Positions 1 to 62,063 of a stretch of 62,063 bases of DNA, filler included, from Nitrospinae bacterium RIFCSPLOWO2_12_FULL_45_22 (GCA_001803565.1; 6 parts of 6 records of this genome joined end to end with filler, not necessarily neighbours in it). Notes generated by a model.

Positions 1-1
1 T

Positions 2-892
2 ACAAGTTCCCAAAAATTTTCTAGCAAAAGTTTGAGACAAATGACTCTTTTCCCTAGAGAGCCAGAAGAACCGCAGTGTTTGGTCCTTTCCCGGAAGCAC
101 ACTCCTGCGAGGTGGAGAAAGATAGTATCCAAGATTGCCCAGGGTAATGATTATTTTAGATCCGAAACTACTGACTGGAATATAACTTATAAATTTGGGC
201 CCTTTAAGGCCTCTCTTGCCCGAATACCAGAGGATGAAGATCGGTTTCCAGTCGCTCTTTGGACTAAAAATATTTTTATGGAAGGTATTCAGTTTCTCCA
301 GCTCAACAGCAGTGTAATGCGCTGGGCCTGCAGGCCGGATTTACCAGTAGTTTTTCAGTCAGACGGTTCCAATCTTCCAAAGGTAATTCAATACTTGAAG
401 AAAGAACAACCTGATTCCTTTGCCCGCTGGATACAACACATACAGACTGCCTTACCAGAAATCGAAGAAGTACAAATAAAAGAAAGGCCTGAAGACCGTT
501 TCTTATATCTTAATATTAGATACAACAATGGTTTAAAGCTGCCTTCCTGGGTTATCTCTGATGGTACTCTTCGCCTTCTTGCTCAAACGATTATTGCTTA
601 TCTACCGGAAAAGAATCGGATATACATGATTGAAGAGCCTGAGAATGGATTGCATCCTCTTGCTATCGAAAGTATATATCAATCCCTTTCATCAGTCTAT
701 GAAAACCAAATTTTTTTGGCAACTCATTCACCAGCAATATTGCGCCTGGCACAGCCGAAAGATATTCTATGTTTTTCAAAGACCACTTCTGGAGCGGTAG
801 ATATAATAGGGGGAGAAGAACATCCAAAGCTTAAGGACTGGAGAAGAGAGGTTGACCTTGCTACACTCCATGCAGCCGGGGTATTGCAATGA
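2..892 (+). CDS. ABC-type AAA ATPase (AAA_21/COG4637-like; resembles MADS MAD3), 5'-partial
   Basis: ABC signature SDGTLRLL, Walker B/D-loop IEEPENGLHP, H-loop ATHSP; frame is open to the window start and Walker A lies outside the window. Confidence 0.8.
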   Translation, partial: TSSQKFSSKSLRQMTLFPREPEEPQCLVLSRKHTPARWRKIVSKIAQGNDYFRSETTDWNITYKFGPFKASLARIPEDEDRFPVALWTKNIFMEGIQFLQLNSSVMRWACRPDLPVVFQSDGSNLPKVIQYLKKEQPDSFARWIQHIQTALPEIEEVQIKERPEDRFLYLNIRYNNGLKLPSWVISDGTLRLLAQTIIAYLPEKNRIYMIEEPENGLHPLAIESIYQSLSSVYENQIFLATHSPAILRLAQPKDILCFSKTTSGAVDIIGGEEHPKLKDWRREVDLATLHAAGVLQ

Positions 893-1500
893 AAGATCTG
901 ATCGTTTTGGTGCCCGATAAGAATGTACGGTTTGGAATTGATAGCCTACTTTCACGCTATGAATCGTTGAATATCAAGGACATTTTTTATGATATATTTG
1001 TCCATCCTTTACATGACGCTGGAGTTTATCATAATGCGGCTAATTTTTTAAGAGCATTTTCGAATCATTATTCGTATGCCCTTGTTTTCCTTGACCGAGA
1101 AGGGAGTGGGCAGGAACAAACTCTACCTAACAATATAGCCAATACAGTAAAAAAGGATGTTGAATCTAATGGCTGGCCAGATAGAGTGGAGGTTATCGTT
1201 TTTGATCCAGAACTTGAGATCTGGGTTTGGACGGAATCTCCATATACGGCAGCAGCACTTGGATGGGATAATTATCTGGACTTAAAGAAGTGGCTTAATG
1301 AGCAAGGATTCTGGGAACAAAATTCTTCTAAACCAAAACGACCTAAGGAAGCAGTAGAGAGCTCCTTGAAACTAAAAAGAATTCCCCGTTCATCATCTAT
1401 CTATAGGGAAATTGGTCAAAGGGTCAGCTTACATAGATGTCAGGATGAATCATTTAGAAGCTTTAGAAATATTTTGCAAAAATGGTTCCCAAAAAGTTGA
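889..1500 (+). CDS. Hypothetical partner of the ATPase (DUF4276/TOPRIM-like; resembles MADS MAD4)
   Basis: ATGA overlap with the ATPase; motifs DLIVLVPDK, HPLHDAG, LVFLDREGSG, DPELEIWVW, PKRPKEA. Confidence 0.6.
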   Translation: MKDLIVLVPDKNVRFGIDSLLSRYESLNIKDIFYDIFVHPLHDAGVYHNAANFLRAFSNHYSYALVFLDREGSGQEQTLPNNIANTVKKDVESNGWPDRVEVIVFDPELEIWVWTESPYTAAALGWDNYLDLKKWLNEQGFWEQNSSKPKRPKEAVESSLKLKRIPRSSSIYREIGQRVSLHRCQDESFRSFRNILQKWFPKS

Positions 1501-1628
1501 TAAAAATAGACCTATTACCCTCATAGAGGAAAAAACAACTGTACATGTATAATAGAGAGAAGGAAAACTCGGGTGAATCAATCTTTGCGGCTGGTTTAGA
1601 GAAGCTGGATAATGAGGTGTAAATAAAG

Positions 1629-2909
1629 ATGAAAGTTATGGTAATTGGCGAGGGGGGGCGAGAGCATGCCCTGGCCTGGAAAATAGCCCGGAGCCCCCTG
1701 GTTACTAGAGTTTATTGTGCCCCGGGTAATGCTGGCACGGCATTATTAGGGCAAAATATACCCTTAAAAGCGACCAACCTGGAAACGCTGAAAGAATTTG
1801 CCCTAAAAGAAGGAATAGACCTGACCGTGGTTGGGCCAGAACTGCCCCTGGCTATGGGGATAGTAGATGAGTTCCAGGAGGTGGGCTTAAAAGTCTTTGG
1901 CCCTAATAGAAAGACCACCGAGCTAGAGAGCAGTAAGGTCTTTGCCAAAGAAGTAATGACTACCGGCAGGATTCCCACTGCCCCCTATAAGGTAATAAAT
2001 ACCTTTAATGAAGCGATCGAATATATAGAGCAGGCCGAGCAGGCCTTAGTAGTCAAGGCCGATGGCCTGGCGGGTGGTAAGGGGGTTATAGTCTGTTCTA
2101 GTAAGGCAGAGGCTATAGCTGCGGCCAAATCATTGATGGTAGACAAGATATTTGCCGATGCCGGGAATAGATTAGTTATAGAAGAGAGGCTCTGGGGAGA
2201 AGAGGTATCTTTCCTCTGCCTTACTGATGGCGAGGATATTCTTCCGTTAGCTACCTCACAAGATCACAAGCAGATCTTTGACGGCGACCAAGGGCCCAAT
2301 ACTGGTGGTATGGGGGCCTATTCGCCGGCCCCGGTGGTCACCCCTGCCATGTTTGACCGGATAGTAGAAGAGATAGCTGAGCCCACTATCAAAACTATGG
2401 CCCAACTAGGCCGGTCATACCAGGGGGTGCTCTATATTGGTCTGATGATTGACCAGGAAGGGCCTAAGGTCCTGGAATATAATGCCCGTTTTGGCGACCC
2501 AGAGACCCAGCCCCTTATGCTACGGCTGGAGTCTGATTTGGTACCGCTCCTCAAGGCAACTATTACCGGCCAATTGAAGGATTGTCAGATCCATTGGAAA
2601 CCGCAGGCCTCGGTTTGCGTGGTGATGGCTGCGCAAGGCTATCCTGGCCCTTATGAAAAAGGTAAAGAGATCACCGGAATTGAGACCGCAGAAGCCCTGG
2701 AAGATATTGAGATATTTCATGCCGGTACTATAACGAAGGAAGGGAAAATATTTACTAATGGTGGCCGGGTACTGGGCGTGACCTCCTTAGGAGGAGATAT
2801 AGCCCAGGCAATAGAAAGGGCCTATGAAGGGGTTAAGAAGATCTTCTGGGACGGCGCCTACTATCGAGCCGATATTGGCCAAAAAGCCCTGAATAGGGCC
2901 TACCGATGA
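1629..2909 (+). CDS. purD: Phosphoribosylamine--glycine ligase
   Basis: GGREHALAW, APGNAG, VVKADGLAGGKGV, QDHK, GPNTGGMGAYSP, EYNARFGDPETQ. Confidence 0.98.
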   Translation: MKVMVIGEGGREHALAWKIARSPLVTRVYCAPGNAGTALLGQNIPLKATNLETLKEFALKEGIDLTVVGPELPLAMGIVDEFQEVGLKVFGPNRKTTELESSKVFAKEVMTTGRIPTAPYKVINTFNEAIEYIEQAEQALVVKADGLAGGKGVIVCSSKAEAIAAAKSLMVDKIFADAGNRLVIEERLWGEEVSFLCLTDGEDILPLATSQDHKQIFDGDQGPNTGGMGAYSPAPVVTPAMFDRIVEEIAEPTIKTMAQLGRSYQGVLYIGLMIDQEGPKVLEYNARFGDPETQPLMLRLESDLVPLLKATITGQLKDCQIHWKPQASVCVVMAAQGYPGPYEKGKEITGIETAEALEDIEIFHAGTITKEGKIFTNGGRVLGVTSLGGDIAQAIERAYEGVKKIFWDGAYYRADIGQKALNRAYR

Positions 2910-4243
2910 CTATGGTTGAAGAACAGGCATTAATAGAATCTATATTGATAGAGAAGGATAACCTGGACCTTATCTTTGATTTTGTCTCTGACGGTATCTT
3001 TACCCATGACCAGCAGATGCTGATCACCAGCTTCAATACCGCGGCAGAAAAGATAACGGGCTTTAACCGGGCAGAAGCCATAGGTAAAAGGTGTCCGGAT
3101 ATATTCGCTGGGCCCCTTTGCGGTACCCATTGCATCCTCCATCAAGCTGCTAAGGCCAGCCGGTGGATAAAGGACCAAGAACTTCAGATAATGGATAAGA
3201 ACGGCCGCCCCCGGACTATTATCCTTAATACCGCCATTCTACATGATAAAGAGAAAAAACCGTGGGGAGTAGTGGCCATTTTTCGCGACATGACCGAGCT
3301 AGTCTCCTTGAAGAGGCAATTAAAGGAGCGGTTTCAATTCCATAAACTGATCGGGAAGAACCACCAGATGCAAGAGGTTTATAATTTGATTGAAGATATC
3401 GCCGATAGCGATGCTACGGTACTAATCCAGGGTGAAAGTGGTACTGGTAAAGAGCTAGTAGCCCAGGCTATTCACTATCAAGGACCGCGGACTAATAAAC
3501 CCTTTGTTAGGGTCAATTGTTCCACCCTGGCAGAAAGCCTATTGGAAAGCGAGTTGTTCGGCCATGTGAGAGGGGCTTTCACTGGGGCTATTCGGGATAA
3601 AATAGGCAGGTTTGAGCTAGCCCAGGGCGGCACTGCATTTCTGGATGAGATCGGCGATATAAGTCCGGCTATCCAGGTGAAGCTATTGCGGGTACTACAG
3701 GAAAAGGAGATCGAACGGGTAGGGGACACTAAGAGTATCAAGGTGGATGTGAGAGTTATAGCGGCTACAAACCATGATCTAAAAAGATTAATGCGAGAGG
3801 GAAAATTTCGGGAAGACCTCTTTTATCGCCTCTACGTCATCCCTATCCACTTGCCACCTTTGCGCGAGCGCAGGGAGGACATACCGCTCCTGGTAGAACA
3901 TTTTATAAGACAATTTAAGGGGCAAACCGGCAAAAAGATCGAAAGTATCTCCGAGGAAGCCCTGAAGCTCCTATTAGATTATTCCTGGCCTGGTAATGTT
4001 CGGGAATTAGAGAATGTTATAGAACATGCCTTTGTCAAGTGCCGTGTCCCCTTGATCCTCCCTGAACATCTCCCCCAGGAAATCCTCGGGGCAAAGATAG
4101 TTTTCGGTGCCCGAAAACGACCCCGCCTCACCGAAGAACAACTCCACCAAGCCCTTCAGGAAACCCGAGGCAATAAGGCCCGGGCTGCCAGGGAATTAGG
4201 TATAGGCCGAACGACCCTGTGGCGCAAGCTAAAAAAAGGGTAA
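2906..4243 (+). CDS. PAS-domain sigma54-dependent Fis-family transcriptional activator
   Basis: N-terminal PAS, GESGTGKE, GAFTGA, FLDEIG, WPGNVREL, C-terminal HTH. Confidence 0.93.
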   Translation: MTMVEEQALIESILIEKDNLDLIFDFVSDGIFTHDQQMLITSFNTAAEKITGFNRAEAIGKRCPDIFAGPLCGTHCILHQAAKASRWIKDQELQIMDKNGRPRTIILNTAILHDKEKKPWGVVAIFRDMTELVSLKRQLKERFQFHKLIGKNHQMQEVYNLIEDIADSDATVLIQGESGTGKELVAQAIHYQGPRTNKPFVRVNCSTLAESLLESELFGHVRGAFTGAIRDKIGRFELAQGGTAFLDEIGDISPAIQVKLLRVLQEKEIERVGDTKSIKVDVRVIAATNHDLKRLMREGKFREDLFYRLYVIPIHLPPLRERREDIPLLVEHFIRQFKGQTGKKIESISEEALKLLLDYSWPGNVRELENVIEHAFVKCRVPLILPEHLPQEILGAKIVFGARKRPRLTEEQLHQALQETRGNKARAARELGIGRTTLWRKLKKG

Positions 4244-4394
4244 CTGTTTAGCCACGGTAGGCCTTCACCGCAGACGCTGAGACGCAGAGTCTTCTTACGG
4301 ATCGTAAGGAGTAAGGTGTGAGGGGGCATCTCCTTGCGCCTAACGCTCTCACGCCTTACGGGTCTTCTCTGCGCCTCTGCGCCTCTGCGGTAAA
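4240..4394. repeat. Nested inverted-repeat element with periodic arms
   Basis: Outer arms TTCACCGCAGACGCTGAGACGCAGAG / CTCTGCGCCTCTGCGCCTCTGCGGTAAA; inner 7-nt-periodic arms CGTAAGG-AGTAAGG-TGTGAGG / CCTAACG-CTCTCACG-CCTTACG. Confidence 0.75.
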
Positions 4395-4404
4395 ATAATA
4401 CAAT

Positions 4405-6798
4405 ATGGAAGCAGTTAAAAAAGAGACTCTCAGCCAGGAGATTTATAATTTCGCAACCCTCGCTGCGTTGCGGGAAGCAGTCCTTAAGGTTGCTGAGGCA
4501 TCTGATAAAGACCCTTTGATCTATATCTTACCCAATGCCAGGCGAATACCCCTAAAAAGCCCCACTGGTCAAATAGGTATTTTCCCGGCTTCTTTCAACC
4601 CTTTAACCCTAGCCCATGTTGCCGTGATAGAAGAGGCCAGAAAAATCTTTAGCCTGGAAGAGATAATCCTGATCCTGGACATCAAAAACATTGATAAGGA
4701 CATATTTGGCGCTTCTTTAGAAGACCGGTTATTGATGCTCCAACTCTTCATTACTCCCTTCCCCTACTACAGGATAGGATTGGCCAGTCACGGCTTATTC
4801 CTCCATAAGCTCCAGGCCCTAAAGCGTATCTATCCAGAATCGCTCGGGTTCAATTTTATTGTGGGCTACGATACCATAGCAAGGGTCTTAGATAATAAGT
4901 ATTATGCTGATAGAGAGCGGGCCCTAGATGACTTATTCAGCCAGAGCCGGTTTCTGGTTGCTAATCGCTATGATAAAGGGGAGAAAGAGATAGAAGAGTG
5001 GCTTACTCGAAAAGAAAATAAAAGGTTCACCTGTCTACCGTGCCGGCACAGGCAGGGAGACCGGATAATACCCTTTAACATCCCGTCCCGCTATGCCTTT
5101 ATCACCTCTACTTATATTCGAGACTGGATAAAAGAAGGTAAGCCCATAACAGAACTGGCCCAGTGGGTGCCGGAAGAGGTTCTTTCTTTTATCCAGCAGA
5201 CCGGACTGTATCATCTGCCTCTTCTAATAGAGCGGGAGGGTGAAAAAATTACGATAGATAGATACGATTTGCGTATCCGACTCATCCATCACCTCTTTGC
5301 CCTGAATATCCCGGCTAATCAAAACATAGACCTGAAGAAGCTGATAGAAATAGCGACGTCTGATACCCCCCTGGGAGAGCAAATCAGAAAAATGCTGGCC
5401 ATCCCGTCCCACTGCCTCCCTCCCCGCCCTTATGTAGCCGCACCGTCTAACGGTGCCACATTACTAGGTAACTTCAGCTATAATAAAATCTCTTACTCTT
5501 TGCCCCAGGCCCTGGTAGAAGCTCAGCGCTGCTTGCAATGCCCTGAGCCACCCTGCCAGCGGGCCTGCCCGGATAATATCCCGATAAAACAGCTCCTGGA
5601 AAAAATTTCTAAAGGAGAATTTAAAGAACCAATTGATTGCCTCAGACAGAGACATCCTTTAGCTGGCATGACCGAATATCTCTGCCAAACCCAGGAGAAC
5701 TACTGTGAGGCCCATTGCCTCTTAGCCACCCTTCTAGGGCTAAACCACGGAGTAGCTATCCAGGAAGTATTGAAGACCATCCTCACAAAAGTGAGCCGTG
5801 AGCCGTTAGCAGTGAGCAGTACAGAGCCCGCGGGCTCTTCACTCCTTACTGCTTACTCCTCACCCCTCACACCTAAGATTGCCATTGTTGGTTCTGGTCC
5901 TGCGGGCTTAGCGGCTGCATTTGCCCTGGCCCGAATGGGCTATCAGGCGCATATATACGAGAGGAAAGATAAGATAGGCGGCATACCCCGCCATGAAATA
6001 CCACCTTTCCGGTTCCAGCCCCAACAAGTCTTTGAAGGAATAGAGGAAGAACTAGAATCCCAAGGCATAGAGGTATTTACTAATATCGTTATTGAAAAGG
6101 ATAAGGGCCTTAAAGAATTGCTAAGAGAGGGGTACCGGGCCATATTCCTTGCCACGGGTCTGATTAAGCCATTGCGACTAAATATCCCAGGAGAAGGATT
6201 ACCCCAGGTGATAACTTCGGTGGATCTCTTCACCCTCTATCATCAGCAAGGATTGGATTATTTACTAGACCGGTTCTCTGCTAAGCGGGTAATAATTACT
6301 GATAGTGGCAATACTGCTATGGATACCAGCCGGTTTTTGTTGCGATTAGGAGCGGAACCTATTATAATTCATTGGCGGGCGCACCCCCGGGCCTTACTTA
6401 AGGAAACCTGGGCTGCCCAAAGAGAAGGGGTGAAGTTCTTGCACCTCTGCCGGCCTATCCGGTTCATAGGGGATGATGCAGGAAACTTGAAGTATATCTT
6501 GGTCATCCGAACGGAATACGATAGCCAGACCCAGCAGGATAACCCTATCCCAGGTAGTGAATTTATCCTCCGGGCCGATTATGTGGTCCATGCCATAGGC
6601 TCGCTACCAGACCTGGTACTCCCGGGCTTAAACCTCACCCCTGAGGGCCATGTGATAGTGGAGCCGGAAACTATGGCTACTTCCCTCGACGGTGTATTTG
6701 CCGGGGGCGACTTAGTAGAGAAAGGGAATATATCAACCGCTATCAGGGATGGGAAGAGGGCAGCGCACAGCATTGCCAGTATCTTGGCAAAGGAATGA
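4405..6798 (+). CDS. Fusion: cytidylyltransferase-superfamily (NadD/Pof1-like) nucleotidyltransferase + GltD/PreT-like FeS-flavoprotein
   Basis: N-term GIFPASFNPLTLAH, IVGYDTIARVLDNKYY, ITSTYIR; C-term RCLQCPEPPCQRACP, IAIVGSGPAGL, IPPFRF, TSLDGVFAGGD. Confidence 0.8.
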   Translation: MEAVKKETLSQEIYNFATLAALREAVLKVAEASDKDPLIYILPNARRIPLKSPTGQIGIFPASFNPLTLAHVAVIEEARKIFSLEEIILILDIKNIDKDIFGASLEDRLLMLQLFITPFPYYRIGLASHGLFLHKLQALKRIYPESLGFNFIVGYDTIARVLDNKYYADRERALDDLFSQSRFLVANRYDKGEKEIEEWLTRKENKRFTCLPCRHRQGDRIIPFNIPSRYAFITSTYIRDWIKEGKPITELAQWVPEEVLSFIQQTGLYHLPLLIEREGEKITIDRYDLRIRLIHHLFALNIPANQNIDLKKLIEIATSDTPLGEQIRKMLAIPSHCLPPRPYVAAPSNGATLLGNFSYNKISYSLPQALVEAQRCLQCPEPPCQRACPDNIPIKQLLEKISKGEFKEPIDCLRQRHPLAGMTEYLCQTQENYCEAHCLLATLLGLNHGVAIQEVLKTILTKVSREPLAVSSTEPAGSSLLTAYSSPLTPKIAIVGSGPAGLAAAFALARMGYQAHIYERKDKIGGIPRHEIPPFRFQPQQVFEGIEEELESQGIEVFTNIVIEKDKGLKELLREGYRAIFLATGLIKPLRLNIPGEGLPQVITSVDLFTLYHQQGLDYLLDRFSAKRVIITDSGNTAMDTSRFLLRLGAEPIIIHWRAHPRALLKETWAAQREGVKFLHLCRPIRFIGDDAGNLKYILVIRTEYDSQTQQDNPIPGSEFILRADYVVHAIGSLPDLVLPGLNLTPEGHVIVEPETMATSLDGVFAGGDLVEKGNISTAIRDGKRAAHSIASILAKE
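5030..5056 (-). repeat. 27-bp palindromic element in-frame within CDS
   Basis: Reverse complement CCTGCCTGTGCCGGCACGGTAGACAGG matches 21004-21030 at 24/27 positions. Confidence 0.75.
5791..5870. repeat. Heptamer-periodic hairpin element in-frame within CDS
   Basis: GTGAGCC GTGAGCC GTTAGCA GTGAGCA ... AGAGCCCGCGGGCTCT ... TCACTCC TTACTGC TTACTCC TCACCCC TCAC. Confidence 0.75.
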
Positions 6799-6802
6799 TG
6801 AT

Positions 6803-7177
6803 ATGAAAGAGGCATTAAGATACTTAAAGAATGCCAGGGAGAGGTTAAAGTCTGCACCAGTAGAGGATAATACCTATACCGATGTTAAGCCGGTGCGGGA
6901 GGCATGTGGCACGGCTTATCTTGCTGTGCTTAAGGCCATTGACGACTATTTACTGGAAAAGGGTGTTGAGAGGAAGAAATTGCCTAAATCCTTTGAGGCT
7001 TACATGGAAATGTTCCGAAAATACGCCCTGATACATGATGGTAAACAGATACGAGAATTTGATAAACTTTATGACTTATTGCATATTGCTGGTTACTATC
7101 AGGGGCTCTTAAAGGATGTGGCGGTTGTTAAGGATGCTATAAAAGCTGCCGAGGACTTCATCAAAAAGCTAAAATAA
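6803..7177 (+). CDS. DUF5618-like (HEPN-like) small protein
   Basis: MKEALRYLKNARE..YTDVKPVREACGTAYLAVLKAID..LHIAGYY; ATG 6803 just after the upstream stop is preferred. Confidence 0.7.
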   Translation: MKEALRYLKNARERLKSAPVEDNTYTDVKPVREACGTAYLAVLKAIDDYLLEKGVERKKLPKSFEAYMEMFRKYALIHDGKQIREFDKLYDLLHIAGYYQGLLKDVAVVKDAIKAAEDFIKKLK

Positions 7178-7186
7178 GGGCAAGGA

Positions 7187-8002
7187 ATGAGCAAGCTGGA
7201 TGACCTAAAGAATATCCTTAGGGATATGGGCCGGGTGATGGTAGCCTTTTCTGGCGGAGTGGATAGCAGCTTTCTACTCCGGGTAGGTAAAGAGGTCCTG
7301 GGGGATAATATCCTGGCCGTGACTGCTCGCTCTGAAACCTACCCCCAGGCCGAGCTAGAAGAAGCTAAAAAAATCGCCCAGCTCATAGGCATAAGGCACC
7401 TGATTATAACCTCAGAAGAGTTAGAGATCCCGGGTTTTCAGGATAATCCCCCCAACCGATGCTACTATTGTAAGAAAGAGCTTTTTGAAAAGCTCAAGGA
7501 ATTAGCGGTTCAAGAAGGGATAGATTTTATTGCTGATGGCTCCAACTGTGATGATTTGGGAGACCATCGCCCCGGTATGTTGGCCGCCAGAGAGCTGGGT
7601 GTTCGTAGCCCCTTGAAAGAGGCTGGTTTAACCAAAAAAGAGATCCGAGAATATTCTTATGCACTGGGGCTCCCTACCTGGGAAAAGCCTTCTTTTGCCT
7701 GCCTGGCCTCCCGGTTTCCCTATGGCGAAAAGATCAGTCAGGAAAAGCTCCGCCGGGTTGACCGGGCAGAGGAGTTTTTGAGGGCTAAAGGGTTCAAGCA
7801 GTTACGGGTCAGGCATCATGATGGTATTGCCCGGATTGAGGTAGACAAAAAAGACCTGGGGAAGTTTTTGCAATACAACCTTGCTACAGAAGTGGTGGCT
7901 AAGCTGAAGGAATTAGGTTTCAATTATATAACCCTGGACCTGGAAGGGTATCGCATGGGCAGTATGAACGAAGTCCTTCCCCTGGAAATGAAAAGAAAAT
8001 GA
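7187..8002 (+). CDS. larE: ATP-dependent sulfur transferase, LarE family (TIGR00268-like)
   Basis: PP-loop AFSGGVDSS, RCYYCK, DHRPG, KPSFACLASRFPYG, LRVRHH, GYRMGSMN. Confidence 0.92.
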   Translation: MSKLDDLKNILRDMGRVMVAFSGGVDSSFLLRVGKEVLGDNILAVTARSETYPQAELEEAKKIAQLIGIRHLIITSEELEIPGFQDNPPNRCYYCKKELFEKLKELAVQEGIDFIADGSNCDDLGDHRPGMLAARELGVRSPLKEAGLTKKEIREYSYALGLPTWEKPSFACLASRFPYGEKISQEKLRRVDRAEEFLRAKGFKQLRVRHHDGIARIEVDKKDLGKFLQYNLATEVVAKLKELGFNYITLDLEGYRMGSMNEVLPLEMKRK

Positions 8003-8250
8003 TCCGGAATCTGATCTTTATATTTCTAATCTTAGCCCTTTATCAGATGTGGAAGGGTTTCACCAGGGGCAGCAAAACAAAGCATTTCTCCCAAAATAAT
8101 GGGCTGAGACAGATAGATGATGAGATGGTAAAAGACCCTCACTGCCAGGTCTATATCCCTAAATCTAGCGCCATAAAGAGGCACATAGCTGGACAAGAGC
8201 ACTATTTCTGCAGCCCAACTTGCGCAGAAAAATTTAAAGAACAGGCTTAA
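7999..8250 (+). CDS. Small membrane-anchored YHS/TRASH metal-binding protein
   Basis: N-terminal TM helix; MVKDPHCQVYIP...YFCSPTC. Confidence 0.8.
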   Translation: MIRNLIFIFLILALYQMWKGFTRGSKTKHFSQNNGLRQIDDEMVKDPHCQVYIPKSSAIKRHIAGQEHYFCSPTCAEKFKEQA

Positions 8251-8459
8251 CAGACTAAACCTTTATTCTCCGACAATTCTCTGCGGCCTCAGACCCCAAT
8301 TATTTTTCTTTCCACTCTTCTATCTGACATTCAAGAGGTTTCCCTTAGTGCTTCATTTCATAAACACAGTTACGTATTATGCCTATTTTTTGCCTCTCCT
8401 GTATTCCTGGTTTCCTTATCATAAGCACTTTCTCTCAAATACGTCACCGTAATTATGGA

Positions 8460-10043
8460 TTAGAGTTTGATCTTTTTGGCATAAAGGATAATAGGCCAGG
8501 CCCTGATCTCGGCCAGTACTGACTCTGGTATCTCAGCATCAACACTTACCAGGGCAGTAGCCATACCACCGATAGTCTTTCGGCCCAGGTTCATACCGGC
8601 AATATTTATCTTATTATTCCCCAGGATAGTGCCAATCTTTCCTATTACTCCAGGCATATCCTGATTGTAAAATACCAGCATGTGCCCTGACAGGATGGCT
8701 TCTAATGGAATGTTATTTATCTCTACTAGACGGGCATCCCGCCGGCCGTATAAAGTGCCTGCTACTGACCCGGTCTCTTTATCGGTAATTGCCTCCAGGC
8801 GAATCAGGCTGGAATAATTTTCCGTTTGGCTGAGGATAGTCTCTGTTACCTTAATACCCCGCTCTTTAGCTATTATGGCAGAATTAACTAGATTTATTCG
8901 CTCTTTTATAAAATGCTCCAGCAGTCCTTTCAGGAGAGAAGCGGTCAGGTAACGAGTCTCTAGCTCTGCTATCTCACCGTAATAATTTATCTTAACCTCT
9001 TTAAGGCCCCCCTCCAATAACTGGGCCTCCAGGCCCCCCAATTTCTCTGCCAGGGTTATATAGGGTCCCATACGGGCATAGAGCTCAGCATTCATAGAAG
9101 GGAGGTTCACCGCATTTTTAACCTCCCCATGCTTAAAAAAGCTGATCATCTGCTGGGCTATTTCTATCGCAACATTGTCCTGGGCCTCTTCGGTAGCAGC
9201 CCCTAAATGGGGGGTACAAATGACGGCATCAAGCTCTATAAGGGGGTTATCGCCGGGCGGTTCTTGCTCAAAGACATCCAGGGCAGCGCCCGCTACTTTT
9301 CCTGATACCATAGCCTCATAGAGGGCCTTCTCGTCTATGATACCTCCCCGGGCACAATTGATTATCCTTACCCCTTTCTTCATCTTTTCAAACTCTTTTT
9401 TCCCCAACAGATAAGCTGTTTCATTAGTCTTGGGGGTATGGACAGTAATATAATCAGAACGGGCCAGGAGTTCATCAAACCCTACCAGGGGTGCCCCTAA
9501 GCTCTGGGCCATATCGGAAGATATATAAGGATCATAAGCAATAGTGACCATGCCTAACCCCTGGGCCCTTTGTGCTACTAACCTACCAATACGCCCTAGA
9601 CCTATTATACCCAGGGTTTTGTTAAAGACCTCTACCCCCATGAACTTACCCTTTTCCCATTTCTTGCCCTTAATAGAGCTGGTGGCTTGAGGTATCTTCC
9701 TGGATAAGGCCAGCATGAGAGAGATAGTATGTTCTGCGGTGGTAATAGCATTCCCTTCCGGGGCATTCATAACGATAATACCCCGCATGGTGGCTGCCTC
9801 TAGATTAATATTATCCACCCCTATCCCGGCCCTACCAATAATCTTGAGATTATCGGCCGCCGCTATTATCTCGGCTGTGACTTTGGTACTGCTCCGAACA
9901 ATCAGGCCCTGGTATGGTGGCATCTCCTTGACCAATTCTGCTGGTGTTAAACCCGTCTTTACAGCAACCTCCAGACCGGCCCTTTCCTTTTGCAGGATCT
10001 CCAGACCCTTAGCGGATAATTTATCGCTAACTAAAATTTTCAT
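8460..10043 (-). CDS. serA: D-3-phosphoglycerate dehydrogenase (long form with ACT domain)
   Basis: GRAGIGVDN, GIIGLGRIG, INCARGG, TPHLGA, C-terminal ACT DMPGVIG. Confidence 0.96.
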   Translation of the reverse strand: MKILVSDKLSAKGLEILQKERAGLEVAVKTGLTPAELVKEMPPYQGLIVRSSTKVTAEIIAAADNLKIIGRAGIGVDNINLEAATMRGIIVMNAPEGNAITTAEHTISLMLALSRKIPQATSSIKGKKWEKGKFMGVEVFNKTLGIIGLGRIGRLVAQRAQGLGMVTIAYDPYISSDMAQSLGAPLVGFDELLARSDYITVHTPKTNETAYLLGKKEFEKMKKGVRIINCARGGIIDEKALYEAMVSGKVAGAALDVFEQEPPGDNPLIELDAVICTPHLGAATEEAQDNVAIEIAQQMISFFKHGEVKNAVNLPSMNAELYARMGPYITLAEKLGGLEAQLLEGGLKEVKINYYGEIAELETRYLTASLLKGLLEHFIKERINLVNSAIIAKERGIKVTETILSQTENYSSLIRLEAITDKETGSVAGTLYGRRDARLVEINNIPLEAILSGHMLVFYNQDMPGVIGKIGTILGNNKINIAGMNLGRKTIGGMATALVSVDAEIPESVLAEIRAWPIILYAKKIKL

Positions 10044-11194
10044 CCCTGCCCTCCACTGTTATAATAGACCTCTATGGCCGCTCCTACACCTTTACCAAAG
10101 GTAACTTCGTAACCAAGCTTTTTTAACACCATTTCTAAGGCAGCTATACCGGTAGTAATATCAAAGATGTCTACATAGCCTAAATGGGCAATCCTGAATA
10201 TCTTCCCTTTAGCCCGATCCTGCCCGCCAGCAATAGTGATGCCAAATTGCTCCCGCATCATCTTAGGAATAGCAGCGCCATCAATCCCAGGTGGTACTTT
10301 TACGGCTGTTACTGCATCGCTAGGAGAGTCTTTAGCATATAGTTCCAGGCCCAGGGCTTCCATAGCCGTCCGGGTAGCGCGGGCCAGCCGGGCATGGTGA
10401 GCAAGGACCTTCTCTAACCCCTCCCTTTTTATCTCTTCCAGGACTTCTTTAAGCCCTATGATAAGTGATACCGCCGGGGTATAGGCGCTTTGGTTTTTAG
10501 CCAGGGCCTTTCGCTCTTTGCGTAAGTCAAAATAGTATCTTGGACAGGTAGAAGTTTCTGCAAATCGCCAGGCCTTCTCGCTCAGGTTTACCATGGCCAA
10601 GCCGGGAGGCAGCATGAGGGCTTTCTGGGAGCCAGCTACGACTACATCCAGGCCCCATTGGTCGGGTAGGATAGGGAAGACCCCTAAGGCTGATATAGCA
10701 TCTACTATCAGGATAGTATTTTCGTATGGCCTGACGATCTCACCCAGGGCCTGCACATCATGCCTGACACCGGTAGAAGATTCACTGGCCTGGACAAATA
10801 CCCCTTTTATATCCGGGGATCTCTTTAGCGCCTCGGCAATCAGGCGGGGTTCTATGGCCTTGCCCCATTCTACATCTATATTAATAGTCTCTAAACCATA
10901 CACCTGACAGAGCTCGGCCCATCTCTCGCCAAATTTCCCTCCCCTGACTACCAGGGCTTTATCACCCGGGGAGAAGAGGTTGCAGACGGTGCCTTCCATC
11001 CCTCCCGTGCCAGATGAGCAGAGAACTAAGACATCGTTTTTAGTCTGGAACAGGTATTTCAAATCCTCTCGCACCTGAGCTAAAATAGCAGCGAATTCCG
11101 GGGCACGGTGATGGATAATAGGTTTGCCCATCTCCAGGACAGCGTCAGGAAATAGTGGTGTGGGGCCGGGGGCCAGTAAGTATTTTTTTTTCAC
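10040..11194 (-). CDS. Class V PLP aminotransferase (alanine-glyoxylate/serine-pyruvate family)
   Basis: LAPGPTP, HHR, VDAISAL, GSQKALMLPPGL, FRIAHLG. Confidence 0.92.
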   Translation of the reverse strand: MKKKYLLAPGPTPLFPDAVLEMGKPIIHHRAPEFAAILAQVREDLKYLFQTKNDVLVLCSSGTGGMEGTVCNLFSPGDKALVVRGGKFGERWAELCQVYGLETINIDVEWGKAIEPRLIAEALKRSPDIKGVFVQASESSTGVRHDVQALGEIVRPYENTILIVDAISALGVFPILPDQWGLDVVVAGSQKALMLPPGLAMVNLSEKAWRFAETSTCPRYYFDLRKERKALAKNQSAYTPAVSLIIGLKEVLEEIKREGLEKVLAHHARLARATRTAMEALGLELYAKDSPSDAVTAVKVPPGIDGAAIPKMMREQFGITIAGGQDRAKGKIFRIAHLGYVDIFDITTGIAALEMVLKKLGYEVTFGKGVGAAIEVYYNSGGQG

Positions 11195-11931
11195 TTTGTC
11201 TCCTCCTCTTCATCTTCATCCAACGATAATTCCAGATCATCCGTACTATCTTCAAGACCCAGGAAAATTCCCTCCTCGGGTTGTTCTTTTTCCTCTTCTT
11301 CCAGTAGAATGATAAGCTCTTCTAGGGCCTCATCTAGCTCTTCTAATTGTAGGATAGGGGGATCTTCCTCCCCTCCCTCTAAATCCAGATGAATATCCTG
11401 TTTCTCTCCGTCTAATAAGAGCAATGGAGCAGACTCTTCGTCCGGTTCAGCGGAAACTTCAATAGCAATGGTCTCTATATCCTTATCCTCTCCCTCTTCT
11501 GCCGGAAATAGGAAATCAAGCTTAGCAGGTTCCTCTTCTAAGACTATTTCGTCCTGATCACCTGGCAGCAAGGCTGCGTATTCCCTTATCTCTTCCGCAG
11601 CATCCACGGGTTCTATTGGTTCTTCAAGCTCTTCCATCTGGGGTAACTCAATAGTTTCCATCTGACTGGCTTCTTCTGGTAATAGTTCTTCTAATACTGG
11701 GCTGGGGTCATATGCTGCCTCTGTTACTATGGCTGAAATCATTTCTTCCTCGGCAGATAGGCCCATGGATTCAAAGGGTGAATCCTCTGAAGGTAGGGAG
11801 TGGAGCTTTAGATTCCCGGGTTTAATCCCCCAGATATGTTTTTCCTTTTTAAACAGGACTAAATCCTTACCGCACTCTTTACACTTATCCAGATAATTAA
11901 AACTAACATAACCGCACTTGGGGCATTTCAT
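11191..11931 (-). CDS. Hypothetical protein, N-terminal zinc ribbon plus very acidic tail
   Basis: MKCPKCGYVSF..CKECG; SD GGAGG upstream; stop overlaps the next gene's start. Confidence 0.75.
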   Translation of the reverse strand: MKCPKCGYVSFNYLDKCKECGKDLVLFKKEKHIWGIKPGNLKLHSLPSEDSPFESMGLSAEEEMISAIVTEAAYDPSPVLEELLPEEASQMETIELPQMEELEEPIEPVDAAEEIREYAALLPGDQDEIVLEEEPAKLDFLFPAEEGEDKDIETIAIEVSAEPDEESAPLLLLDGEKQDIHLDLEGGEEDPPILQLEELDEALEELIILLEEEEKEQPEEGIFLGLEDSTDDLELSLDEDEEEETK

Positions 11932-11947
11932 AACCTAGCCCACCTCC

Positions 11948-12352
11948 TCAGATTTTTTTTGCGGTATAAACCGCAGCAATACCACCGGTTAATGGATAAT
12001 AAGTTACCCCCTGGAATCCACCCTCTTCCAGTTTTTCCTTTAAAGCCTCTCCATAGGGAAAAGCTAGGACAGATTCCGGTAGATAGTGGTAGGCTTTGCG
12101 ATTCTTTGATACTACCCCACCCAGCCAGGGTAAGACCTTCAAGAAATAGAGGTAGTAAAGCCTCTTGAATAAATAATTTTCCGGGTTACTAAACTCCAAA
12201 ATAACTAAATAGCCCCCCGGTTGCATCACGCGGTACATCTCGATCAAGCCCCGGGCTGGGTCAGCAAGATTACGCAGGCCAAAGGCTATTATAATAGCAT
12301 TGGCCGTTTCTGTCATAAACGGTAAGGAGAGGGCATTAGCTAAAGATAGCTT
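11948..12352 (-). CDS. ubiE: UbiE/MenG-family methyltransferase, 5'-partial
   Basis: ALSLPF..AFGLRN..EMYRV..PGG.LVILEFS..AYHYLPESV; cut by the linker. Confidence 0.85.
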   Translation of the reverse strand, partial: KLSLANALSLPFMTETANAIIIAFGLRNLADPARGLIEMYRVMQPGGYLVILEFSNPENYLFKRLYYLYFLKVLPWLGGVVSKNRKAYHYLPESVLAFPYGEALKEKLEEGGFQGVTYYPLTGGIAAVYTAKKI

Positions 12353-12354
12353 TA

Positions 12355-12454
12355 NNNNNNNNNNNNNNNNNNNNNNNNNNNNNNNNNNNNNNNNNNNNTT
12401 AATTAATTAANNNNNNNNNNNNNNNNNNNNNNNNNNNNNNNNNNNNNNNNNNNN
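12355..12454. other. Artificial contig linker
   Basis: N44-TTAATTAATTAA-N44. Confidence 0.98.
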
Positions 12455-12455
12455 A

Positions 12456-12602
12456 GTTATAAATGAGTTGAGGGAGAAGAATTTAATTGATGACTATGCA
12501 ATAGGTGGGGGTATTGGAGCGCTATCTTATATTGAGCCTTTTCTTACTTATGATTTAGCTGTGGCTATTTTTTGTCATAAAGGCTATGTAATAAATTTGT
12601 AG
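12456..12602 (+). pseudogene. Truncated nucleotidyltransferase-like gene fragment
   Basis: Reads VINELREKNLIDDYAIGGGIGALSYIEPFLTYDL, then runs into the repeat at 12560 and stops. Confidence 0.5.
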
Positions 12603-12690
12603 TGGTCGAGCTTGCTCGACTTTATTTGCAGAGCAAGCTCTGCCACTACCCTGCCTGTACCGTGATTCCGGCACAGGCAGGCATGGATGA
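12560..12690 (+). repeat. ~130-bp composite repeat (GTAG-REP doublet + CCTGCCTG palindrome), copy 1
   Basis: Near-identical to 34576-34705; core GTAGTGGTCGAGCTTGCTCGAC...GCAGAGCAAGCTCTGCCACTAC. Confidence 0.9.
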
Positions 12691-12722
12691 GCGGTTAGCT
12701 TTTGCTGAGGGAGGTTCTTTAG

Positions 12723-13157
12723 ATGGAGCTGGGTGAGCTCGCAAAAATGCTTAAAGACTACTTTGGGAAAAGAGATGAGGTGGTACTGGCTTTCCTTTTT
12801 GGCTCGTGGGCGAAGGGCCAGCGAGGTATTGACTCAGATATTGATATCGCTATCTATTTCCAACCCAAAGGCCATAGCCTGGAATGGGAAAAAACAGACT
12901 TTCAATATGATAGTGAAGACCATATCTGGTTAGACATCGAGAGGATTGTAGGAAGGGAAGTGGACCTCCTGATCCTTAACCGGGCTGCGCCAACCATCGC
13001 CGACAGTGCCCTAAGAGGGATTCCCATTATCATTAAAAACCGTAATCTATATCTGGATTTTCTTTTGAGAATTACCTCGGAAGCCATTGATTTTCGGCAA
13101 TGGGTTGAGGCATATTGGCAGTATAAGGAACAGAGGAAGCATGGGACTCCTGCCTGA
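12723..13157 (+). CDS. Minimal nucleotidyltransferase (MntA-like antitoxin)
   Basis: LFGSWAKG..DSDIDIAI, REVDLLILN. Confidence 0.88.
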   Translation: MELGELAKMLKDYFGKRDEVVLAFLFGSWAKGQRGIDSDIDIAIYFQPKGHSLEWEKTDFQYDSEDHIWLDIERIVGREVDLLILNRAAPTIADSALRGIPIIIKNRNLYLDFLLRITSEAIDFRQWVEAYWQYKEQRKHGTPA

Positions 13158-13209
13158 GGATAGATCTTGATAAAGAACAAGGTAACTGAGGATAGGATAC
13201 AAAAGATAT

Positions 13210-13542
13210 ATGAAAATGAATGTTGATAAAAAATTAGATCAGATCCTTAAGAAACTAAAGAAGAAATTAAGCAACCTATATGGGGAGAGGTTTAGAGAGT
13301 TGATTCTTTATGGTTCTTATGCCCGTGGAAAAGCGAATAAGGACTCGGATATTGATGTTGTGGTTGTTCTTGAAGGGAAGATAGTCCCAGGGCAAGAAAT
13401 AGACCGTATGCTTGATGTAATAACGGACCTGAACCTTAAATATGATGAACTTATCTCTGTCTACCCAATATCCTTAAATGACTTGCCCATTACAAAGAGT
13501 CCTCTGCTTTTACGTGTTAGAGCGGAGGGTGTGAGGATATGA
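13210..13542 (+). CDS. Minimal nucleotidyltransferase (MNT antitoxin)
   Basis: LYGSYARG..DSDIDVVVV, ends AEGVRI and overlaps the HEPN gene. Confidence 0.9.
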   Translation: MKMNVDKKLDQILKKLKKKLSNLYGERFRELILYGSYARGKANKDSDIDVVVVLEGKIVPGQEIDRMLDVITDLNLKYDELISVYPISLNDLPITKSPLLLRVRAEGVRI

Positions 13543-13933
13543 GTGAGATTGAAAACCTGCTTGCCCGGGCTCGCAGATATATCAAATCTGGTAATCTCCT
13601 TTTAGCAGACGGAGATTATGAATCTGCTGTATCCCGTGCCTACTATGCCATGTTTTATTCCACCGAGGCTTTGCTACTTACTAAAGGGTTATCCTACTCG
13701 AGCCATAAAGGTGTTATTTCTGCATTTGGAAGGCATTTTGTAAAGACCGGGATCTTCCCCACAAATCTTTCGCTAAGTCCCTTACCCGGGCCTTCCAGAA
13801 GAGACAGGTTGGTGAATATGAGTTTACTTTTGTTATGGCAGAAAACGAAGCCAGAGAAATACTTGAGGAAGCTGAAAAATTTATAAAAGTGGTCGTTGAG
13901 TATCTGAAGAGCAGTGGCTACAATGTACAGTAG
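13539..13933 (+). pseudogene. HEPN-domain protein, frameshifted
   Basis: SRAYYAMFY, SSHKGVISAFG in frame 0; the continuation FAKSLTRAFQKRQVGEYE...AEKFIKVV is in the -1 frame from ~13769 to TAG 13933. Confidence 0.85.
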
Positions 13934-13993
13934 CCTTAGCTTGATTTCGGCTGACCCGAATGGATAGGATATTTAGGGTAGAGAACAGAGCAT

Positions 13994-15010
13994 TTGGAAA
14001 TGCCAATAGACCAAGAAAATATAGACCGAGAAAATAATGAGAGAGCGCTTAGCAGGTTGATAGAACTTCTTAAAACTGGCCGAGCCCTGGCCTTTGTCGG
14101 TTCGGGTAGCTCTAAAAGGGTGGGTTATCCCGATTGGGATGAACTACTTTCGTTGATGGAGGGAGAAATTCGAACAAAAGATCCTACATTTAACGGGTCT
14201 TTCCACAGAGAAGCTGGAGATACCCTCTGGCATGCTTATAAATTAAAAGAAAGACTCGGCGAAAACTTTTACCCCTTTATCAAAAAAACCTTTGAACCTA
14301 AGAATAATCGGCATAATGCTTTCCATATAAATTTGATGAGCCTTTCCTTCCAACATATCATTACATCAAACTATGACTCAGTATTAGAGGATGCTTTTTC
14401 TGGGTTGCGAAAATCCAAACCGGTTGAAAGATTCTGTTGGAATGAAAAAGAAAAATTGTGCGACTTTATCCGGCGGATGAATGATCCATTGTATAAAGAT
14501 ACCATACAAATTTTTTACGTTCATGGTCGATATGATTCTCAGGATTCAATTGTTCTCACCGAAAGGGATTATACGAATCGTTACCATGAAGGCAATCTTG
14601 CTATAAAATGTCTATGGCTTATAGCGGCAACAAGGCAAGTAGTATTTGTCGGATTTAGCTTTCAAGATTTTGATCTTCTTTCAGCATTCCGGCAGGTTCG
14701 AGGAGATTTTGGGGGAGGTGATTCACGGCACTTTGCACTAGTAGGGATTGAGCCAAACAAAGATCGTATAATTCGACGCAATTACCTTAACGATAAATTT
14801 GGTGTAGAACCGATATTTTATGACATTATTGAAGGAAAACATGACGAGCTAGATAAATTGGTAATAAAAATACTCGGCGAATTTGGTCTTAAGACATCAT
14901 TGATGGATGTAATTGAGCCCAAGCATGATTCAATTGATGAGGATGTAAGACGGCTTCAGGAGTATACTACAAAAGCATATGATCAAATAAAGAGTGGTAA
15001 ATCAAAATGA
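13994..15010 (+). CDS. SIR2-like (SIR2_2) domain protein, putative NADase effector
   Basis: FVGSGSS..GYPDW, ITSNYD, VHG, VLTERDY, FVGFSFQD; start TTG 13994 or ATG 14000. Confidence 0.9.
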   Translation: MEMPIDQENIDRENNERALSRLIELLKTGRALAFVGSGSSKRVGYPDWDELLSLMEGEIRTKDPTFNGSFHREAGDTLWHAYKLKERLGENFYPFIKKTFEPKNNRHNAFHINLMSLSFQHIITSNYDSVLEDAFSGLRKSKPVERFCWNEKEKLCDFIRRMNDPLYKDTIQIFYVHGRYDSQDSIVLTERDYTNRYHEGNLAIKCLWLIAATRQVVFVGFSFQDFDLLSAFRQVRGDFGGGDSRHFALVGIEPNKDRIIRRNYLNDKFGVEPIFYDIIEGKHDELDKLVIKILGEFGLKTSLMDVIEPKHDSIDEDVRRLQEYTTKAYDQIKSGKSK

Positions 15011-18000
15011 TCCGGTTAGAACGTAAGAAACTTTTAAACGAACTAAATAGAATGTCCGATATTGGGCACCTTTTAGTCATTGGGGAACCAGGTATCGGAA
15101 AATCATGGATTTTAAATGAGCTTGTGGTCCAAAGATATGAGCAGAAAAAAATCACATTGCTCCTTAAAGCCGATGAACTAGAGATTTCCTCAATGAATGA
15201 TTTTAAAACTGCCCTGAATATCAATAATGAATTGGATACTGTGTTAAATAGCCTTAGCAAAGGTGAACATGGAGCTCTTATAGTTGATGCCTTGGATGCA
15301 GCCCGCAGCGAACCGAGGCAAAGAGCTTTCCGAGATCTGATCCATCAAGTTCAGACTCAATGTCCTGATTGGTCGGTGGTTGCCAGTATACGGATTTATG
15401 ATGCCAGACGTTCCCGGGAACTCCTTTCCCTTTTTCCCAGTGGCTCAATGGATACTACTGAAGAATTTCGATGCCCGGACATTCGTTACCGTCACCTATG
15501 GGTTCCCCTCTTAACCGAGGAAGAGATTCGGGATGCCATCCGCCAGGAACCTCGCTTGCGGCCTTTTTATGACAAAGCTACTCCGCAATTACGACAAATA
15601 TTACGGAACCCTTTTTACCTTTGGTTAGCAAATGAACTCATCGAGGAAGGGGTTAATGTTAATCAGATCTCTTCTATTCAGTCTGAGGTACAACTACTTG
15701 GTTTGTATTGGCATGAGCGGATAAATAAGAAGCCGGACGCAGAGGACAGAAGGATGCTGTTGGTCAATGCAGCTAAGGCCATGGTGGATAGCCACTCCCT
15801 TTCTGTGTCTCGATCGGATGTGTATCAACAGCCAGGTTTAACCGGAGCGTTTAATGCCTTGCTGAGTGAGCAAGTGCTAAAAGAAGTTACAGTATCAGGA
15901 GAAAGGCTGGCTTTTGCCCATAATATGCTTTTTGATTATGCGGTTTCGAGGCTCCTTATTCCAGAAGAGCCGAAAGAGTCCCTTCAATTTCTGATAGAGG
16001 AAATAAGCAGGCCCATTTTTTTAAGGCCAAGCATTACTTACTACTTTGCCCGCCTCTGGTATGATGAACGGGATCTCTTCTGGAAAACCTTCTGGCACTT
16101 TATGTTTGATGAAAAGGGGGAGATAGGGGAGCATATTAGAGTTCTCCCGGCCTTAACCATCCCAGCCGAAGTGAGCGATGCCGATGATCTCCAGCCTTTA
16201 ATTGATAGATTAAAAGAAGACAAAGATTTGATCAAAGAGGGAGCGAAAGCGGTACAGCGAGTCCTCCAATGTTTGCAATCATTAAAAGGTGCACCGGAGC
16301 CACAAAAGAATTTGTCTTGGGTAGAGTTTTTTTATCGCCTGCGGGAACACCTTTCTATTGGATTTATCAATGAATATGTCCGGTTACTAAATTCGATGGT
16401 AGATATTTGGGATCAATGGAAGCATCCTGAGCAGCATAAAATAGCAGTGACGTGCAGAAAAACCCTTGAATGGACCTGGGGTCCACCCAAGGGTTTAAAT
16501 GAGGCTCAAATTAGAAACCTTACCCGGATGATAGGTGTCTGGGTAGTCCCTCTGGTATGTAAAACCTTTGGTGAAAATTCGGTGGAGTCACGGAAGTTAT
16601 TGCAGAATATTCTTGAGCGGATCAGACAGCCTGCAACTCCTACCCAAGAGATTTATCGGCTTACGCATGAAATTGCGCACCTCTGGCCCTATGATCCGGA
16701 CTTTGTAGCAGATATTTATAAGGCTGTCTTCGAATATGAAGAAACTTCAGCGGAGAAAACCATATTGAGCTCCGGTGTTGTAGGCCTGACAAGCACCCGT
16801 CGGCAAGACTATCAGATGTGTTACTACATATTGGAGGAAGAATTTCCCAAATTTCTAAAGACGCACCCTATGCCGGCCACCCGGGCGATGGTCTGGGCAG
16901 TAAATGCCGCTACCAAGCGGGAACATGTATTCAGATATTCTTCTGCTGTTCCTAAAGATTTGGAACCCTCCCCGTTTCCTTTTAATGATAAAACCGCCCG
17001 TTATTTACCTGATCCTAGCTATGTATGGGATCAGGGTGATTTAATTGATCACTATTACTATAAAAAAATGCTATCCCATTTAGACATCTTTTTAGAAGAC
17101 CTGGCTAGGTCAAACAATGGTAAGGCGAAAGAATTGCTTACCAATATTCTGAATGAAATCGTGAAAGAAAATGAGGTTGCGGTCATCTGGAGACATATCC
17201 TGAAACTCGCTATTAAGCATCCTTCCTTTTTTATCCAGGATATCTATCCTCTTCTCACTGCCGAACCTATACTGGTTTGGCCTGAGACTAATTATGAAGT
17301 GGGAGAATTATTAAAGGTTGGCTTTGAGTATCTCGAAGCAGAGCAGCGTCGGCAAATTGAGAAATCATTGCTCTTCCTACCAAATGCTACCCAGGCACCT
17401 ATGAATCAGAAAGGCTTGGAAAGGCTTTATCTAACGTTAATTTCCTGTATCCCAGAAGGGTTATTGACATGTGAGGAATCACGTAGAATACTTAGTGCGC
17501 ATAGGGAGAGCGGGGAAGGGATTCCAGAAAATCGGTCTCATAGTCCAATATTTGAATTCTCAAGTAAAAAATCTACGGAATCTGATTGGCTAATGGAGGA
17601 AGGGGCGGATCTCACTACCCCTGCAAATAAAAAGTTAATCGAGTTTTCCAACCCCGCCAGGGAGTTCGAAGACCAACATCTTAACAAAATACCTTCGATA
17701 GAAGCCTGTGAACAAGTCCTTCCGCAACTGGTGAAGCTAAATGACTATTTAGCCAGCAGTGCCAAAGATATGGATGAACCGGTTCGGGAATCGGCATTAA
17801 AACACCTGGCAGGGGCTTGTGAGACCATAGCCCGCACCCATGATCTCCCATATGATCATGAAGCCTTGAAACTAGCCCAGAAAGTATTTTATCTTGCTGG
17901 ACAGGATCGTTCACCGGAATTTAATCCAAAATACCACGCAACCTTTGACTCTCCCTCCTGGTCTCCAGCGCCCCGCATCGAAGCCGCCCAAGGAATCATG

Positions 18001-19104
18001 CACCTTGTCAGTCGAGAAGAGTTTGCAACTGAAGAGAACCTTAATTTAGTAGAAAAGCTCTCACAGGATCAGGTTCCGGCGGTTCGGTTTCACATTGTGA
18101 TTAATATATTGAAACTTTATTATACGGCCCCGGAAAAGCTGTGGGAAATAGCTCTTCGCATAGCAGAGCGTGAGCCAACTAATGGCGTCCTAACCGGTCT
18201 TGCCGAAGCACTAAGGGATGCAGCCAGTGTACAACCTGAAAGGGTACTGGATGTATTAGAAATAATATGTAAGAGACAACCTTCGGCAAAGAGAAAAGGT
18301 ATTTCCTTGGTTGACCCCTGTCTCTCCGCGATTGCAGGTTTATTTATTGCCCAAGATAATAGCCGAGCAAATAAGATTCTGAAGCAATATGAATCTGATC
18401 CCATAAAAGGCGCCTCGGAATTGGTATATGCGGTTCTAACAGCCAGTAATTATCTATTGTGTGGAATTGCCAAGAGCTGGAAGGAAGATCCTGATAGTGT
18501 AAGGAAACGAGCCCGAGAAGTCATGTCCCGGGCGTTATCCAGTTCAGAAAAGGGATTCTTAGAACTACAAGAAAAGTTTGGTGATAGCTGGCCAGAGGAA
18601 CGACAAAAGGCAGCTAAAGAACTCTATGAAATCGTAGATCAGGTTGCCACCAGGCTCTATTTCACTGCTGATGTCAGGACTGATTCAAGTAAGCAAAATA
18701 AAATACCGTTGGATGATAGACAGCGGGCACAATATTATCACGAGATTCGTCCATTGATAAAACAGGTCATCAAGATCGGGTTTTCTCCTGGGGGATTCCT
18801 CCCAGCGCGAACTGCGCATTATCTTATGCAGCTATTGAATGGGGTCTTGCCCTATGGTCCTTCAGGGGTTATTGCTCTTGCCGATGAACTGTGCAAAGCC
18901 TCGGCTGCTTATGGATACACTCTGGATTCCCTTGCTATTCAAGAAGTAGTCAAGTTGGTAGAGACCTGCCTGGCGGACTATAAAGAAATTCTACAACATG
19001 AGCAAGATGTAGCCCATCTGGTAAGCCTATTGAATATATTTGTAGAGGCTGGCTGGCCAGAGGCTATACAACTTGTATTCCGGCTAGAAGAAATCTTTCG
19101 CTAA
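15007..19104 (+). CDS. STAND-class NTPase with long helical-repeat C-terminus (Avs/AVAST-like)
   Basis: Walker A GEPGIGKS, Walker B LIVDALD, sensor VVASIR, LRNPFYL, FAHNMLFDY; no N-terminal effector of its own. Confidence 0.85.
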   Translation: MIRLERKKLLNELNRMSDIGHLLVIGEPGIGKSWILNELVVQRYEQKKITLLLKADELEISSMNDFKTALNINNELDTVLNSLSKGEHGALIVDALDAARSEPRQRAFRDLIHQVQTQCPDWSVVASIRIYDARRSRELLSLFPSGSMDTTEEFRCPDIRYRHLWVPLLTEEEIRDAIRQEPRLRPFYDKATPQLRQILRNPFYLWLANELIEEGVNVNQISSIQSEVQLLGLYWHERINKKPDAEDRRMLLVNAAKAMVDSHSLSVSRSDVYQQPGLTGAFNALLSEQVLKEVTVSGERLAFAHNMLFDYAVSRLLIPEEPKESLQFLIEEISRPIFLRPSITYYFARLWYDERDLFWKTFWHFMFDEKGEIGEHIRVLPALTIPAEVSDADDLQPLIDRLKEDKDLIKEGAKAVQRVLQCLQSLKGAPEPQKNLSWVEFFYRLREHLSIGFINEYVRLLNSMVDIWDQWKHPEQHKIAVTCRKTLEWTWGPPKGLNEAQIRNLTRMIGVWVVPLVCKTFGENSVESRKLLQNILERIRQPATPTQEIYRLTHEIAHLWPYDPDFVADIYKAVFEYEETSAEKTILSSGVVGLTSTRRQDYQMCYYILEEEFPKFLKTHPMPATRAMVWAVNAATKREHVFRYSSAVPKDLEPSPFPFNDKTARYLPDPSYVWDQGDLIDHYYYKKMLSHLDIFLEDLARSNNGKAKELLTNILNEIVKENEVAVIWRHILKLAIKHPSFFIQDIYPLLTAEPILVWPETNYEVGELLKVGFEYLEAEQRRQIEKSLLFLPNATQAPMNQKGLERLYLTLISCIPEGLLTCEESRRILSAHRESGEGIPENRSHSPIFEFSSKKSTESDWLMEEGADLTTPANKKLIEFSNPAREFEDQHLNKIPSIEACEQVLPQLVKLNDYLASSAKDMDEPVRESALKHLAGACETIARTHDLPYDHEALKLAQKVFYLAGQDRSPEFNPKYHATFDSPSWSPAPRIEAAQGIMHLVSREEFATEENLNLVEKLSQDQVPAVRFHIVINILKLYYTAPEKLWEIALRIAEREPTNGVLTGLAEALRDAASVQPERVLDVLEIICKRQPSAKRKGISLVDPCLSAIAGLFIAQDNSRANKILKQYESDPIKGASELVYAVLTASNYLLCGIAKSWKEDPDSVRKRAREVMSRALSSSEKGFLELQEKFGDSWPEERQKAAKELYEIVDQVATRLYFTADVRTDSSKQNKIPLDDRQRAQYYHEIRPLIKQVIKIGFSPGGFLPARTAHYLMQLLNGVLPYGPSGVIALADELCKASAAYGYTLDSLAIQEVVKLVETCLADYKEILQHEQDVAHLVSLLNIFVEAGWPEAIQLVFRLEEIFR

Positions 19105-19177
19105 TGAAAAGGGGATTAATAGAAAGACTATATCATGCCTTCGTTGAGAGGGGCAGAGAGGGGGTTTAAGAGTAGTA

Positions 19178-19435
19178 ATGATGATAGAAAAGGATGTAGT
19201 ATTAGGTTTTATTGAAGGTCATAGGCGGGCTAATGAACTGGTCAGGGCAGAAAAGAAAAGGCGCCTCTCAGAATTGAGTATAGAAGATTCTCTTCGAGAA
19301 TACGATACTCCCTGTAAAATGTGGGAAGCAAACCCTAATTCGGATAAAGAAGGATTGGAATTACTGGCAAGACAAAAGATAGCTTTTCTCCTTGAGAGGA
19401 GAAGACGATTTAACAAAGTCAGTGGTCTTAAATAA
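19178..19435 (+). CDS. Small helical hypothetical protein (antitoxin-like)
   Basis: 85-aa charged helical ORF with purine-rich upstream region; no partner gene follows. Confidence 0.5.
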   Translation: MMIEKDVVLGFIEGHRRANELVRAEKKRRLSELSIEDSLREYDTPCKMWEANPNSDKEGLELLARQKIAFLLERRRRFNKVSGLK

Positions 19436-19466
19436 GAAGAATGAATTGATAAGAAAGGGTCAGAGG

Positions 19467-19748
19467 ATGAGGTCGGTTAAATTTATCCTGTATCTGGCGG
19501 TATTGGTGCTGCTGGGGAGTTTCTTTTCCTTGAATAGCCAGGATGTGGTGGTAAATTATGGGCCGGGTAGTATATGCTTACCCCTATTTATAGTAATGGC
19601 GGCAGCTATGATGGTTGGTTGCCTGGTTATCTGGGCCTATGAACTGGTCGCCCAGCACCGGCTACGCCGCGATAATAAGAGGCTCAACCAGGAAATAAAA
19701 AGACTGGAACACCAGCTCTCTACTACCCAGCCCAACCTACCCGGCTAG
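19467..19748 (+). CDS. LapA/DUF1049-family membrane protein
   Basis: TM-N..VVVNY-LPLFIV-TM-coiled coil pattern; ATG 19467. Confidence 0.8.
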   Translation: MRSVKFILYLAVLVLLGSFFSLNSQDVVVNYGPGSICLPLFIVMAAAMMVGCLVIWAYELVAQHRLRRDNKRLNQEIKRLEHQLSTTQPNLPG

Positions 19749-19749
19749 A

Positions 19750-19810
19750 CCAGGTAATTAGGGCATTGGGTCATCTAATAACGTAATAACCTAATGACGT
19801 AATAACCTGG
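19750..19810. repeat. Octamer-periodic hairpin element
   Basis: CCAGGTAATTAGGGCATTGGGTCAT ... TAATAACG TAATAACC TAATGACG TAATAACC TGG. Confidence 0.65.
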
Positions 19811-19833
19811 CCCCGCTAAGGAGGGAGGCAGTA

Positions 19834-22479
19834 ATGTCTGACCAAACCCCGATGATGCGGCAATACTATGCAGCTAAGGAAAAGTTGAAGGATGCTATCC
19901 TCTTTTTCCGCATGGGGGATTTTTATGAGATGTTTTATGAAGACGCCCGGATTGCCTCCCGCATCCTGGAGATTGCCCTGACCTCCCGACAAAAGAATGC
20001 TGAAAACCCGATCCCGATGTGTGGTGTGCCCTATCATGCTGCGGATGGTTATATAGCAAAATTAATAGAAGCGGGGCATAAAGTAGCTATCTGTGAGCAG
20101 GTAGAAGACCCCCGGGAGGCTAAAGGGCTGGTGAAGCGTGAGGTAGTAAGGATCATCACCCCGGGGACTATCCTTGATACCGGCGTGCTCAAGGCCAAGG
20201 AAAACAATTATCTAGCCGCTATTTATCCGGGCAAGGAAAGACTGGGCCTGGCCCTGCTGGACCATACTACCGGGGAATTCTTTCTCACCGAGCTATCAGG
20301 CCCTAAAACCCTGGAGCGCTTCAAGGATGAATTCTACCGGTTCGCCCCCAAAGAGATATTGATCCCACCCGGCTTAGAAGACCAAGACCCCTTTTACGCT
20401 TTTTTGCGCCAGGAACCCACCTTCTTAGTAGAAGATCAAGAAGAATGGAGCTTTGACTATGACCTGGCCTACCAGACCTTGTTAGATCAATTCCAGACCA
20501 GTTCATTGGAGGGGTTTGGTTGCGAGGGGCTACCCGCCGCGATAAGGGCTGGTGGGGCCTTGATCCACTACTTACGAAAAACCCAGGGCGAGAGCCTGAA
20601 GCATATAAATAAGGTAACCTATTACAATACCAGTGATTATATGGTGATGGATCAGGCTACCCAGCGGAATCTGGAGCTGATCACCTCTTTAGACCCGCTC
20701 CATCCGGAAGGGTCATTATTGGCCGTGCTGGACCAGACAGTAACGGCTATGGGTGGCCGGAAGCTAAAAAATTGGCTCCTCCATCCCCTAAAAGACCTGG
20801 CTACCATAGAGAAACGCCTCTCGGCGGTAAATACCTTTTATCATGACCTTATCACCCGGAAGCAATTAAGGGAGCTCCTCAGAGGGATACATGACCTGGA
20901 GCGGTTAGCCAGCAAGATCGCCTTAAACGCCACTAACCCCAGGGACCTCCTGGCCTTAAAAAACTCCCTCAGCCTCCTGCCACAACTAGAGCAGCTCCTC
21001 CAGCCTGCCTGTGCCAGCATGGCAGACAGGCCCGGTACTGACCCTATGATTAATGAGCTGCTGAACGATTGGGATAATCTTTCTGAGGTGAAAGAGCTGA
21101 TAGAGAAGGCTATTGAAGATGATGCGCCCCTTAATTGGCATGAGGGGGGGATAATCAAGGCGGGCTTTAGCGCTGAGCTGGATCAGTTGCGGAGTATAAG
21201 CCAGCATGGTAAAGACTGGATCATAGGGCTGGAAGAACAGGAGCGACAACGAACCAGGATCAACTCCCTTAAGGTGGGATACAATAAGGTATTTGGCTAC
21301 TATATCGAGGTGACCAAGAGGTATCTAACGCAGGTGCCGGACTACTATATCCGACGCCAAACCCTGGTCAATGCTGAGCGGTTTATTACGCCGGAGTTGA
21401 AGGAGTGGGAAGACAAGATACTGGGGGCAGAGGAGAAGCTCCTCCAGTTAGAAGAGAAGCTTTTTCAACAACTAAGGGAACAGATAGCCGGGAAGACCCA
21501 GCAAATCCAGGCTATGGCCCAGAAGATAGCGGTGCTGGACACTTTAGCCTCCCTGGCCCAGGTAGCCCATGACAAAAACTATACCCGGCCCGTGGTAGAT
21601 CAGGGCGACACCATCCAGATAACTGAAGGCCGCCACCCCCTCCTTGAGGGCTTAACCCTGGGAGAGAAATTTATCCCTAATGATACCTACTTGCATAATG
21701 CTGACCACCAGATCATACTTATTACCGGACCAAATATGGCGGGCAAATCTACCTATTTGCGCCAGGTAGCGCTGATAGTATTATTAGCTCAGGTGGGTAG
21801 CTTTGTGCCAGCTAACGAGGCACGGATAGGCATAGTAGACCGGGTTTTTACCCGGATAGGCGCCCAGGACTTTCTGGCCCGGGGTCAGAGTACCTTTATG
21901 GTAGAGATGAATGAGACGGCCAATATCATCCATAATGCTACGGCAAAAAGCTTAATCATCCTGGATGAGGTAGGCCGGGGGACCAGTACTTATGACGGGC
22001 TGAGCCTGGCCTGGTCTATTACCGAACATATCCACCAGGTAATCGGCGCTAAGACCCTATTCGCTACCCATTACCACGAGCTTACTGCCCTGGCTCAGCT
22101 CTTCCCTCGAATAAAAAATTATAATGTAGCGGTCAGAGAATGGAGCGATAAGGTTATCTTTTTACGTAAGATTGTAGAAGGGGCTACTGACCGGAGTTAT
22201 GGCATCCAGGTAGCCCGTTTAGCCGGTATCCCTGCCGGGGTACTGGGCCGGGCTAAAGAGGTGTTACATCAGATGGAGAACAATAACCGTAAATCCTGCC
22301 GGAAGAATTTGATAAAGCATACCCCAGGCCAACCCTGGCAATTGCATCTCTTTGATGACCAGCCAGACCTGATCAGGAAAAAACTCCAGGAGATCAATAT
22401 AGACTCGCTGACACCACTAGAGGCCTTGAATAAGCTGGAGGAATTAAAAAATATTTTAGAGGAAGGTAGAGATAAGTAA
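19834..22479 (+). CDS. mutS: DNA mismatch repair protein MutS
   Basis: TPMMRQY, FFRMGDFYEMF, TGPNMAGKST, STFMVEM, DEVGRGTST, ATHYHEL. Confidence 0.98.
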   Translation: MSDQTPMMRQYYAAKEKLKDAILFFRMGDFYEMFYEDARIASRILEIALTSRQKNAENPIPMCGVPYHAADGYIAKLIEAGHKVAICEQVEDPREAKGLVKREVVRIITPGTILDTGVLKAKENNYLAAIYPGKERLGLALLDHTTGEFFLTELSGPKTLERFKDEFYRFAPKEILIPPGLEDQDPFYAFLRQEPTFLVEDQEEWSFDYDLAYQTLLDQFQTSSLEGFGCEGLPAAIRAGGALIHYLRKTQGESLKHINKVTYYNTSDYMVMDQATQRNLELITSLDPLHPEGSLLAVLDQTVTAMGGRKLKNWLLHPLKDLATIEKRLSAVNTFYHDLITRKQLRELLRGIHDLERLASKIALNATNPRDLLALKNSLSLLPQLEQLLQPACASMADRPGTDPMINELLNDWDNLSEVKELIEKAIEDDAPLNWHEGGIIKAGFSAELDQLRSISQHGKDWIIGLEEQERQRTRINSLKVGYNKVFGYYIEVTKRYLTQVPDYYIRRQTLVNAERFITPELKEWEDKILGAEEKLLQLEEKLFQQLREQIAGKTQQIQAMAQKIAVLDTLASLAQVAHDKNYTRPVVDQGDTIQITEGRHPLLEGLTLGEKFIPNDTYLHNADHQIILITGPNMAGKSTYLRQVALIVLLAQVGSFVPANEARIGIVDRVFTRIGAQDFLARGQSTFMVEMNETANIIHNATAKSLIILDEVGRGTSTYDGLSLAWSITEHIHQVIGAKTLFATHYHELTALAQLFPRIKNYNVAVREWSDKVIFLRKIVEGATDRSYGIQVARLAGIPAGVLGRAKEVLHQMENNNRKSCRKNLIKHTPGQPWQLHLFDDQPDLIRKKLQEINIDSLTPLEALNKLEELKNILEEGRDK
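21004..21030 (+). repeat. 27-bp palindromic element in-frame within mutS
   Basis: CCTGCCTGTGCCAGCATGGCAGACAGG encoding PACASMADR. Confidence 0.75.
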
Positions 22480-24740
22480 TGGTAGATATGGCTAGAATCA
22501 GGAGAAGAAGAATCCGAAGGGCTATTGTGGGTTTAGTCCTCCTGGTGATTATCCTTACTATAATTCAAACTTATATAAAAGGCGTCAGGAGCCCTTCTCC
22601 TATAGCCAGCAATATCCTGGTCTTCTCCCTCTTCAACATAAATATTATTCTCCTTATGCTCCTGATATTTTTTGTTTTCCGCAATATCGTAAAGCTCTAT
22701 TTTGAGCGTAAATCCCAGACTATAGGGGCCCAGTTTAAGACTAAATTGGTAGCAGCCTTTGTAGGCTTTTCCTTGATCCCAGCTATCCTGCTCTTTGTGG
22801 TGGCCAGCGGTCTCATCACTAACAGCATAGATAATTGGTTCAATGAGCAGGTAGAGAAGTCCCTGGAAAATGCCCAGGAAGTGGTAGATTTCTATTATAA
22901 TAACCTCTCTGAAGATGCCCAGCTCGCCGCTAAGCGGTTCGCTCAGTACCTCACTAACCAGGGATTGGTAGGCTATTCCCCTAATAGAGGCTTAATAAAA
23001 GCGAAAAATATGGCCTCAGTGCAAAAGGCCCTCGATAAGTTCAGGACCGATTATTCCCTGGATGCCCTGCAGATCTTCGATAAAGACCAGGAAATGCTGG
23101 CCTATAGTATCCACCCTACTCTTCAGGTACACAAAGATAAACTCCTCATTAGGGACACCTATCGTTATGTGAGACGGAGTCTGGCAGGAGATACTAATAC
23201 CAGGGTTAAGACTATCAAGGAAGGGGTAACGGTCCGGGGATTTGCCCCTATTCGGCAAGATACGATCCCCACGCCGGTAGGAGCCGTAGCAGTTACCCAT
23301 TACATCCCCAAGGATATCGCTGCCAAGGTCTCAGAGATCACCAAGACCTTTGATGAATATAGGGGGTTAAAGTTCTTGAAAGGCCCTATTAAGTCCAGCT
23401 ACATTATTACCTTTTTCCTTATTACCCTCCTGATTATCTTTTCTGCCACCTGGTTCGGTTTTTATCTGGCTAAAGGGATCACGGTACCTATCCAGAAACT
23501 GGCCGAGGCCACACGCTATATAGCCCGGGGAGATCTGGAGTTCAATATAGACGTTGAAGCCAAGGACGAGATAGGTATCCTGGTGAACTCTTTTAACCAG
23601 ATGACCAAAGAGCTGAAGGATAGCCAGGTACAGATTGCCCAGGCCAACGAAGGGTTGAGGCAAAAAAATATCGAGCTGGATCAGCGGAGGAACTATATTG
23701 AAACAGTCCTGAAGAATGTAGCAGCCGGTGTGATCTCGCTAGATAAAGAAGGAAGAATAACTACTATTAATAAATCGGCTGAGAGACTACTGGAGCTAGA
23801 TGCTGATACCCACCGGGGTAGACCTTACCAGGAAGTCCTTGGGGCAGAACAATATTACCCCATATTGAGCCTCATCAATAAGGCCATCATAGATGACTAT
23901 GAGAATCTGGAAGAACAAGTTAAGCTAGTGATCGGCCAAAAACCCCTCACCTTAATCATCCATGCCTCGACGATGAAAGATGATAGTTATAATCCCTTAG
24001 GCATGGTATTGGTGCTCGAGGACCTGACAGAATTGATAAAGGCCCAGAGGGTCGCGGCCTGGCGAGAAATAGCCAAAGGCATTGCCCATGAAATCAAAAA
24101 CCCCCTCACCCCTATCCAGCTATCCGCCCAGCGACTTAAGAAGAAATATGTGACTCAGGCCCCTGACCTGGATGAGACCTTTGATGAGTGTGTAGATACC
24201 ATTATTAATCAGGTAGATGACATAAGGGGGTTGGTGGATGAATTCTCTCGCTTTGCCCGGATGCCTGAGTCCCAGCCTAAACCGGAGGACCTCCATAAGG
24301 TCACAGATGAGGTTATTGCCCTCTACCGGGTATCACATAAAGATATTGAAATAATACCCACCTACGACCCTCAGATAAATACCTTAGAGCTTGATCGTGA
24401 CCAGATCAAACGATTATTAATTAACCTGATAGAAAACGCTATCAAGGCCATGAATGGCCAAGGCAAGATATATATTACTACCTGCCTTATGAAGAAAGCG
24501 GGCTTTGTCCAAATAGAGGTAGCCGATGAAGGGAGTGGCATACTCCCGGAAGATAGAGATAAGCTCTTCCTCCCTTATTTTTCTACTAAAAAAGGGGGTA
24601 CCGGCCTGGGTTTAGCCATTGTAAATCGCATAGTAGAAGACCATCATGGCTACATAACCGTGAGGGATTATTATCCCAAGGGGACGGTCTTCTCTGTCCA
24701 CCTCCCCCTTCACCCAACCTTATCCCAGGAGAGTCATTGA
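22479..24740 (+). CDS. ntrY: NtrY-like HAMP/PAS sensor histidine kinase
   Basis: TM segments, SIDNWFN, HAMP, PAS, AWREIAKGIAHEIKNPLTPIQLSAQRL, GTGLGLAIV. Confidence 0.85.
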   Translation: MVDMARIRRRRIRRAIVGLVLLVIILTIIQTYIKGVRSPSPIASNILVFSLFNINIILLMLLIFFVFRNIVKLYFERKSQTIGAQFKTKLVAAFVGFSLIPAILLFVVASGLITNSIDNWFNEQVEKSLENAQEVVDFYYNNLSEDAQLAAKRFAQYLTNQGLVGYSPNRGLIKAKNMASVQKALDKFRTDYSLDALQIFDKDQEMLAYSIHPTLQVHKDKLLIRDTYRYVRRSLAGDTNTRVKTIKEGVTVRGFAPIRQDTIPTPVGAVAVTHYIPKDIAAKVSEITKTFDEYRGLKFLKGPIKSSYIITFFLITLLIIFSATWFGFYLAKGITVPIQKLAEATRYIARGDLEFNIDVEAKDEIGILVNSFNQMTKELKDSQVQIAQANEGLRQKNIELDQRRNYIETVLKNVAAGVISLDKEGRITTINKSAERLLELDADTHRGRPYQEVLGAEQYYPILSLINKAIIDDYENLEEQVKLVIGQKPLTLIIHASTMKDDSYNPLGMVLVLEDLTELIKAQRVAAWREIAKGIAHEIKNPLTPIQLSAQRLKKKYVTQAPDLDETFDECVDTIINQVDDIRGLVDEFSRFARMPESQPKPEDLHKVTDEVIALYRVSHKDIEIIPTYDPQINTLELDRDQIKRLLINLIENAIKAMNGQGKIYITTCLMKKAGFVQIEVADEGSGILPEDRDKLFLPYFSTKKGGTGLGLAIVNRIVEDHHGYITVRDYYPKGTVFSVHLPLHPTLSQESH

Positions 24741-24811
24741 TCCCTATGAGGGCTTAAGTCTANNNNNNNNGTCTATATAGAAACCGGAAAATTTTTTGCC
24801 ATAAAAAATTC

Positions 24812-24936
24812 GTAATCTTTCACCGCAGAACACGCAGAGGGCACAGAGGAAAGCTCCTGTAACTCAAGGCTTTAGCCTGGCCCATATTTAATTCAGATTG
24901 TGTCCCATCTCAGCGACCTCTGCGGTGAACGGTTAC
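24812..24936. repeat. Nested inverted-repeat element (CACCGCAGA family)
   Basis: GTAATCTTTCACCGCAGAACACGCAGAG ... CTCTGCGGTGAACGGTTAC with an internal GTAACTCAAGGCTTTAGCCT unit at 24859. Confidence 0.75.
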
Positions 24937-24963
24937 CATTTGTGGCCGTAAGGCCATGAAGGT

Positions 24964-25230
24964 TTACTCGAATTTGTTTTTGCCAGGTAAAAGCACTAGG
25001 GCCTTCCCCTGGGCCGTGGTCTCGCCCCGTTGGTTCTCAGCCCATACCTGACATTCCACCATAGGTGACCCATCTTGTAGATATTTGTTGATCACCTTGC
25101 CGCGGCACCAGGTAGTATCCCCCACTATATTAAAGCGGCGCACCTCTACCTCCAGCTTCCGCAAGAATCCGTCGTCGCCCATCCAGTTAGTCATCAACTG
25201 GCCTAACCACGAAATCCTCTGCGGACCATA
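24964..25230 (-). CDS. MaoC-like hot-dog dehydratase, C-terminal fragment (paralog of 35100-36236)
   Basis: YGPQRISWLGQLMTNWMGDDG..GDTTWCRGKV..ENQRGE. Confidence 0.85.
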   Translation of the reverse strand, partial: YGPQRISWLGQLMTNWMGDDGFLRKLEVEVRRFNIVGDTTWCRGKVINKYLQDGSPMVECQVWAENQRGETTAQGKALVLLPGKNKFE

Positions 25231-25231
25231 A

Positions 25232-25331
25232 NNNNNNNNNNNNNNNNNNNNNNNNNNNNNNNNNNNNNNNNNNNNTTAATTAATTAANNNNNNNNNNNNN
25301 NNNNNNNNNNNNNNNNNNNNNNNNNNNNNNN
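25232..25331. other. Artificial contig linker
   Basis: N44-TTAATTAATTAA-N44. Confidence 0.98.
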
Positions 25332-26411
25332 GTGAAATACGGACATGGGGCTCCGTTGCGTAGGATAAAGGTTTTAGAGGCTGATCACCCAATTCCTGAT
25401 GAGGCGGGACTGCGGGCTACAGAGGAAATAGTAGGTTTATTACAAAAGCTGACAGAGAAAGAGCTGGTTATATTTCTTATCTCGGGTGGAGGGTCGGCCT
25501 TACTCTCTCAGCCCTGCCCCGGCATAACTCTGACCGATAAACAGGGACTTACCCAAATATTATTAAGCTGTGGCGCCACGATTGACGAAGTTAATGCCTT
25601 GAGAAAACACATTTCTCAGGTAAAGGGAGGGAAGCTGGCACGGATGGCCTACCCAGCAACTATGGTCACATTGGTATTATCAGATGTTATTGGAGATCGT
25701 CTTGACGTCATTGCCTCTGGGCCTACCGTACCCGATAGCAGCACCTTTGCCGATTGCATCAGGATTATAGATAAGTATCATTTAACATCGAAAATACCTT
25801 ATACTATCATCCAGCACCTGAAAAAAGGGTTGCAGGGAGAGATAGAGGAAACCCCTAAACCGGGAGCCCCGATCTTTAGCTCCAGTCAAACGGTCATTAT
25901 CGGTAGTAACATTTTAGCTATTAAAGCCGCTAGCTTCCGGGCGAAAGCATTAGGGTATCGGCCCTTGATCCTCTCGTCCGCTATCCCCGGAGAGGCTCGT
26001 GAAGTAGCCCTGGTTCATGCAGCCATTGCTAAAGAAGTTCTATATTCAGGCAATCCGGTAAAGAGGCCAGCCTGTCTCATCTCTGGCGGTGAGACCACGG
26101 TTACTATCCGGGGCAAGGGCAAAGGGGGAAGAAATCAGGAATTTGTCCTGGCCGCTATCTTAGGGCTAGCCGCTTGCGAGGGGATAACGGTCTTGTCTGG
26201 CGGCACTGATGGGACAGATGGCCCCACTGAGGCTGCGGGGGCGATAGCTGATCACCACACCTTAAAGCGAGCACAGGCCCTGGGTTTGATCCCTAACACC
26301 TTTTTAGATAATAATGATTCTTATCATTTTTTTAAAGCACTTGATGACTTACTGATTACCGGGCCTACGGGCACAAATGTTATGGACATCCGCATTATGA
26401 TAATCGTTTAG
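25332..26411 (+). CDS. Glycerate 2-kinase (MOFRL family), 5'-partial
   Basis: HPIPDE, LISGGGSAL, SDVIGD, SGGETTV, GGRNQE, GTDGTDGPT, TGTNVMD. Confidence 0.93.
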   Translation: MKYGHGAPLRRIKVLEADHPIPDEAGLRATEEIVGLLQKLTEKELVIFLISGGGSALLSQPCPGITLTDKQGLTQILLSCGATIDEVNALRKHISQVKGGKLARMAYPATMVTLVLSDVIGDRLDVIASGPTVPDSSTFADCIRIIDKYHLTSKIPYTIIQHLKKGLQGEIEETPKPGAPIFSSSQTVIIGSNILAIKAASFRAKALGYRPLILSSAIPGEAREVALVHAAIAKEVLYSGNPVKRPACLISGGETTVTIRGKGKGGRNQEFVLAAILGLAACEGITVLSGGTDGTDGPTEAAGAIADHHTLKRAQALGLIPNTFLDNNDSYHFFKALDDLLITGPTGTNVMDIRIMIIV

Positions 26412-26425
26412 GGAAAATTAAGAAG

Positions 26426-27916
26426 ATGATGAAGACTACTATTAGGCAGAAGATGGCCTTTGGCTATACCGTAATGGTCTTACTGGTGGTAGTAGTTAGT
26501 TTGTATGCCATTACCCAGTTAAACCGGCTAAATAGATTTATCAATACCGCCCTTACGGTAGACTCTGAGATGCTAAATCTTACCGAAGACCTGATAAACT
26601 CCATTTTTATACAGGTCAGCCATGAAAAAAAATTTTTGATAACGAAAGATATGGCCTTCCAAAGACTCTTCGAGGAGAAAGAGAAGGAATTCAGTGATAA
26701 GTTAAATACTTTAGCTGAGATAGCTGATTCCCAGGAAAAAAAAGGTTTGCTCGAACAAATACGATCTTTATATGACCAGTATCTCTCTCTGGTAAAGGGT
26801 GAATTTAAGGCTGCTACCCTGGAACATAAAAGTAACGAAGCTAGAAAACAGGCCCTGGTGGATTCCGTCACCGAAAAGATAAAACAACTGACAGAAGTCG
26901 CTCAGCTTTCTCTTAATAAGAAGATGGTGGCTTCCCAAAAAGTAGGGCTAAGGGGGGCTCGTCTGGCGATAATTATTACCGTGTTAGCCGTAATCTTTGG
27001 CTCTGCCTTCGCCTTCTTCATCACCCAGGGAATCTGCTTGCCTGTCCAACGGTTAAAGGAAGGTACCTACCATATAGCCCAGGGCGATTTTAGTAAAAAG
27101 ATAGAGCTGAAGAGCCAGGATGAAATAGGCGAACTGTCCGCAGCATTTAATGCCATGTGTGATCGGCTGAGGGAATTGGATCAACTCAAAGTAGATTTTG
27201 TCTCCAATATTACCCATGACTTAAAGACCCCCCTTTCCTCTATAGCGGAAGCTAATCAGCTTATGCTGGATGGTGTTAGTGGTCCCCTCTCACCTCAGCA
27301 GAAACACCTGGTAAACATCATTAAGGAAGATACTGCTCGGCTCACCCGGCTTATTGATAACCTCTTGGACCTGTCTAAAATGGAGGTCGGTATGCTAAAA
27401 TACGATTTAAAACCAGGGAATATTTCTCCGCTAGTAAAAGAGAGTATAGAATTTATCAGGTTACTGGCCGAGCGCAAAAAGATTCGGGTAAGCTATTCTG
27501 AAGAGGGGATTCTTCCCATGGTTTTATTAGATGGAGAGAAGATGGATCAGGTGCTAATAAACTTATTGAGCAATGCTATAAAATTTACCCCTGAAGGAGG
27601 TAAGGTAATTATCCAGACCAAGGGAGTGAGGGAATTCCCGATTAATGGTAAAGGGATAACCCTCTCAGAAGACGAGGCTATCCAGCTTAGTATTACTGAT
27701 ACCGGTATAGGCATTGCCCGAGAGGATATCACTCGGGTATTTGATAAATTTTATCAGAGCGGTTCAGGCTCAAATAAGAAAGGGGGCGCGGGCTTGGGGT
27801 TAACTATCGCCCGGCATATAATCCAGGCCCATGGGGGTCAGATCTGGGCTGAAAGCGAACCGGATAAAGGTAGTGTCTTCTATCTACTATTACCAGCGCT
27901 GCAGGAGGATGCCTGA
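26426..27916 (+). CDS. HAMP sensor histidine kinase (GlrK/QseE-like)
   Basis: Two TMs with helical periplasmic domain, HAMP, THDLKTPL, NLLSNAIKFTP, GAGLGL. Confidence 0.9.
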   Translation: MMKTTIRQKMAFGYTVMVLLVVVVSLYAITQLNRLNRFINTALTVDSEMLNLTEDLINSIFIQVSHEKKFLITKDMAFQRLFEEKEKEFSDKLNTLAEIADSQEKKGLLEQIRSLYDQYLSLVKGEFKAATLEHKSNEARKQALVDSVTEKIKQLTEVAQLSLNKKMVASQKVGLRGARLAIIITVLAVIFGSAFAFFITQGICLPVQRLKEGTYHIAQGDFSKKIELKSQDEIGELSAAFNAMCDRLRELDQLKVDFVSNITHDLKTPLSSIAEANQLMLDGVSGPLSPQQKHLVNIIKEDTARLTRLIDNLLDLSKMEVGMLKYDLKPGNISPLVKESIEFIRLLAERKKIRVSYSEEGILPMVLLDGEKMDQVLINLLSNAIKFTPEGGKVIIQTKGVREFPINGKGITLSEDEAIQLSITDTGIGIAREDITRVFDKFYQSGSGSNKKGGAGLGLTIARHIIQAHGGQIWAESEPDKGSVFYLLLPALQEDA

Positions 27917-28626
27917 TGAAGCAAAGAAAGGTAGGTTGGTGTTCGGTTAGGATATCTTTAATCTGGGCCTCTATAATAGGATTAATAGCATGCAGCCAGA
28001 TTACAACGGGACTTTATAATGGATATCAAGGGACGGGCAGTGAGGCCAGACATTATACCTTAGTTCAGAAATACTATCGCCAGGGAGATTATCAGCGCTC
28101 GTTAGAAGAAAGCCTCACCCTTATATCCCAATACCCTAAGAGTAATCTCTATGATAAGGCCCTGTTTTATGCTGCCTTAAATAAATTGCATCTGGGGAGT
28201 CCTGATGGCGACTATAGCGAAGCTAGCAGTTATTTTAAGCGATTAGCGCAGGAATGCCCCAATAGCCTCTTGCAGGCTGAGAGTAATACCTGGATAGCGG
28301 TCCTTGCCGCTCTCTCCCTTAGAGATAACGAGATAGCTGCCTTGCAGAAGGAACTAGGGGAAAAGAAAAGTCGGCTGGCCCTCTTCCAGGAAGAGAAGGC
28401 AGAAACCATGCAGCAGTTGAAGGGAGAGATGGAGCTTAAGGTAAAGCAGTTGCAGCGGAAGAAGAGCCGCGAAATTGCCCAGTTGCAAAAGGAAATGAAT
28501 CGGCTCAGGAAAGAGCTAGAGCTCTTAAAGAAGGTAGATGTTCAATTAGAGCAAAGAAAAAAGGATTTAAGAAAATCGGGAACCGCAGGGCATGACAAAG
28601 GAAAAAATCCTGGTAGTAGACGATGA
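27916..28626 (+). CDS. TPR/coiled-coil lipoprotein (QseG/YfhG-like position)
   Basis: Lipobox LIA-C, TPR-like helices, C-terminal coiled coil ending LKKVDVQLEQRKK; lies between kinase and regulator. Confidence 0.7.
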   Translation: MKQRKVGWCSVRISLIWASIIGLIACSQITTGLYNGYQGTGSEARHYTLVQKYYRQGDYQRSLEESLTLISQYPKSNLYDKALFYAALNKLHLGSPDGDYSEASSYFKRLAQECPNSLLQAESNTWIAVLAALSLRDNEIAALQKELGEKKSRLALFQEEKAETMQQLKGEMELKVKQLQRKKSREIAQLQKEMNRLRKELELLKKVDVQLEQRKKDLRKSGTAGHDKGKNPGSRR

Positions 28627-29971
28627 GCCTAATATCCTTGATCTGATAAAGATACGGCTGGAGTCTCAAGGGTATGAGGTAATCCCCGCAGACGAGGGGG
28701 AGACGGCCCTAGCCCGAGCCCGAGACGTGGTCTTAGACCTGGCTATTATGGACCTTAAACTAGGTCAAGGAGAAGATGGCCTCGGTATTATGGAAAAGCT
28801 GCTCCTCATTAACCCCCATATACCGGTTATTATCCTGACCGCTCATGGGAGTATTGCTAATGCCGTTGAGGCCATGAAAAAAGGGGCATATAGCTACCTG
28901 ACAAAGCCTTATAAACCGGATGAGCTACTCCTCCATGTGAAAAAGGCCCTGGAAAAACAGCGCTTAACCCGAGAGATAGCTAATCTAAGGACGATATTGG
29001 AGGAGCGGTTCCAGATCAAGAATATTATTGGCCGCAGCCCCAGGATGGAGGAGATCTTTTGTCAGATAGAACGGGCAGCCCGGACCGAGGCCACTATTGC
29101 CCTTTATGGCGAGAGCGGTACTGGCAAAGAACTTATCGCCAAGACCATCCATTTACAGAGTCCCAGGGCTAAAGGGCCTTTTGTGCCCATCAATTGCGGG
29201 GCCTTGCCTGAAAGCCTTTTAGAGAATGAGCTCTTTGGTCATATAAAGGGGGCTTATACCGATGCCCGAGAATCTAAAGAAGGACTCTTTGCCCAGGCCG
29301 ATGGTGGTACCATCTTTCTCGATGAGATAGGCGATACCACCCAGGCCCTCCAGGTAAAGTTATTACGGGTACTGCAAGAAAAGGAGTTTAAACCCTTGGG
29401 CGGAGAGCGGATCGTAAAGGTCAATGTGCGGGTTATCATAGCCTCTCATAAAGACCTTAAGCGGGCGGTAGAAAAAGGGGAGTTCCGGGAAGACCTCTTT
29501 TACCGTATCCATGTTGTGCCCATCTACCTGCCACCATTACGAGAGAGGAGGGAAGACATCCCTCTCCTGGCCGATCATTTCCTTAAAAAGTATGGCCAGG
29601 AAATGGCTAAAGAAATCAGGGGTTTTACCCCCGCCGCTATGCAGAAAATGATGCTTTATCACTGGCCCGGCAATATTCGGGAGTTGGAAAATACTATCGA
29701 ACGGGCCGTGGTCTTAATTACCCATGATCTTATCTCGGTGGAAGACCTTTTCCCTCTGGTAGACTCCCAGGAAAAGGGAACGGACGGCCGCGATAAGGGT
29801 AGTCTCCTATCTTACAAAGAGGCCAAAGAAGAATTTGAAAAACAATACCTGGCCCAAATATTGCGCCAGACCCGAGGGAATGTCAGGCAGGCTGCTAAAC
29901 TAGCCAACTACCGGGGTGACCTATACCGCTTAATGAAGAAATACGCCCTGAAGGCCCATGATTTTAAGTAG
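28592..29971 (+). CDS. Sigma54-dependent response regulator (GlrR/QseF-like)
   Basis: REC (VVDDE, MDL, LTAHGSI, KP), GESGTGKE, GAYTDA, WPGNIREL, C-terminal HTH. Confidence 0.92.
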   Translation: MTKEKILVVDDEPNILDLIKIRLESQGYEVIPADEGETALARARDVVLDLAIMDLKLGQGEDGLGIMEKLLLINPHIPVIILTAHGSIANAVEAMKKGAYSYLTKPYKPDELLLHVKKALEKQRLTREIANLRTILEERFQIKNIIGRSPRMEEIFCQIERAARTEATIALYGESGTGKELIAKTIHLQSPRAKGPFVPINCGALPESLLENELFGHIKGAYTDARESKEGLFAQADGGTIFLDEIGDTTQALQVKLLRVLQEKEFKPLGGERIVKVNVRVIIASHKDLKRAVEKGEFREDLFYRIHVVPIYLPPLRERREDIPLLADHFLKKYGQEMAKEIRGFTPAAMQKMMLYHWPGNIRELENTIERAVVLITHDLISVEDLFPLVDSQEKGTDGRDKGSLLSYKEAKEEFEKQYLAQILRQTRGNVRQAAKLANYRGDLYRLMKKYALKAHDFK

Positions 29972-29984
29972 GGAAAAAGCATCC

Positions 29985-30028
29985 TCTGCCTCAAAATAGA
30001 GACATCTGCCTCAAAATAGAGACATCTG
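29985..30028 (+). promoter_or_regulatory. Tandem 20-bp repeat, putative enhancer sites TGCC-N10-GACA
   Basis: TCTGCCTCAAAATAGAGACA x2; resembles the GlrR site TGTC-N10-GACA; ~160 bp upstream of a sigma54 promoter. Confidence 0.65.
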
Positions 30029-30185
30029 GCTCTGCCTAACTGCTGTCTAGCTTCTGCCATATATGCCGGGTGAGTATGAAGCAGAAATGAGGCAAAGGAT
30101 ACTAGCTTTCCGGTTTAGAATCAGCGGCTAGAAATATCCCTTCCCTGCCAGTCAGCCTAGGCCTCAGAGCCCTTTCATATCACCT

Positions 30186-30201
30186 TGGCACAACCTTTGC
30201 T
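30186..30201 (+). promoter_or_regulatory. Sigma54 -24/-12 promoter
   Basis: TGGCAC-AACCT-TTGCT matches the consensus TGGCAC-N5-TTGC. Confidence 0.85.
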
Positions 30202-30233
30202 CTTTATAACTAGACATAATCGGCCTAATCTTT

Positions 30234-30342
30234 AGGAGGCCATCAAACAAATCCGCCCAGGTAGTCGAGGGGATCCTCGACTGGATAAGAATTATGCAGG
30301 GCTCTGATGAGGCCTGCACGGGGGATTGGGTGATGGTTTCCT
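30234..30342 (+). ncRNA. Candidate structured leader RNA/sRNA
   Basis: Closing stem AGGAGGCCATCA/TGATGGTTTCCT plus hairpins AGTCGAGG-GGAT-CCTCGACT and TGCAGGGCTC-TGAT-GAGGCCTGCA. Confidence 0.5.
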
Positions 30343-30374
30343 TGAAATTTAAAGTAGAGAGGAGGTGATATTTA

Positions 30375-30695
30375 ATGGTACGAAGAATGTTAGCCGTTAT
30401 AATCTCCCTGGCAGTGATGGTGGCCTTTACCATGCCAGTTTTGGCCCAGGAGGAAGCCCCGACAGCCCAGACTGTGAAGGGTAAGGTGGAGAAGCTGGAT
30501 AAGGAAGGCAAGAAAGTCACTATTGCTGGGACTGAGTACGACCTGAGTGAGGAGGCTGCTGCTGTTGAAGTAGCCGAAGGTGATGAGGTAGAAGCAACCG
30601 TAGAAGGTACTACCGTAAAGACCCTCGCTAAGGCTGCTGCTCCGGCAGAGGCACCAGCTCCCGCTGAGGCTCCCGCTGAGGCCCCGGCTGAGTAA
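30375..30695 (+). CDS. Small secreted beta-rich protein with Ala/Pro/Glu tail
   Basis: SD AGGAGGTG, signal peptide VLA-Q, TVKGKVEKLD...GDEVEATV, APAE repeats. Confidence 0.85.
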   Translation: MVRRMLAVIISLAVMVAFTMPVLAQEEAPTAQTVKGKVEKLDKEGKKVTIAGTEYDLSEEAAAVEVAEGDEVEATVEGTTVKTLAKAAAPAEAPAPAEAPAEAPAE

Positions 30696-30746
30696 CCGGT
30701 AAAGGAAGGCGAATAAACCGAGGTAATATCTAGCCTTCGTAAGCAT

Positions 30747-30783
30747 AAGGCCCTGTTTTAAAAGACAGGGCCTTTGTTTTTTT
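30747..30783 (+). terminator. Rho-independent terminator
   Basis: AAGGCCCTGT-TTTAAAAG-ACAGGGCCTT followed by TGTTTTTTT. Confidence 0.85.
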
Positions 30784-31050
30784 AGCCCCAAAATAAACCC
30801 TGCTTCTTCTATTCTTCACCCCTCAACCCCACTAAAACTACACGAATCGGTAAAAGTTTGGCTAAGTATTCAGTAAACCACGAGATTATCACAAGATTTT
30901 CCTCCTAATCCCTAAACTCTCCTTGCCAAAATTTAGTAGCAAACCAACCCTCTTCCTTGTAGCCTTCAAATAATTTAAACTGCCTATCTGCTTCGCTCAT
31001 GTTAAGTGTTAACAGTTTATTTTTATTGGCTTTGCATGAGTTGCTAAAGA

Positions 31051-31150
31051 NNNNNNNNNNNNNNNNNNNNNNNNNNNNNNNNNNNNNNNNNNNNTTAATT
31101 AATTAANNNNNNNNNNNNNNNNNNNNNNNNNNNNNNNNNNNNNNNNNNNN
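31051..31150. other. Artificial contig linker
   Basis: N44-TTAATTAATTAA-N44. Confidence 0.98.
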
Positions 31151-31371
31151 CAAGCCTTTTTTCCTCGAAGTCGCGAATCATATTCTCCGATCATTTCTCT
31201 CTTTCTTCGCATCTTGCGCCGTAACAGTTCAGGTTCTTTGTCATGAGGTTTGCGTCATGTCATTGCAGGCAGGGCCAGGAGAAAAAATTTCATGATGGTT
31301 GTCACCAGGAATCGGTATTAGCAGAAAAATAGGTTTAGGATGAATGATATATTACGGTAAAATAAAAAAAC

Positions 31372-31421
31372 TTGATTTTTGAATAATTAACTCATAGTAT
31401 GAGGTCTTGTTCATGATATGA
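31372..31421 (+). promoter_or_regulatory. Sigma70-type promoter with two TCAT-N3-ATGA palindromes
   Basis: TTGATT-17bp-TAGTAT; TCATAGTATGA (31392) and TCATGATATGA (31411). Confidence 0.5.
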
Positions 31422-31466
31422 GTATGCCATCAATTATGTCAGATCTTTTTTTAGGAGGCCTGAAAA

Positions 31467-33266
31467 ATGACAAAAATATTATTCACCACCCCATGTCAGC
31501 CATATCCAACACAATTCGAGAACGATTCTCTGACTGATGTTGCTTCCCAGAGGCTCTGTAAAGGTCAAGATATATTCACCTTAAGGGGCCATGTCCATTG
31601 CTATGGATTACACCTTATTGCCCAAAATATATCCCAGCCATCTATACTCCTGGAATATCCCTCCTGGGACTATTTTGAAAAAGAAGTAAGGAAGGGATAT
31701 GATTTTGTAGGAATAAGCTTTTTCCAGACCTGTACAGACATGGTTTTAGATATGTGCAAGATAATACGAAGAGTGGCCCCGGAAACCAAGATAGTCCTGG
31801 GCCATTATGGTGCATTAACCTTTAATGCCGCATTTCCGGAAGATTACAAGAAAGAGCATGCCGATTATGTCTGCATCGGAGAAGGGATTAAATTTTTCCG
31901 GACGCTTTTGGGCGAACCCTTAGATTCACCTATAAGCCAAAGTTATCTCCCTCGGTGTGGTGATAACTTACCCTGGTTAGATAGGCATCCGGGAGGAAAT
32001 AATTCCTTTGTGATTGCCGGACTGGGCTGCCCGAGTGGGTGTGATTTCTGTGCCACCACGGAGATGCATGCCAATGAGAGAATAATGCTCTATCCGCCGG
32101 ATAAGGTCTTTGAAGAGATAAAACGGATATACCGGTCTTTCCCCAATACTGTTCAGGTTACCGTATACGATGAAGACTTTCTCAAGTATACCGAAGAGGT
32201 GAGGGAACTTGGGAGACTTGTCCAGGAAGATAGCGAATTTGGCTTAAGAAAAATCAACTGGTTTGCCTTAAGCAGTATCGAGTCTTTGAATCAATACGAT
32301 TGGGATGAGCTGGCCCTTACGGGATTCGGGGGTACCTTTATTGGAATAGAGTCCAAATTCGCTCCGACTAGCGGTTATCAGAAGCGGACCGGTGATGCCA
32401 AAGAAACTATCGAAGAACTCCAGAAACGGGGTATAACCTGTCTGGGTGGGTTGATGCTGGGTTTTGATTTCCATGACCGGATAAATATTCACGAGGATAT
32501 TAACTACTACATTTCCCTGGGCCTCGTCTCACACCAAATAAGCAGGGTCTCACCCCTACCTGGGACCCCTCTCTGGTATCGGCTAAAAGAAGAAAACCGC
32601 TTATTTGATATCCCCTGGGTAGATCAGAATTTTTATGGTGGAGGGATGAAGTATAAGAATTTTGAGCCCCACGAGGTAGAGGCCCTTGTCCTGGAATCAT
32701 TAAAAAAGTACTATCAGACCTGGGGCCCCTCCCTCATGCGCCAATTCAGAGTGGATCTCAATGGATACGAATATTGCCATGCATCATCTCATCGGTTACT
32801 CAGGGAAGAAAGGGCAGAAAGGCATAAGGAATCGTGTGAGCGGTTATATCCCCTCCTGAGAGCAAGTGAACACTTTGCCCCGAACGGTATTGTCCGGCGG
32901 AAGATCAGGCAACTTGCGGAGCGATATACCAAAAACTTCGGTACACCCGCTCCTTCGCAAGAAATTATGTCGTACTATGTCTTGCTCAAGGCATTCCAGG
33001 CAAAAATCCGGGAAGGCATAGACCCCATCAACCGTCACCCCAAACAAGAACCCTTCAAGATATATAGATATGACAAGAATAATGGCCAATCCGAACCACC
33101 ATATAAGGTCTTGTACCCCAACAAAGATTATGGCTATGAGTTTTACCGGGACTGGAGAGGAATCAAAGAGCAAGGGTTTACTAAAGTCCTGGATTACATT
33201 GATAAGATTCTGGCGCCCGATAAGGCAGCAAAGACAACTACCTCCATGGATGTCAGGTGCAGATAA
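31467..33266 (+). CDS. Radical SAM protein with probable N-terminal cobalamin-binding domain
   Basis: GCPSGCDFC motif; YDFVGISF..KIVLGHYGA..DYVCIGEG; FIGIES, LMLGFD, PLPGTPLW. Confidence 0.85.
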   Translation: MTKILFTTPCQPYPTQFENDSLTDVASQRLCKGQDIFTLRGHVHCYGLHLIAQNISQPSILLEYPSWDYFEKEVRKGYDFVGISFFQTCTDMVLDMCKIIRRVAPETKIVLGHYGALTFNAAFPEDYKKEHADYVCIGEGIKFFRTLLGEPLDSPISQSYLPRCGDNLPWLDRHPGGNNSFVIAGLGCPSGCDFCATTEMHANERIMLYPPDKVFEEIKRIYRSFPNTVQVTVYDEDFLKYTEEVRELGRLVQEDSEFGLRKINWFALSSIESLNQYDWDELALTGFGGTFIGIESKFAPTSGYQKRTGDAKETIEELQKRGITCLGGLMLGFDFHDRINIHEDINYYISLGLVSHQISRVSPLPGTPLWYRLKEENRLFDIPWVDQNFYGGGMKYKNFEPHEVEALVLESLKKYYQTWGPSLMRQFRVDLNGYEYCHASSHRLLREERAERHKESCERLYPLLRASEHFAPNGIVRRKIRQLAERYTKNFGTPAPSQEIMSYYVLLKAFQAKIREGIDPINRHPKQEPFKIYRYDKNNGQSEPPYKVLYPNKDYGYEFYRDWRGIKEQGFTKVLDYIDKILAPDKAAKTTTSMDVRCR

Positions 33267-33350
33267 AGACATCCCCAAATATATTCATATTACCATTATG
33301 CAGGAACTTATCTTAAACTCTCGGATGAGACAGATAAAAGGAGAATAAAA

Positions 33351-34493
33351 ATGCTAAATTTTGCCTTCACTGATGAGCAAGAACTTTTCCGGAAGTCCGT
33401 AAGGAAGTTTGCCCAGACAGAGCTGGCCCCAGGCTATTTGGAACGGGCAAAGAGTGATGAATTCCCCTGGAAAATAGTAGAGATGATGAAGAGGCAGGGG
33501 CTCTTTGCTATAAACCTTGACCCAAAATATGGCGGCCAGGGGGCAGATCATGTAACGACTGGTATTGCCATAGAGGAGATAGCCAGGGCCGATTTTAATG
33601 CTGTTTTCTGTATCGGCGTAGGGGGCCCGTTAGAAAAATTTGGTACCGAGGAACAGAGGCAAGAATGGTTAACCAGGATGGGCCGAGGGGAATGTTTCAT
33701 AGGAATAGCCCTCACGGAACCCGATTGTGGCTCAGATGCGGCTGCCATCAGAACCACTGCGGTAAGGGACGGAGATGACTATATTATCAATGGGGAAAAG
33801 AGCTCTATTTCCGGCGTTACCTGGATGCATGCCTACTATTTATATGCTAAAACTGATCCGAAAGCCGGTGCCAGAGGTGTAAGCTGTTTCATCCTCCCCA
33901 AGGATATGCCCGGAGTGACTGCCTCCCGGTTCCGTGATCTGGGCTGTCGCCCCATAGGTCGCGGGACATTGGCCCTGGAAGATGTACGGCTGCCGGTGAA
34001 GAATCTGATAGGGAAAGAAGGGATGGGTTTTAAGATGGTTATGGGAGAATTTGACTTTATTCGGGTCTTCATCGCCTTACAATGCCTTGGGGCGGCCCAG
34101 GCCTCCCTGGAAGAAGCCATTACTTACGCCAAGGAAAGGCATGCCTTTGGCCGACCCATTGCCAGGTTTGAAGGGGTCTCTTTTCCTATTGCTGAACACT
34201 ATACCCTGTTGGAAGCCGCTAAGCTCCTTTGCTACAAAGCCCTATGGCTAAGGGATCAGAATCTCCCCCACACCAAAGAGGCGGCCATGGTTAAATGGTG
34301 GGCACCCAGGCTATCAGTAGATATTATTCACAATTGCCTCCTTATCCACGGCCATTCGGGTTATTCTGATGAATTTCCTCTAGAGCAACGATTACGGGAT
34401 GTCATTGGATTTCAGATCGCTGATGGAACTGCCCAGATCCAAAAGATTGTGGTAGCCAGGGAGATCATTGGCCGTGATTATCTCCCTTATTGA
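33351..34493 (+). CDS. Acyl-CoA dehydrogenase (cyclohexanecarboxyl-CoA dehydrogenase-like)
   Basis: ALTEPDCGSDAA, INGEKSSIS, RHAFGRPI, HGHSGYS, IADGTAQIQK. Confidence 0.9.
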   Translation: MLNFAFTDEQELFRKSVRKFAQTELAPGYLERAKSDEFPWKIVEMMKRQGLFAINLDPKYGGQGADHVTTGIAIEEIARADFNAVFCIGVGGPLEKFGTEEQRQEWLTRMGRGECFIGIALTEPDCGSDAAAIRTTAVRDGDDYIINGEKSSISGVTWMHAYYLYAKTDPKAGARGVSCFILPKDMPGVTASRFRDLGCRPIGRGTLALEDVRLPVKNLIGKEGMGFKMVMGEFDFIRVFIALQCLGAAQASLEEAITYAKERHAFGRPIARFEGVSFPIAEHYTLLEAAKLLCYKALWLRDQNLPHTKEAAMVKWWAPRLSVDIIHNCLLIHGHSGYSDEFPLEQRLRDVIGFQIADGTAQIQKIVVAREIIGRDYLPY

Positions 34494-34575
34494 CTTTATC
34501 AATCCTCCTTTTTATGCGGCGCGTAACTTGACATTGTCACATTTGCCATGTCATATTGTGCTAAAATAATTTGGG

Positions 34576-34705
34576 TGTGGCTATTCTTTGTCATAACGCC
34601 TATATAATATAATTTGTAGCAGTCGAGCTTGCTCGACTTTATTTGCAGAGCAAGCTCTGCCACTACCCTGCCTGTGCCGGAGTCACGGCAAGCAGGCATT
34701 GATAA
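34576..34705 (+). repeat. ~130-bp composite repeat, copy 2
   Basis: Near-identical to 12560-12690. Confidence 0.9.
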
Positions 34706-34824
34706 TGGATTTCTGACCGAAAATAGCCATACCCAAGTTTGGTTATTGATTTAACCTGGATTGATCACCTGGTCAAACCGGGCTAGAAGTATAGGCTCTA
34801 TTTACCTAATAGGGGAGGGCAATT

Positions 34825-35091
34825 ATGGAAGCTTTCCAGGCTGTGGAATTGGCGGTGCCTTTATGGCAACTAGCCGGGTTTGTAGCGTTAACTACCTTCT
34901 TTATGCTGTTCCATAAAACCAAGTTATGTTTGATTACCTCCTATTTATTTTCCTTTTACTGGGGCCTAATCTATAACGAAAGTACCATTTCTACCTTATT
35001 AGATGGTTCTTCTTTCACCCTGATGGTATATCTGGCATGCGGGTTGGCCTTCGTGTTCCTGGTTATTATAGCATGGATGACCACTGATTAA
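34825..35091 (+). CDS. Small membrane protein
   Basis: SD GGGGAGG, three hydrophobic segments. Confidence 0.75.
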   Translation: MEAFQAVELAVPLWQLAGFVALTTFFMLFHKTKLCLITSYLFSFYWGLIYNESTISTLLDGSSFTLMVYLACGLAFVFLVIIAWMTTD

Positions 35092-35099
35092 GCGATAGC

Positions 35100-36236
35100 T
35101 TATCTGGTAGCTCCCCGGGTCGGCAATTGCACTATGGCAGTCCCTAAGGCTGTCACTTCGTTACGTTGATTCTCGCACCGAATCTCACACTCTACTAGAT
35201 ACTCCTGCCCCTGGGTATGTTTTTGCCTCACCCTTCCTTTACACCACTGGGTATCCCCTTCGATATTATGACGCCGGACCTGGATATTTAGGCGCTTCAG
35301 CCAGCCATCATCCCCCATCCAATTAGTTACCAGGTGCCCGAGCCAGGATATGCGCTGCGGACCATAGTCATACAATCCAGGTACTCCCACCCGAATGGCC
35401 ATATCATCGTCATAATGGACACTTTCTGGGACATCGGGCACATTAAGCCGGTTGCGAATCGGGGTACTTGGGTGGCGCTTCAAATAGGAGTAGCGGATTT
35501 CATTGGCCCACATAAAAGGTTCATTACCCCATCCAATCTTGAAGGCTACTATATCGCTGACCGTTAGGGGCCCCTTAACTACCAGGGTAAGTTCTTCACC
35601 AGGCTGAACATCTTCCCAATAGCGGGGGGGTGCCCCACGGATCTCTTCTCTTTCAATGGCAGCCCAGATAACTTCTAATTCTTCATCGTTATAGACATGC
35701 TTTGTTATCCCATAGTACTTACCTTTCTCGCGGGCTGCATCCCTTTCATGCCGGATAGTTTGGGTAAAGAGCTCAGCTACTATCTCTCCTTTCTGGTTCC
35801 TATATACCTGACGCATAATCTGCAAAAAACTCCTGCCGGCAAACTCACTATGGGTTTTTTCTATAAGCTCATGCAGTTGACCAGTAACGCTAATGCGATC
35901 ATTGAGCCGCACAGGCTTATGGAAATGCCAATCAGTACCGGAATGCATACCATGGACTCCTGGTAGGCCCATACGCCCGGCCATCATTGTTGTAGAAAAA
36001 AGCCACGTCGGTGGGGCAATGAGGCCACCATAGAGGGTCTTCCTGGCATATTCTTCATCGCGCCACAGGGGATTCAGGTCACCTATGGCATCAGCCCAGT
36101 GTCTAATAGCATCTTTGGTAGCTACTTCATTGAATTGCCGGCGGGCGGGATATTCTATCCCTTTCTCGCCTAATAATTCCTGGATCATTTCCTCAGTTAT
36201 CTTAGTCTCAGTACCTCGCCTCTTGGCCTCTTTCAT
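35100..36236 (-). CDS. Double hot-dog MaoC/FAS1-like dehydratase
   Basis: IRHWADAIGDLNPLW..IAPPT, RYWEDVQPGEEL, YGPQRISW. Confidence 0.88.
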   Translation of the reverse strand: MKEAKRRGTETKITEEMIQELLGEKGIEYPARRQFNEVATKDAIRHWADAIGDLNPLWRDEEYARKTLYGGLIAPPTWLFSTTMMAGRMGLPGVHGMHSGTDWHFHKPVRLNDRISVTGQLHELIEKTHSEFAGRSFLQIMRQVYRNQKGEIVAELFTQTIRHERDAAREKGKYYGITKHVYNDEELEVIWAAIEREEIRGAPPRYWEDVQPGEELTLVVKGPLTVSDIVAFKIGWGNEPFMWANEIRYSYLKRHPSTPIRNRLNVPDVPESVHYDDDMAIRVGVPGLYDYGPQRISWLGHLVTNWMGDDGWLKRLNIQVRRHNIEGDTQWCKGRVRQKHTQGQEYLVECEIRCENQRNEVTALGTAIVQLPTRGATR

Positions 36237-36251
36237 AGAATAGCCTCCCTA

Positions 36252-37451
36252 TTATCTCCGCATTATTGCCCCAGCTTTTTCTAGTTCTTCCATCTGCGCT
36301 TTATTGTATCCTAGTTGCAGCAATATCTCCTCAGTATTTTGCCCCAATACCGGGGCCAAGGAACGGACCTGTCCCGGTGTTCCAGATAGTTTAATCGGAA
36401 TGCCCACCTGCCTTACCGTACCTACTTCCGGCTCGTCCAGCTCCAGGAGCATCTTTCGCTGGATGATTTGTGGGTCAGTAAAGACCTCATTCAAATCATA
36501 AACCGGTGCTACACAAATATCTTTCTCCTTAAACTCCGCAAACCATTCATCCCGGGTCCTGGTGCGAAAAGCCTCCCGGAGAAAAGCAAATATCTCTTCG
36601 CGCTTCTGGCTAGTATCGTGCTGATGAGGAATATAATCTTCACGCCCTAAAGCCCGGCAGAGATTAGCCCATAGGTGGGGTTCTGCACAGGCAATAGTGA
36701 TATATTTCCCATCCTTAGCCTCATAAACACTAAAGAAGGGGAAGGCACCATTCAGCATCATCTCTCCTCGCCTGGGTACGTTACCGGTGAGGAAATAATC
36801 GGCGGCTAAGTTAGTCATAAGGGCCACCACACCGTCGGTCATAGACATATCAATATATTGCCCTTTGCCGGTCTTCTGCCTGGCCATAAGGGCAATCAAT
36901 ATGGCAATAGTAGAGAATAGCGAGCCGCCGGCCCAGTCTGCCACAAAGTTCAAGGGAATGACCGGTGGGCCACCAGCCTGCCCTATCAGCCCTAATGCCC
37001 CACCGATGGAGATATAATTAGCATCATGCCCAGGTAATTTGCTATAAGGGCCATCCTGACCATAGCCGGAAATAGAGCAATAGATAATCCCCGGATTTAT
37101 GGCCTTCATCGTATCATAATCAACTCCCAGGCGCTTAACCACGCCGGGCCGGAAACCTTCTATTATCACATCGCTCTTCTCGGCCAGTTTATAAAATATC
37201 TGGCGGGCATCCGGGTGCTTTAAGTTTAGAGCTATGCTCTTCTTGTTCCGGTTTATGGCGCGGAAAGCCGCCTTTTTCCGGGCATCTTCGCCAGTAGGCG
37301 AGATACTGGAGCCGAAGATAGTAGTGCCAGGTTTTGGTGGCTCATCAATCTTTGTTACCTCAGCCCCCATATCCCCTAAGATCATAGTAGTAAAGGCCGC
37401 AATCCCTACCCGAGATAAATCCAGTATCCTGATGCCTTCCAAGGCCAACAT
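36252..37451 (-). CDS. CaiB/BaiF family III CoA-transferase
   Basis: LEGIRILDLSR, NRNKKSIALNLK, EGFRPGV, GYGQDGPY, GHDANY, APVLGQNT. Confidence 0.93.
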   Translation of the reverse strand: MLALEGIRILDLSRVGIAAFTTMILGDMGAEVTKIDEPPKPGTTIFGSSISPTGEDARKKAAFRAINRNKKSIALNLKHPDARQIFYKLAEKSDVIIEGFRPGVVKRLGVDYDTMKAINPGIIYCSISGYGQDGPYSKLPGHDANYISIGGALGLIGQAGGPPVIPLNFVADWAGGSLFSTIAILIALMARQKTGKGQYIDMSMTDGVVALMTNLAADYFLTGNVPRRGEMMLNGAFPFFSVYEAKDGKYITIACAEPHLWANLCRALGREDYIPHQHDTSQKREEIFAFLREAFRTRTRDEWFAEFKEKDICVAPVYDLNEVFTDPQIIQRKMLLELDEPEVGTVRQVGIPIKLSGTPGQVRSLAPVLGQNTEEILLQLGYNKAQMEELEKAGAIMRR

Positions 37452-37463
37452 CTCTATCCCTCC

Positions 37464-37563
37464 NNNNNNNNNNNNNNNNNNNNNNNNNNNNNNNNNNNNN
37501 NNNNNNNTTAATTAATTAANNNNNNNNNNNNNNNNNNNNNNNNNNNNNNNNNNNNNNNNNNNN
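37464..37563. other. Artificial contig linker
   Basis: N44-TTAATTAATTAA-N44. Confidence 0.98.
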
Positions 37564-37803
37564 ATCGAACCACCCAAGAAATATATCTACGGGGGTGGGA
37601 TAAAGGATCATGATGAGATACCTTATAAATTGCTCTATCTCAATAGAGATAAGCGCTACGAAAAGGACCGGGCCCAAAAGGCCCTTATGGATGCTATATT
37701 CGGTAAGGTTACCTCAGCGCTCAATCTATATGATACTTATGTCAAGGGGAGAGAGCTAGACCCAGAACTGACTCAAACAGCCAAGGGGGTAAAGATGTTG
37801 TAG
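37564..37803 (+). CDS. C-terminal fragment of a hypothetical protein (5'-partial)
   Basis: 79 open codons from the contig edge: IEPPKKYIYGGG...TAKGVKML*. Confidence 0.5.
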   Translation: MEPPKKYIYGGGIKDHDEIPYKLLYLNRDKRYEKDRAQKALMDAIFGKVTSALNLYDTYVKGRELDPELTQTAKGVKML

Positions 37804-38149
37804 TCTCTGGGGCTAAGGCCAGGGCATTAAAATCACTGCTTTTCGGTGTTTTAGCTTACATTCCTCACCTTTTCGAGAGGGTAAGAAATAATTTGTAGCA
37901 ATTCTCCCATTCGTACCAAGGGAGAAAATTAATTTTCTCTCTACGCCAAGGGTGCGGCGGAACATAGGTTTTAGACAGGATTGACAGGATTTATAAATAT
38001 TTGTATATTTAGGCTAATTTAGCTTTAAATCCTTTTAAAAATGAAACTCTCTATAACTTGACATTGTCACATTATCTGAATCCATTGATACCACTACTTT
38101 AAAAGGTGGTGAAGTTTTGACAATACTGACCCAGTGAAAAGGAGTGCTT

Positions 38150-38392
38150 ATGAAGATACTGGATCGAAAAAAGCTAGAGGAACTCTTGGCGCCTTACCCA
38201 GGTTCAACTCTCAAAGAACGGTTCCAGCACTTCTGCCAGGAGAAAACAACTCAGAGCCCAAATCAATCCCCGGCCTTCTCCTCTCTGGTTGACCGAGGTG
38301 GTGAAAAAGTATATCTTTATGGCGAGAACCCCGCCTTAATTGAGCAATTGCGGGATGTTATCTGGCACGCACCTTCTGGTCGTACCGGATAG
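38150..38392 (+). CDS. Hypothetical protein
   Basis: SD AAGGAG before ATG 38150; 80 aa. Confidence 0.55.
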   Translation: MKILDRKKLEELLAPYPGSTLKERFQHFCQEKTTQSPNQSPAFSSLVDRGGEKVYLYGENPALIEQLRDVIWHAPSGRTG

Positions 38393-38553
38393 GCTTAGCC
38401 TGGAGGGAGATTTAAGCAGACAGAACTGCCCCTGGTTGAGCAACTCCCTTCTATTTGCCTATCCTTTAAATAAGCCTTAGATTCCCCTATACAAATAGGT
38501 TATCCCAATTCTCCTTAATTCCAATATAACAAGCGATCTACTAATTTGACTAT

Positions 38554-39840
38554 ATGATCCTCCAGAGCGGAAGCACAGTAGGTATCATAGGCGGTGGGCC
38601 GGGTGGGGCTTCTTGCGCCATCAAGCTTAAAAAAGAGGCCAGGAAATTAGGGAAAGAAATTAGGGTGGTACTCTTTGAGGGGAAGAACTTCGATACCCAT
38701 TACAATCAATGTTTGGGGATTCTATCGCCACCTATCCTGCCCCTCATAGAGCGAGAGCTGGATATAACCTTTCCTAGAGAGATCATTAAGCAAGAGATAT
38801 CTGGCTATAGGTTGTATAGTAGCGGTGAAGAAGTTCTACTATTCGGTGATGATATATTAGGCCCTACCTATGCGGTAAGGAGGGTTAATTTTGATAAGTT
38901 TCTGCTGGATTGCGTTCGAAAAGAGGGTATAGATGTAGTTCAAAGCCGGGTTACCGGGGTAGAGTTTGGAAACACTCAAGGGCGGGATGATGTTCGGATT
39001 TATAGTGAAGGGAGATATTTGCGGGCAGATATGGTGGTAGGGGCTTTTGGCCTTGATGAAGGGATGCTATCGGTTTTTGAAGAAAGTACTGCCGGTAAGC
39101 ATGGCTATATTCGTCCTATAAGATTTCTAAAGACTATTATTACGAAATTTCATCCGGAAAAGGGGTTTATTAAGAAGAAATTAGGGAGTATCATCTATGT
39201 CCTGCTATTCCCTCCCCTTATCCCTAATATAGAGTTTGCCTCTATAGCGCCAAAGGGAGATCATATCGCGGTGAACATTGCCGGTAAAAATATTACCTCT
39301 GAAGATATGGATTCCCTGCTGGATTTGCCAGAGGTAAGGAGGCTCTTGCCGGGTTTTAAGAGAGAAGATCTTCACTATTATAGCGGAAAATTTCCTACCT
39401 GCCCAGCCAAAAATCCTTATGGTGACCGATATGTAATGGTAGGAGATGCCACGGGATGGATAAGACCCTTTAAAGGGAAAGGGATAAATACCGCCATCTT
39501 CACAGGTTTAAAGGCCGCAGAGACTATAATACACTATGGTATTTCTAAAAGAGCGCTTGAGAATTATACCTCAAACTGTAAGGAATTAGCGGATGATTTT
39601 ATATATGGATTAGTTGTGAGGTATATGACCAAATTGGCTTGTCGTACCGGCCTATTCAAGGTCCTAATGCTGATGGCACAAATAGATCCTCAGATGTATG
39701 ATGCCTTTTATAATGCAGTTTCAGGTCAAGATTCTTACAAAAATATTATCCGAAGCACCATGAGCAAGAGGTTGACAAAGAGAATTGGTTTAGAGATGAT
39801 GAAACAACTGCCAAAGTTTAAGATTCTTCCGACTCGATAA
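38554..39840 (+). CDS. FAD-dependent oxidoreductase (geranylgeranyl reductase-like fold)
   Basis: IIGGGPGGA, RVNFDKFL, VGDATG.IRPFKGKGI. Confidence 0.85.
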   Translation: MILQSGSTVGIIGGGPGGASCAIKLKKEARKLGKEIRVVLFEGKNFDTHYNQCLGILSPPILPLIERELDITFPREIIKQEISGYRLYSSGEEVLLFGDDILGPTYAVRRVNFDKFLLDCVRKEGIDVVQSRVTGVEFGNTQGRDDVRIYSEGRYLRADMVVGAFGLDEGMLSVFEESTAGKHGYIRPIRFLKTIITKFHPEKGFIKKKLGSIIYVLLFPPLIPNIEFASIAPKGDHIAVNIAGKNITSEDMDSLLDLPEVRRLLPGFKREDLHYYSGKFPTCPAKNPYGDRYVMVGDATGWIRPFKGKGINTAIFTGLKAAETIIHYGISKRALENYTSNCKELADDFIYGLVVRYMTKLACRTGLFKVLMLMAQIDPQMYDAFYNAVSGQDSYKNIIRSTMSKRLTKRIGLEMMKQLPKFKILPTR

Positions 39841-39848
39841 ATACGGGT

Positions 39849-40286
39849 ATGAAAAAAAGTATCATTAGGCAGATGAAGTTAGAGGATATTCCTTACATTA
39901 TTAGGATCGATGAGAAGATCGTTGGTCATCCTAACGAGGCAAAGTATAGAGACAAAATACCTGGTTATATTGCTCGATGCCCTGAGGCTTGTCTGGTGGC
40001 AGAGGTAGAGGGTACGGTAGTAGGATTTCTTTTAGGAGATATTAGGGGGTGGGATTTTGGGGTTCCTTTATCCGGCTGGTTAGAAATACTAGGGGTGGAC
40101 CCCTATTGGCAGGGTAAAGGAATAGGTAAGAAATTAACCCAGGCCTTTCTGGAATATTGCAAGGGTAACGGCATTGAATCAGTCCAGACTATGGTCAATT
40201 GGAACGAGGGTGACCTGATAGATTATTTCAGGGCGCTGGGCTTTAAAAGGAGTGAATATCTTAATCTTCAGAAAAAGCTAACCTAA
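39849..40286 (+). CDS. GNAT acetyltransferase
   Basis: LGVDPYWQGKGIGKKL, YFRALGF. Confidence 0.9.
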   Translation: MKKSIIRQMKLEDIPYIIRIDEKIVGHPNEAKYRDKIPGYIARCPEACLVAEVEGTVVGFLLGDIRGWDFGVPLSGWLEILGVDPYWQGKGIGKKLTQAFLEYCKGNGIESVQTMVNWNEGDLIDYFRALGFKRSEYLNLQKKLT

Positions 40287-40361
40287 GGATGTACCTTTGC
40301 CCACCCAGCGGTGAAATAAAAATTCTATTTTATGGTAAAACTTTAGAAAAAGGGGGGATTA

Positions 40362-41147
40362 ATGATGGAGTTAGAGAATATAATATGGGAAACTAGAGAC
40401 CAGATAGCTATCATAACTTTGAACCGCCCAAAGGTGCTAAATGCCTTGAATAGCAAAACTATAGCGGAATTGGACCGGCTTATAATGCGAGTCGAAAGAG
40501 ATTCCAAGCTAATGGCCGCTATTATAACTGGCTCTGGTAACAGGGCTTTTAGTTCTGGTGCGGATGCTGGAGAAATTTTGGACTTAATACCTGCTGAGAG
40601 CCCATCCCTAGCCCGGAGAGGGCAAACAGTTTTCACCAGGCTAGAAAGTATAGAAAAACCTGTAGTAGCAGCGATAAATGGTTTTGCTTTGGGTGGCGGC
40701 TGCGAGCTGGCCCTAGCCTGTACCTTCAGGGTAGCAGCAGAGACTGCAAAGTTTGGCTTTCCGGAAGTCAAGCGGGGTATAATTCCTGGGTATGGTGGTA
40801 CCCAGAGGCTACCTCGCCTTATTGGTAAGGGACGGGCACTAGAGATGATTTTAACTGGAAGAATGATGGCTGCTTGGGAAGCCTACCAGATAGGATTGGT
40901 GAACAAGGTAGTTCCTGAGGCTGAGCTTATGGAGGCTTCTATTCAATTAGTGGGAGAGGTTATCCAGAATGCCCCCATTGCTATCCGCATGGCCCTGCAA
41001 TCTGTCAATCAGGGCATCAATATGGATATAGAAAGAGGCCTGGCGTATGAAGCAAATCTCTTTGGCATTTGCTTTACTACCGAAGATAAGCAAGAAGGGA
41101 TCAGGGCCTTTAGGGAGAAGAGACCTCCTCAATTCAAGGGCCGCTAA
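40362..41147 (+). CDS. Enoyl-CoA hydratase (crotonase family)
   Basis: LNRPKVLNALN, AAINGFALGGGCELALAC, PEVKRGIIPGYGGTQRL. Confidence 0.95.
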   Translation: MMELENIIWETRDQIAIITLNRPKVLNALNSKTIAELDRLIMRVERDSKLMAAIITGSGNRAFSSGADAGEILDLIPAESPSLARRGQTVFTRLESIEKPVVAAINGFALGGGCELALACTFRVAAETAKFGFPEVKRGIIPGYGGTQRLPRLIGKGRALEMILTGRMMAAWEAYQIGLVNKVVPEAELMEASIQLVGEVIQNAPIAIRMALQSVNQGINMDIERGLAYEANLFGICFTTEDKQEGIRAFREKRPPQFKGR

Positions 41148-41318
41148 TATACTTATTTTTTGCCAACTAACCTAGAAAGACTCCGGACACCGCTTTACTT
41201 TGCCACCACCTCTGAGGTGAAAAGGAAGATTTGACTTGCTTTTTTATTTGGCTATATTATATTAACACCCTGGTTAGTATTCAAGTGGAAACTGTTAGGT
41301 AAGAAAAAGGTTTAATTT

Positions 41319-41591
41319 GTGGTAAAAAATTTTTTTATATTTCTTATTATACTCCTTCTATTATCTTCTACCTCGGGTATCCTGAGGGCTATTTCCCCTC
41401 CCTGCCACCATTGTGATACGGGGACAGGTTCCTGCCACTGGGTAACGGGGGCATATTGCTGTCATTCCTATACTCTCATGATGATAGAAACGCCTTTATT
41501 TCTAATGGTCTTTATCTCGTTTCTAACAATCGGAAAAATCCAATCGCTCCAGTGGGGGTATAATCAATCCCTCTATAGACCTCCCCGATAA
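41319..41591 (+). CDS. Cys/His-rich small exported ORF ending RPPR (DUF2946-like leader)
   Basis: Signal-like N-terminus, PCHHC..SCH..CCH, C-terminal LYRPPR; directly upstream of the metal efflux operon. Confidence 0.6.
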   Translation: MVKNFFIFLIILLLLSSTSGILRAISPPCHHCDTGTGSCHWVTGAYCCHSYTLMMIETPLFLMVFISFLTIGKIQSLQWGYNQSLYRPPR

Positions 41592-41854
41592 ATACCTCCA
41601 TTATCCATAAGTAATCCCTTTTTTGTTGGACTGGCCAGGTTTTTGGATTAAACTGGCATGAGGGGATGATAGTATGGATATTTTCCAGCCAAAACGCTTT
41701 TCCTAGCTATTCATCGTAGAGATCACAGAGGACCGGGTACTCAGAGAGAACCTCGAGGGTTGCCCTTGCTATAGCCTGCTTAAGCCTCAGGCAAACCCAG
41801 GTGGTAAGCTCTTTGGATCTTCTGCGGTGATAGAAGATCAAAGGAGGTGGTTTT

Positions 41855-43108
41855 ATGGTTACCAGAATATTTTTTCTTATAGCAATCCTGATGGGATTGA
41901 TTCTTGTTCCACTGATCCGGGCCGAAGAGGCTAATCTAATATACCCTGACAAATTGATAGACGAGGCACTGAGAAATAACCCGGAGATATTAGCCGCCAA
42001 AGAGCGTTGGCGGGCTGCCCAGGCCCGGCCTTCTCAGGCCCGCACCTTGCCTGACCCGGAGATATCCTTCTCGCAGCGTAATATAGGGAGTGATTATACT
42101 ACCCTGGGAAAAGAGGATATGAGCCAGGCAGGTGGTTCTTTTGTCCAGAGGATACCCTTCCCCGGTAAGCTAGCCCTGCGGGGCGAAGTAGCTGAGAAAG
42201 AGGCCGAGCGCGAAGAGGCCACATTAGAAACAACCAGATACAATATCCGCTCCCGGGTAAAGGTAGCCTATTATGATCTCTATTTTGTCTATAAATCCAT
42301 TGAGACTATAGAGAAAGAGAAAGATATCCTGGAGAAGTTTGAGAAGACTGCGGAGGCCAGATATGCGGTAGGCAAGGGTATCCAACAGGATGTCTTACGG
42401 GCCCAGGTAGAGATCTCACGGCTCATTGACCGGCTTAATGTCCTGTATCTAAAAAGGGAGGGCCTGAATGCTTTAATCAATGCCCTATTGAACCGGCCAC
42501 CAGCCGCTTCCTTAGGTCAACCGGCGGAGTTTACTCGGGCAAAATTTCCCTATTCACTGGAACACCTGAACCAACTGGCTTTACAGAAGGCCCCACAGTT
42601 GGAAGAGAGGAAAAAGTTAATAGAACAGAATCAGGTATCGGTATCTCTGGCAAAAAAAGAATATTACCCTGATCTTAGTATTAGCGGAGGTTTTTTTTCC
42701 CGGGGCGATTTGAGGGACATGTGGGAGGTCACGGTAGGGGTTAGCATACCCCTTTATTTCCGTACCAAGCAGAGATATGGGGTAAAAGAGGCCATCTCTA
42801 GCCTTGATGCCGCAGAGCAGAGTCACCAGGGTACTAAGCAGGCCCTATTAGCGCGCATAAAAGAATTCTATATATCGGCTACTACCGCACAAAAATTAAT
42901 GGTCCTGTTCCAAACCGGTATTATACCCCAGGCTACCTTATCTCTGGAATCAGCTATTGCAGGCTATGAGGTAGGCAAGGTAGACTTCCTGACTCTATTG
43001 GATAACCTTATATCACTGCTTAATGATGAGCTTCGGTATTATGAAGAGATAGTAAATTTTGAGAAGGCCGTTGCACAATTAGAAGAGATCACCGGTCCAT
43101 TGGGCTAA
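41855..43108 (+). CDS. TolC-family outer membrane efflux protein (CusC-like)
   Basis: ALRNNPEI, LPDP, IPFPGKL, YYPDL, YEVGKVDFLTLLD. Confidence 0.9.
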   Translation: MVTRIFFLIAILMGLILVPLIRAEEANLIYPDKLIDEALRNNPEILAAKERWRAAQARPSQARTLPDPEISFSQRNIGSDYTTLGKEDMSQAGGSFVQRIPFPGKLALRGEVAEKEAEREEATLETTRYNIRSRVKVAYYDLYFVYKSIETIEKEKDILEKFEKTAEARYAVGKGIQQDVLRAQVEISRLIDRLNVLYLKREGLNALINALLNRPPAASLGQPAEFTRAKFPYSLEHLNQLALQKAPQLEERKKLIEQNQVSVSLAKKEYYPDLSISGGFFSRGDLRDMWEVTVGVSIPLYFRTKQRYGVKEAISSLDAAEQSHQGTKQALLARIKEFYISATTAQKLMVLFQTGIIPQATLSLESAIAGYEVGKVDFLTLLDNLISLLNDELRYYEEIVNFEKAVAQLEEITGPLG

Positions 43109-43136
43109 ATTATTCAAAGTAAATGTTCACGGGATC

Positions 43137-43227
43137 TGTCACCCTGAGCCCTTCGGCCCTGAGCAGGCCTCAGGGCAGGCTAAGCGAAGGGTCTCTGTTT
43201 AGATGCTTCGCTTCACTCAGCATGACA
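43137..43227. repeat. REP-like inverted repeat with nested insert
   Basis: TGTCACCCTGAG...GCGAAGGGTCT / AGATGCTTCGC..CTCAGCATGACA. Confidence 0.7.
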
Positions 43228-43252
43228 GGGTAAGGAAAAGGGGGGAAGAAAA

Positions 43253-44701
43253 ATGGAGGGAAAAAAGAAAAGGAAGAAAAAGATAAGTTGGATGGTGTTT
43301 TTGGGGCTGGTAGCCCTAGTGGTGGCTTATGGTTATAGGGCTGGCTGGCGTATCGAGCTGACCAAAATGGCCAGTATGGAGCATAAAGGGGACGAACAGG
43401 CCAAAAGAGATCTTATATCTGAGAAGGTAAGTCCTGAAGGGCACGAAGGACACACCATGGCACCAGCAAAACCTACTGCCGAAGCCAGGAAAGAAAAGAA
43501 AATACTCTATTGGCAAGACCCTATGCACCCGGCTTATACCTCAGATAAGCCTGGGAAGGCACCTGATTGCGGCATGGACTTAGTGCCGGTATACGCTGAT
43601 GAAGGATTGCCAGAAGAAAACCTGCCGCCCGGCACCGTGAAAATTAGTCCGCAGAAGCAGCAGCTTATTGGCGTGCAATATGGGGAGGTACTCTATCAAC
43701 CGCTCTCGAAAACCATCAGAGCTGTGGGTAAAGTCGCTTATGACGAGACAAAGATCGCCCGTATTCATACCAAGATCGAGGGTTGGATTGAACGGGTCTA
43801 TGTTGATTTTATTGGTAAACTGGTGAGAAAGAACCACCCTCTGATAAGCATTTACAGCCCTGAATTGGTTTCCACACAGCAAGAGCTTCTTCTTGCCCGG
43901 AGAGCGAAAGACTACTTAGGAGATAACCCCATTAGAGATATTTCGTCCAATGCTTTCTCTCTTTACGAAGCGACAAGGGACCGGCTGCGTTTGTGGGACA
44001 TCACGGATGAACAGATAAAGGAAATCGAGCAACGGGGCACGCCCACAAAGACCCTGATACTTTACTCTCCCATTAATGGCTTTGTGCTTACCCGCAACGC
44101 TTTCGAAGGGCAACGCATTACCCCGGAGGCAGAACTCTACGCTATAGCTGACCTTTCGACTGTCTGGGTGCTGGCTGATATCTACGAGTATGAGCTGCCG
44201 ACTATCAAGCTCGGGCAAACTGTTACGATGACGGTTTCCTACTTCCCTGGGAAGACGTTTAAAGGCAAGGTAGCTTATATCTATCCCCAACTCGATAACA
44301 CTACCCGTACCTTGAAAGTCCGGGTGGAATTTTCCAACCCTGATTTCCAGTTGAAACCGGATATGTATGTTAATGTGGAATTGTTTATTGATTACGGCCA
44401 GCAGTTAGCCCTGCCGGGAGATGCAGTGCTAGATTCCGGGAGTAATCAGGTTGTTTTTGTAGCGCGAGATGGGGGTTACTTTGAGCCACGAAAGGTTATC
44501 CTGGGACAAAAGGCGGGTGACTTCTTCATCGTCATTGATGGTGTCAAAGCCGGTGAGCGTGTGGTTACCTCTGCCAACTTCTTGATTGACTCGGAGAGTC
44601 AATTAAAGGCGGCGCTAGGGGGAATAAGTCATATGGGACATGGTGATGGGACACCTACAGCCGGCGAGCAGAAGGCCCCAACTCCTCAGCCAGGTGGCTG
44701 A
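43253..44701 (+). CDS. cusB: Heavy-metal RND membrane fusion protein (CusB-like)
   Basis: YWQDPMHP..DKPGKAPDCGMDLVP, IYSPELV, TRTLKVR, LKPDMY, NFLIDSESQL. Confidence 0.88.
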   Translation: MEGKKKRKKKISWMVFLGLVALVVAYGYRAGWRIELTKMASMEHKGDEQAKRDLISEKVSPEGHEGHTMAPAKPTAEARKEKKILYWQDPMHPAYTSDKPGKAPDCGMDLVPVYADEGLPEENLPPGTVKISPQKQQLIGVQYGEVLYQPLSKTIRAVGKVAYDETKIARIHTKIEGWIERVYVDFIGKLVRKNHPLISIYSPELVSTQQELLLARRAKDYLGDNPIRDISSNAFSLYEATRDRLRLWDITDEQIKEIEQRGTPTKTLILYSPINGFVLTRNAFEGQRITPEAELYAIADLSTVWVLADIYEYELPTIKLGQTVTMTVSYFPGKTFKGKVAYIYPQLDNTTRTLKVRVEFSNPDFQLKPDMYVNVELFIDYGQQLALPGDAVLDSGSNQVVFVARDGGYFEPRKVILGQKAGDFFIVIDGVKAGERVVTSANFLIDSESQLKAALGGISHMGHGDGTPTAGEQKAPTPQPGG

Positions 44702-44776
44702 CCTAATCATTCGGAGCATGAGCAACCAATGGCGCATTCCGGCCTTTAACCCAGGTCCTGAGCGGAGGTAAAAACT

Positions 44777-47700
44777 ATGATCAACAAGATCATTGAGCTT
44801 TGTGCGTACAATAAATTTATCGTATTCCTCTTCATCGGCATGATGGTCTTTGCCGGGTTCTATGCCATGAAGAACATTACGTTGGATGCAATTCCTGATC
44901 TGTCGGATACGCAGGTCATCATTTATTCCCGCTGGGACCGCAGCCCAGACATTATGGAAGATCAGGTGACCTATCCGATTATTACCGCCATGCTGGGTGT
45001 GCCAAGGGTAAAGGACATTCGCGGCTTTTCCGACTTTGGTTATTCCTACGTCTACATTATCTTTGAGGATGGGACGGACATTTATTGGGCACGATCGCGC
45101 ACTATTGAATATTTGAGCAACATCCTCCCGAGGCTCCCTGAAGGGGTAAATGTGGAACTGGCACGGGACGAGACGGCAGTGGGCTGGGTATTCCAGTATG
45201 CCCTGGTGGATACTACCGGGAAGCACAATCTGGCACAACTGCGTACTATGCAGGATTGGTATCTCCGATATTATCTCCAGGCAGTCCCGGGCGTTGCGGA
45301 GGTAGCGCCCATTGGTGGCTTCGTCCGTCAATACCAGGTAAATCTCGATCCGAACAGACTGCTGGCTTACAAAATCCCGTTGGATAAGGTAATTGAGGTA
45401 ATCAAAGAGGGGAATAACGATGTGGGTGGACGGCTGGTGGAATTTTCCGGTCGCGAGTATATGGTCAGGGGTCGCGGCTATATCCGCTCAGTGGCTGATA
45501 TCGAGAACATCGTGGTCGTCGCCAATATGGAAACCGGTACACCCATCCTGGTAAAGCATCTCGGCACGGTGGTCTTGGGCCCGGACATCCGCCGAGGGAT
45601 TGCCGAGTTGGATGGTAAGGGCGAGACCGTGGGCGCCATTGTTATCATGCGCTATGGCGAGAATGCACTCAAAGTAATCGAGCGTGTGAAGACTAAGATA
45701 GCGGAAATCGAGCCCAGCTTACCCAAAGGCGTGAAGATTGTCACTACATACGATCGTGCTGAATTGATAGAGCGTTCCATTGAAACGTTGAAACATACAC
45801 TTATTGAGGAATTGACCATCGTAAGTCTGGTGATCCTTATCTTTCTTTGGCACATCCCCAGCGCCATCATTCCTATAATCACCATTCCTATCACCATTAT
45901 CATCTCCTTCATTCCTATGTACGGTATGAAGCTCACGGCCAATATTATGTCGTTGGGGGGAATCGCTATCGCCATCGGAGCCATGGTGGACGCAGCCATT
46001 GTGGTGGTGGAACAGACCCATAAGAAGCTGGAACACTGGGACGCAGAAGGGCGGCCGGGCGATTTCAAGGATGTTGTCATTGGTGCGGTCAAGGAAGTGG
46101 GTGGGCCAAGCTTCTTTGCGCTACTCGTTATAGCCGTCTCGTTCATGCCGGTCTTCACGCTGGAGGGGCAGGAAGGCCGTCTTTTCAAGCCGCTGGCTTT
46201 TACCAAGAACTTCTCTATGGCCATAGCCGCATTGCTGGCTATCACGCTAGATCCGGCGATCCGACTACTCTTTACCCACATGAAGGAATATACCTTTCAG
46301 CCGCGTTGGCTCGCTAAGGTAACGAATGCTATCCTGGTGGGCAAGATTCATAGCGAAGAGAAGCATCCCATCAGCCGGCCACTGATGAGAGTATACCACC
46401 CCATCGTAGAATTCGTCCTGCGCCATCAATGGGCCACCATCATGGCAGCGGTGCTTGTAGTGACATTGACCATTCCTATCTTCTCCCGCCTCGGATCAGA
46501 GTTCATGCCACCACTGGATGAAGGCGTGCTGCTCTATATGCCTACGACACTGCCGGGCATCTCGGTAACCGAGGCGCAGAAACTCCTTCAGGTACAAGAT
46601 AAGATACTTAAATCCTTTCCCGAGGTGGAGAGGGTATTCGGCAAAGCAGGAAGAGCTGAGACTGCCACAGATCCAGCGCCTTTCTCCATGATGGAGACAG
46701 TAGTTGCCCTTAAACCTCATGACCAGTGGCCCAAGGTGCGCCGCTGGTATTCGGAATGGGCCCCGGAGTGGTTACAGAATATCTTGCGCCGCGCCTGGCC
46801 CGATCATAAAAATACCCAGGAGCTGATCTATGGGCCTGGCGGATTCAATGAAGCTATGCAATTTCCAGGAGTGGTCAATGCCTGGACCATGCCCATCAAA
46901 GCCCGGGTGGATATGCTGACAACCGGTGTCAGAACACCCGTAGGTATTAAGATTCTTGGAACGGACTTGAATAAGATCCAGGAGATCGGCCAACATATTG
47001 AGATGGTATTAAAAGATGTGCCCGGGACCACCAGCATATTTGCCGAACGAACCGCAGGCGGCTACTTTCTGGACTTTGCCTTGAAGCGTGAGGAGCTGGC
47101 TCGCTATGGCCTGACTATTGGGCAGGCGGAGATGGCTATCATGTCAGCGGTGGGCGGCGATAATATCACCACCACGGTCGAGGGCCGGGAACGTTATCCG
47201 GTCAATGTGCGCTACCTGCGGGATTACCGCAGTACAATTGACCGGTTAAGCCGTACTTTGGTGTCCACCATGAGTGGCGCACAGATTCCCCTGGCTCAAA
47301 TTGCAGATATCAAGCTGCTATCAGGGCCTGGAATGATTCGGGATGAGAATGGTCGCTTGAGTGGCTATGTTTATGTAGATGTTTCTGGTCGGGATGTGGG
47401 TGGGTATGTGGCTGAGGCGAAAAGAGTTGTAAGAGAAAAGGTCCCATCACTGCCCGGCTATACCCTGGTATGGAGTGGGCAATATGAATATATGCAGCGG
47501 GTGGCCGAGAGGCTACTGGTCGTAGTGCCCATCACGCTCTTCATTATATTCCTTTTGCTCTACTTCAACACCCGTTCGGTGGCCAAGACACTAATCATCC
47601 TCCTGGCAGTGCCCTTCTCGGCTGTAGGTGCCATATGGTTTCTCTATCTCCTGGGTTATAACACGAGCATTGCCGTCTGGGTCGGACTGATAGCGCTTAT

Positions 47701-48058
47701 GGGTGTAGATGCAGAGACGGGTGTGTTCATGCTGCTTTATCTAGACCTTGCCTATTATGAGATGCGCGACAAAGGCCTGATGAAGACAAAGGAGCAATTA
47801 CGCGAAGCGATTGTCCACGGCGCTGTCAAGCGGCTGCGACCGAAATTCATGACCGTGGCTGTGATGTTCATGGGCCTGGTCCCTATTATGTGGTCCACGG
47901 GCGCCGGTGCCGATGTGATGAAGCGCATAGCCGCACCGATGATCGGGGGCATCTTTACTTCGTTTATCATGGAACTGGTAGTTTATCCGGCCATTTATGA
48001 GATATGGCGCTGGTATTTTCATGTGAGGAAGGAAGCAAAGCTGAGCGTGCAACCTTAG
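44777..48058 (+). CDS. cusA: Cu(I)/Ag(I) RND efflux pump
   Basis: DAIPDLSDTQVI, EDQVTYPI, GAMVDAAIV, SEFMPPLDEG.LLYMP, RLRPKFMT. Confidence 0.93.
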   Translation: MINKIIELCAYNKFIVFLFIGMMVFAGFYAMKNITLDAIPDLSDTQVIIYSRWDRSPDIMEDQVTYPIITAMLGVPRVKDIRGFSDFGYSYVYIIFEDGTDIYWARSRTIEYLSNILPRLPEGVNVELARDETAVGWVFQYALVDTTGKHNLAQLRTMQDWYLRYYLQAVPGVAEVAPIGGFVRQYQVNLDPNRLLAYKIPLDKVIEVIKEGNNDVGGRLVEFSGREYMVRGRGYIRSVADIENIVVVANMETGTPILVKHLGTVVLGPDIRRGIAELDGKGETVGAIVIMRYGENALKVIERVKTKIAEIEPSLPKGVKIVTTYDRAELIERSIETLKHTLIEELTIVSLVILIFLWHIPSAIIPIITIPITIIISFIPMYGMKLTANIMSLGGIAIAIGAMVDAAIVVVEQTHKKLEHWDAEGRPGDFKDVVIGAVKEVGGPSFFALLVIAVSFMPVFTLEGQEGRLFKPLAFTKNFSMAIAALLAITLDPAIRLLFTHMKEYTFQPRWLAKVTNAILVGKIHSEEKHPISRPLMRVYHPIVEFVLRHQWATIMAAVLVVTLTIPIFSRLGSEFMPPLDEGVLLYMPTTLPGISVTEAQKLLQVQDKILKSFPEVERVFGKAGRAETATDPAPFSMMETVVALKPHDQWPKVRRWYSEWAPEWLQNILRRAWPDHKNTQELIYGPGGFNEAMQFPGVVNAWTMPIKARVDMLTTGVRTPVGIKILGTDLNKIQEIGQHIEMVLKDVPGTTSIFAERTAGGYFLDFALKREELARYGLTIGQAEMAIMSAVGGDNITTTVEGRERYPVNVRYLRDYRSTIDRLSRTLVSTMSGAQIPLAQIADIKLLSGPGMIRDENGRLSGYVYVDVSGRDVGGYVAEAKRVVREKVPSLPGYTLVWSGQYEYMQRVAERLLVVVPITLFIIFLLLYFNTRSVAKTLIILLAVPFSAVGAIWFLYLLGYNTSIAVWVGLIALMGVDAETGVFMLLYLDLAYYEMRDKGLMKTKEQLREAIVHGAVKRLRPKFMTVAVMFMGLVPIMWSTGAGADVMKRIAAPMIGGIFTSFIMELVVYPAIYEIWRWYFHVRKEAKLSVQP

Positions 48059-48217
48059 TCATTGTAACCAACTAACCTAAAATGCTGTCTAAAGATAAGT
48101 GAGGGAGGAAATATTGTTGAAAAACCTATCAAAGACAAAATAAAGGAGGTGGTTTCCCAGGGCAGGTATCCTGGGATGAGAGGTTGTCGAGAAACGCTTT
48201 GATTTAATAATGCGGTT

Positions 48218-48386
48218 GTAAGCGTTCAGCGGTCAGCTATCAGCGATCAGCAAGACAAAAGAATAGCCAAGAGGCAGTGGGCCATAGGCGAGAGGCAAGA
48301 AAATCTAGCTTCTGGCATATGGCCTCTTGTCCTTGGCCTATAGCCTGTTTTAGCTGAAAGCTGACGACTGAAAGCTGAACGCTTAC
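48218..48386. repeat. Nested heptamer-periodic inverted-repeat element
   Basis: GTAAGCGTTCAGCGGTCAGCTATCAGCGATCAGC ... GCTGAAAGCTGACGACTGAAAGCTGAACGCTTAC with an inner AGGC/GCCT heptamer hairpin. Confidence 0.85.
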
Positions 48387-48419
48387 ATGCGGTTTAACTT
48401 AACAAGAGGAGGAGTAAGG

Positions 48420-48953
48420 ATGAGTAATAAGAAAGGAACGGTAGTATATCTAAGCATTATGGCCCTGGCCGCTCTTTTTATCCAGGGTTGTACGATTGCC
48501 CGGTGGCATGACCGGATGATGCAGTCAGCTATGGGCTGTATGGGTATGGGAGGACATGGCGGCCAGCAAGAGGCCGCCACTTTGGTGTCTCCCGGCCTCT
48601 GTCAATCTTCTGTGTATCTGGAGAATAAAGATGAATTGGGCCTTACATCAGACCAGATAGAGAAGCTGAAAGACTTAGGTGTTAATTGCCAGAAGGATCT
48701 GATCGCTAAAGAAGCGGCGATAAAGACCGCCGGGCTAGACTATCAGACTCTGCTGGACAATTTGGCTAAAAATAAGGTTGGACGTTCTCCAGTAGAGGCA
48801 AAAGGTAAAGAGATAGCCGAGCTTTATGCCCAGATACTCCTCATTCCCTTAGGGTATCAGGAAAAGGCAATGGCTATTTTGACGAGCACGCAAAAGGAGC
48901 GGTTAGGAGACATCTCACCTTCTGAGCACAAGGCCGGTCACCACGGCCATTAG
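48420..48953 (+). CDS. Spy/CpxP-like periplasmic lipoprotein, Met/His-rich
   Basis: Lipobox IQG-C, MMQSAMGCMGMGGHG, ELGLTSDQIEKL, ILTSTQKERL; SD GAGGAG before ATG 48420. Confidence 0.75.
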   Translation: MSNKKGTVVYLSIMALAALFIQGCTIARWHDRMMQSAMGCMGMGGHGGQQEAATLVSPGLCQSSVYLENKDELGLTSDQIEKLKDLGVNCQKDLIAKEAAIKTAGLDYQTLLDNLAKNKVGRSPVEAKGKEIAELYAQILLIPLGYQEKAMAILTSTQKERLGDISPSEHKAGHHGH

Positions 48954-48976
48954 ACTAAACTAGTCGAGCATTTTTT

Positions 48977-49046
48977 GCCGAGCAAGGCCCTGCGGCTACA
49001 TTATTTTTGCTGCTGTAGCTGTAGTAGCAGCAGGGCCTTGCCCTGC
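48977..49046. repeat. Pair of GTAG-foot REP-like hairpins
   Basis: RC of 48977-48999 is GTAGCCGCAGGGCCTTGCTCGGC; 49024-49046 is GTAGCAGCAGGGCCTTGCCCTGC. Confidence 0.7.
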
Positions 49047-49176
49047 CTAATTAGTACAGAGGGGAGGTGATGCTTGTTGAAGGACAGGGATTCTCTATCG
49101 TAGTTTGACCTGATCTTTTAGTGGATATGTTTGAGGTTTTCAATAAATAAGCTAATAAGTAGAGGAGAAATAAACA

Positions 49177-49587
49177 ATGAAACGGATAATTTTTTCTTTA
49201 GGGATCATTACCACAGTAGCCATGTTGGTCTTTGCTAATATTGCTATTGCAGAAGAACAAGCCGGCTCAGGGGATACGGTGCAGTGCGCTTATGATGGCA
49301 TGAAGGGGCCCAAGAATGCTATAAAGGCCCAGATGGACTATGAAGGTAAGACCTATTATTTCTGTACCGAGGAAGAGAAGGAAAAATTTGCTCAGGAGCC
49401 GGAAAAATACCTCAAGATGCGCGAAGCAGAGCATGAGGGAATGCATGAGGAGTCTGGAGAAGAGCATGGAGAACACCAGGAGGAACAACATCAGAAACAT
49501 GGTGGTATGATGGAAGGTATGGGCATGGGTAGTGGTTCAGGCCAGGGTGGTATGCCTGGCGGCTCTGGCGCCCGCCACGGCCATTAA
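49177..49587 (+). CDS. Secreted YHS-domain protein with His/Met-rich tail
   Basis: Signal peptide, CAYDGM..YEGKTYYFC..FAQEPEKYL. Confidence 0.85.
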   Translation: MKRIIFSLGIITTVAMLVFANIAIAEEQAGSGDTVQCAYDGMKGPKNAIKAQMDYEGKTYYFCTEEEKEKFAQEPEKYLKMREAEHEGMHEESGEEHGEHQEEQHQKHGGMMEGMGMGSGSGQGGMPGGSGARHGH

Positions 49588-49756
49588 TTAAAAATAGGCG
49601 GGACATCCTTGTCTCGCCCTGAACCTGCTTGTCTCTCCTTTAACCTGGACGTAGATGAAGGCAGATTTTCAAGATTTTAGAACGTTTCTTAATTATACAG
49701 AGCGACATAATTATTTGCGCATACCAACATTGCCCGTCATTCCGGGCTTGACCCGG

Positions 49757-49856
49757 NNNNNNNNNNNNNNNNNNNNNNNNNNNNNNNNNNNNNNNNNNNN
49801 TTAATTAATTAANNNNNNNNNNNNNNNNNNNNNNNNNNNNNNNNNNNNNNNNNNNN
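49757..49856. other. Artificial contig linker
   Basis: N44-TTAATTAATTAA-N44. Confidence 0.98.
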
Positions 49857-50188
49857 CTCACTATCACATAGGAATAAAAAGACCAGGAAACCTGTTCCTG
49901 GTCTGACCGGGAAGGGATAGGGCTGCCGTTAGGATGCGAATGATAAAAGCCCAGTACATCCTTTTCTTCTTCAGCCACCTGCTGGAATATCTTCATTAAC
50001 TCTTTAGGTTCAATCTGGAACCAGTCCTTTCTTTGGCCTGCTACAACATTAATAGTTTGATACACCTCAGAGACTATCTTTTTGCCCTCCCTTACCCTTC
50101 CTACCAGGACACCACAACACTCATAGGGGAATAGCTCCTGGGCATGTTTCATCAATACCGGGAAAAATTCCTTTTTCAATCCTAACAT
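49857..50188 (-). CDS. JAB/M67 metallopeptidase (Mec-like), 3'-partial
   Basis: PYECCGVL, YHSHPNG...PSRSD JAMM motif. Confidence 0.9.
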
Positions 50189-51091
50189 TTTCTCCCCTTA
50201 GATGACGACTATAGAAAAATTACTTCCCAAATCATTGTATGAGTAACATCCGGCTGGGAACCGCTCCTACGGATTATTGTATCATATCTCCGTGGTGAAC
50301 GCTTATATGGAGGCATTCGCAAAATAACGATTTCCTGGATGGGTATTTAACCCTTTGTGCTCAGAAGAAGTCTTTCAGGGGGTAGCTGGGAATGGATAAT
50401 CTTCATAAGCTGGCCAAAAAGAATAAATAATAATCCGGTGAGTATTCCACCAACTGTAAAGCCAGCCAGCCTTAGCCTAGCCCCGTCCTCTAAACGCTTT
50501 CCTTCTTTGTTTACTTATCCGGACAAATAAAGTGCTTAATAGTTCTGGTAATAAGAATAAAGAATGGTTTTTCTGGATATGGATATTCCTGAAATGGCTG
50601 TGGGTAATTTTGTAACTAAAAGAATAAATATGGGGCAGGATAAGATTATTCCGGGAGAGCATAGGCTATTTCTCCCTTATACAAAAGCCTTTATCCCGGA
50701 GAATCAAAGAGGCTCAAACCGTGCTTAAAGACTTGACTAAGGTCTACCCGAGACAAATTAGAATTATGTAGCCATTTTACCAGGGGGGGGATGTCAAGCA
50801 AATTTTTTACTCTCTTTAAAGAAACTCCTTATTTATCCTTTATTTGATCTTATGAGAAACTCTCCGGTTATAGTGATAATTTCTATGTCAGAATGGAGCC
50901 AAGCGGTCTCTGGCCGGCTTTGCTTAAAATATTCTTTTTAGCCTTACCTAGGTAATAGGGTGAATTTCTGGAGCAAACTTAACTCATTGGGCAATCTATT
51001 GTACCTAATACGGATTATTTGTCAATAAAATTGGTCCTATTGGTGCATTCAAAATTCCTCCTCTAGGAGTAATGGTAAGTGAAGGAGAGGA

Positions 51092-51412
51092 ATGATGAAT
51101 AAGAAAGAGCTATTAGGGGCCAGGATTAAAGAGCTGAGAAAAATTAAAGGATTATCGCAAGAAGGTCTAGCGGAGAAGGTTGATATAAGCCCTAACTATT
51201 TGGGCCGGATAGAGCGGGGTAAAGAGAACCCTACTTTGGATATGCTGTTGAGGCTGGCGGAGGCACTAGGGGTGGAGCTATGGGAGATATGTGACTTTGG
51301 CCATCAAATGACCATTAAGGATATAAAGGAAACATTGCATAGACTAGTCAAAGAAGCAGATGAGGAAAGGTTGAGGTTACTCATAAAGATTGTTATGGCA
51401 GTGGTTAGGTAA
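51092..51412 (+). CDS. XRE-family HTH transcriptional regulator
   Basis: LGARIKELRK..LSQEGLAEK..IERGKENPTL. Confidence 0.92.
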   Translation: MMNKKELLGARIKELRKIKGLSQEGLAEKVDISPNYLGRIERGKENPTLDMLLRLAEALGVELWEICDFGHQMTIKDIKETLHRLVKEADEERLRLLIKIVMAVVR

Positions 51413-51510
51413 CTCAGAGAAAGGGCTTTAAATTTTGACAAATCTTGTTTAGATATGATAAAGTCATTACAGGTAACATTTTCTAAGTCTTTAAAAAGGA
51501 GACCTCTGTC

Positions 51511-51702
51511 ATGGAACTCACGAAAAAACAGGCGGAGAAATTAGAAGATATGGACATTGTCACAGCGGCCCAGGAGGCTAGAGAAGAAGCCAGTCGGTTA
51601 TTGAATGACCAGGGGTTTGCTATACTCTCTCTTGCTGTGGCTAACTTCATAGCAGAGATTGTTGAACATCCAGCTAAACTTGTTAAGGAATTTGCCCATT
51701 GA
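51511..51702 (+). CDS. Putative antitoxin
   Basis: 63 aa, SD AAGGAG, stop overlaps the PIN gene start. Confidence 0.6.
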   Translation: MELTKKQAEKLEDMDIVTAAQEAREEASRLLNDQGFAILSLAVANFIAEIVEHPAKLVKEFAH

Positions 51703-52142
51703 AGGTGTACCTCGACACCTCTGTTATTACCATCTATCTTTTTGGCCCATATTCTAAAAGGGAAAATAGGAGGCTCCCTTCCGTCAATGAACTCTTTAAA
51801 CGTATCAACGAAAAACATCTTCATGCTTTGATATCTCTTTATACCCTCCAAGAAATTTATATCTTTTGTAAAATACATTTCGCTACTGATGAAGTAGGGC
51901 ATATTGCCAAAAAGGCACTTGCCTTTCTGTTTCAAAACGACTTTGAACTTATTGGCTTATTGAGCAGGGAAGATCATCTTATTTATAATAGGCAGTTTAA
52001 TCTCGATGACCCTTCTGACCAACCCCATGCCATAAGTGCCTATCCTAGTAAATGCGATGCCATTATTACCTACGATACACATTTTCAAAAGATAAAGGAC
52101 AAAATTCCTGCCTATACCCCTGAGGAAGCAATCACAAAGTAG
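51699..52142 (+). CDS. PIN-domain (VapC-like) toxin
   Basis: VYLDTSV, TLQEI, DPSDQPH, IITYDTHF. Confidence 0.85.
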   Translation: MKVYLDTSVITIYLFGPYSKRENRRLPSVNELFKRINEKHLHALISLYTLQEIYIFCKIHFATDEVGHIAKKALAFLFQNDFELIGLLSREDHLIYNRQFNLDDPSDQPHAISAYPSKCDAIITYDTHFQKIKDKIPAYTPEEAITK

Positions 52143-52315
52143 AGTGGGTTACGTCTGACCTGTCTGTAGAACAAGTAACATTTCCCATATTCTCGCTATC
52201 TCTGATAGAATAGTGAGTTGACAAAAGATAGGTGATATGTTAGAGAAGTGCCGAAGTTTGTGATTTTCAATGATATATCAGAGGAGAGGCAATATAGAAT
52301 GAGGGAGGTAAGATA

Positions 52316-52483
52316 ATGGGAAAGGTCAAAAACTTATTCGGTACGGTGTGTGAAAATTGTCCTTTGTGTAAATATGCCCGGAATAACCCCGATACCCCTA
52401 TAGGCAAGATTATGGAATGGCACGGCAAATGGTGCCCGGCCTGGCAGGCATATTTAGAGACAAAGGAGCAAGAAGAGAGGTAA
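52316..52483 (+). CDS. Small Cys-rich protein (55 aa; absent from the ORF track)
   Basis: SD GGGAGGT; MGKVKNLFGTVCENCPLCKYARNNPDTPIGKIMEWHGKWCPAWQAYLETKEQEER. Confidence 0.75.
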   Translation: MGKVKNLFGTVCENCPLCKYARNNPDTPIGKIMEWHGKWCPAWQAYLETKEQEER

Positions 52484-52549
52484 GTGACTGTACCAACTAA
52501 TTAAGTCGGGTATAGTTGCAAGATTCGACAACGTAGGAGGGGCAAAACA

Positions 52550-53290
52550 ATGAATCCGCATACTATTAGGCCATTGACGGTATTAGAAGGGGTAGAGTTT
52601 GAGAAGTCCTTCATGACCTATTTGACTAATATCGGGGAAAAGGCATTGCTGGAAGGCTATATCTGGTATATCCAGGGCCCTAAAGAAAATATCATTGTAG
52701 ATACTGGTGTGAAGCCAGAATCTTTTACCTTATTAAGGGCATTATTCAAGGACAGTGGTGCCCATCAACCCAGGTTTTATACGCCCGAAGAAGCCCTGGG
52801 CCGCATAGGACTGAGTCCCCAAGATATTGATCTGGTCATCGTTACGCATCTCCATTTTGACCATATCGAGCAGGGAGAAAAATATAACCGGGCTAAATTT
52901 ATTATCCAGCGAGATGAATTGGACTATGCCCTCAACCCACATCCTTCCCAGGCCCTCTTTTTACAAAAGGCAACCTTTGAGCATCTGAATTTTGAAGTTA
53001 TTGAGGGAGATTGCGAGATCGTTCCCGGGGTAAAGGTGCTTCTTACCCCTGGTCATACCCATGGAGGGCAATCCGTTGCTGTAAAAACTGATAAAGGAAC
53101 CACAGTAATTGCTGGTCTGTGTACTATTAATGAAAACTTCTATCCCCCAGACCACCTGAAGGATATTATGCCCGTGATAACGCCCGCTATCCATAAAGAC
53201 CCGTGCCAGGCCTATGATAGCTTGCTGCGGATAAAGGAGATCGCCGACACTATATATCCCTTGCAGCAATCCGGCCTATCCCGCTTATGA
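52550..53290 (+). CDS. Metallo-beta-lactamase fold, AHL-lactonase-like
   Basis: VDTG, THLHFDH, TPGHTHG. Confidence 0.88.
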   Translation: MNPHTIRPLTVLEGVEFEKSFMTYLTNIGEKALLEGYIWYIQGPKENIIVDTGVKPESFTLLRALFKDSGAHQPRFYTPEEALGRIGLSPQDIDLVIVTHLHFDHIEQGEKYNRAKFIIQRDELDYALNPHPSQALFLQKATFEHLNFEVIEGDCEIVPGVKVLLTPGHTHGGQSVAVKTDKGTTVIAGLCTINENFYPPDHLKDIMPVITPAIHKDPCQAYDSLLRIKEIADTIYPLQQSGLSRL

Positions 53291-53349
53291 TTAGACAAAT
53301 GAAGCTGCAGAGCTAAAATAGTTAACTCATGGCAGGCCATTCCGCCGAA

Positions 53350-54621
53350 TTATTCTCTGAAGAGGATCTCTAAAAAGGCCTCTAGCCGGGTCTTTATCTG
53401 CCCCTCGGCAAAGTCATCAGGATCGGCACTATTTGATTCAAAGATCAATACCGGCAATTGGCATTCTTCCTGGAGCCATTGCATAATATCCAATCGGCCA
53501 TTGGATAGTCCTTTACAGCCCCGATTAGAATGGCATATGACCCCATCTATCTTATATTCCTTAATCATCGTCTTAAAAATGCGCTGATGAACCTGATAGG
53601 TTAAGGCAGAGGCCCTATCCACCATATATTCCGTCATGGTCCTTAGCGCCTGGGGATAGGTGGACGGCTCTACTAAAGGCTTCTTTTCGGCCCCTGCTTT
53701 TTCGCCGTCTATCCCCATGGTTTTATAAGCCGTGCCCCACATGCTGGTATAAGGAGAGGCCACAAATATGGCTCCCAGTTTCTCCAATTGATTGAACATA
53801 GAGAGGTTATACCACATAGGTATATTATCCCATAGTAATCGTTTCTTCTCTGGGATAATCGCTCCTATCCCCTCTTCTACCCGTTCTCTTACCTCATCTC
53901 TTAACTTTTCATAAAAGGTTACCGCTTCGGGGGCCCCTCTCAATAGAAAAGATGGGGTCATCAGGGTGAGGAGGCTTTTAAAGTCCAGAGGGCTAGGCAC
54001 GGTTTTGCAATACTCCAGGATATCATCCCAGAGGGCCAATGCGCGCTGGGTATTGATAACTGATTCTATAAACCGCTCTTCATCTAGTTTCCTTCCCGTA
54101 TTCTCTTCTAAGAAGGCGATTAGTCGTTTCACCATGGCCATGTAGTACTCTATATGATAATCCTCTACTATACCGCGGGGTATCAGGGGTGTCTCCATTA
54201 TAAATAGGGGACATCCTACTAAGCGGGCGGCATTCTCCCACCATTTGAAATGTGTACTACAACCGCAACGGTTCTCTATAATAAAATCTGGCCGGGGAAA
54301 TTCCCCCAAGTGGCTTTTATTAGTTAAAACGGACCCGATAAAATTACGGCTATAGGCACATAGGTCCCGTGCATAGCCTGCCTGCTCAGTAGCCTTTAAT
54401 AGCTGTCGTGCCAGGGCGGCATCAAAAGCGACAGTAGCACCGTACGGCTCACCATAAACCGCTACAATATCGAAGGCACGGATCAATTCTGGTGGCATAC
54501 TTGCCCCCATCCATCCTAGCTTTTTACCCTCTTTTTTTGCCTGTAGGATATTGCTATAAAAATTTATGGTCAAGGCTTTACATTCATTCCAACTTTTTAA
54601 CGGTAATTTATTTTGAGCCAT
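53350..54621 (-). CDS. 2-hydroxyacyl-CoA dehydratase / benzoyl-CoA reductase BzdO-like subunit
   Basis: LKSWNECKAL, GEPYGAT, RDLCAY, CSTHFKW, HSNRGCK, IKTRLEAFLE. Confidence 0.85.
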   Translation of the reverse strand: MAQNKLPLKSWNECKALTINFYSNILQAKKEGKKLGWMGASMPPELIRAFDIVAVYGEPYGATVAFDAALARQLLKATEQAGYARDLCAYSRNFIGSVLTNKSHLGEFPRPDFIIENRCGCSTHFKWWENAARLVGCPLFIMETPLIPRGIVEDYHIEYYMAMVKRLIAFLEENTGRKLDEERFIESVINTQRALALWDDILEYCKTVPSPLDFKSLLTLMTPSFLLRGAPEAVTFYEKLRDEVRERVEEGIGAIIPEKKRLLWDNIPMWYNLSMFNQLEKLGAIFVASPYTSMWGTAYKTMGIDGEKAGAEKKPLVEPSTYPQALRTMTEYMVDRASALTYQVHQRIFKTMIKEYKIDGVICHSNRGCKGLSNGRLDIMQWLQEECQLPVLIFESNSADPDDFAEGQIKTRLEAFLEILFRE

Positions 54622-54625
54622 TTTC

Positions 54626-55747
54626 CTATTCTCCTATCCTTTCAATCAAGGCCTCAGCCTGGGTTCTAATCTCCTCTTCGGAGAAGTTAGGGTCGATCTC
54701 CAGCACCATGGATATCAATCCCTTTTCTTTAAATAATTTGTTCAGATAGGGATACTCCCACTCATGGGGATCACAGAACTTTTGGTGTAAAATTATTATA
54801 CCCTGAACCCTTAAATGCTCGGCTAGTTCAAGAATATGATTATAACGGCGCTGGGGTGGGTGTTTCACCGGGCAGGGGACCTTATTGAGATAGCGTTGCG
54901 CAATAGATTCCATGGGGTCTTCTCCTCGGGGGGTATCTTCCCATATATAGCGGCTCCCATTACAGATGTCATCGGCAACAATTATTGCCCCTGCTTCTTC
55001 AATTAGCTGGTAAACACGGGGATTATCGACTTCGCTCCCAACTATCATCAATCTTATCTGACCATTAGGACTACGTGGGGCATAAGAGAGGTTCGATTCT
55101 TCCAATTCCTGTAATAATTGCCTGAGGAGGTTATTATGTTCTTCTTTAGGCATGACCATACCGGCCAGTAGTACAGTCAAAACCTGCCATCCCCAGATAG
55201 GTGAAGGGATTCTAGATCGTAGTTCATAAAGTCTCCTGAGAAGAGAACGATGGGTATCATAAATTTCAATGGCCTTCCACAATGCCTCGTCAGTGATAGT
55301 CACCTTTAAAGCTTTCTGGAGGGAGGCTTGAAACTTTCTTAGTTCCTGAGTATAAAACCTTTTTGCCTCGGGTAGGTCTATCCGGCTTGGCATATCGATA
55401 AGTTCGACATATAGATCAGGTTTATTTCTGGCCCAGATATTAAAAATACCACGCTGGTGATCACAGGCATAGGCATATACCAGGCCGTCTAGATAATCAT
55501 ACTCCCCTCTTAGGGCCTGATCAAGGCAACTCCGAGAAAAGGCACAATAAAATGACTGGAAATGGCCATCTGCTATTGAAGGAGGGGTCTGATCACTCAT
55601 GATTCTAACAGGGATGGCTCTGGAGGCATAGATGATCTCCTCTGGGGTATAGTTACATATATACCCTATGATCTTTCGGCCCTCAGTCCGCCATTGCTGG
55701 GCTAACTGGTGTCTATTGTTCAATCTCTCATAAAAATTGTCTATCAT
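54626..55747 (-). CDS. 2-hydroxyacyl-CoA dehydratase / benzoyl-CoA reductase BzdN-like subunit
   Basis: CNYTPEEI, FYCAFSRSC, ACDH, DDICNGSRY, QKFCDPH. Confidence 0.85.
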   Translation of the reverse strand: MIDNFYERLNNRHQLAQQWRTEGRKIIGYICNYTPEEIIYASRAIPVRIMSDQTPPSIADGHFQSFYCAFSRSCLDQALRGEYDYLDGLVYAYACDHQRGIFNIWARNKPDLYVELIDMPSRIDLPEAKRFYTQELRKFQASLQKALKVTITDEALWKAIEIYDTHRSLLRRLYELRSRIPSPIWGWQVLTVLLAGMVMPKEEHNNLLRQLLQELEESNLSYAPRSPNGQIRLMIVGSEVDNPRVYQLIEEAGAIIVADDICNGSRYIWEDTPRGEDPMESIAQRYLNKVPCPVKHPPQRRYNHILELAEHLRVQGIIILHQKFCDPHEWEYPYLNKLFKEKGLISMVLEIDPNFSEEEIRTQAEALIERIGE

Positions 55748-55776
55748 AGCCTTCTTTCCCCTTTCGCAAATTTATC

Positions 55777-55811
55777 GTAAGTGTTCAGCCGTCAGCTATC
55801 AGCGGCCAGTA
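55777..55811 (+). repeat. Single arm of the GTAAG..TTCAGC heptamer element
   Basis: GTAAGTGTTCAGCCGTCAGCTATCAGCGGCCAG, similar to the left arm at 48218. Confidence 0.7.
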
Positions 55812-56414
55812 AGATAAGGGAAAACAGCAACGCACGCCGAAGCCGCAATTCTCAGTAATTCTCAGTAATTTGTAAAGCCTTGAGATTGCATCGTCACCAA
55901 TGCTCCACATTTATTTATGGCTGAAATCTCCATTCATTACCCATTGCCACTACACTCCTGCTTACCCTCACACTCTATCCCGTATGCCGCCACAGGACAG
56001 CGATATTTGAGACTGTTCCTCTCTCTCAAACCCCTCGTAGGCCATCTCCTTCCTCTGGTCACTTACAGGACAGTGACAGTAGACACTACCTGCTCTTTTC
56101 CTGTTGGTTAAAATCTTTAAATACATTGATTATACAGGAAAAAAAGGGATATGCCCCTTTTTCTTTACTGGGGTGAATTTTTTGTTTCTGCCTCTCTCGT
56201 CCTCTATTCTCTCTTTTTTTTCAATACCCTCCTGGGGTAAAGATCTTTACCCACACCTCTTATCTCCTTTATGAGAGCGAGGTTCTGCTTTTCGCGAATG
56301 CCTCTATATGGCAAAAAACCGTATCTTAAATTCGAAGTAAATGCAAGGCAATTTTTATAAAAACTTTCCCAAGAGAATTACCTGGAAAGGGCCTAACAGA
56401 AACGGCCTTCAAAA

Positions 56415-56443
56415 TTGACACAAAATTTGTTAGGTGATATATT
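56415..56443 (+). promoter_or_regulatory. Sigma70 promoter of the oxoacid oxidoreductase operon
   Basis: TTGACA-17bp-TATATT with extended -10 TG. Confidence 0.65.
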
Positions 56444-56585
56444 ATTAGTATTTTGCGTGTGACATATCCCTTCTGAATATTTAGACCTTCCAGCATCAGG
56501 GAGAGGGTAAAAAATTCTCAGTGCTAATAGCCTGGAGACCAATGGGGTAATGTCCTGAATTCTCAACTTACTATAGGGGGAATAG

Positions 56586-56861
56586 ATGAAATTCTGGCGG
56601 ACACCATTAGATGCAGATAAAATTAAGGTTCCTCATGGAGAAACTTATGTTATCAAGGAACGGTGTAAGGGGTGCGGATTTTGTGTAGAATTTTGTCCTA
56701 AAAGAGCCTTAAGGCTCTCGGATGAATTCAACATCAAGGGATATCACCCGCCGGAAATGATCGGTAAGGATGAATGTGTCAACTGCGGCCTATGTGAGAT
56801 GATATGCCCTGAATTTGCTATATACTGCCTGGAAGAAGAGGAGGTGCAAGTTGAAGGCTGA
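56586..56861 (+). CDS. 2x[4Fe-4S] ferredoxin (2-oxoacid oxidoreductase delta subunit)
   Basis: CKGCGFCVEFCP and CVNCGLCEMICP. Confidence 0.92.
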   Translation: MKFWRTPLDADKIKVPHGETYVIKERCKGCGFCVEFCPKRALRLSDEFNIKGYHPPEMIGKDECVNCGLCEMICPEFAIYCLEEEEVQVEG

Positions 56862-58008
56862 TCCGAAAGGGGTATTAACCGGAGAGCATTATCTGGATGG
56901 TGATTTTGCCTGTGCTGAAGGGGCATTAGCGGCTGGCTGCCGCTTTTTTGCTGGCTATCCTATCACTCCCTCAACCGAGGTTGCTGAACGGTTTTCCGAG
57001 AGGATACCCGAGGTAGGCGGTATCTTCATCCAGATGGAAGATGAGATGGCCTCTATGAATGCTATCCTGGGCGCTTCCTGGGGTGGGGTCAAAACGATGA
57101 CTTCTACTTCGGGCCCTGGCTTTAGCTTAATGATGGAGAATATAGGATTGGGAGCCATGATGGAGGTTCCCTGCGTAGTGGTTAATGTCCAGCGGGGAGG
57201 CCCATCTACGGGCCTGCCCACCATGGTAGGCCAGGCAGATATGATGCAAGCCCGCTGGGGTTCTCACGGTGATTATGAAATTATTGCCTTATCCCCTAAC
57301 TCTCCTCAAGAATGTTTCTACGTTGCTATCGAGGCCTTTAATCTAGCGGAAAAATACCGTGTGCCAGTCTTTATTATGATGGATGAATGCGTGGGCCATA
57401 TGACCGAGAAGGTGATAATCCCACCCGCGGAAGAAATTGAACTTTATCCTAGAAGGCTTACAAACAGTCCTCCCGCAGAATATTTGCCCTACATGCCGGA
57501 AGACGACCTGGTCCCCTCCATGATAATAGCCGGTCAGGGATATAAGATCCATACCACTGGCCTTACGCATGATGAGAGAGGTTACCCGGTAATGACGGCC
57601 GAGGCCCAGGAGAAACTGGTGCACCGCCTGATAAATAAGATAAGGTTGAATGCTGACCATATTATTCATATAGAAGAAGAAGATACCGAGGGGGCTGAGG
57701 TAGTGGTGGTCTCTTATGGTATCAGCAGCCGGGTGGCCCTGGCGGCCATAGATGAAGCACGGGCTGCGGGGATTAGGGTAGGCCGGTTGAGACTTATAAC
57801 GGTCTGGCCTTTCCCAGAAAAGAGGATCAGGGAATTAGCCCCAAAGGTAAAGGCTTTTGTGGTTCCCGAGATAAATTATGGCCAGATGGTATTGGAAGTA
57901 GAGAGGTGTGCTGCTGGCCAGGCTAAGACAATCTTGGTGTCCCATGGCGGAGGAGACGTGCATAATCCCCAGGATATCCTGGAAGCTATAAAGGAGTCAA
58001 TAAAATGA
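56851..58008 (+). CDS. 2-oxoacid:ferredoxin oxidoreductase alpha subunit
   Basis: FAGYPITPSTE, QMEDE, TSGPGFSLM, QRGGPSTGLPT; TTG 56851 after SD GAGGAGG. Confidence 0.93.
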   Translation: MKADPKGVLTGEHYLDGDFACAEGALAAGCRFFAGYPITPSTEVAERFSERIPEVGGIFIQMEDEMASMNAILGASWGGVKTMTSTSGPGFSLMMENIGLGAMMEVPCVVVNVQRGGPSTGLPTMVGQADMMQARWGSHGDYEIIALSPNSPQECFYVAIEAFNLAEKYRVPVFIMMDECVGHMTEKVIIPPAEEIELYPRRLTNSPPAEYLPYMPEDDLVPSMIIAGQGYKIHTTGLTHDERGYPVMTAEAQEKLVHRLINKIRLNADHIIHIEEEDTEGAEVVVVSYGISSRVALAAIDEARAAGIRVGRLRLITVWPFPEKRIRELAPKVKAFVVPEINYGQMVLEVERCAAGQAKTILVSHGGGDVHNPQDILEAIKESIK

Positions 58009-58868
58009 TAACCAAGGAACACCCTATGACACCATTGCTTAGGATGGATAGAATCCCGCACATCTGGTGTCCTACCTGTGGAATAGGTACTGCCGTGAGT
58101 TGCTTTGCGGCAGCTTTAAAGCAGAACGAAATCCCATTAGAGAAGGTAGCTATTGTCTCCGGTATCGGCTGCACGGGCCGGGTAGCCGGGTATATGAAGG
58201 TTGATTCTTTCCATACCACCCACGGCCGGGCAATACCTTTTGCCACCGGATTAAAATTGGCCCGGCCAGAGATGAAAATCGTGGTATTTAGCGGGGATGG
58301 TGACCTTTTTGCTATCGGAGGGAACCACTTTATCCATGCTGCCCGCCGGAATATGGATTTAACAGTCATATGCGTGAATAATTTCATTTACGGTATGACT
58401 GGTGGCCAGCTTGCCCCTACTACACCCCTTTCGGCCAAGAGTACTACCTCACCCTATGGGAATTATGAGCACCCTTTTAACCTCCCCCATCTTGCTGCCT
58501 CCTGTGGCGCGACTTATGTAGCCCGCTGGACCGCCCTGCATATCCGCCGCTTAACCAATTCTATGTCTGAAGCCCTGAATAAAAAGGGGTTCTCTTTTAT
58601 AGAAGTGATAGCCCCTTGTTCTACCGTTTATGCCAGGAGAAACCGCCTGGGTAGCGGGCTTGACCTGATGAAATTCTATCATGATAATTGCGAGATCAAG
58701 AATGGGGCCAACCCTGAAGAAGCAGATATTGGGTTTCAATCAAAGATCATAGTAGGGAAATTTGTGGATAAAGAGAAACCTAGTTTCATAGATAATATGC
58801 ATGTTGGGTTGAAGAGGGCGCTAGGAGACAAATACATTCCGTATGGAGGAGACGATGGAGCAAAGTAG
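58005..58868 (+). CDS. 2-oxoacid:ferredoxin oxidoreductase beta subunit
   Basis: WCPTCG, SGIGC, HGRAIP, GDGD..IGGNH, NNFIYGMTGGQ. Confidence 0.94.
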   Translation: MITKEHPMTPLLRMDRIPHIWCPTCGIGTAVSCFAAALKQNEIPLEKVAIVSGIGCTGRVAGYMKVDSFHTTHGRAIPFATGLKLARPEMKIVVFSGDGDLFAIGGNHFIHAARRNMDLTVICVNNFIYGMTGGQLAPTTPLSAKSTTSPYGNYEHPFNLPHLAASCGATYVARWTALHIRRLTNSMSEALNKKGFSFIEVIAPCSTVYARRNRLGSGLDLMKFYHDNCEIKNGANPEEADIGFQSKIIVGKFVDKEKPSFIDNMHVGLKRALGDKYIPYGGDDGAK

Positions 58869-59415
58869 GACAGAGATCAAGATAACAGGTTTTGGTGGGC
58901 AAGGAGTTATTCTGGCGGCATATATTATCGGTAAGGCGGCGGCCCTTTTTGATAAAAAAGAGGCTACCCTTACCCAGAGCTTCGGGCCCGAGGCCCGTGG
59001 TGGGGCCTGCAGTGCCCAAATGGTTATCTCTAACTCCAAGGTGCTCTACCCTTATGTCAAACGCCCACAAATCCTGGTATGCCTATCGCAAGAGGCCTAT
59101 AATAAGTTTGAACCTGAATTAATCTCTGGTGGTTTATTAATAATAGAGAAGGACCTGGTAAAGCCTAAGCCCGCCGAGAACGGCATCCAGCTATTGGCTA
59201 TTCCTGCAACCAGGATTGCTGAAGAATTAGGCCGGCGGATGGTACTGAATATTGTGACAGTGGGGTTTTTTACTGCGGTTGCTGATGTAGTGGGTGAAGA
59301 AGCAGTTCGGGGAGCGATAAAGGATTCTGTACCTAAAGGCACAGAAGATTTGAACCTCAAGGCCTTTGAGCGTGGGTTCCAGTACGGCAAGAATCTTCGG
59401 GAACACGGCGAATAA
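58855..59415 (+). CDS. 2-oxoacid:ferredoxin oxidoreductase gamma subunit
   Basis: GFGGQGVIL, QSFGPEARGG, NLKAFERG; ATG 58855 after SD GGAGGA. Confidence 0.93.
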   Translation: MEQSRTEIKITGFGGQGVILAAYIIGKAAALFDKKEATLTQSFGPEARGGACSAQMVISNSKVLYPYVKRPQILVCLSQEAYNKFEPELISGGLLIIEKDLVKPKPAENGIQLLAIPATRIAEELGRRMVLNIVTVGFFTAVADVVGEEAVRGAIKDSVPKGTEDLNLKAFERGFQYGKNLREHGE

Positions 59416-59516
59416 TAGGATCGTTATCTAGCTCCTCTGATTCTTGATCCTTCAAACAAGTATCCGTATAACCCAATCCCAAAATTATAATTTGTAAGAA
59501 ATGCTTTTAATTTCTT

Positions 59517-59633
59517 GCCACAGAGTACACAGAGACCACAGGGTACGTAACTCAAGGCTTTTAGCCTTGATCAACCCTAAAGGGTTGAGTTACATGTTTT
59601 TTAATCCTCAGTGTCCTCTGTACCCTCCGTGGC
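59517..59633. repeat. Nested inverted-repeat element with an internal GTAA-REP doublet
   Basis: GCCACAGAGTACACAGAGACCACAGGG / CCTCAGTGTCCTCTGTACCCTCCGTGGC around GTAACTCAAGGC-TTTTA-GCCTTGA TCAACCC-TAAA-GGGTTGAGTTAC (59547-59593). Confidence 0.8.
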
Positions 59634-59668
59634 TTTATATATTTCTATGGAGGAAATGGAGATAAATC

Positions 59669-62063
59669 ATGACAGGCAGTGTATTGGTAATTGGTGGAGG
59701 CATTGCGGGCTTAGAGGCAGCCCTTGACCTGGCAGATTCAGGAATAGAAGTAGATCTGGTAGAAAAATCCCCGACCCTGGGGGGGCATATGGCCCAATGG
59801 GATAAGACCTTAGTAGGACAGTTTCCTGCCCTATGGGCTTTAACACCTAAACTGCTGGCGGCTGCCAGGAATCCCCGTATCCATATCTTGACCAATTCAG
59901 AAATTACCCAGGTCTCGGGAGAAAAAGGGGCCTTTAAAGTTACGGTCACTCGACATCCTCGCTTTGTGGATGAAGATAAATGCCGGGGCTGCGGTATTTG
60001 TGAGAAGCAATGTCCGGTAATAACGGATAATGGCCTCAATACCTTCCAGGAGCGGAAGGCCATATATCTCCCCTACCCTAAAGCAGTCCCTTTTACTTAT
60101 GCGATTGATAAACGCGGTATTTCTCCCTGTAAAAATGCCTGCCCGGTAGAAACACCTGCTCAAGGTTATATAGCCTTGATCGCCCAGGGTAGGTTAGAAG
60201 AGGCCCTAGAACTAATTAGAGAGACCAATCCTTTTCCCGGTGTATGTGGCCGGGTCTGTACCCACCCCTGTGAGAGTAAATGCAAAAGGGGGGAGATTGA
60301 TAAGCCAGTAGCCATCTGTAGCCTAAAGAGAGTGGTGGCTGATTATGAAAGACAAAAGGAACTGAAAGATGGGAAAATACCCCAGGCTTTCCCACAACCC
60401 AACGGAGAAAAGGTTGCTATTATCGGCTCAGGCCCAGCCGGCTTAACCGCGGCCGATGATTTAGCCAAATGGGGCTACCAGGTCACGGTCTTTGAGGAAG
60501 CACCGGTAGCAGGCGGGATGCTTGCCCTCGGCATACCGGAGTTCCGGCTACCGCGAGAGATACTGAATTATGAGATAGACCTGATTAAGGCCCGGGGTGT
60601 AGAAATCAAGACCAACACGGCTATTGGTAAAGACCTCCAACTCCAGGACCTCAAAGGCCAGGGCTATAAAGCTATATTTATGGCCATTGGTGCCCATAAA
60701 GGACTAAAGCTAGGGATACCGGGGGAGGATGAATATGAAGGATTCCTCGATTGTATAACCTTTTTGCGGGCAGCAAACTTGGGCAAGAAAGAGAAGCCCG
60801 GGGATAAAGTCATAGTTATTGGTGGTGGTAATGCTGCGATAGATGCCTCCAGAACCGCCCTTCGCCTGGGCGCTAAAGCGGTGAATATAGTCTATCGGCG
60901 CTCCAGACAGGAGATGCCTGCCAATGAGGCCGAGATCGAGGAGGCGGAGTTTGAAGGGGTAAAAATTCATTACCTGGCGGCCCCTACCAAAATCTTAGGC
61001 AAGAATGGCCGGGTTACCGGCATGGAATCTATACAGACCCGTTTAGGAGAACCGGATAGCAGCGGCCGCCGCAGACCGGTCCCGATTGAAGGCTCAGAAT
61101 TTATTATTGATGCCGATGTTATCATCCCCGCTATAAGCCAGGAGCCAGATATCTCCTTCCTGCCTGAAGGGCATGGCCTGACCATCAGCAAATGGAACTC
61201 CTTTGTAGTAGACCCTGTTACCCTGGCCACTAATCAAGAAGGAAGCTTCGCCGGGGGTGATGCAGTAACCGGGCCGACTACGGTTATCGAGGCTATTGCT
61301 GCCGGCCACCGGGCCGCTATCTCCATTGACCGATATTTCAAGGGAGAAGACCTTAAAGAAGGGAGAGAAGGGGCGAGATTAAGTCCAGTAGAAACCATTG
61401 ATTGGAAAATAAGCGACGAGATTAAAAGGCGGCTCCGGCAAGAGATGCCTAAAATATCCTTAGAGGATAGGGCCCTGAGCTTTGACGAAGTAGAGTTGGG
61501 CTTTGCTAGAGAAACGGCTATAGAAGAGGCTAAACGTTGCCTTAACTGCGGTATCTGTAGCGAATGCCTCGCCTGTCAAAAAGCCTGTATTGACCTAAAG
61601 GCCATCCAACATGACCAAAAGCGCCAGGATAGCCAGCTTAATATCGGTGCCATAGTAGTAGCTACTGGCTTCGTACATCAGCCGGATCATGGTACCCTTT
61701 TTGAAAAACAGTATAACAATATCATAAGCCAAATAGACTTAGAAAGGATGACCTCTTCCCTGGGCCAGTTGAAGAGGCCATCGGACGGCAAGCCCCCCCA
61801 GAGGGTGGTCTTCCTCCCAGCCCTGGGTAATAATGGGATGGGTGACCCCTCGGCTAAGATTAATTACCTGGCTGCACTAAAGAACGCTATTACTATCAAA
61901 GAGCAAAATCCTGCTATCAGCGAAATACTTGTCCTTTGTCCGGATAAAGATAGCAAAAATAAGGGCTACGAAACCCTTATCAATCGGGCAAATAGCTACC
62001 CAGAGATCAAATTAGTAGATATAAAACCCTTATCAGAAAAGGACTTACAAGAAACACCCACCG
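59669..62063 (+). CDS. HdrA-like flavoprotein with inserted GltD-like module (HdrL-type), 3'-partial; absent from the ORF track
   Basis: Hand-translated with no stop to the window end: VLVIGGGIAG, GGHMAQ.DKT, CRGCGICEKQCP, PCKNACP, CGRVCTHPCE, IGSGPAG, IGGGNAAID, YRRS, RCLNCGICSECLAC, GAIVVATG, RPSDGK. Confidence 0.9.
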   Translation, partial: MTGSVLVIGGGIAGLEAALDLADSGIEVDLVEKSPTLGGHMAQWDKTLVGQFPALWALTPKLLAAARNPRIHILTNSEITQVSGEKGAFKVTVTRHPRFVDEDKCRGCGICEKQCPVITDNGLNTFQERKAIYLPYPKAVPFTYAIDKRGISPCKNACPVETPAQGYIALIAQGRLEEALELIRETNPFPGVCGRVCTHPCESKCKRGEIDKPVAICSLKRVVADYERQKELKDGKIPQAFPQPNGEKVAIIGSGPAGLTAADDLAKWGYQVTVFEEAPVAGGMLALGIPEFRLPREILNYEIDLIKARGVEIKTNTAIGKDLQLQDLKGQGYKAIFMAIGAHKGLKLGIPGEDEYEGFLDCITFLRAANLGKKEKPGDKVIVIGGGNAAIDASRTALRLGAKAVNIVYRRSRQEMPANEAEIEEAEFEGVKIHYLAAPTKILGKNGRVTGMESIQTRLGEPDSSGRRRPVPIEGSEFIIDADVIIPAISQEPDISFLPEGHGLTISKWNSFVVDPVTLATNQEGSFAGGDAVTGPTTVIEAIAAGHRAAISIDRYFKGEDLKEGREGARLSPVETIDWKISDEIKRRLRQEMPKISLEDRALSFDEVELGFARETAIEEAKRCLNCGICSECLACQKACIDLKAIQHDQKRQDSQLNIGAIVVATGFVHQPDHGTLFEKQYNNIISQIDLERMTSSLGQLKRPSDGKPPQRVVFLPALGNNGMGDPSAKINYLAALKNAITIKEQNPAISEILVLCPDKDSKNKGYETLINRANSYPEIKLVDIKPLSEKDLQETPT

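Follow-up and report, generated by a model that had tools for sequence, protein, structure and literature searches.

A separate SIR2-family gene paired with an effector-less STAND gene: a widespread candidate anti-phage system in a Nitrospinae genome and at related loci

What might explain why a SIR2-family gene and a STAND NTPase gene of Nitrospinae bacterium RIFCSPLOWO2_12_FULL_45_22 (GCA_001803565.1) are kept apart by a single step of reading frame? In the window, by which we mean the whole analysed stretch of 62,063 nucleotides (filler included), the SIR2 ORF ends GGT AAA TCA AAA TGA, with an A4 run at 15004-15007, and the STAND ORF begins one frame back at the overlapping ATG. An earlier note had described the two ORFs and their ATGA junction in the -1 relation, and they are as described; its further point, that an A4 run longer by one A would yield a total of 1703 aa, agrees with the sum of the two lengths (arithmetic only, the fusion not having been built). 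The elements of the junction are as follows.

13994..15010, + strand: SIR2-family gene, predicted NADase effector; 338 aa from TTG at 13994 (alternative start, ATG at 14000), with a PF13289 match
15007..15010, + strand: ATGA stop/start overlap, read as translational coupling and not as a frameshift scar
15007..19104, + strand: STAND ORF without effector domain; 1365 aa, starting at the ATG of the ATGA

The answer that we consider likely is that the two genes form an intact operon with translational coupling, one encoding a SIR2-family NADase and the other an NLR-like STAND protein that has a long α-solenoid sensor but no effector, that the split is ancestral and no lesion, and that SIR2, held by a tail helix, would be switched on by STAND oligomerization, the ensuing NAD+ loss aborting infection. 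The pair could be viewed as an Avs-like defence variant with its effector in trans, and as a widespread, uncharacterised candidate anti-phage system.

The first ORF encodes a SIR2_2 protein (PF13289, E 5.4e-23, 82.1 bits against a Pfam cut-off of 24.5) whose closest solved relatives are KomC, DSR2 and ThsA. Its PDB matches include KomC (1.4e-9) and DSR2 (1.5e-8), and its PADLOC matches are to the SIR2 regions of ThsA, LmuA and Dsr1. Seven residues, G36, G38, T124, N126, H177, G220 and D225, are each invariant in 72 of 72 SIR2/STAND pairs, and two of them are the predicted catalytic residues:

14369..14371, + strand: Asn126 codon in a T-S-N-Y-D motif, predicted catalytic Asn; invariant in 72/72, aligned to TTNYD of KomC
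14522..14524, + strand: His177 codon in a V-H-G motif, predicted catalytic His; invariant in 72/72, aligned to His146 of KomC

In the deposited entry 9xvc, KomC(H146N), His146 is mutated. The SIR2_2 domain and the catalytic Asn and His point to a defence-type SIR2 NADase, for which NAD+ hydrolysis is predicted.

In the second protein the Pfam matches (AAA_16, nSTAND3 and NACHT) are weak, and every one falls below the Pfam cut-offs. It contains the motifs GxPGxGK[ST] at residues 26-33 and hhhhDxxD at 90-97, and its parts can be assigned as follows.

15007..16122, + strand: STAND/NOD module, residues 1-372, P-loop domain first, then helical and winged-helix-like parts (AlphaFold model, Foldseek, profile match)
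15082..15105, + strand: Walker A, G-E-P-G-I-G-K-S, residues 26-33; G26, P28, G29, G31 and K32 invariant in 72/72
15274..15306, + strand: Walker B region, residues 90-100; D94, D97 and R100 invariant in 72/72
16123..19104, + strand: all-α HEAT/ARM-like solenoid, residues 373-1365 and the stop codon, predicted sensor (AlphaFold, Foldseek, VIA-align)

R129, D132, H305 and N306 are also invariant, each in 72 of 72 pairs. That Walker A lies close to the N-terminus and that an effector domain is absent had both been claimed, rightly, since the motif begins at residue 26 and the profile search found no N-terminal domain. The AlphaFold model of residues 1-400 (pLDDT 93.8, pTM 0.91) has as its best Foldseek matches the NACHT modules of NLRC4, NLRP3 and NOD2 (TMq 0.61-0.67, E ~1e-10), with Avs4 also among the best, and by profile residues 16-372 match positions 276-613 of the SeAvs7 NTPase chain 9n00_A at E 1.6e-21. 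With Walker A and B motifs, a modelled NACHT-type NOD module and a modelled C-terminal solenoid, the protein is, as far as sequence and predicted structure define one, a STAND protein.

The solenoid, expected from the start to be a helical-repeat region, is 993 aa long and consists of nearly nothing but helices in its AlphaFold model (pLDDT 90.0, pTM 0.78). Foldseek places the Avs4 sensor first (8dgf_B, E 1.8e-9, TMq 0.39), ahead of CAND1, karyopherins and PP2A-A. VIA-align likewise gives Avs4 the longest alignment (801 residues, Z 13.3, rmsd 9.3), but because that Z is tied with generic HEAT/ARM proteins, PP2A-A and importins included, the likeness tells little of the trigger. Sequence identity to Avs4, which was solved bound to the phage portal (PDB 8DGF) and whose effector is fused, is 9-11%, and the PADLOC Avs4 model matches the STAND P-loop region weakly (E 1.3e-6); a portal trigger by analogy with Avs4 is not a justified inference.

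How does the pair compare with systems already named? Its NOD and sensor belong to the same family as PDC-M54A of the PADLOC-DB v2.0.0 candidate PDC-M54, because the match of the window STAND protein (P0002) to the PDC-M54A models takes in the full length of the protein (for PDLC04700, E 3.7e-236, residues 10-1365 against profile positions 308-1657 of 1657). Whereas PDC-M54A carries a fused N-terminal domain of ~304 aa, the window STAND lacks the N-terminal ~307 profile positions and has a separate SIR2 gene instead. The second component, PDC-M54B, lies 3' of 30 of the 43 fused type-A loci but of 0 of the 90 split SIR2 loci, and none was found in the window by profiles of the flanking ORFs or by tblastn with a PDC-M54B protein. 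The present pair widens the scope of annotation, in that PADLOC rules demanding A plus B would miss it as a system. PDC-M54 itself was not met in the literature searched.

Neither protein matched an Avs5 model at E ≤ 0.1 in the PADLOC and NCBIfam libraries, which we take to contain such models. EfAvs5 (PMC11897194 and PMC12931631) has the same order of modules, SIR2, STAND NTPase and C-terminal sensor, and presumably the same logic, in which assembly switches on SIR2 and NAD+ is depleted; it is, however, a single protein, unlike the window pair, in which SIR2 is separate. SeAvs7 (PDB 9N00/9N01/9YIX) supplies the closest solved NTPase by sequence, in a match that stops at residue 372; the absence of 9N00 from the fold-search matches is uninformative on sensor likeness. 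PMC12803255 describes Avs7 as spread widely in bacteria and archaea with many alternative N-terminal effectors, which are fused whereas that of the window is separate, and gives Dsr1 the bilobed TPR sensor type of Avs7; P0002 did not match the PADLOC Dsr1 model. The label Avs-like, proposed earlier, is fair as an analogy, but no Avs1-5 model matches beyond weak P-loop hits. Nor is the window STAND an Avs protein in the usual sense, which requires a fused N-terminal effector. To our knowledge, the characterised bacterial NLR-like defence proteins (Avs and bNACHT) carry the effector on the same chain. The bNACHT study (10.1101/2022.07.19.500537) reports that its genes are rarely in operons and that such operons show poor conservation.

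A precedent for an unfused effector may be the paired effector-associated domains (EADs) of NTPase conflict systems, STAND ones included (Kaur et al. 2020, PMC7159879), in which the product of an adjacent gene is likewise brought non-covalently to an NTPase core. There each partner bears its own copy of the same small adaptor domain; in the window pair, by contrast, the STAND protein has no adaptor, because Walker A starts at residue 26, and one SIR2 tail helix is predicted to make contact directly with the P-loop domain. A description of the SIR2 and STAND pair was not met in the literature searched, and the family may be among the 589 STAND clades and 684 sensor clusters tabulated in the supplement to PMC12803255.

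Is the pair a defence system at all? It could instead be a conserved operon with another purpose, in which a SIR2 deacylase or ADP-ribosyltransferase under a STAND switch serves cellular signalling, or an addiction or conflict module directed against plasmids or other elements. PMC12803255 classes 198 of 589 STAND clades as defence-associated, so many are not. The neighbours of the pair in the window are mostly housekeeping genes: it adjoins nucleotidyltransferase and HEPN genes, the local defence context is thin, comprising toxin-antitoxin-like genes only, and housekeeping genes, mutS and a ubiE-like one, flank the islet. However, the SIR2 protein is of the SIR2_2 type and matches best to defence NADases, namely ThsA, Dsr1/Dsr2, KomC and the LmuA-linked SIR2, and swapping of N-terminal domains (nuclease-like SMEK_N, trypsin) at one junction is an Avs-type signature. 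The family is also patchily spread over many bacterial phyla and archaea, the islet is of lower G+C (0.43 for the stretch against 0.47), and the STAND family figures among the defence candidates of PADLOC. Two inspected relatives both adjoin type I R-M genes, one of them together with a Schlafen/AlbA_2 protein that has weaker matches to PADLOC pAgo models, the other with a PD-T4-6-like kinase gene. A role outside phage defence is therefore improbable, if by some way the best of the alternatives.

The two genes are probably co-transcribed. One promoter-like site lies upstream:

13896..13924, + strand: intergenic (HEPN/SIR2) promoter-like site, TTGAGT-17-TACAAT, 9/12 matches; a weak lead

This site is suggestive by position alone, because the promoter scan of the region was not above chance (17 sites against 15.3 +/- 3.4 in shuffles); the terminator scan likewise did not exceed shuffles (10 sites against 7.5).

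On whether the two genes work as two, the relatives are informative. Among 160 fetched loci, one of which (L081) is the window's own copy, a separate SIR2 gene lies directly 5' of the STAND gene in 90, or in 89 of 159 once L081 is left out, and a SIR2-fused STAND occurs in 0 of the 160. An ATGA overlap by itself is common in operons; what rises above chance is not the overlap, it is the gene pair, kept in 89 other loci. The junctions of these 89 are varied. They overlap by 11 nt (30 loci), 4 nt (23), 14 nt (6), 8 nt (4), 1 nt (4), 17 nt (2), 20 nt (1) or 127 nt (1), or else abut or leave a gap of 1-92 nt (18), and stop and start stand in all three frame relations (49, 35 and 5 loci). In the nearest relatives (L082-L089, L096, L132 and L145, at 39-52% identity) the two genes stand 0-92 nt apart and do not meet in an ATGA, so the split is older than the divergence at 39-52% identity. 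The 11 best protein matches (39-99% identity) are 1106-1365 aa long, none longer than the query. The sole fused SIR2-STAND relative found, P0015 (1704 aa), is collinear with the window's two proteins, its SIR2 part 31% identical to P0001 and its STAND part 33% identical to P0002. A search for longer proteins from the SIR2 side gave 13, at 933-1150 aa, whose SIR2 domains are distant (25-32% identity), but no fusion of ~1700 aa; this is weak evidence, and P0015 was not recovered either.

Not only are the genes kept together, they also diverge together: pairwise SIR2 and STAND distances over 72 pairs correlate with a Mantel r of 0.90, reached by 0 of 999 permutations. Both ORFs are open over 5.1 kb with their catalytic residues invariant in 72/72, which bears out the earlier view that both halves are intact, and by these comparisons both genes are under selection. 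Taxa with the family include Poribacteria, Acidobacteriota, Bacteroidota, Latescibacterota and methanogenic archaea. A third conserved component was considered and rejected: the commonest cluster of flanking genes reaches just 17 of 73 loci, and the window does not have it. In this family, then, separate genes are probably the original and usual arrangement and not the result of damage. Of the readings offered in the earlier note, a genuine two-component system acting in trans is the one supported, by the split in 89 of 159 loci with 0 SIR2-fused, the varied junctions, the invariant catalytic residues, the co-divergence and the predicted docking interface set out below.

The earlier note had also proposed a slippage or phase switch. 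In this reading, programmed -1 ribosomal or transcriptional slippage at the A4 run would yield a minor fused SIR2-STAND protein, active or regulatory, as a switch of phase or dose. A tRNA-Lys on AAA at 15005-15007 could indeed re-pair at AAA 15004-15006 beside the stop and then read the ATG, and in the 5 related loci where stop and start share a frame, read-through would fuse the two proteins. The zero frame, however, contains no X XXY YYZ heptamer, and an A4 run is short for polymerase slippage. A stimulatory structure would be expected 5-9 nt downstream, yet the 83 nt there fold no better than their shuffles (z -0.18, with 77 of 200 shuffles folding as well), and AAA precedes the start in only 4 of the 23 relatives with a 4-nt overlap. 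With all three frame relations in use among the relatives, and gaps as wide as 92 nt, no single recoding mechanism can be conserved. Programmed recoding is thus very unlikely, while low-level -1 slippage at AAA, the last sense codon of the window SIR2 gene, is possible.

Least credible is a recent one-base deletion or assembly error in an originally fused SIR2-STAND gene, leaving a pseudogene of recent origin or simply a fused gene of the usual kind. Although one extra A in the A4 run would give a single frame of 1703 aa and the fused P0015 exists, the closest clade is already split with gaps, the 89 loci split at the same point face 0 SIR2-fused ones, both ORFs are intact, a 99%-identical protein of the same 1365 aa (P0003) stands in another record, and contigs from two other samples keep the A4 run without differences. 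The last point was checked on assembled contigs from the X runs: those of X5 (14654-15419) and X7 (14923-15091) span the junction with 0 differences, as does that of X1, which may be the source of the window; the X4 contig, with just 16 bases left of the junction, was left out as bridging. At this contig level a minor A5 subpopulation would be invisible, because contigs drop rare variants. For genome scans there is a caution here, in that an ATGA between the halves of a known fusion architecture usually indicates coupling and not a frameshift.

If the two proteins act in trans, how might SIR2 find its sensor? A complex model of SIR2 and STAND, made with purpose-made alignments, predicts a docking interface with an ipSAE of 0.66 (runs 0.64-0.67), a model confidence, against 0.00 for the best control. 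This passes a mark reached by 58 of 80 solved complexes and by 2 of 110 mismatched pairs, and, since a fused relative and solved effector-NOD proteins exist, resemblance to known architectures may account for some of it. The runs share at least 77% of contacts, with partner pLDDT of at least 77. The predicted interface joins SIR2 residues 312-318, 320-322, 324-326, 328-329 and 332-333 to STAND residues 37-83, and the SIR2 side corresponds to one element:

14927..14992, + strand: SIR2 C-terminal tail helix, residues 312-333, predicted anchor on the STAND P-loop domain (complex model)

The SIR2 tail had been likened to the helix that precedes such NTPase domains, and the printed SIR2-, SMEK_N- and unknown-domain-fused relatives do have similar helical segments before the NTPase, a comparison made by eye with no statistic. 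By this model, the NAD-degrading SIR2 probably plugs into its sensor through the short tail helix.

The preferred mechanism would then run as follows. The C-terminal tail helix of SIR2 would anchor the enzyme non-covalently to the P-loop domain of STAND; binding of a phage protein to the solenoid would lead to nucleotide-dependent STAND oligomerization; the oligomer would gather the bound SIR2 subunits and so turn on NAD+ hydrolysis; and the loss of NAD+ would abort infection. The pair is worth attention because members of a large family consistently encode the SIR2 effector apart from the NLR-like sensor, and because a specific docking helix is predicted. It offers a simple system for how a NOD activates an unfused effector.

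Relatives of the STAND protein suggest that SIR2 is not the only possible partner. Their N-terminal fusions comprise the ~304-aa domain without a Pfam match (43 loci), SMEK_N (14 loci) and, more rarely, Trypsin_2 (1 locus) and a weak α/β-hydrolase match (2 loci); judged by their sequences, effectors are exchanged at the same junction. More tentatively, and with the odds somewhat against it, the tail helix could be a portable plug by which an effector is taken in cis or in trans and is exchangeable, the same helix ending a free SIR2 or the fused SMEK_N, trypsin and ~304-aa domains, with the split form a stable non-covalent NLR-effector holoenzyme whose SIR2 is activated by sensor-driven clustering. 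Animal NLRs recruit effectors through adaptors; with such a plug, bacteria and archaea would have an equivalent that needs no adaptor domain. At 4 loci a SIR2 gene lies 5' of a SMEK_N-fused STAND gene, and these SIR2 genes lack the tail helix; if the plug reading is true, they would be snapshots of effector replacement.

What accounts for a SIR2 effector and a STAND NTPase being encoded side by side rather than as one protein? The earlier note had offered three readings, namely a genuine two-gene system acting in trans, a slippage or phase switch governing a fusion, and a recent one-base frameshift of a fused gene. The ORFs that it described are present in the sequence, as are the A4/ATGA junction, the early P-loop and the missing effector domain:

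13994-15010, + strand, SIR2 ORF (P0001, 338 aa) from ORF calling, alternative ATG start at 14000
15007-19104, + strand, STAND ORF (P0002, 1365 aa) from ORF calling
15004-15007, + strand, A4 run at the SIR2/STAND junction

The SIR2 ORF ends in GGT AAA TCA AAA TGA and the STAND ORF starts at the ATG of ATGA, one frame back. P0001 carries a SIR2_2 domain (PF13289, E 5.4e-23; score 82 bits, Pfam cut-off 24.5). In P0002 the P-loop lies 26 residues from the N-terminus, the Pfam matches to AAA_16, nSTAND3 and NACHT are all sub-threshold, and the Pfam domain search found no effector domain.

A protein search with P0002 gave 83 matches; the top 11 (39-99% identity) are 1106-1365 aa long, none exceeding the query. 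Only one match has a SIR2 domain: P0015 (1704 aa), collinear with P0001 plus P0002 and 31% identical in its SIR2 part and 33% in its STAND part, the latter from residue 341. Relatives were confirmed in species-representative genomes (121 among 200 pattern matches) and metagenome contigs (at least 215 among the 594 matches listed), and in the best 80 of each the SIR2 and STAND matches were located by script. In 90 of these 160 loci a separate SIR2 ORF ends no more than 200 nt from the STAND start, and no locus has a SIR2-STAND fusion; the other 70 comprise 58 without a SIR2 match, 6 with one further upstream, 4 running off the contig end and 2 without an aligned N-terminus. One split locus, L081, matches the window at 100% identity and probably represents the same piece of DNA; leaving it out gives 89 junctions. 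Taking as STAND start the ATG, GTG or TTG closest to the position aligned with P0002 residue 1, the two genes overlap by 11 nt in 30 loci, 4 nt in 23, 14 nt in 6, 8 nt in 4, 1 nt in 4, 17 nt in 2, and 20 and 127 nt in one each, and abut or lie 1-92 nt apart in 18. Relative to SIR2, STAND lies in the +1 frame in 49 loci, in the -1 frame in 35 and in frame in 5, and hand curation of the first 80 loci agreed closely. Every one of the closest relatives among those listed (39-52% identity; L082-L089, L096, L132 and L145) has two separate genes, which either abut or stand 1, 5, 23 or 92 nt apart, and the split therefore predates that divergence. In L085, L086, L132, L047 and L125 the SIR2 stop abuts an in-frame STAND start (TAG ATG or TAA ATG), where stop-codon read-through would yield a SIR2-STAND fusion. 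Record titles in the species-representative set place the split loci in many phyla: Poribacteria, Latescibacterota, Acidobacteriota, Bacteroidota, Ignavibacteria, Gemmatimonadales, Desulfobacteraceae, Bacteriovorax, Opitutaceae, Gaiellaceae and Binatia among bacteria, and Methanosarcina, Methanofollis and another Methanobacteriota MAG among archaea.

Conservation was assessed in 72 pairs, the window included. From the 90 split loci we removed fourteen in which one gene is cut by a contig end (L003, L030, L071, L082, L083, L085, L088, L089, L096, L125, L132, L140, L145 and L152) and L039 for an internal stop in SIR2; L081, L053 (STAND of 118 aa), L080 (794 aa) and L086 (1207 aa) were also excluded. 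The L053 and L080 STAND ORFs are broken or misassembled; the interrupted genes in these loci and L039 may reflect real decay or long-read MAG assembly errors. SIR2 residues G36, G38, T124, N126, H177, G220 and D225 and STAND residues G26, P28, G29, G31, K32, D94, D97, R100, R129, D132, H305 and N306 are invariant in 72/72 pairs. N126 sits within a TxNYD motif, and H177 aligns with His146 of the Kongming NADase KomC, which is replaced in entry 9xvc. Pairwise SIR2 and STAND distances correlate with r 0.90, reached by 0 of 999 permutations, and the two genes have therefore travelled as a unit, both by inheritance and by transfer. No further gene is conserved next to them: the most frequent flanking cluster is present in 17/73 loci and absent from the window. 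The split form kept in 89 relatives, this co-divergence and a predicted docking interface together favour a two-gene system acting in trans.

A slippage or phase switch is not supported. The junction lacks a zero-frame X XXY YYZ heptamer, the 83 nt past the junction are no more stable than shuffles (z -0.18), AAA precedes the start codon in just 4 of the 23 loci whose genes overlap by 4 nt, and neither junction sequence nor frame is common to the family. A low-level -1 slip on the AAA beside the stop may occur in this gene, with no sign of being programmed. Twenty runs contain part of the stretch, and contigs of four were compared with the window; those of X5 (14654-15419) and X7 (14923-15091) run across the junction without a difference or gap, confirming the A4 run, which the earlier note had wanted checked as an assembly error, at the level of contigs, where rare variants do not show. 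The X1 contig crosses likewise, and X1 may be the source of the assembly; the X4 contig, with merely 16 bases left of the junction, was excluded from the count. A one-base frameshift of a fused gene is contradicted by the 89 split relatives, the 0/160 fusions and the split 39-52% clade.

To return to the two-gene system, how would the effector be held? The model of STAND residues 1-400 (53 sequences; pLDDT 93.8, pTM 0.91) resembles Avs4 and, at TMq 0.61-0.67 and E about 1e-10, the NACHT modules of NLRC4, NLRP3 and NOD2, and the family profile matches the SeAvs7 NTPase (9n00_A, E 1.6e-21, residues 16-372; 9n00 is apo SeAvs7 according to PMC12803255). Residues 373-1365 are modeled as helical almost throughout (pLDDT 90.0, pTM 0.78), and their best Foldseek match is the Avs4 sensor in its portal-bound form (E 1.8e-9, TMq 0.39), with CAND1, karyopherins and further HEAT proteins ranked below it. 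VIA-align gives Z 13.3 against Avs4 (801 residues, rmsd 9.3), which puts Avs4 level with PP2A-A and importins (Z 12-14), in a range that the program itself flags as common for helical repeats; the sensor thus appears to be an alpha-solenoid of Avs type whose fold gives no pointer to the target. Complex prediction of STAND 1-400 with whole SIR2 gave ipSAE 0.66 (0.64-0.67 in three runs) against 0.00 for the best control, passing a mark reached by 58/80 solved complexes and 2/110 mismatched pairs, with contact agreement between runs of at least 77% and partner pLDDT of at least 77; resemblance to fused effector-NOD proteins may have contributed to this result, and the alignments were our own. The confident part of the predicted interface is the SIR2 tail, 312-333, on STAND 37-83. 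This tail had been likened to the helix preceding such NTPase domains, and by eye, without a statistic, the last 45 SIR2 residues of split loci do resemble the 45 pre-NTPase residues of fused relatives (SIR2-fused P0015, three SMEK_N-fused forms and several unknown-domain forms), sharing for example ...D-W-L-E-Q...R-M...R-I and D-I-x-x-L-R-x-x-S/T. SIR2 genes before SMEK_N-fused STAND genes (4 loci) end directly past the core and lack the tail. From the docking, the likeness and the tail-less genes, the gene boundary appears to lie directly past the anchor helix, which stays with the effector.

In 64 loci no SIR2 gene adjoins STAND (58 without a SIR2 match, 6 with one further upstream), and most of these have another domain fused at the same point. 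In 43 it is a ~304-aa domain without a Pfam match that corresponds to the N-terminus of the PADLOC PDC-M54A models, in 14 SMEK_N (PF21941, E about 1e-45), a nuclease-like domain that also aligns with the N-terminal 'REase' segment of the PADLOC Aga_REase-PNTD models, in one Trypsin_2, and in two a domain with a weak alpha/beta-hydrolase match. The PDC-M54A match of P0002 (E 3.7e-236) covers profile positions 308-1657 only, and PDC-M54B, downstream in 30 of the 43 loci with the PDC-M54A N-domain (type A), was found neither in the window nor in any of the 90 split loci. This makes the window pair a sister architecture of the candidate defence system PDC-M54, not a member. PDC-M54B (~500 aa) belongs to no Pfam family and overlaps the STAND gene end, as in L116 (STAND 3089-8065, PDC-M54B 8014-9579); type-A loci are among L100-L160. 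In L043, L044, L061 and L062 (Poribacteria-type), a tail-less SIR2 gene lies upstream of an SMEK_N-fused STAND with its own pre-NTPase helix; in these loci one effector may be giving way to another, or the system may use two effectors.

Beyond the parts list, its conservation and the predicted interface, we infer that coupled translation would supply roughly equal amounts of SIR2 and STAND, that the tail helix of SIR2 would hold the effector on the P-loop domain, and that a phage protein on the solenoid would release auto-inhibition, ATP-dependent oligomerisation then clustering SIR2 and switching on NAD+ hydrolysis. Clustering-type SIR2 activation with NAD+ hydrolysis has been described for fused Avs5 and for DSR2; the pair would resemble Avs5-type SIR2-STAND proteins in working, but is not Avs5 by sequence or architecture. 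PMC7159879 describes other NTPase conflict systems with separately encoded effectors joined through paired EAD adaptors, whereas the pair here lacks an adaptor pair. We found no published account of a SIR2 plus STAND two-gene pair, and the supplements of PMC12803255 may list the clade; the pair differs from fused Avs-type systems in its separate effector gene.

The pair lies in a stretch of G+C 0.43 (SIR2 alone 0.38) against 0.47 on both flanks, with these neighbours:

11948-12316, - strand, UbiE/COQ5 methyltransferase ORF, profile positions 115-233 only
12723-13157, + strand, lone nucleotidyltransferase gene upstream of the pair
13210-13542 and 13539-13886, + strand, nucleotidyltransferase/HEPN pair with a 4-nt overlap, an MNT-HEPN toxin-antitoxin-like module
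19178-19435, + strand, 85-codon ORF directly 3' of STAND, no Pfam or PADLOC match

The 5' part of the UbiE/COQ5 ORF meets N runs, so the truncation may be only apparent and is no evidence for an insertion scar of the islet. The 85-codon ORF, which has no counterpart among the relatives' conserved flanking genes, is probably outside the system; past it lie lapA-like and then mutS genes. The nucleotidyltransferase/HEPN genes are directly upstream of the pair in the same low-G+C stretch, and the window's nucleotidyltransferases match the PADLOC candidate PDC-S09 (E 1e-35 for 13210-13542). Two inspected relatives have type I R-M genes as neighbours, beside which one carries a Schlafen/AlbA_2 protein with weaker PADLOC pAgo-model matches and the other a PD-T4-6-like kinase gene.
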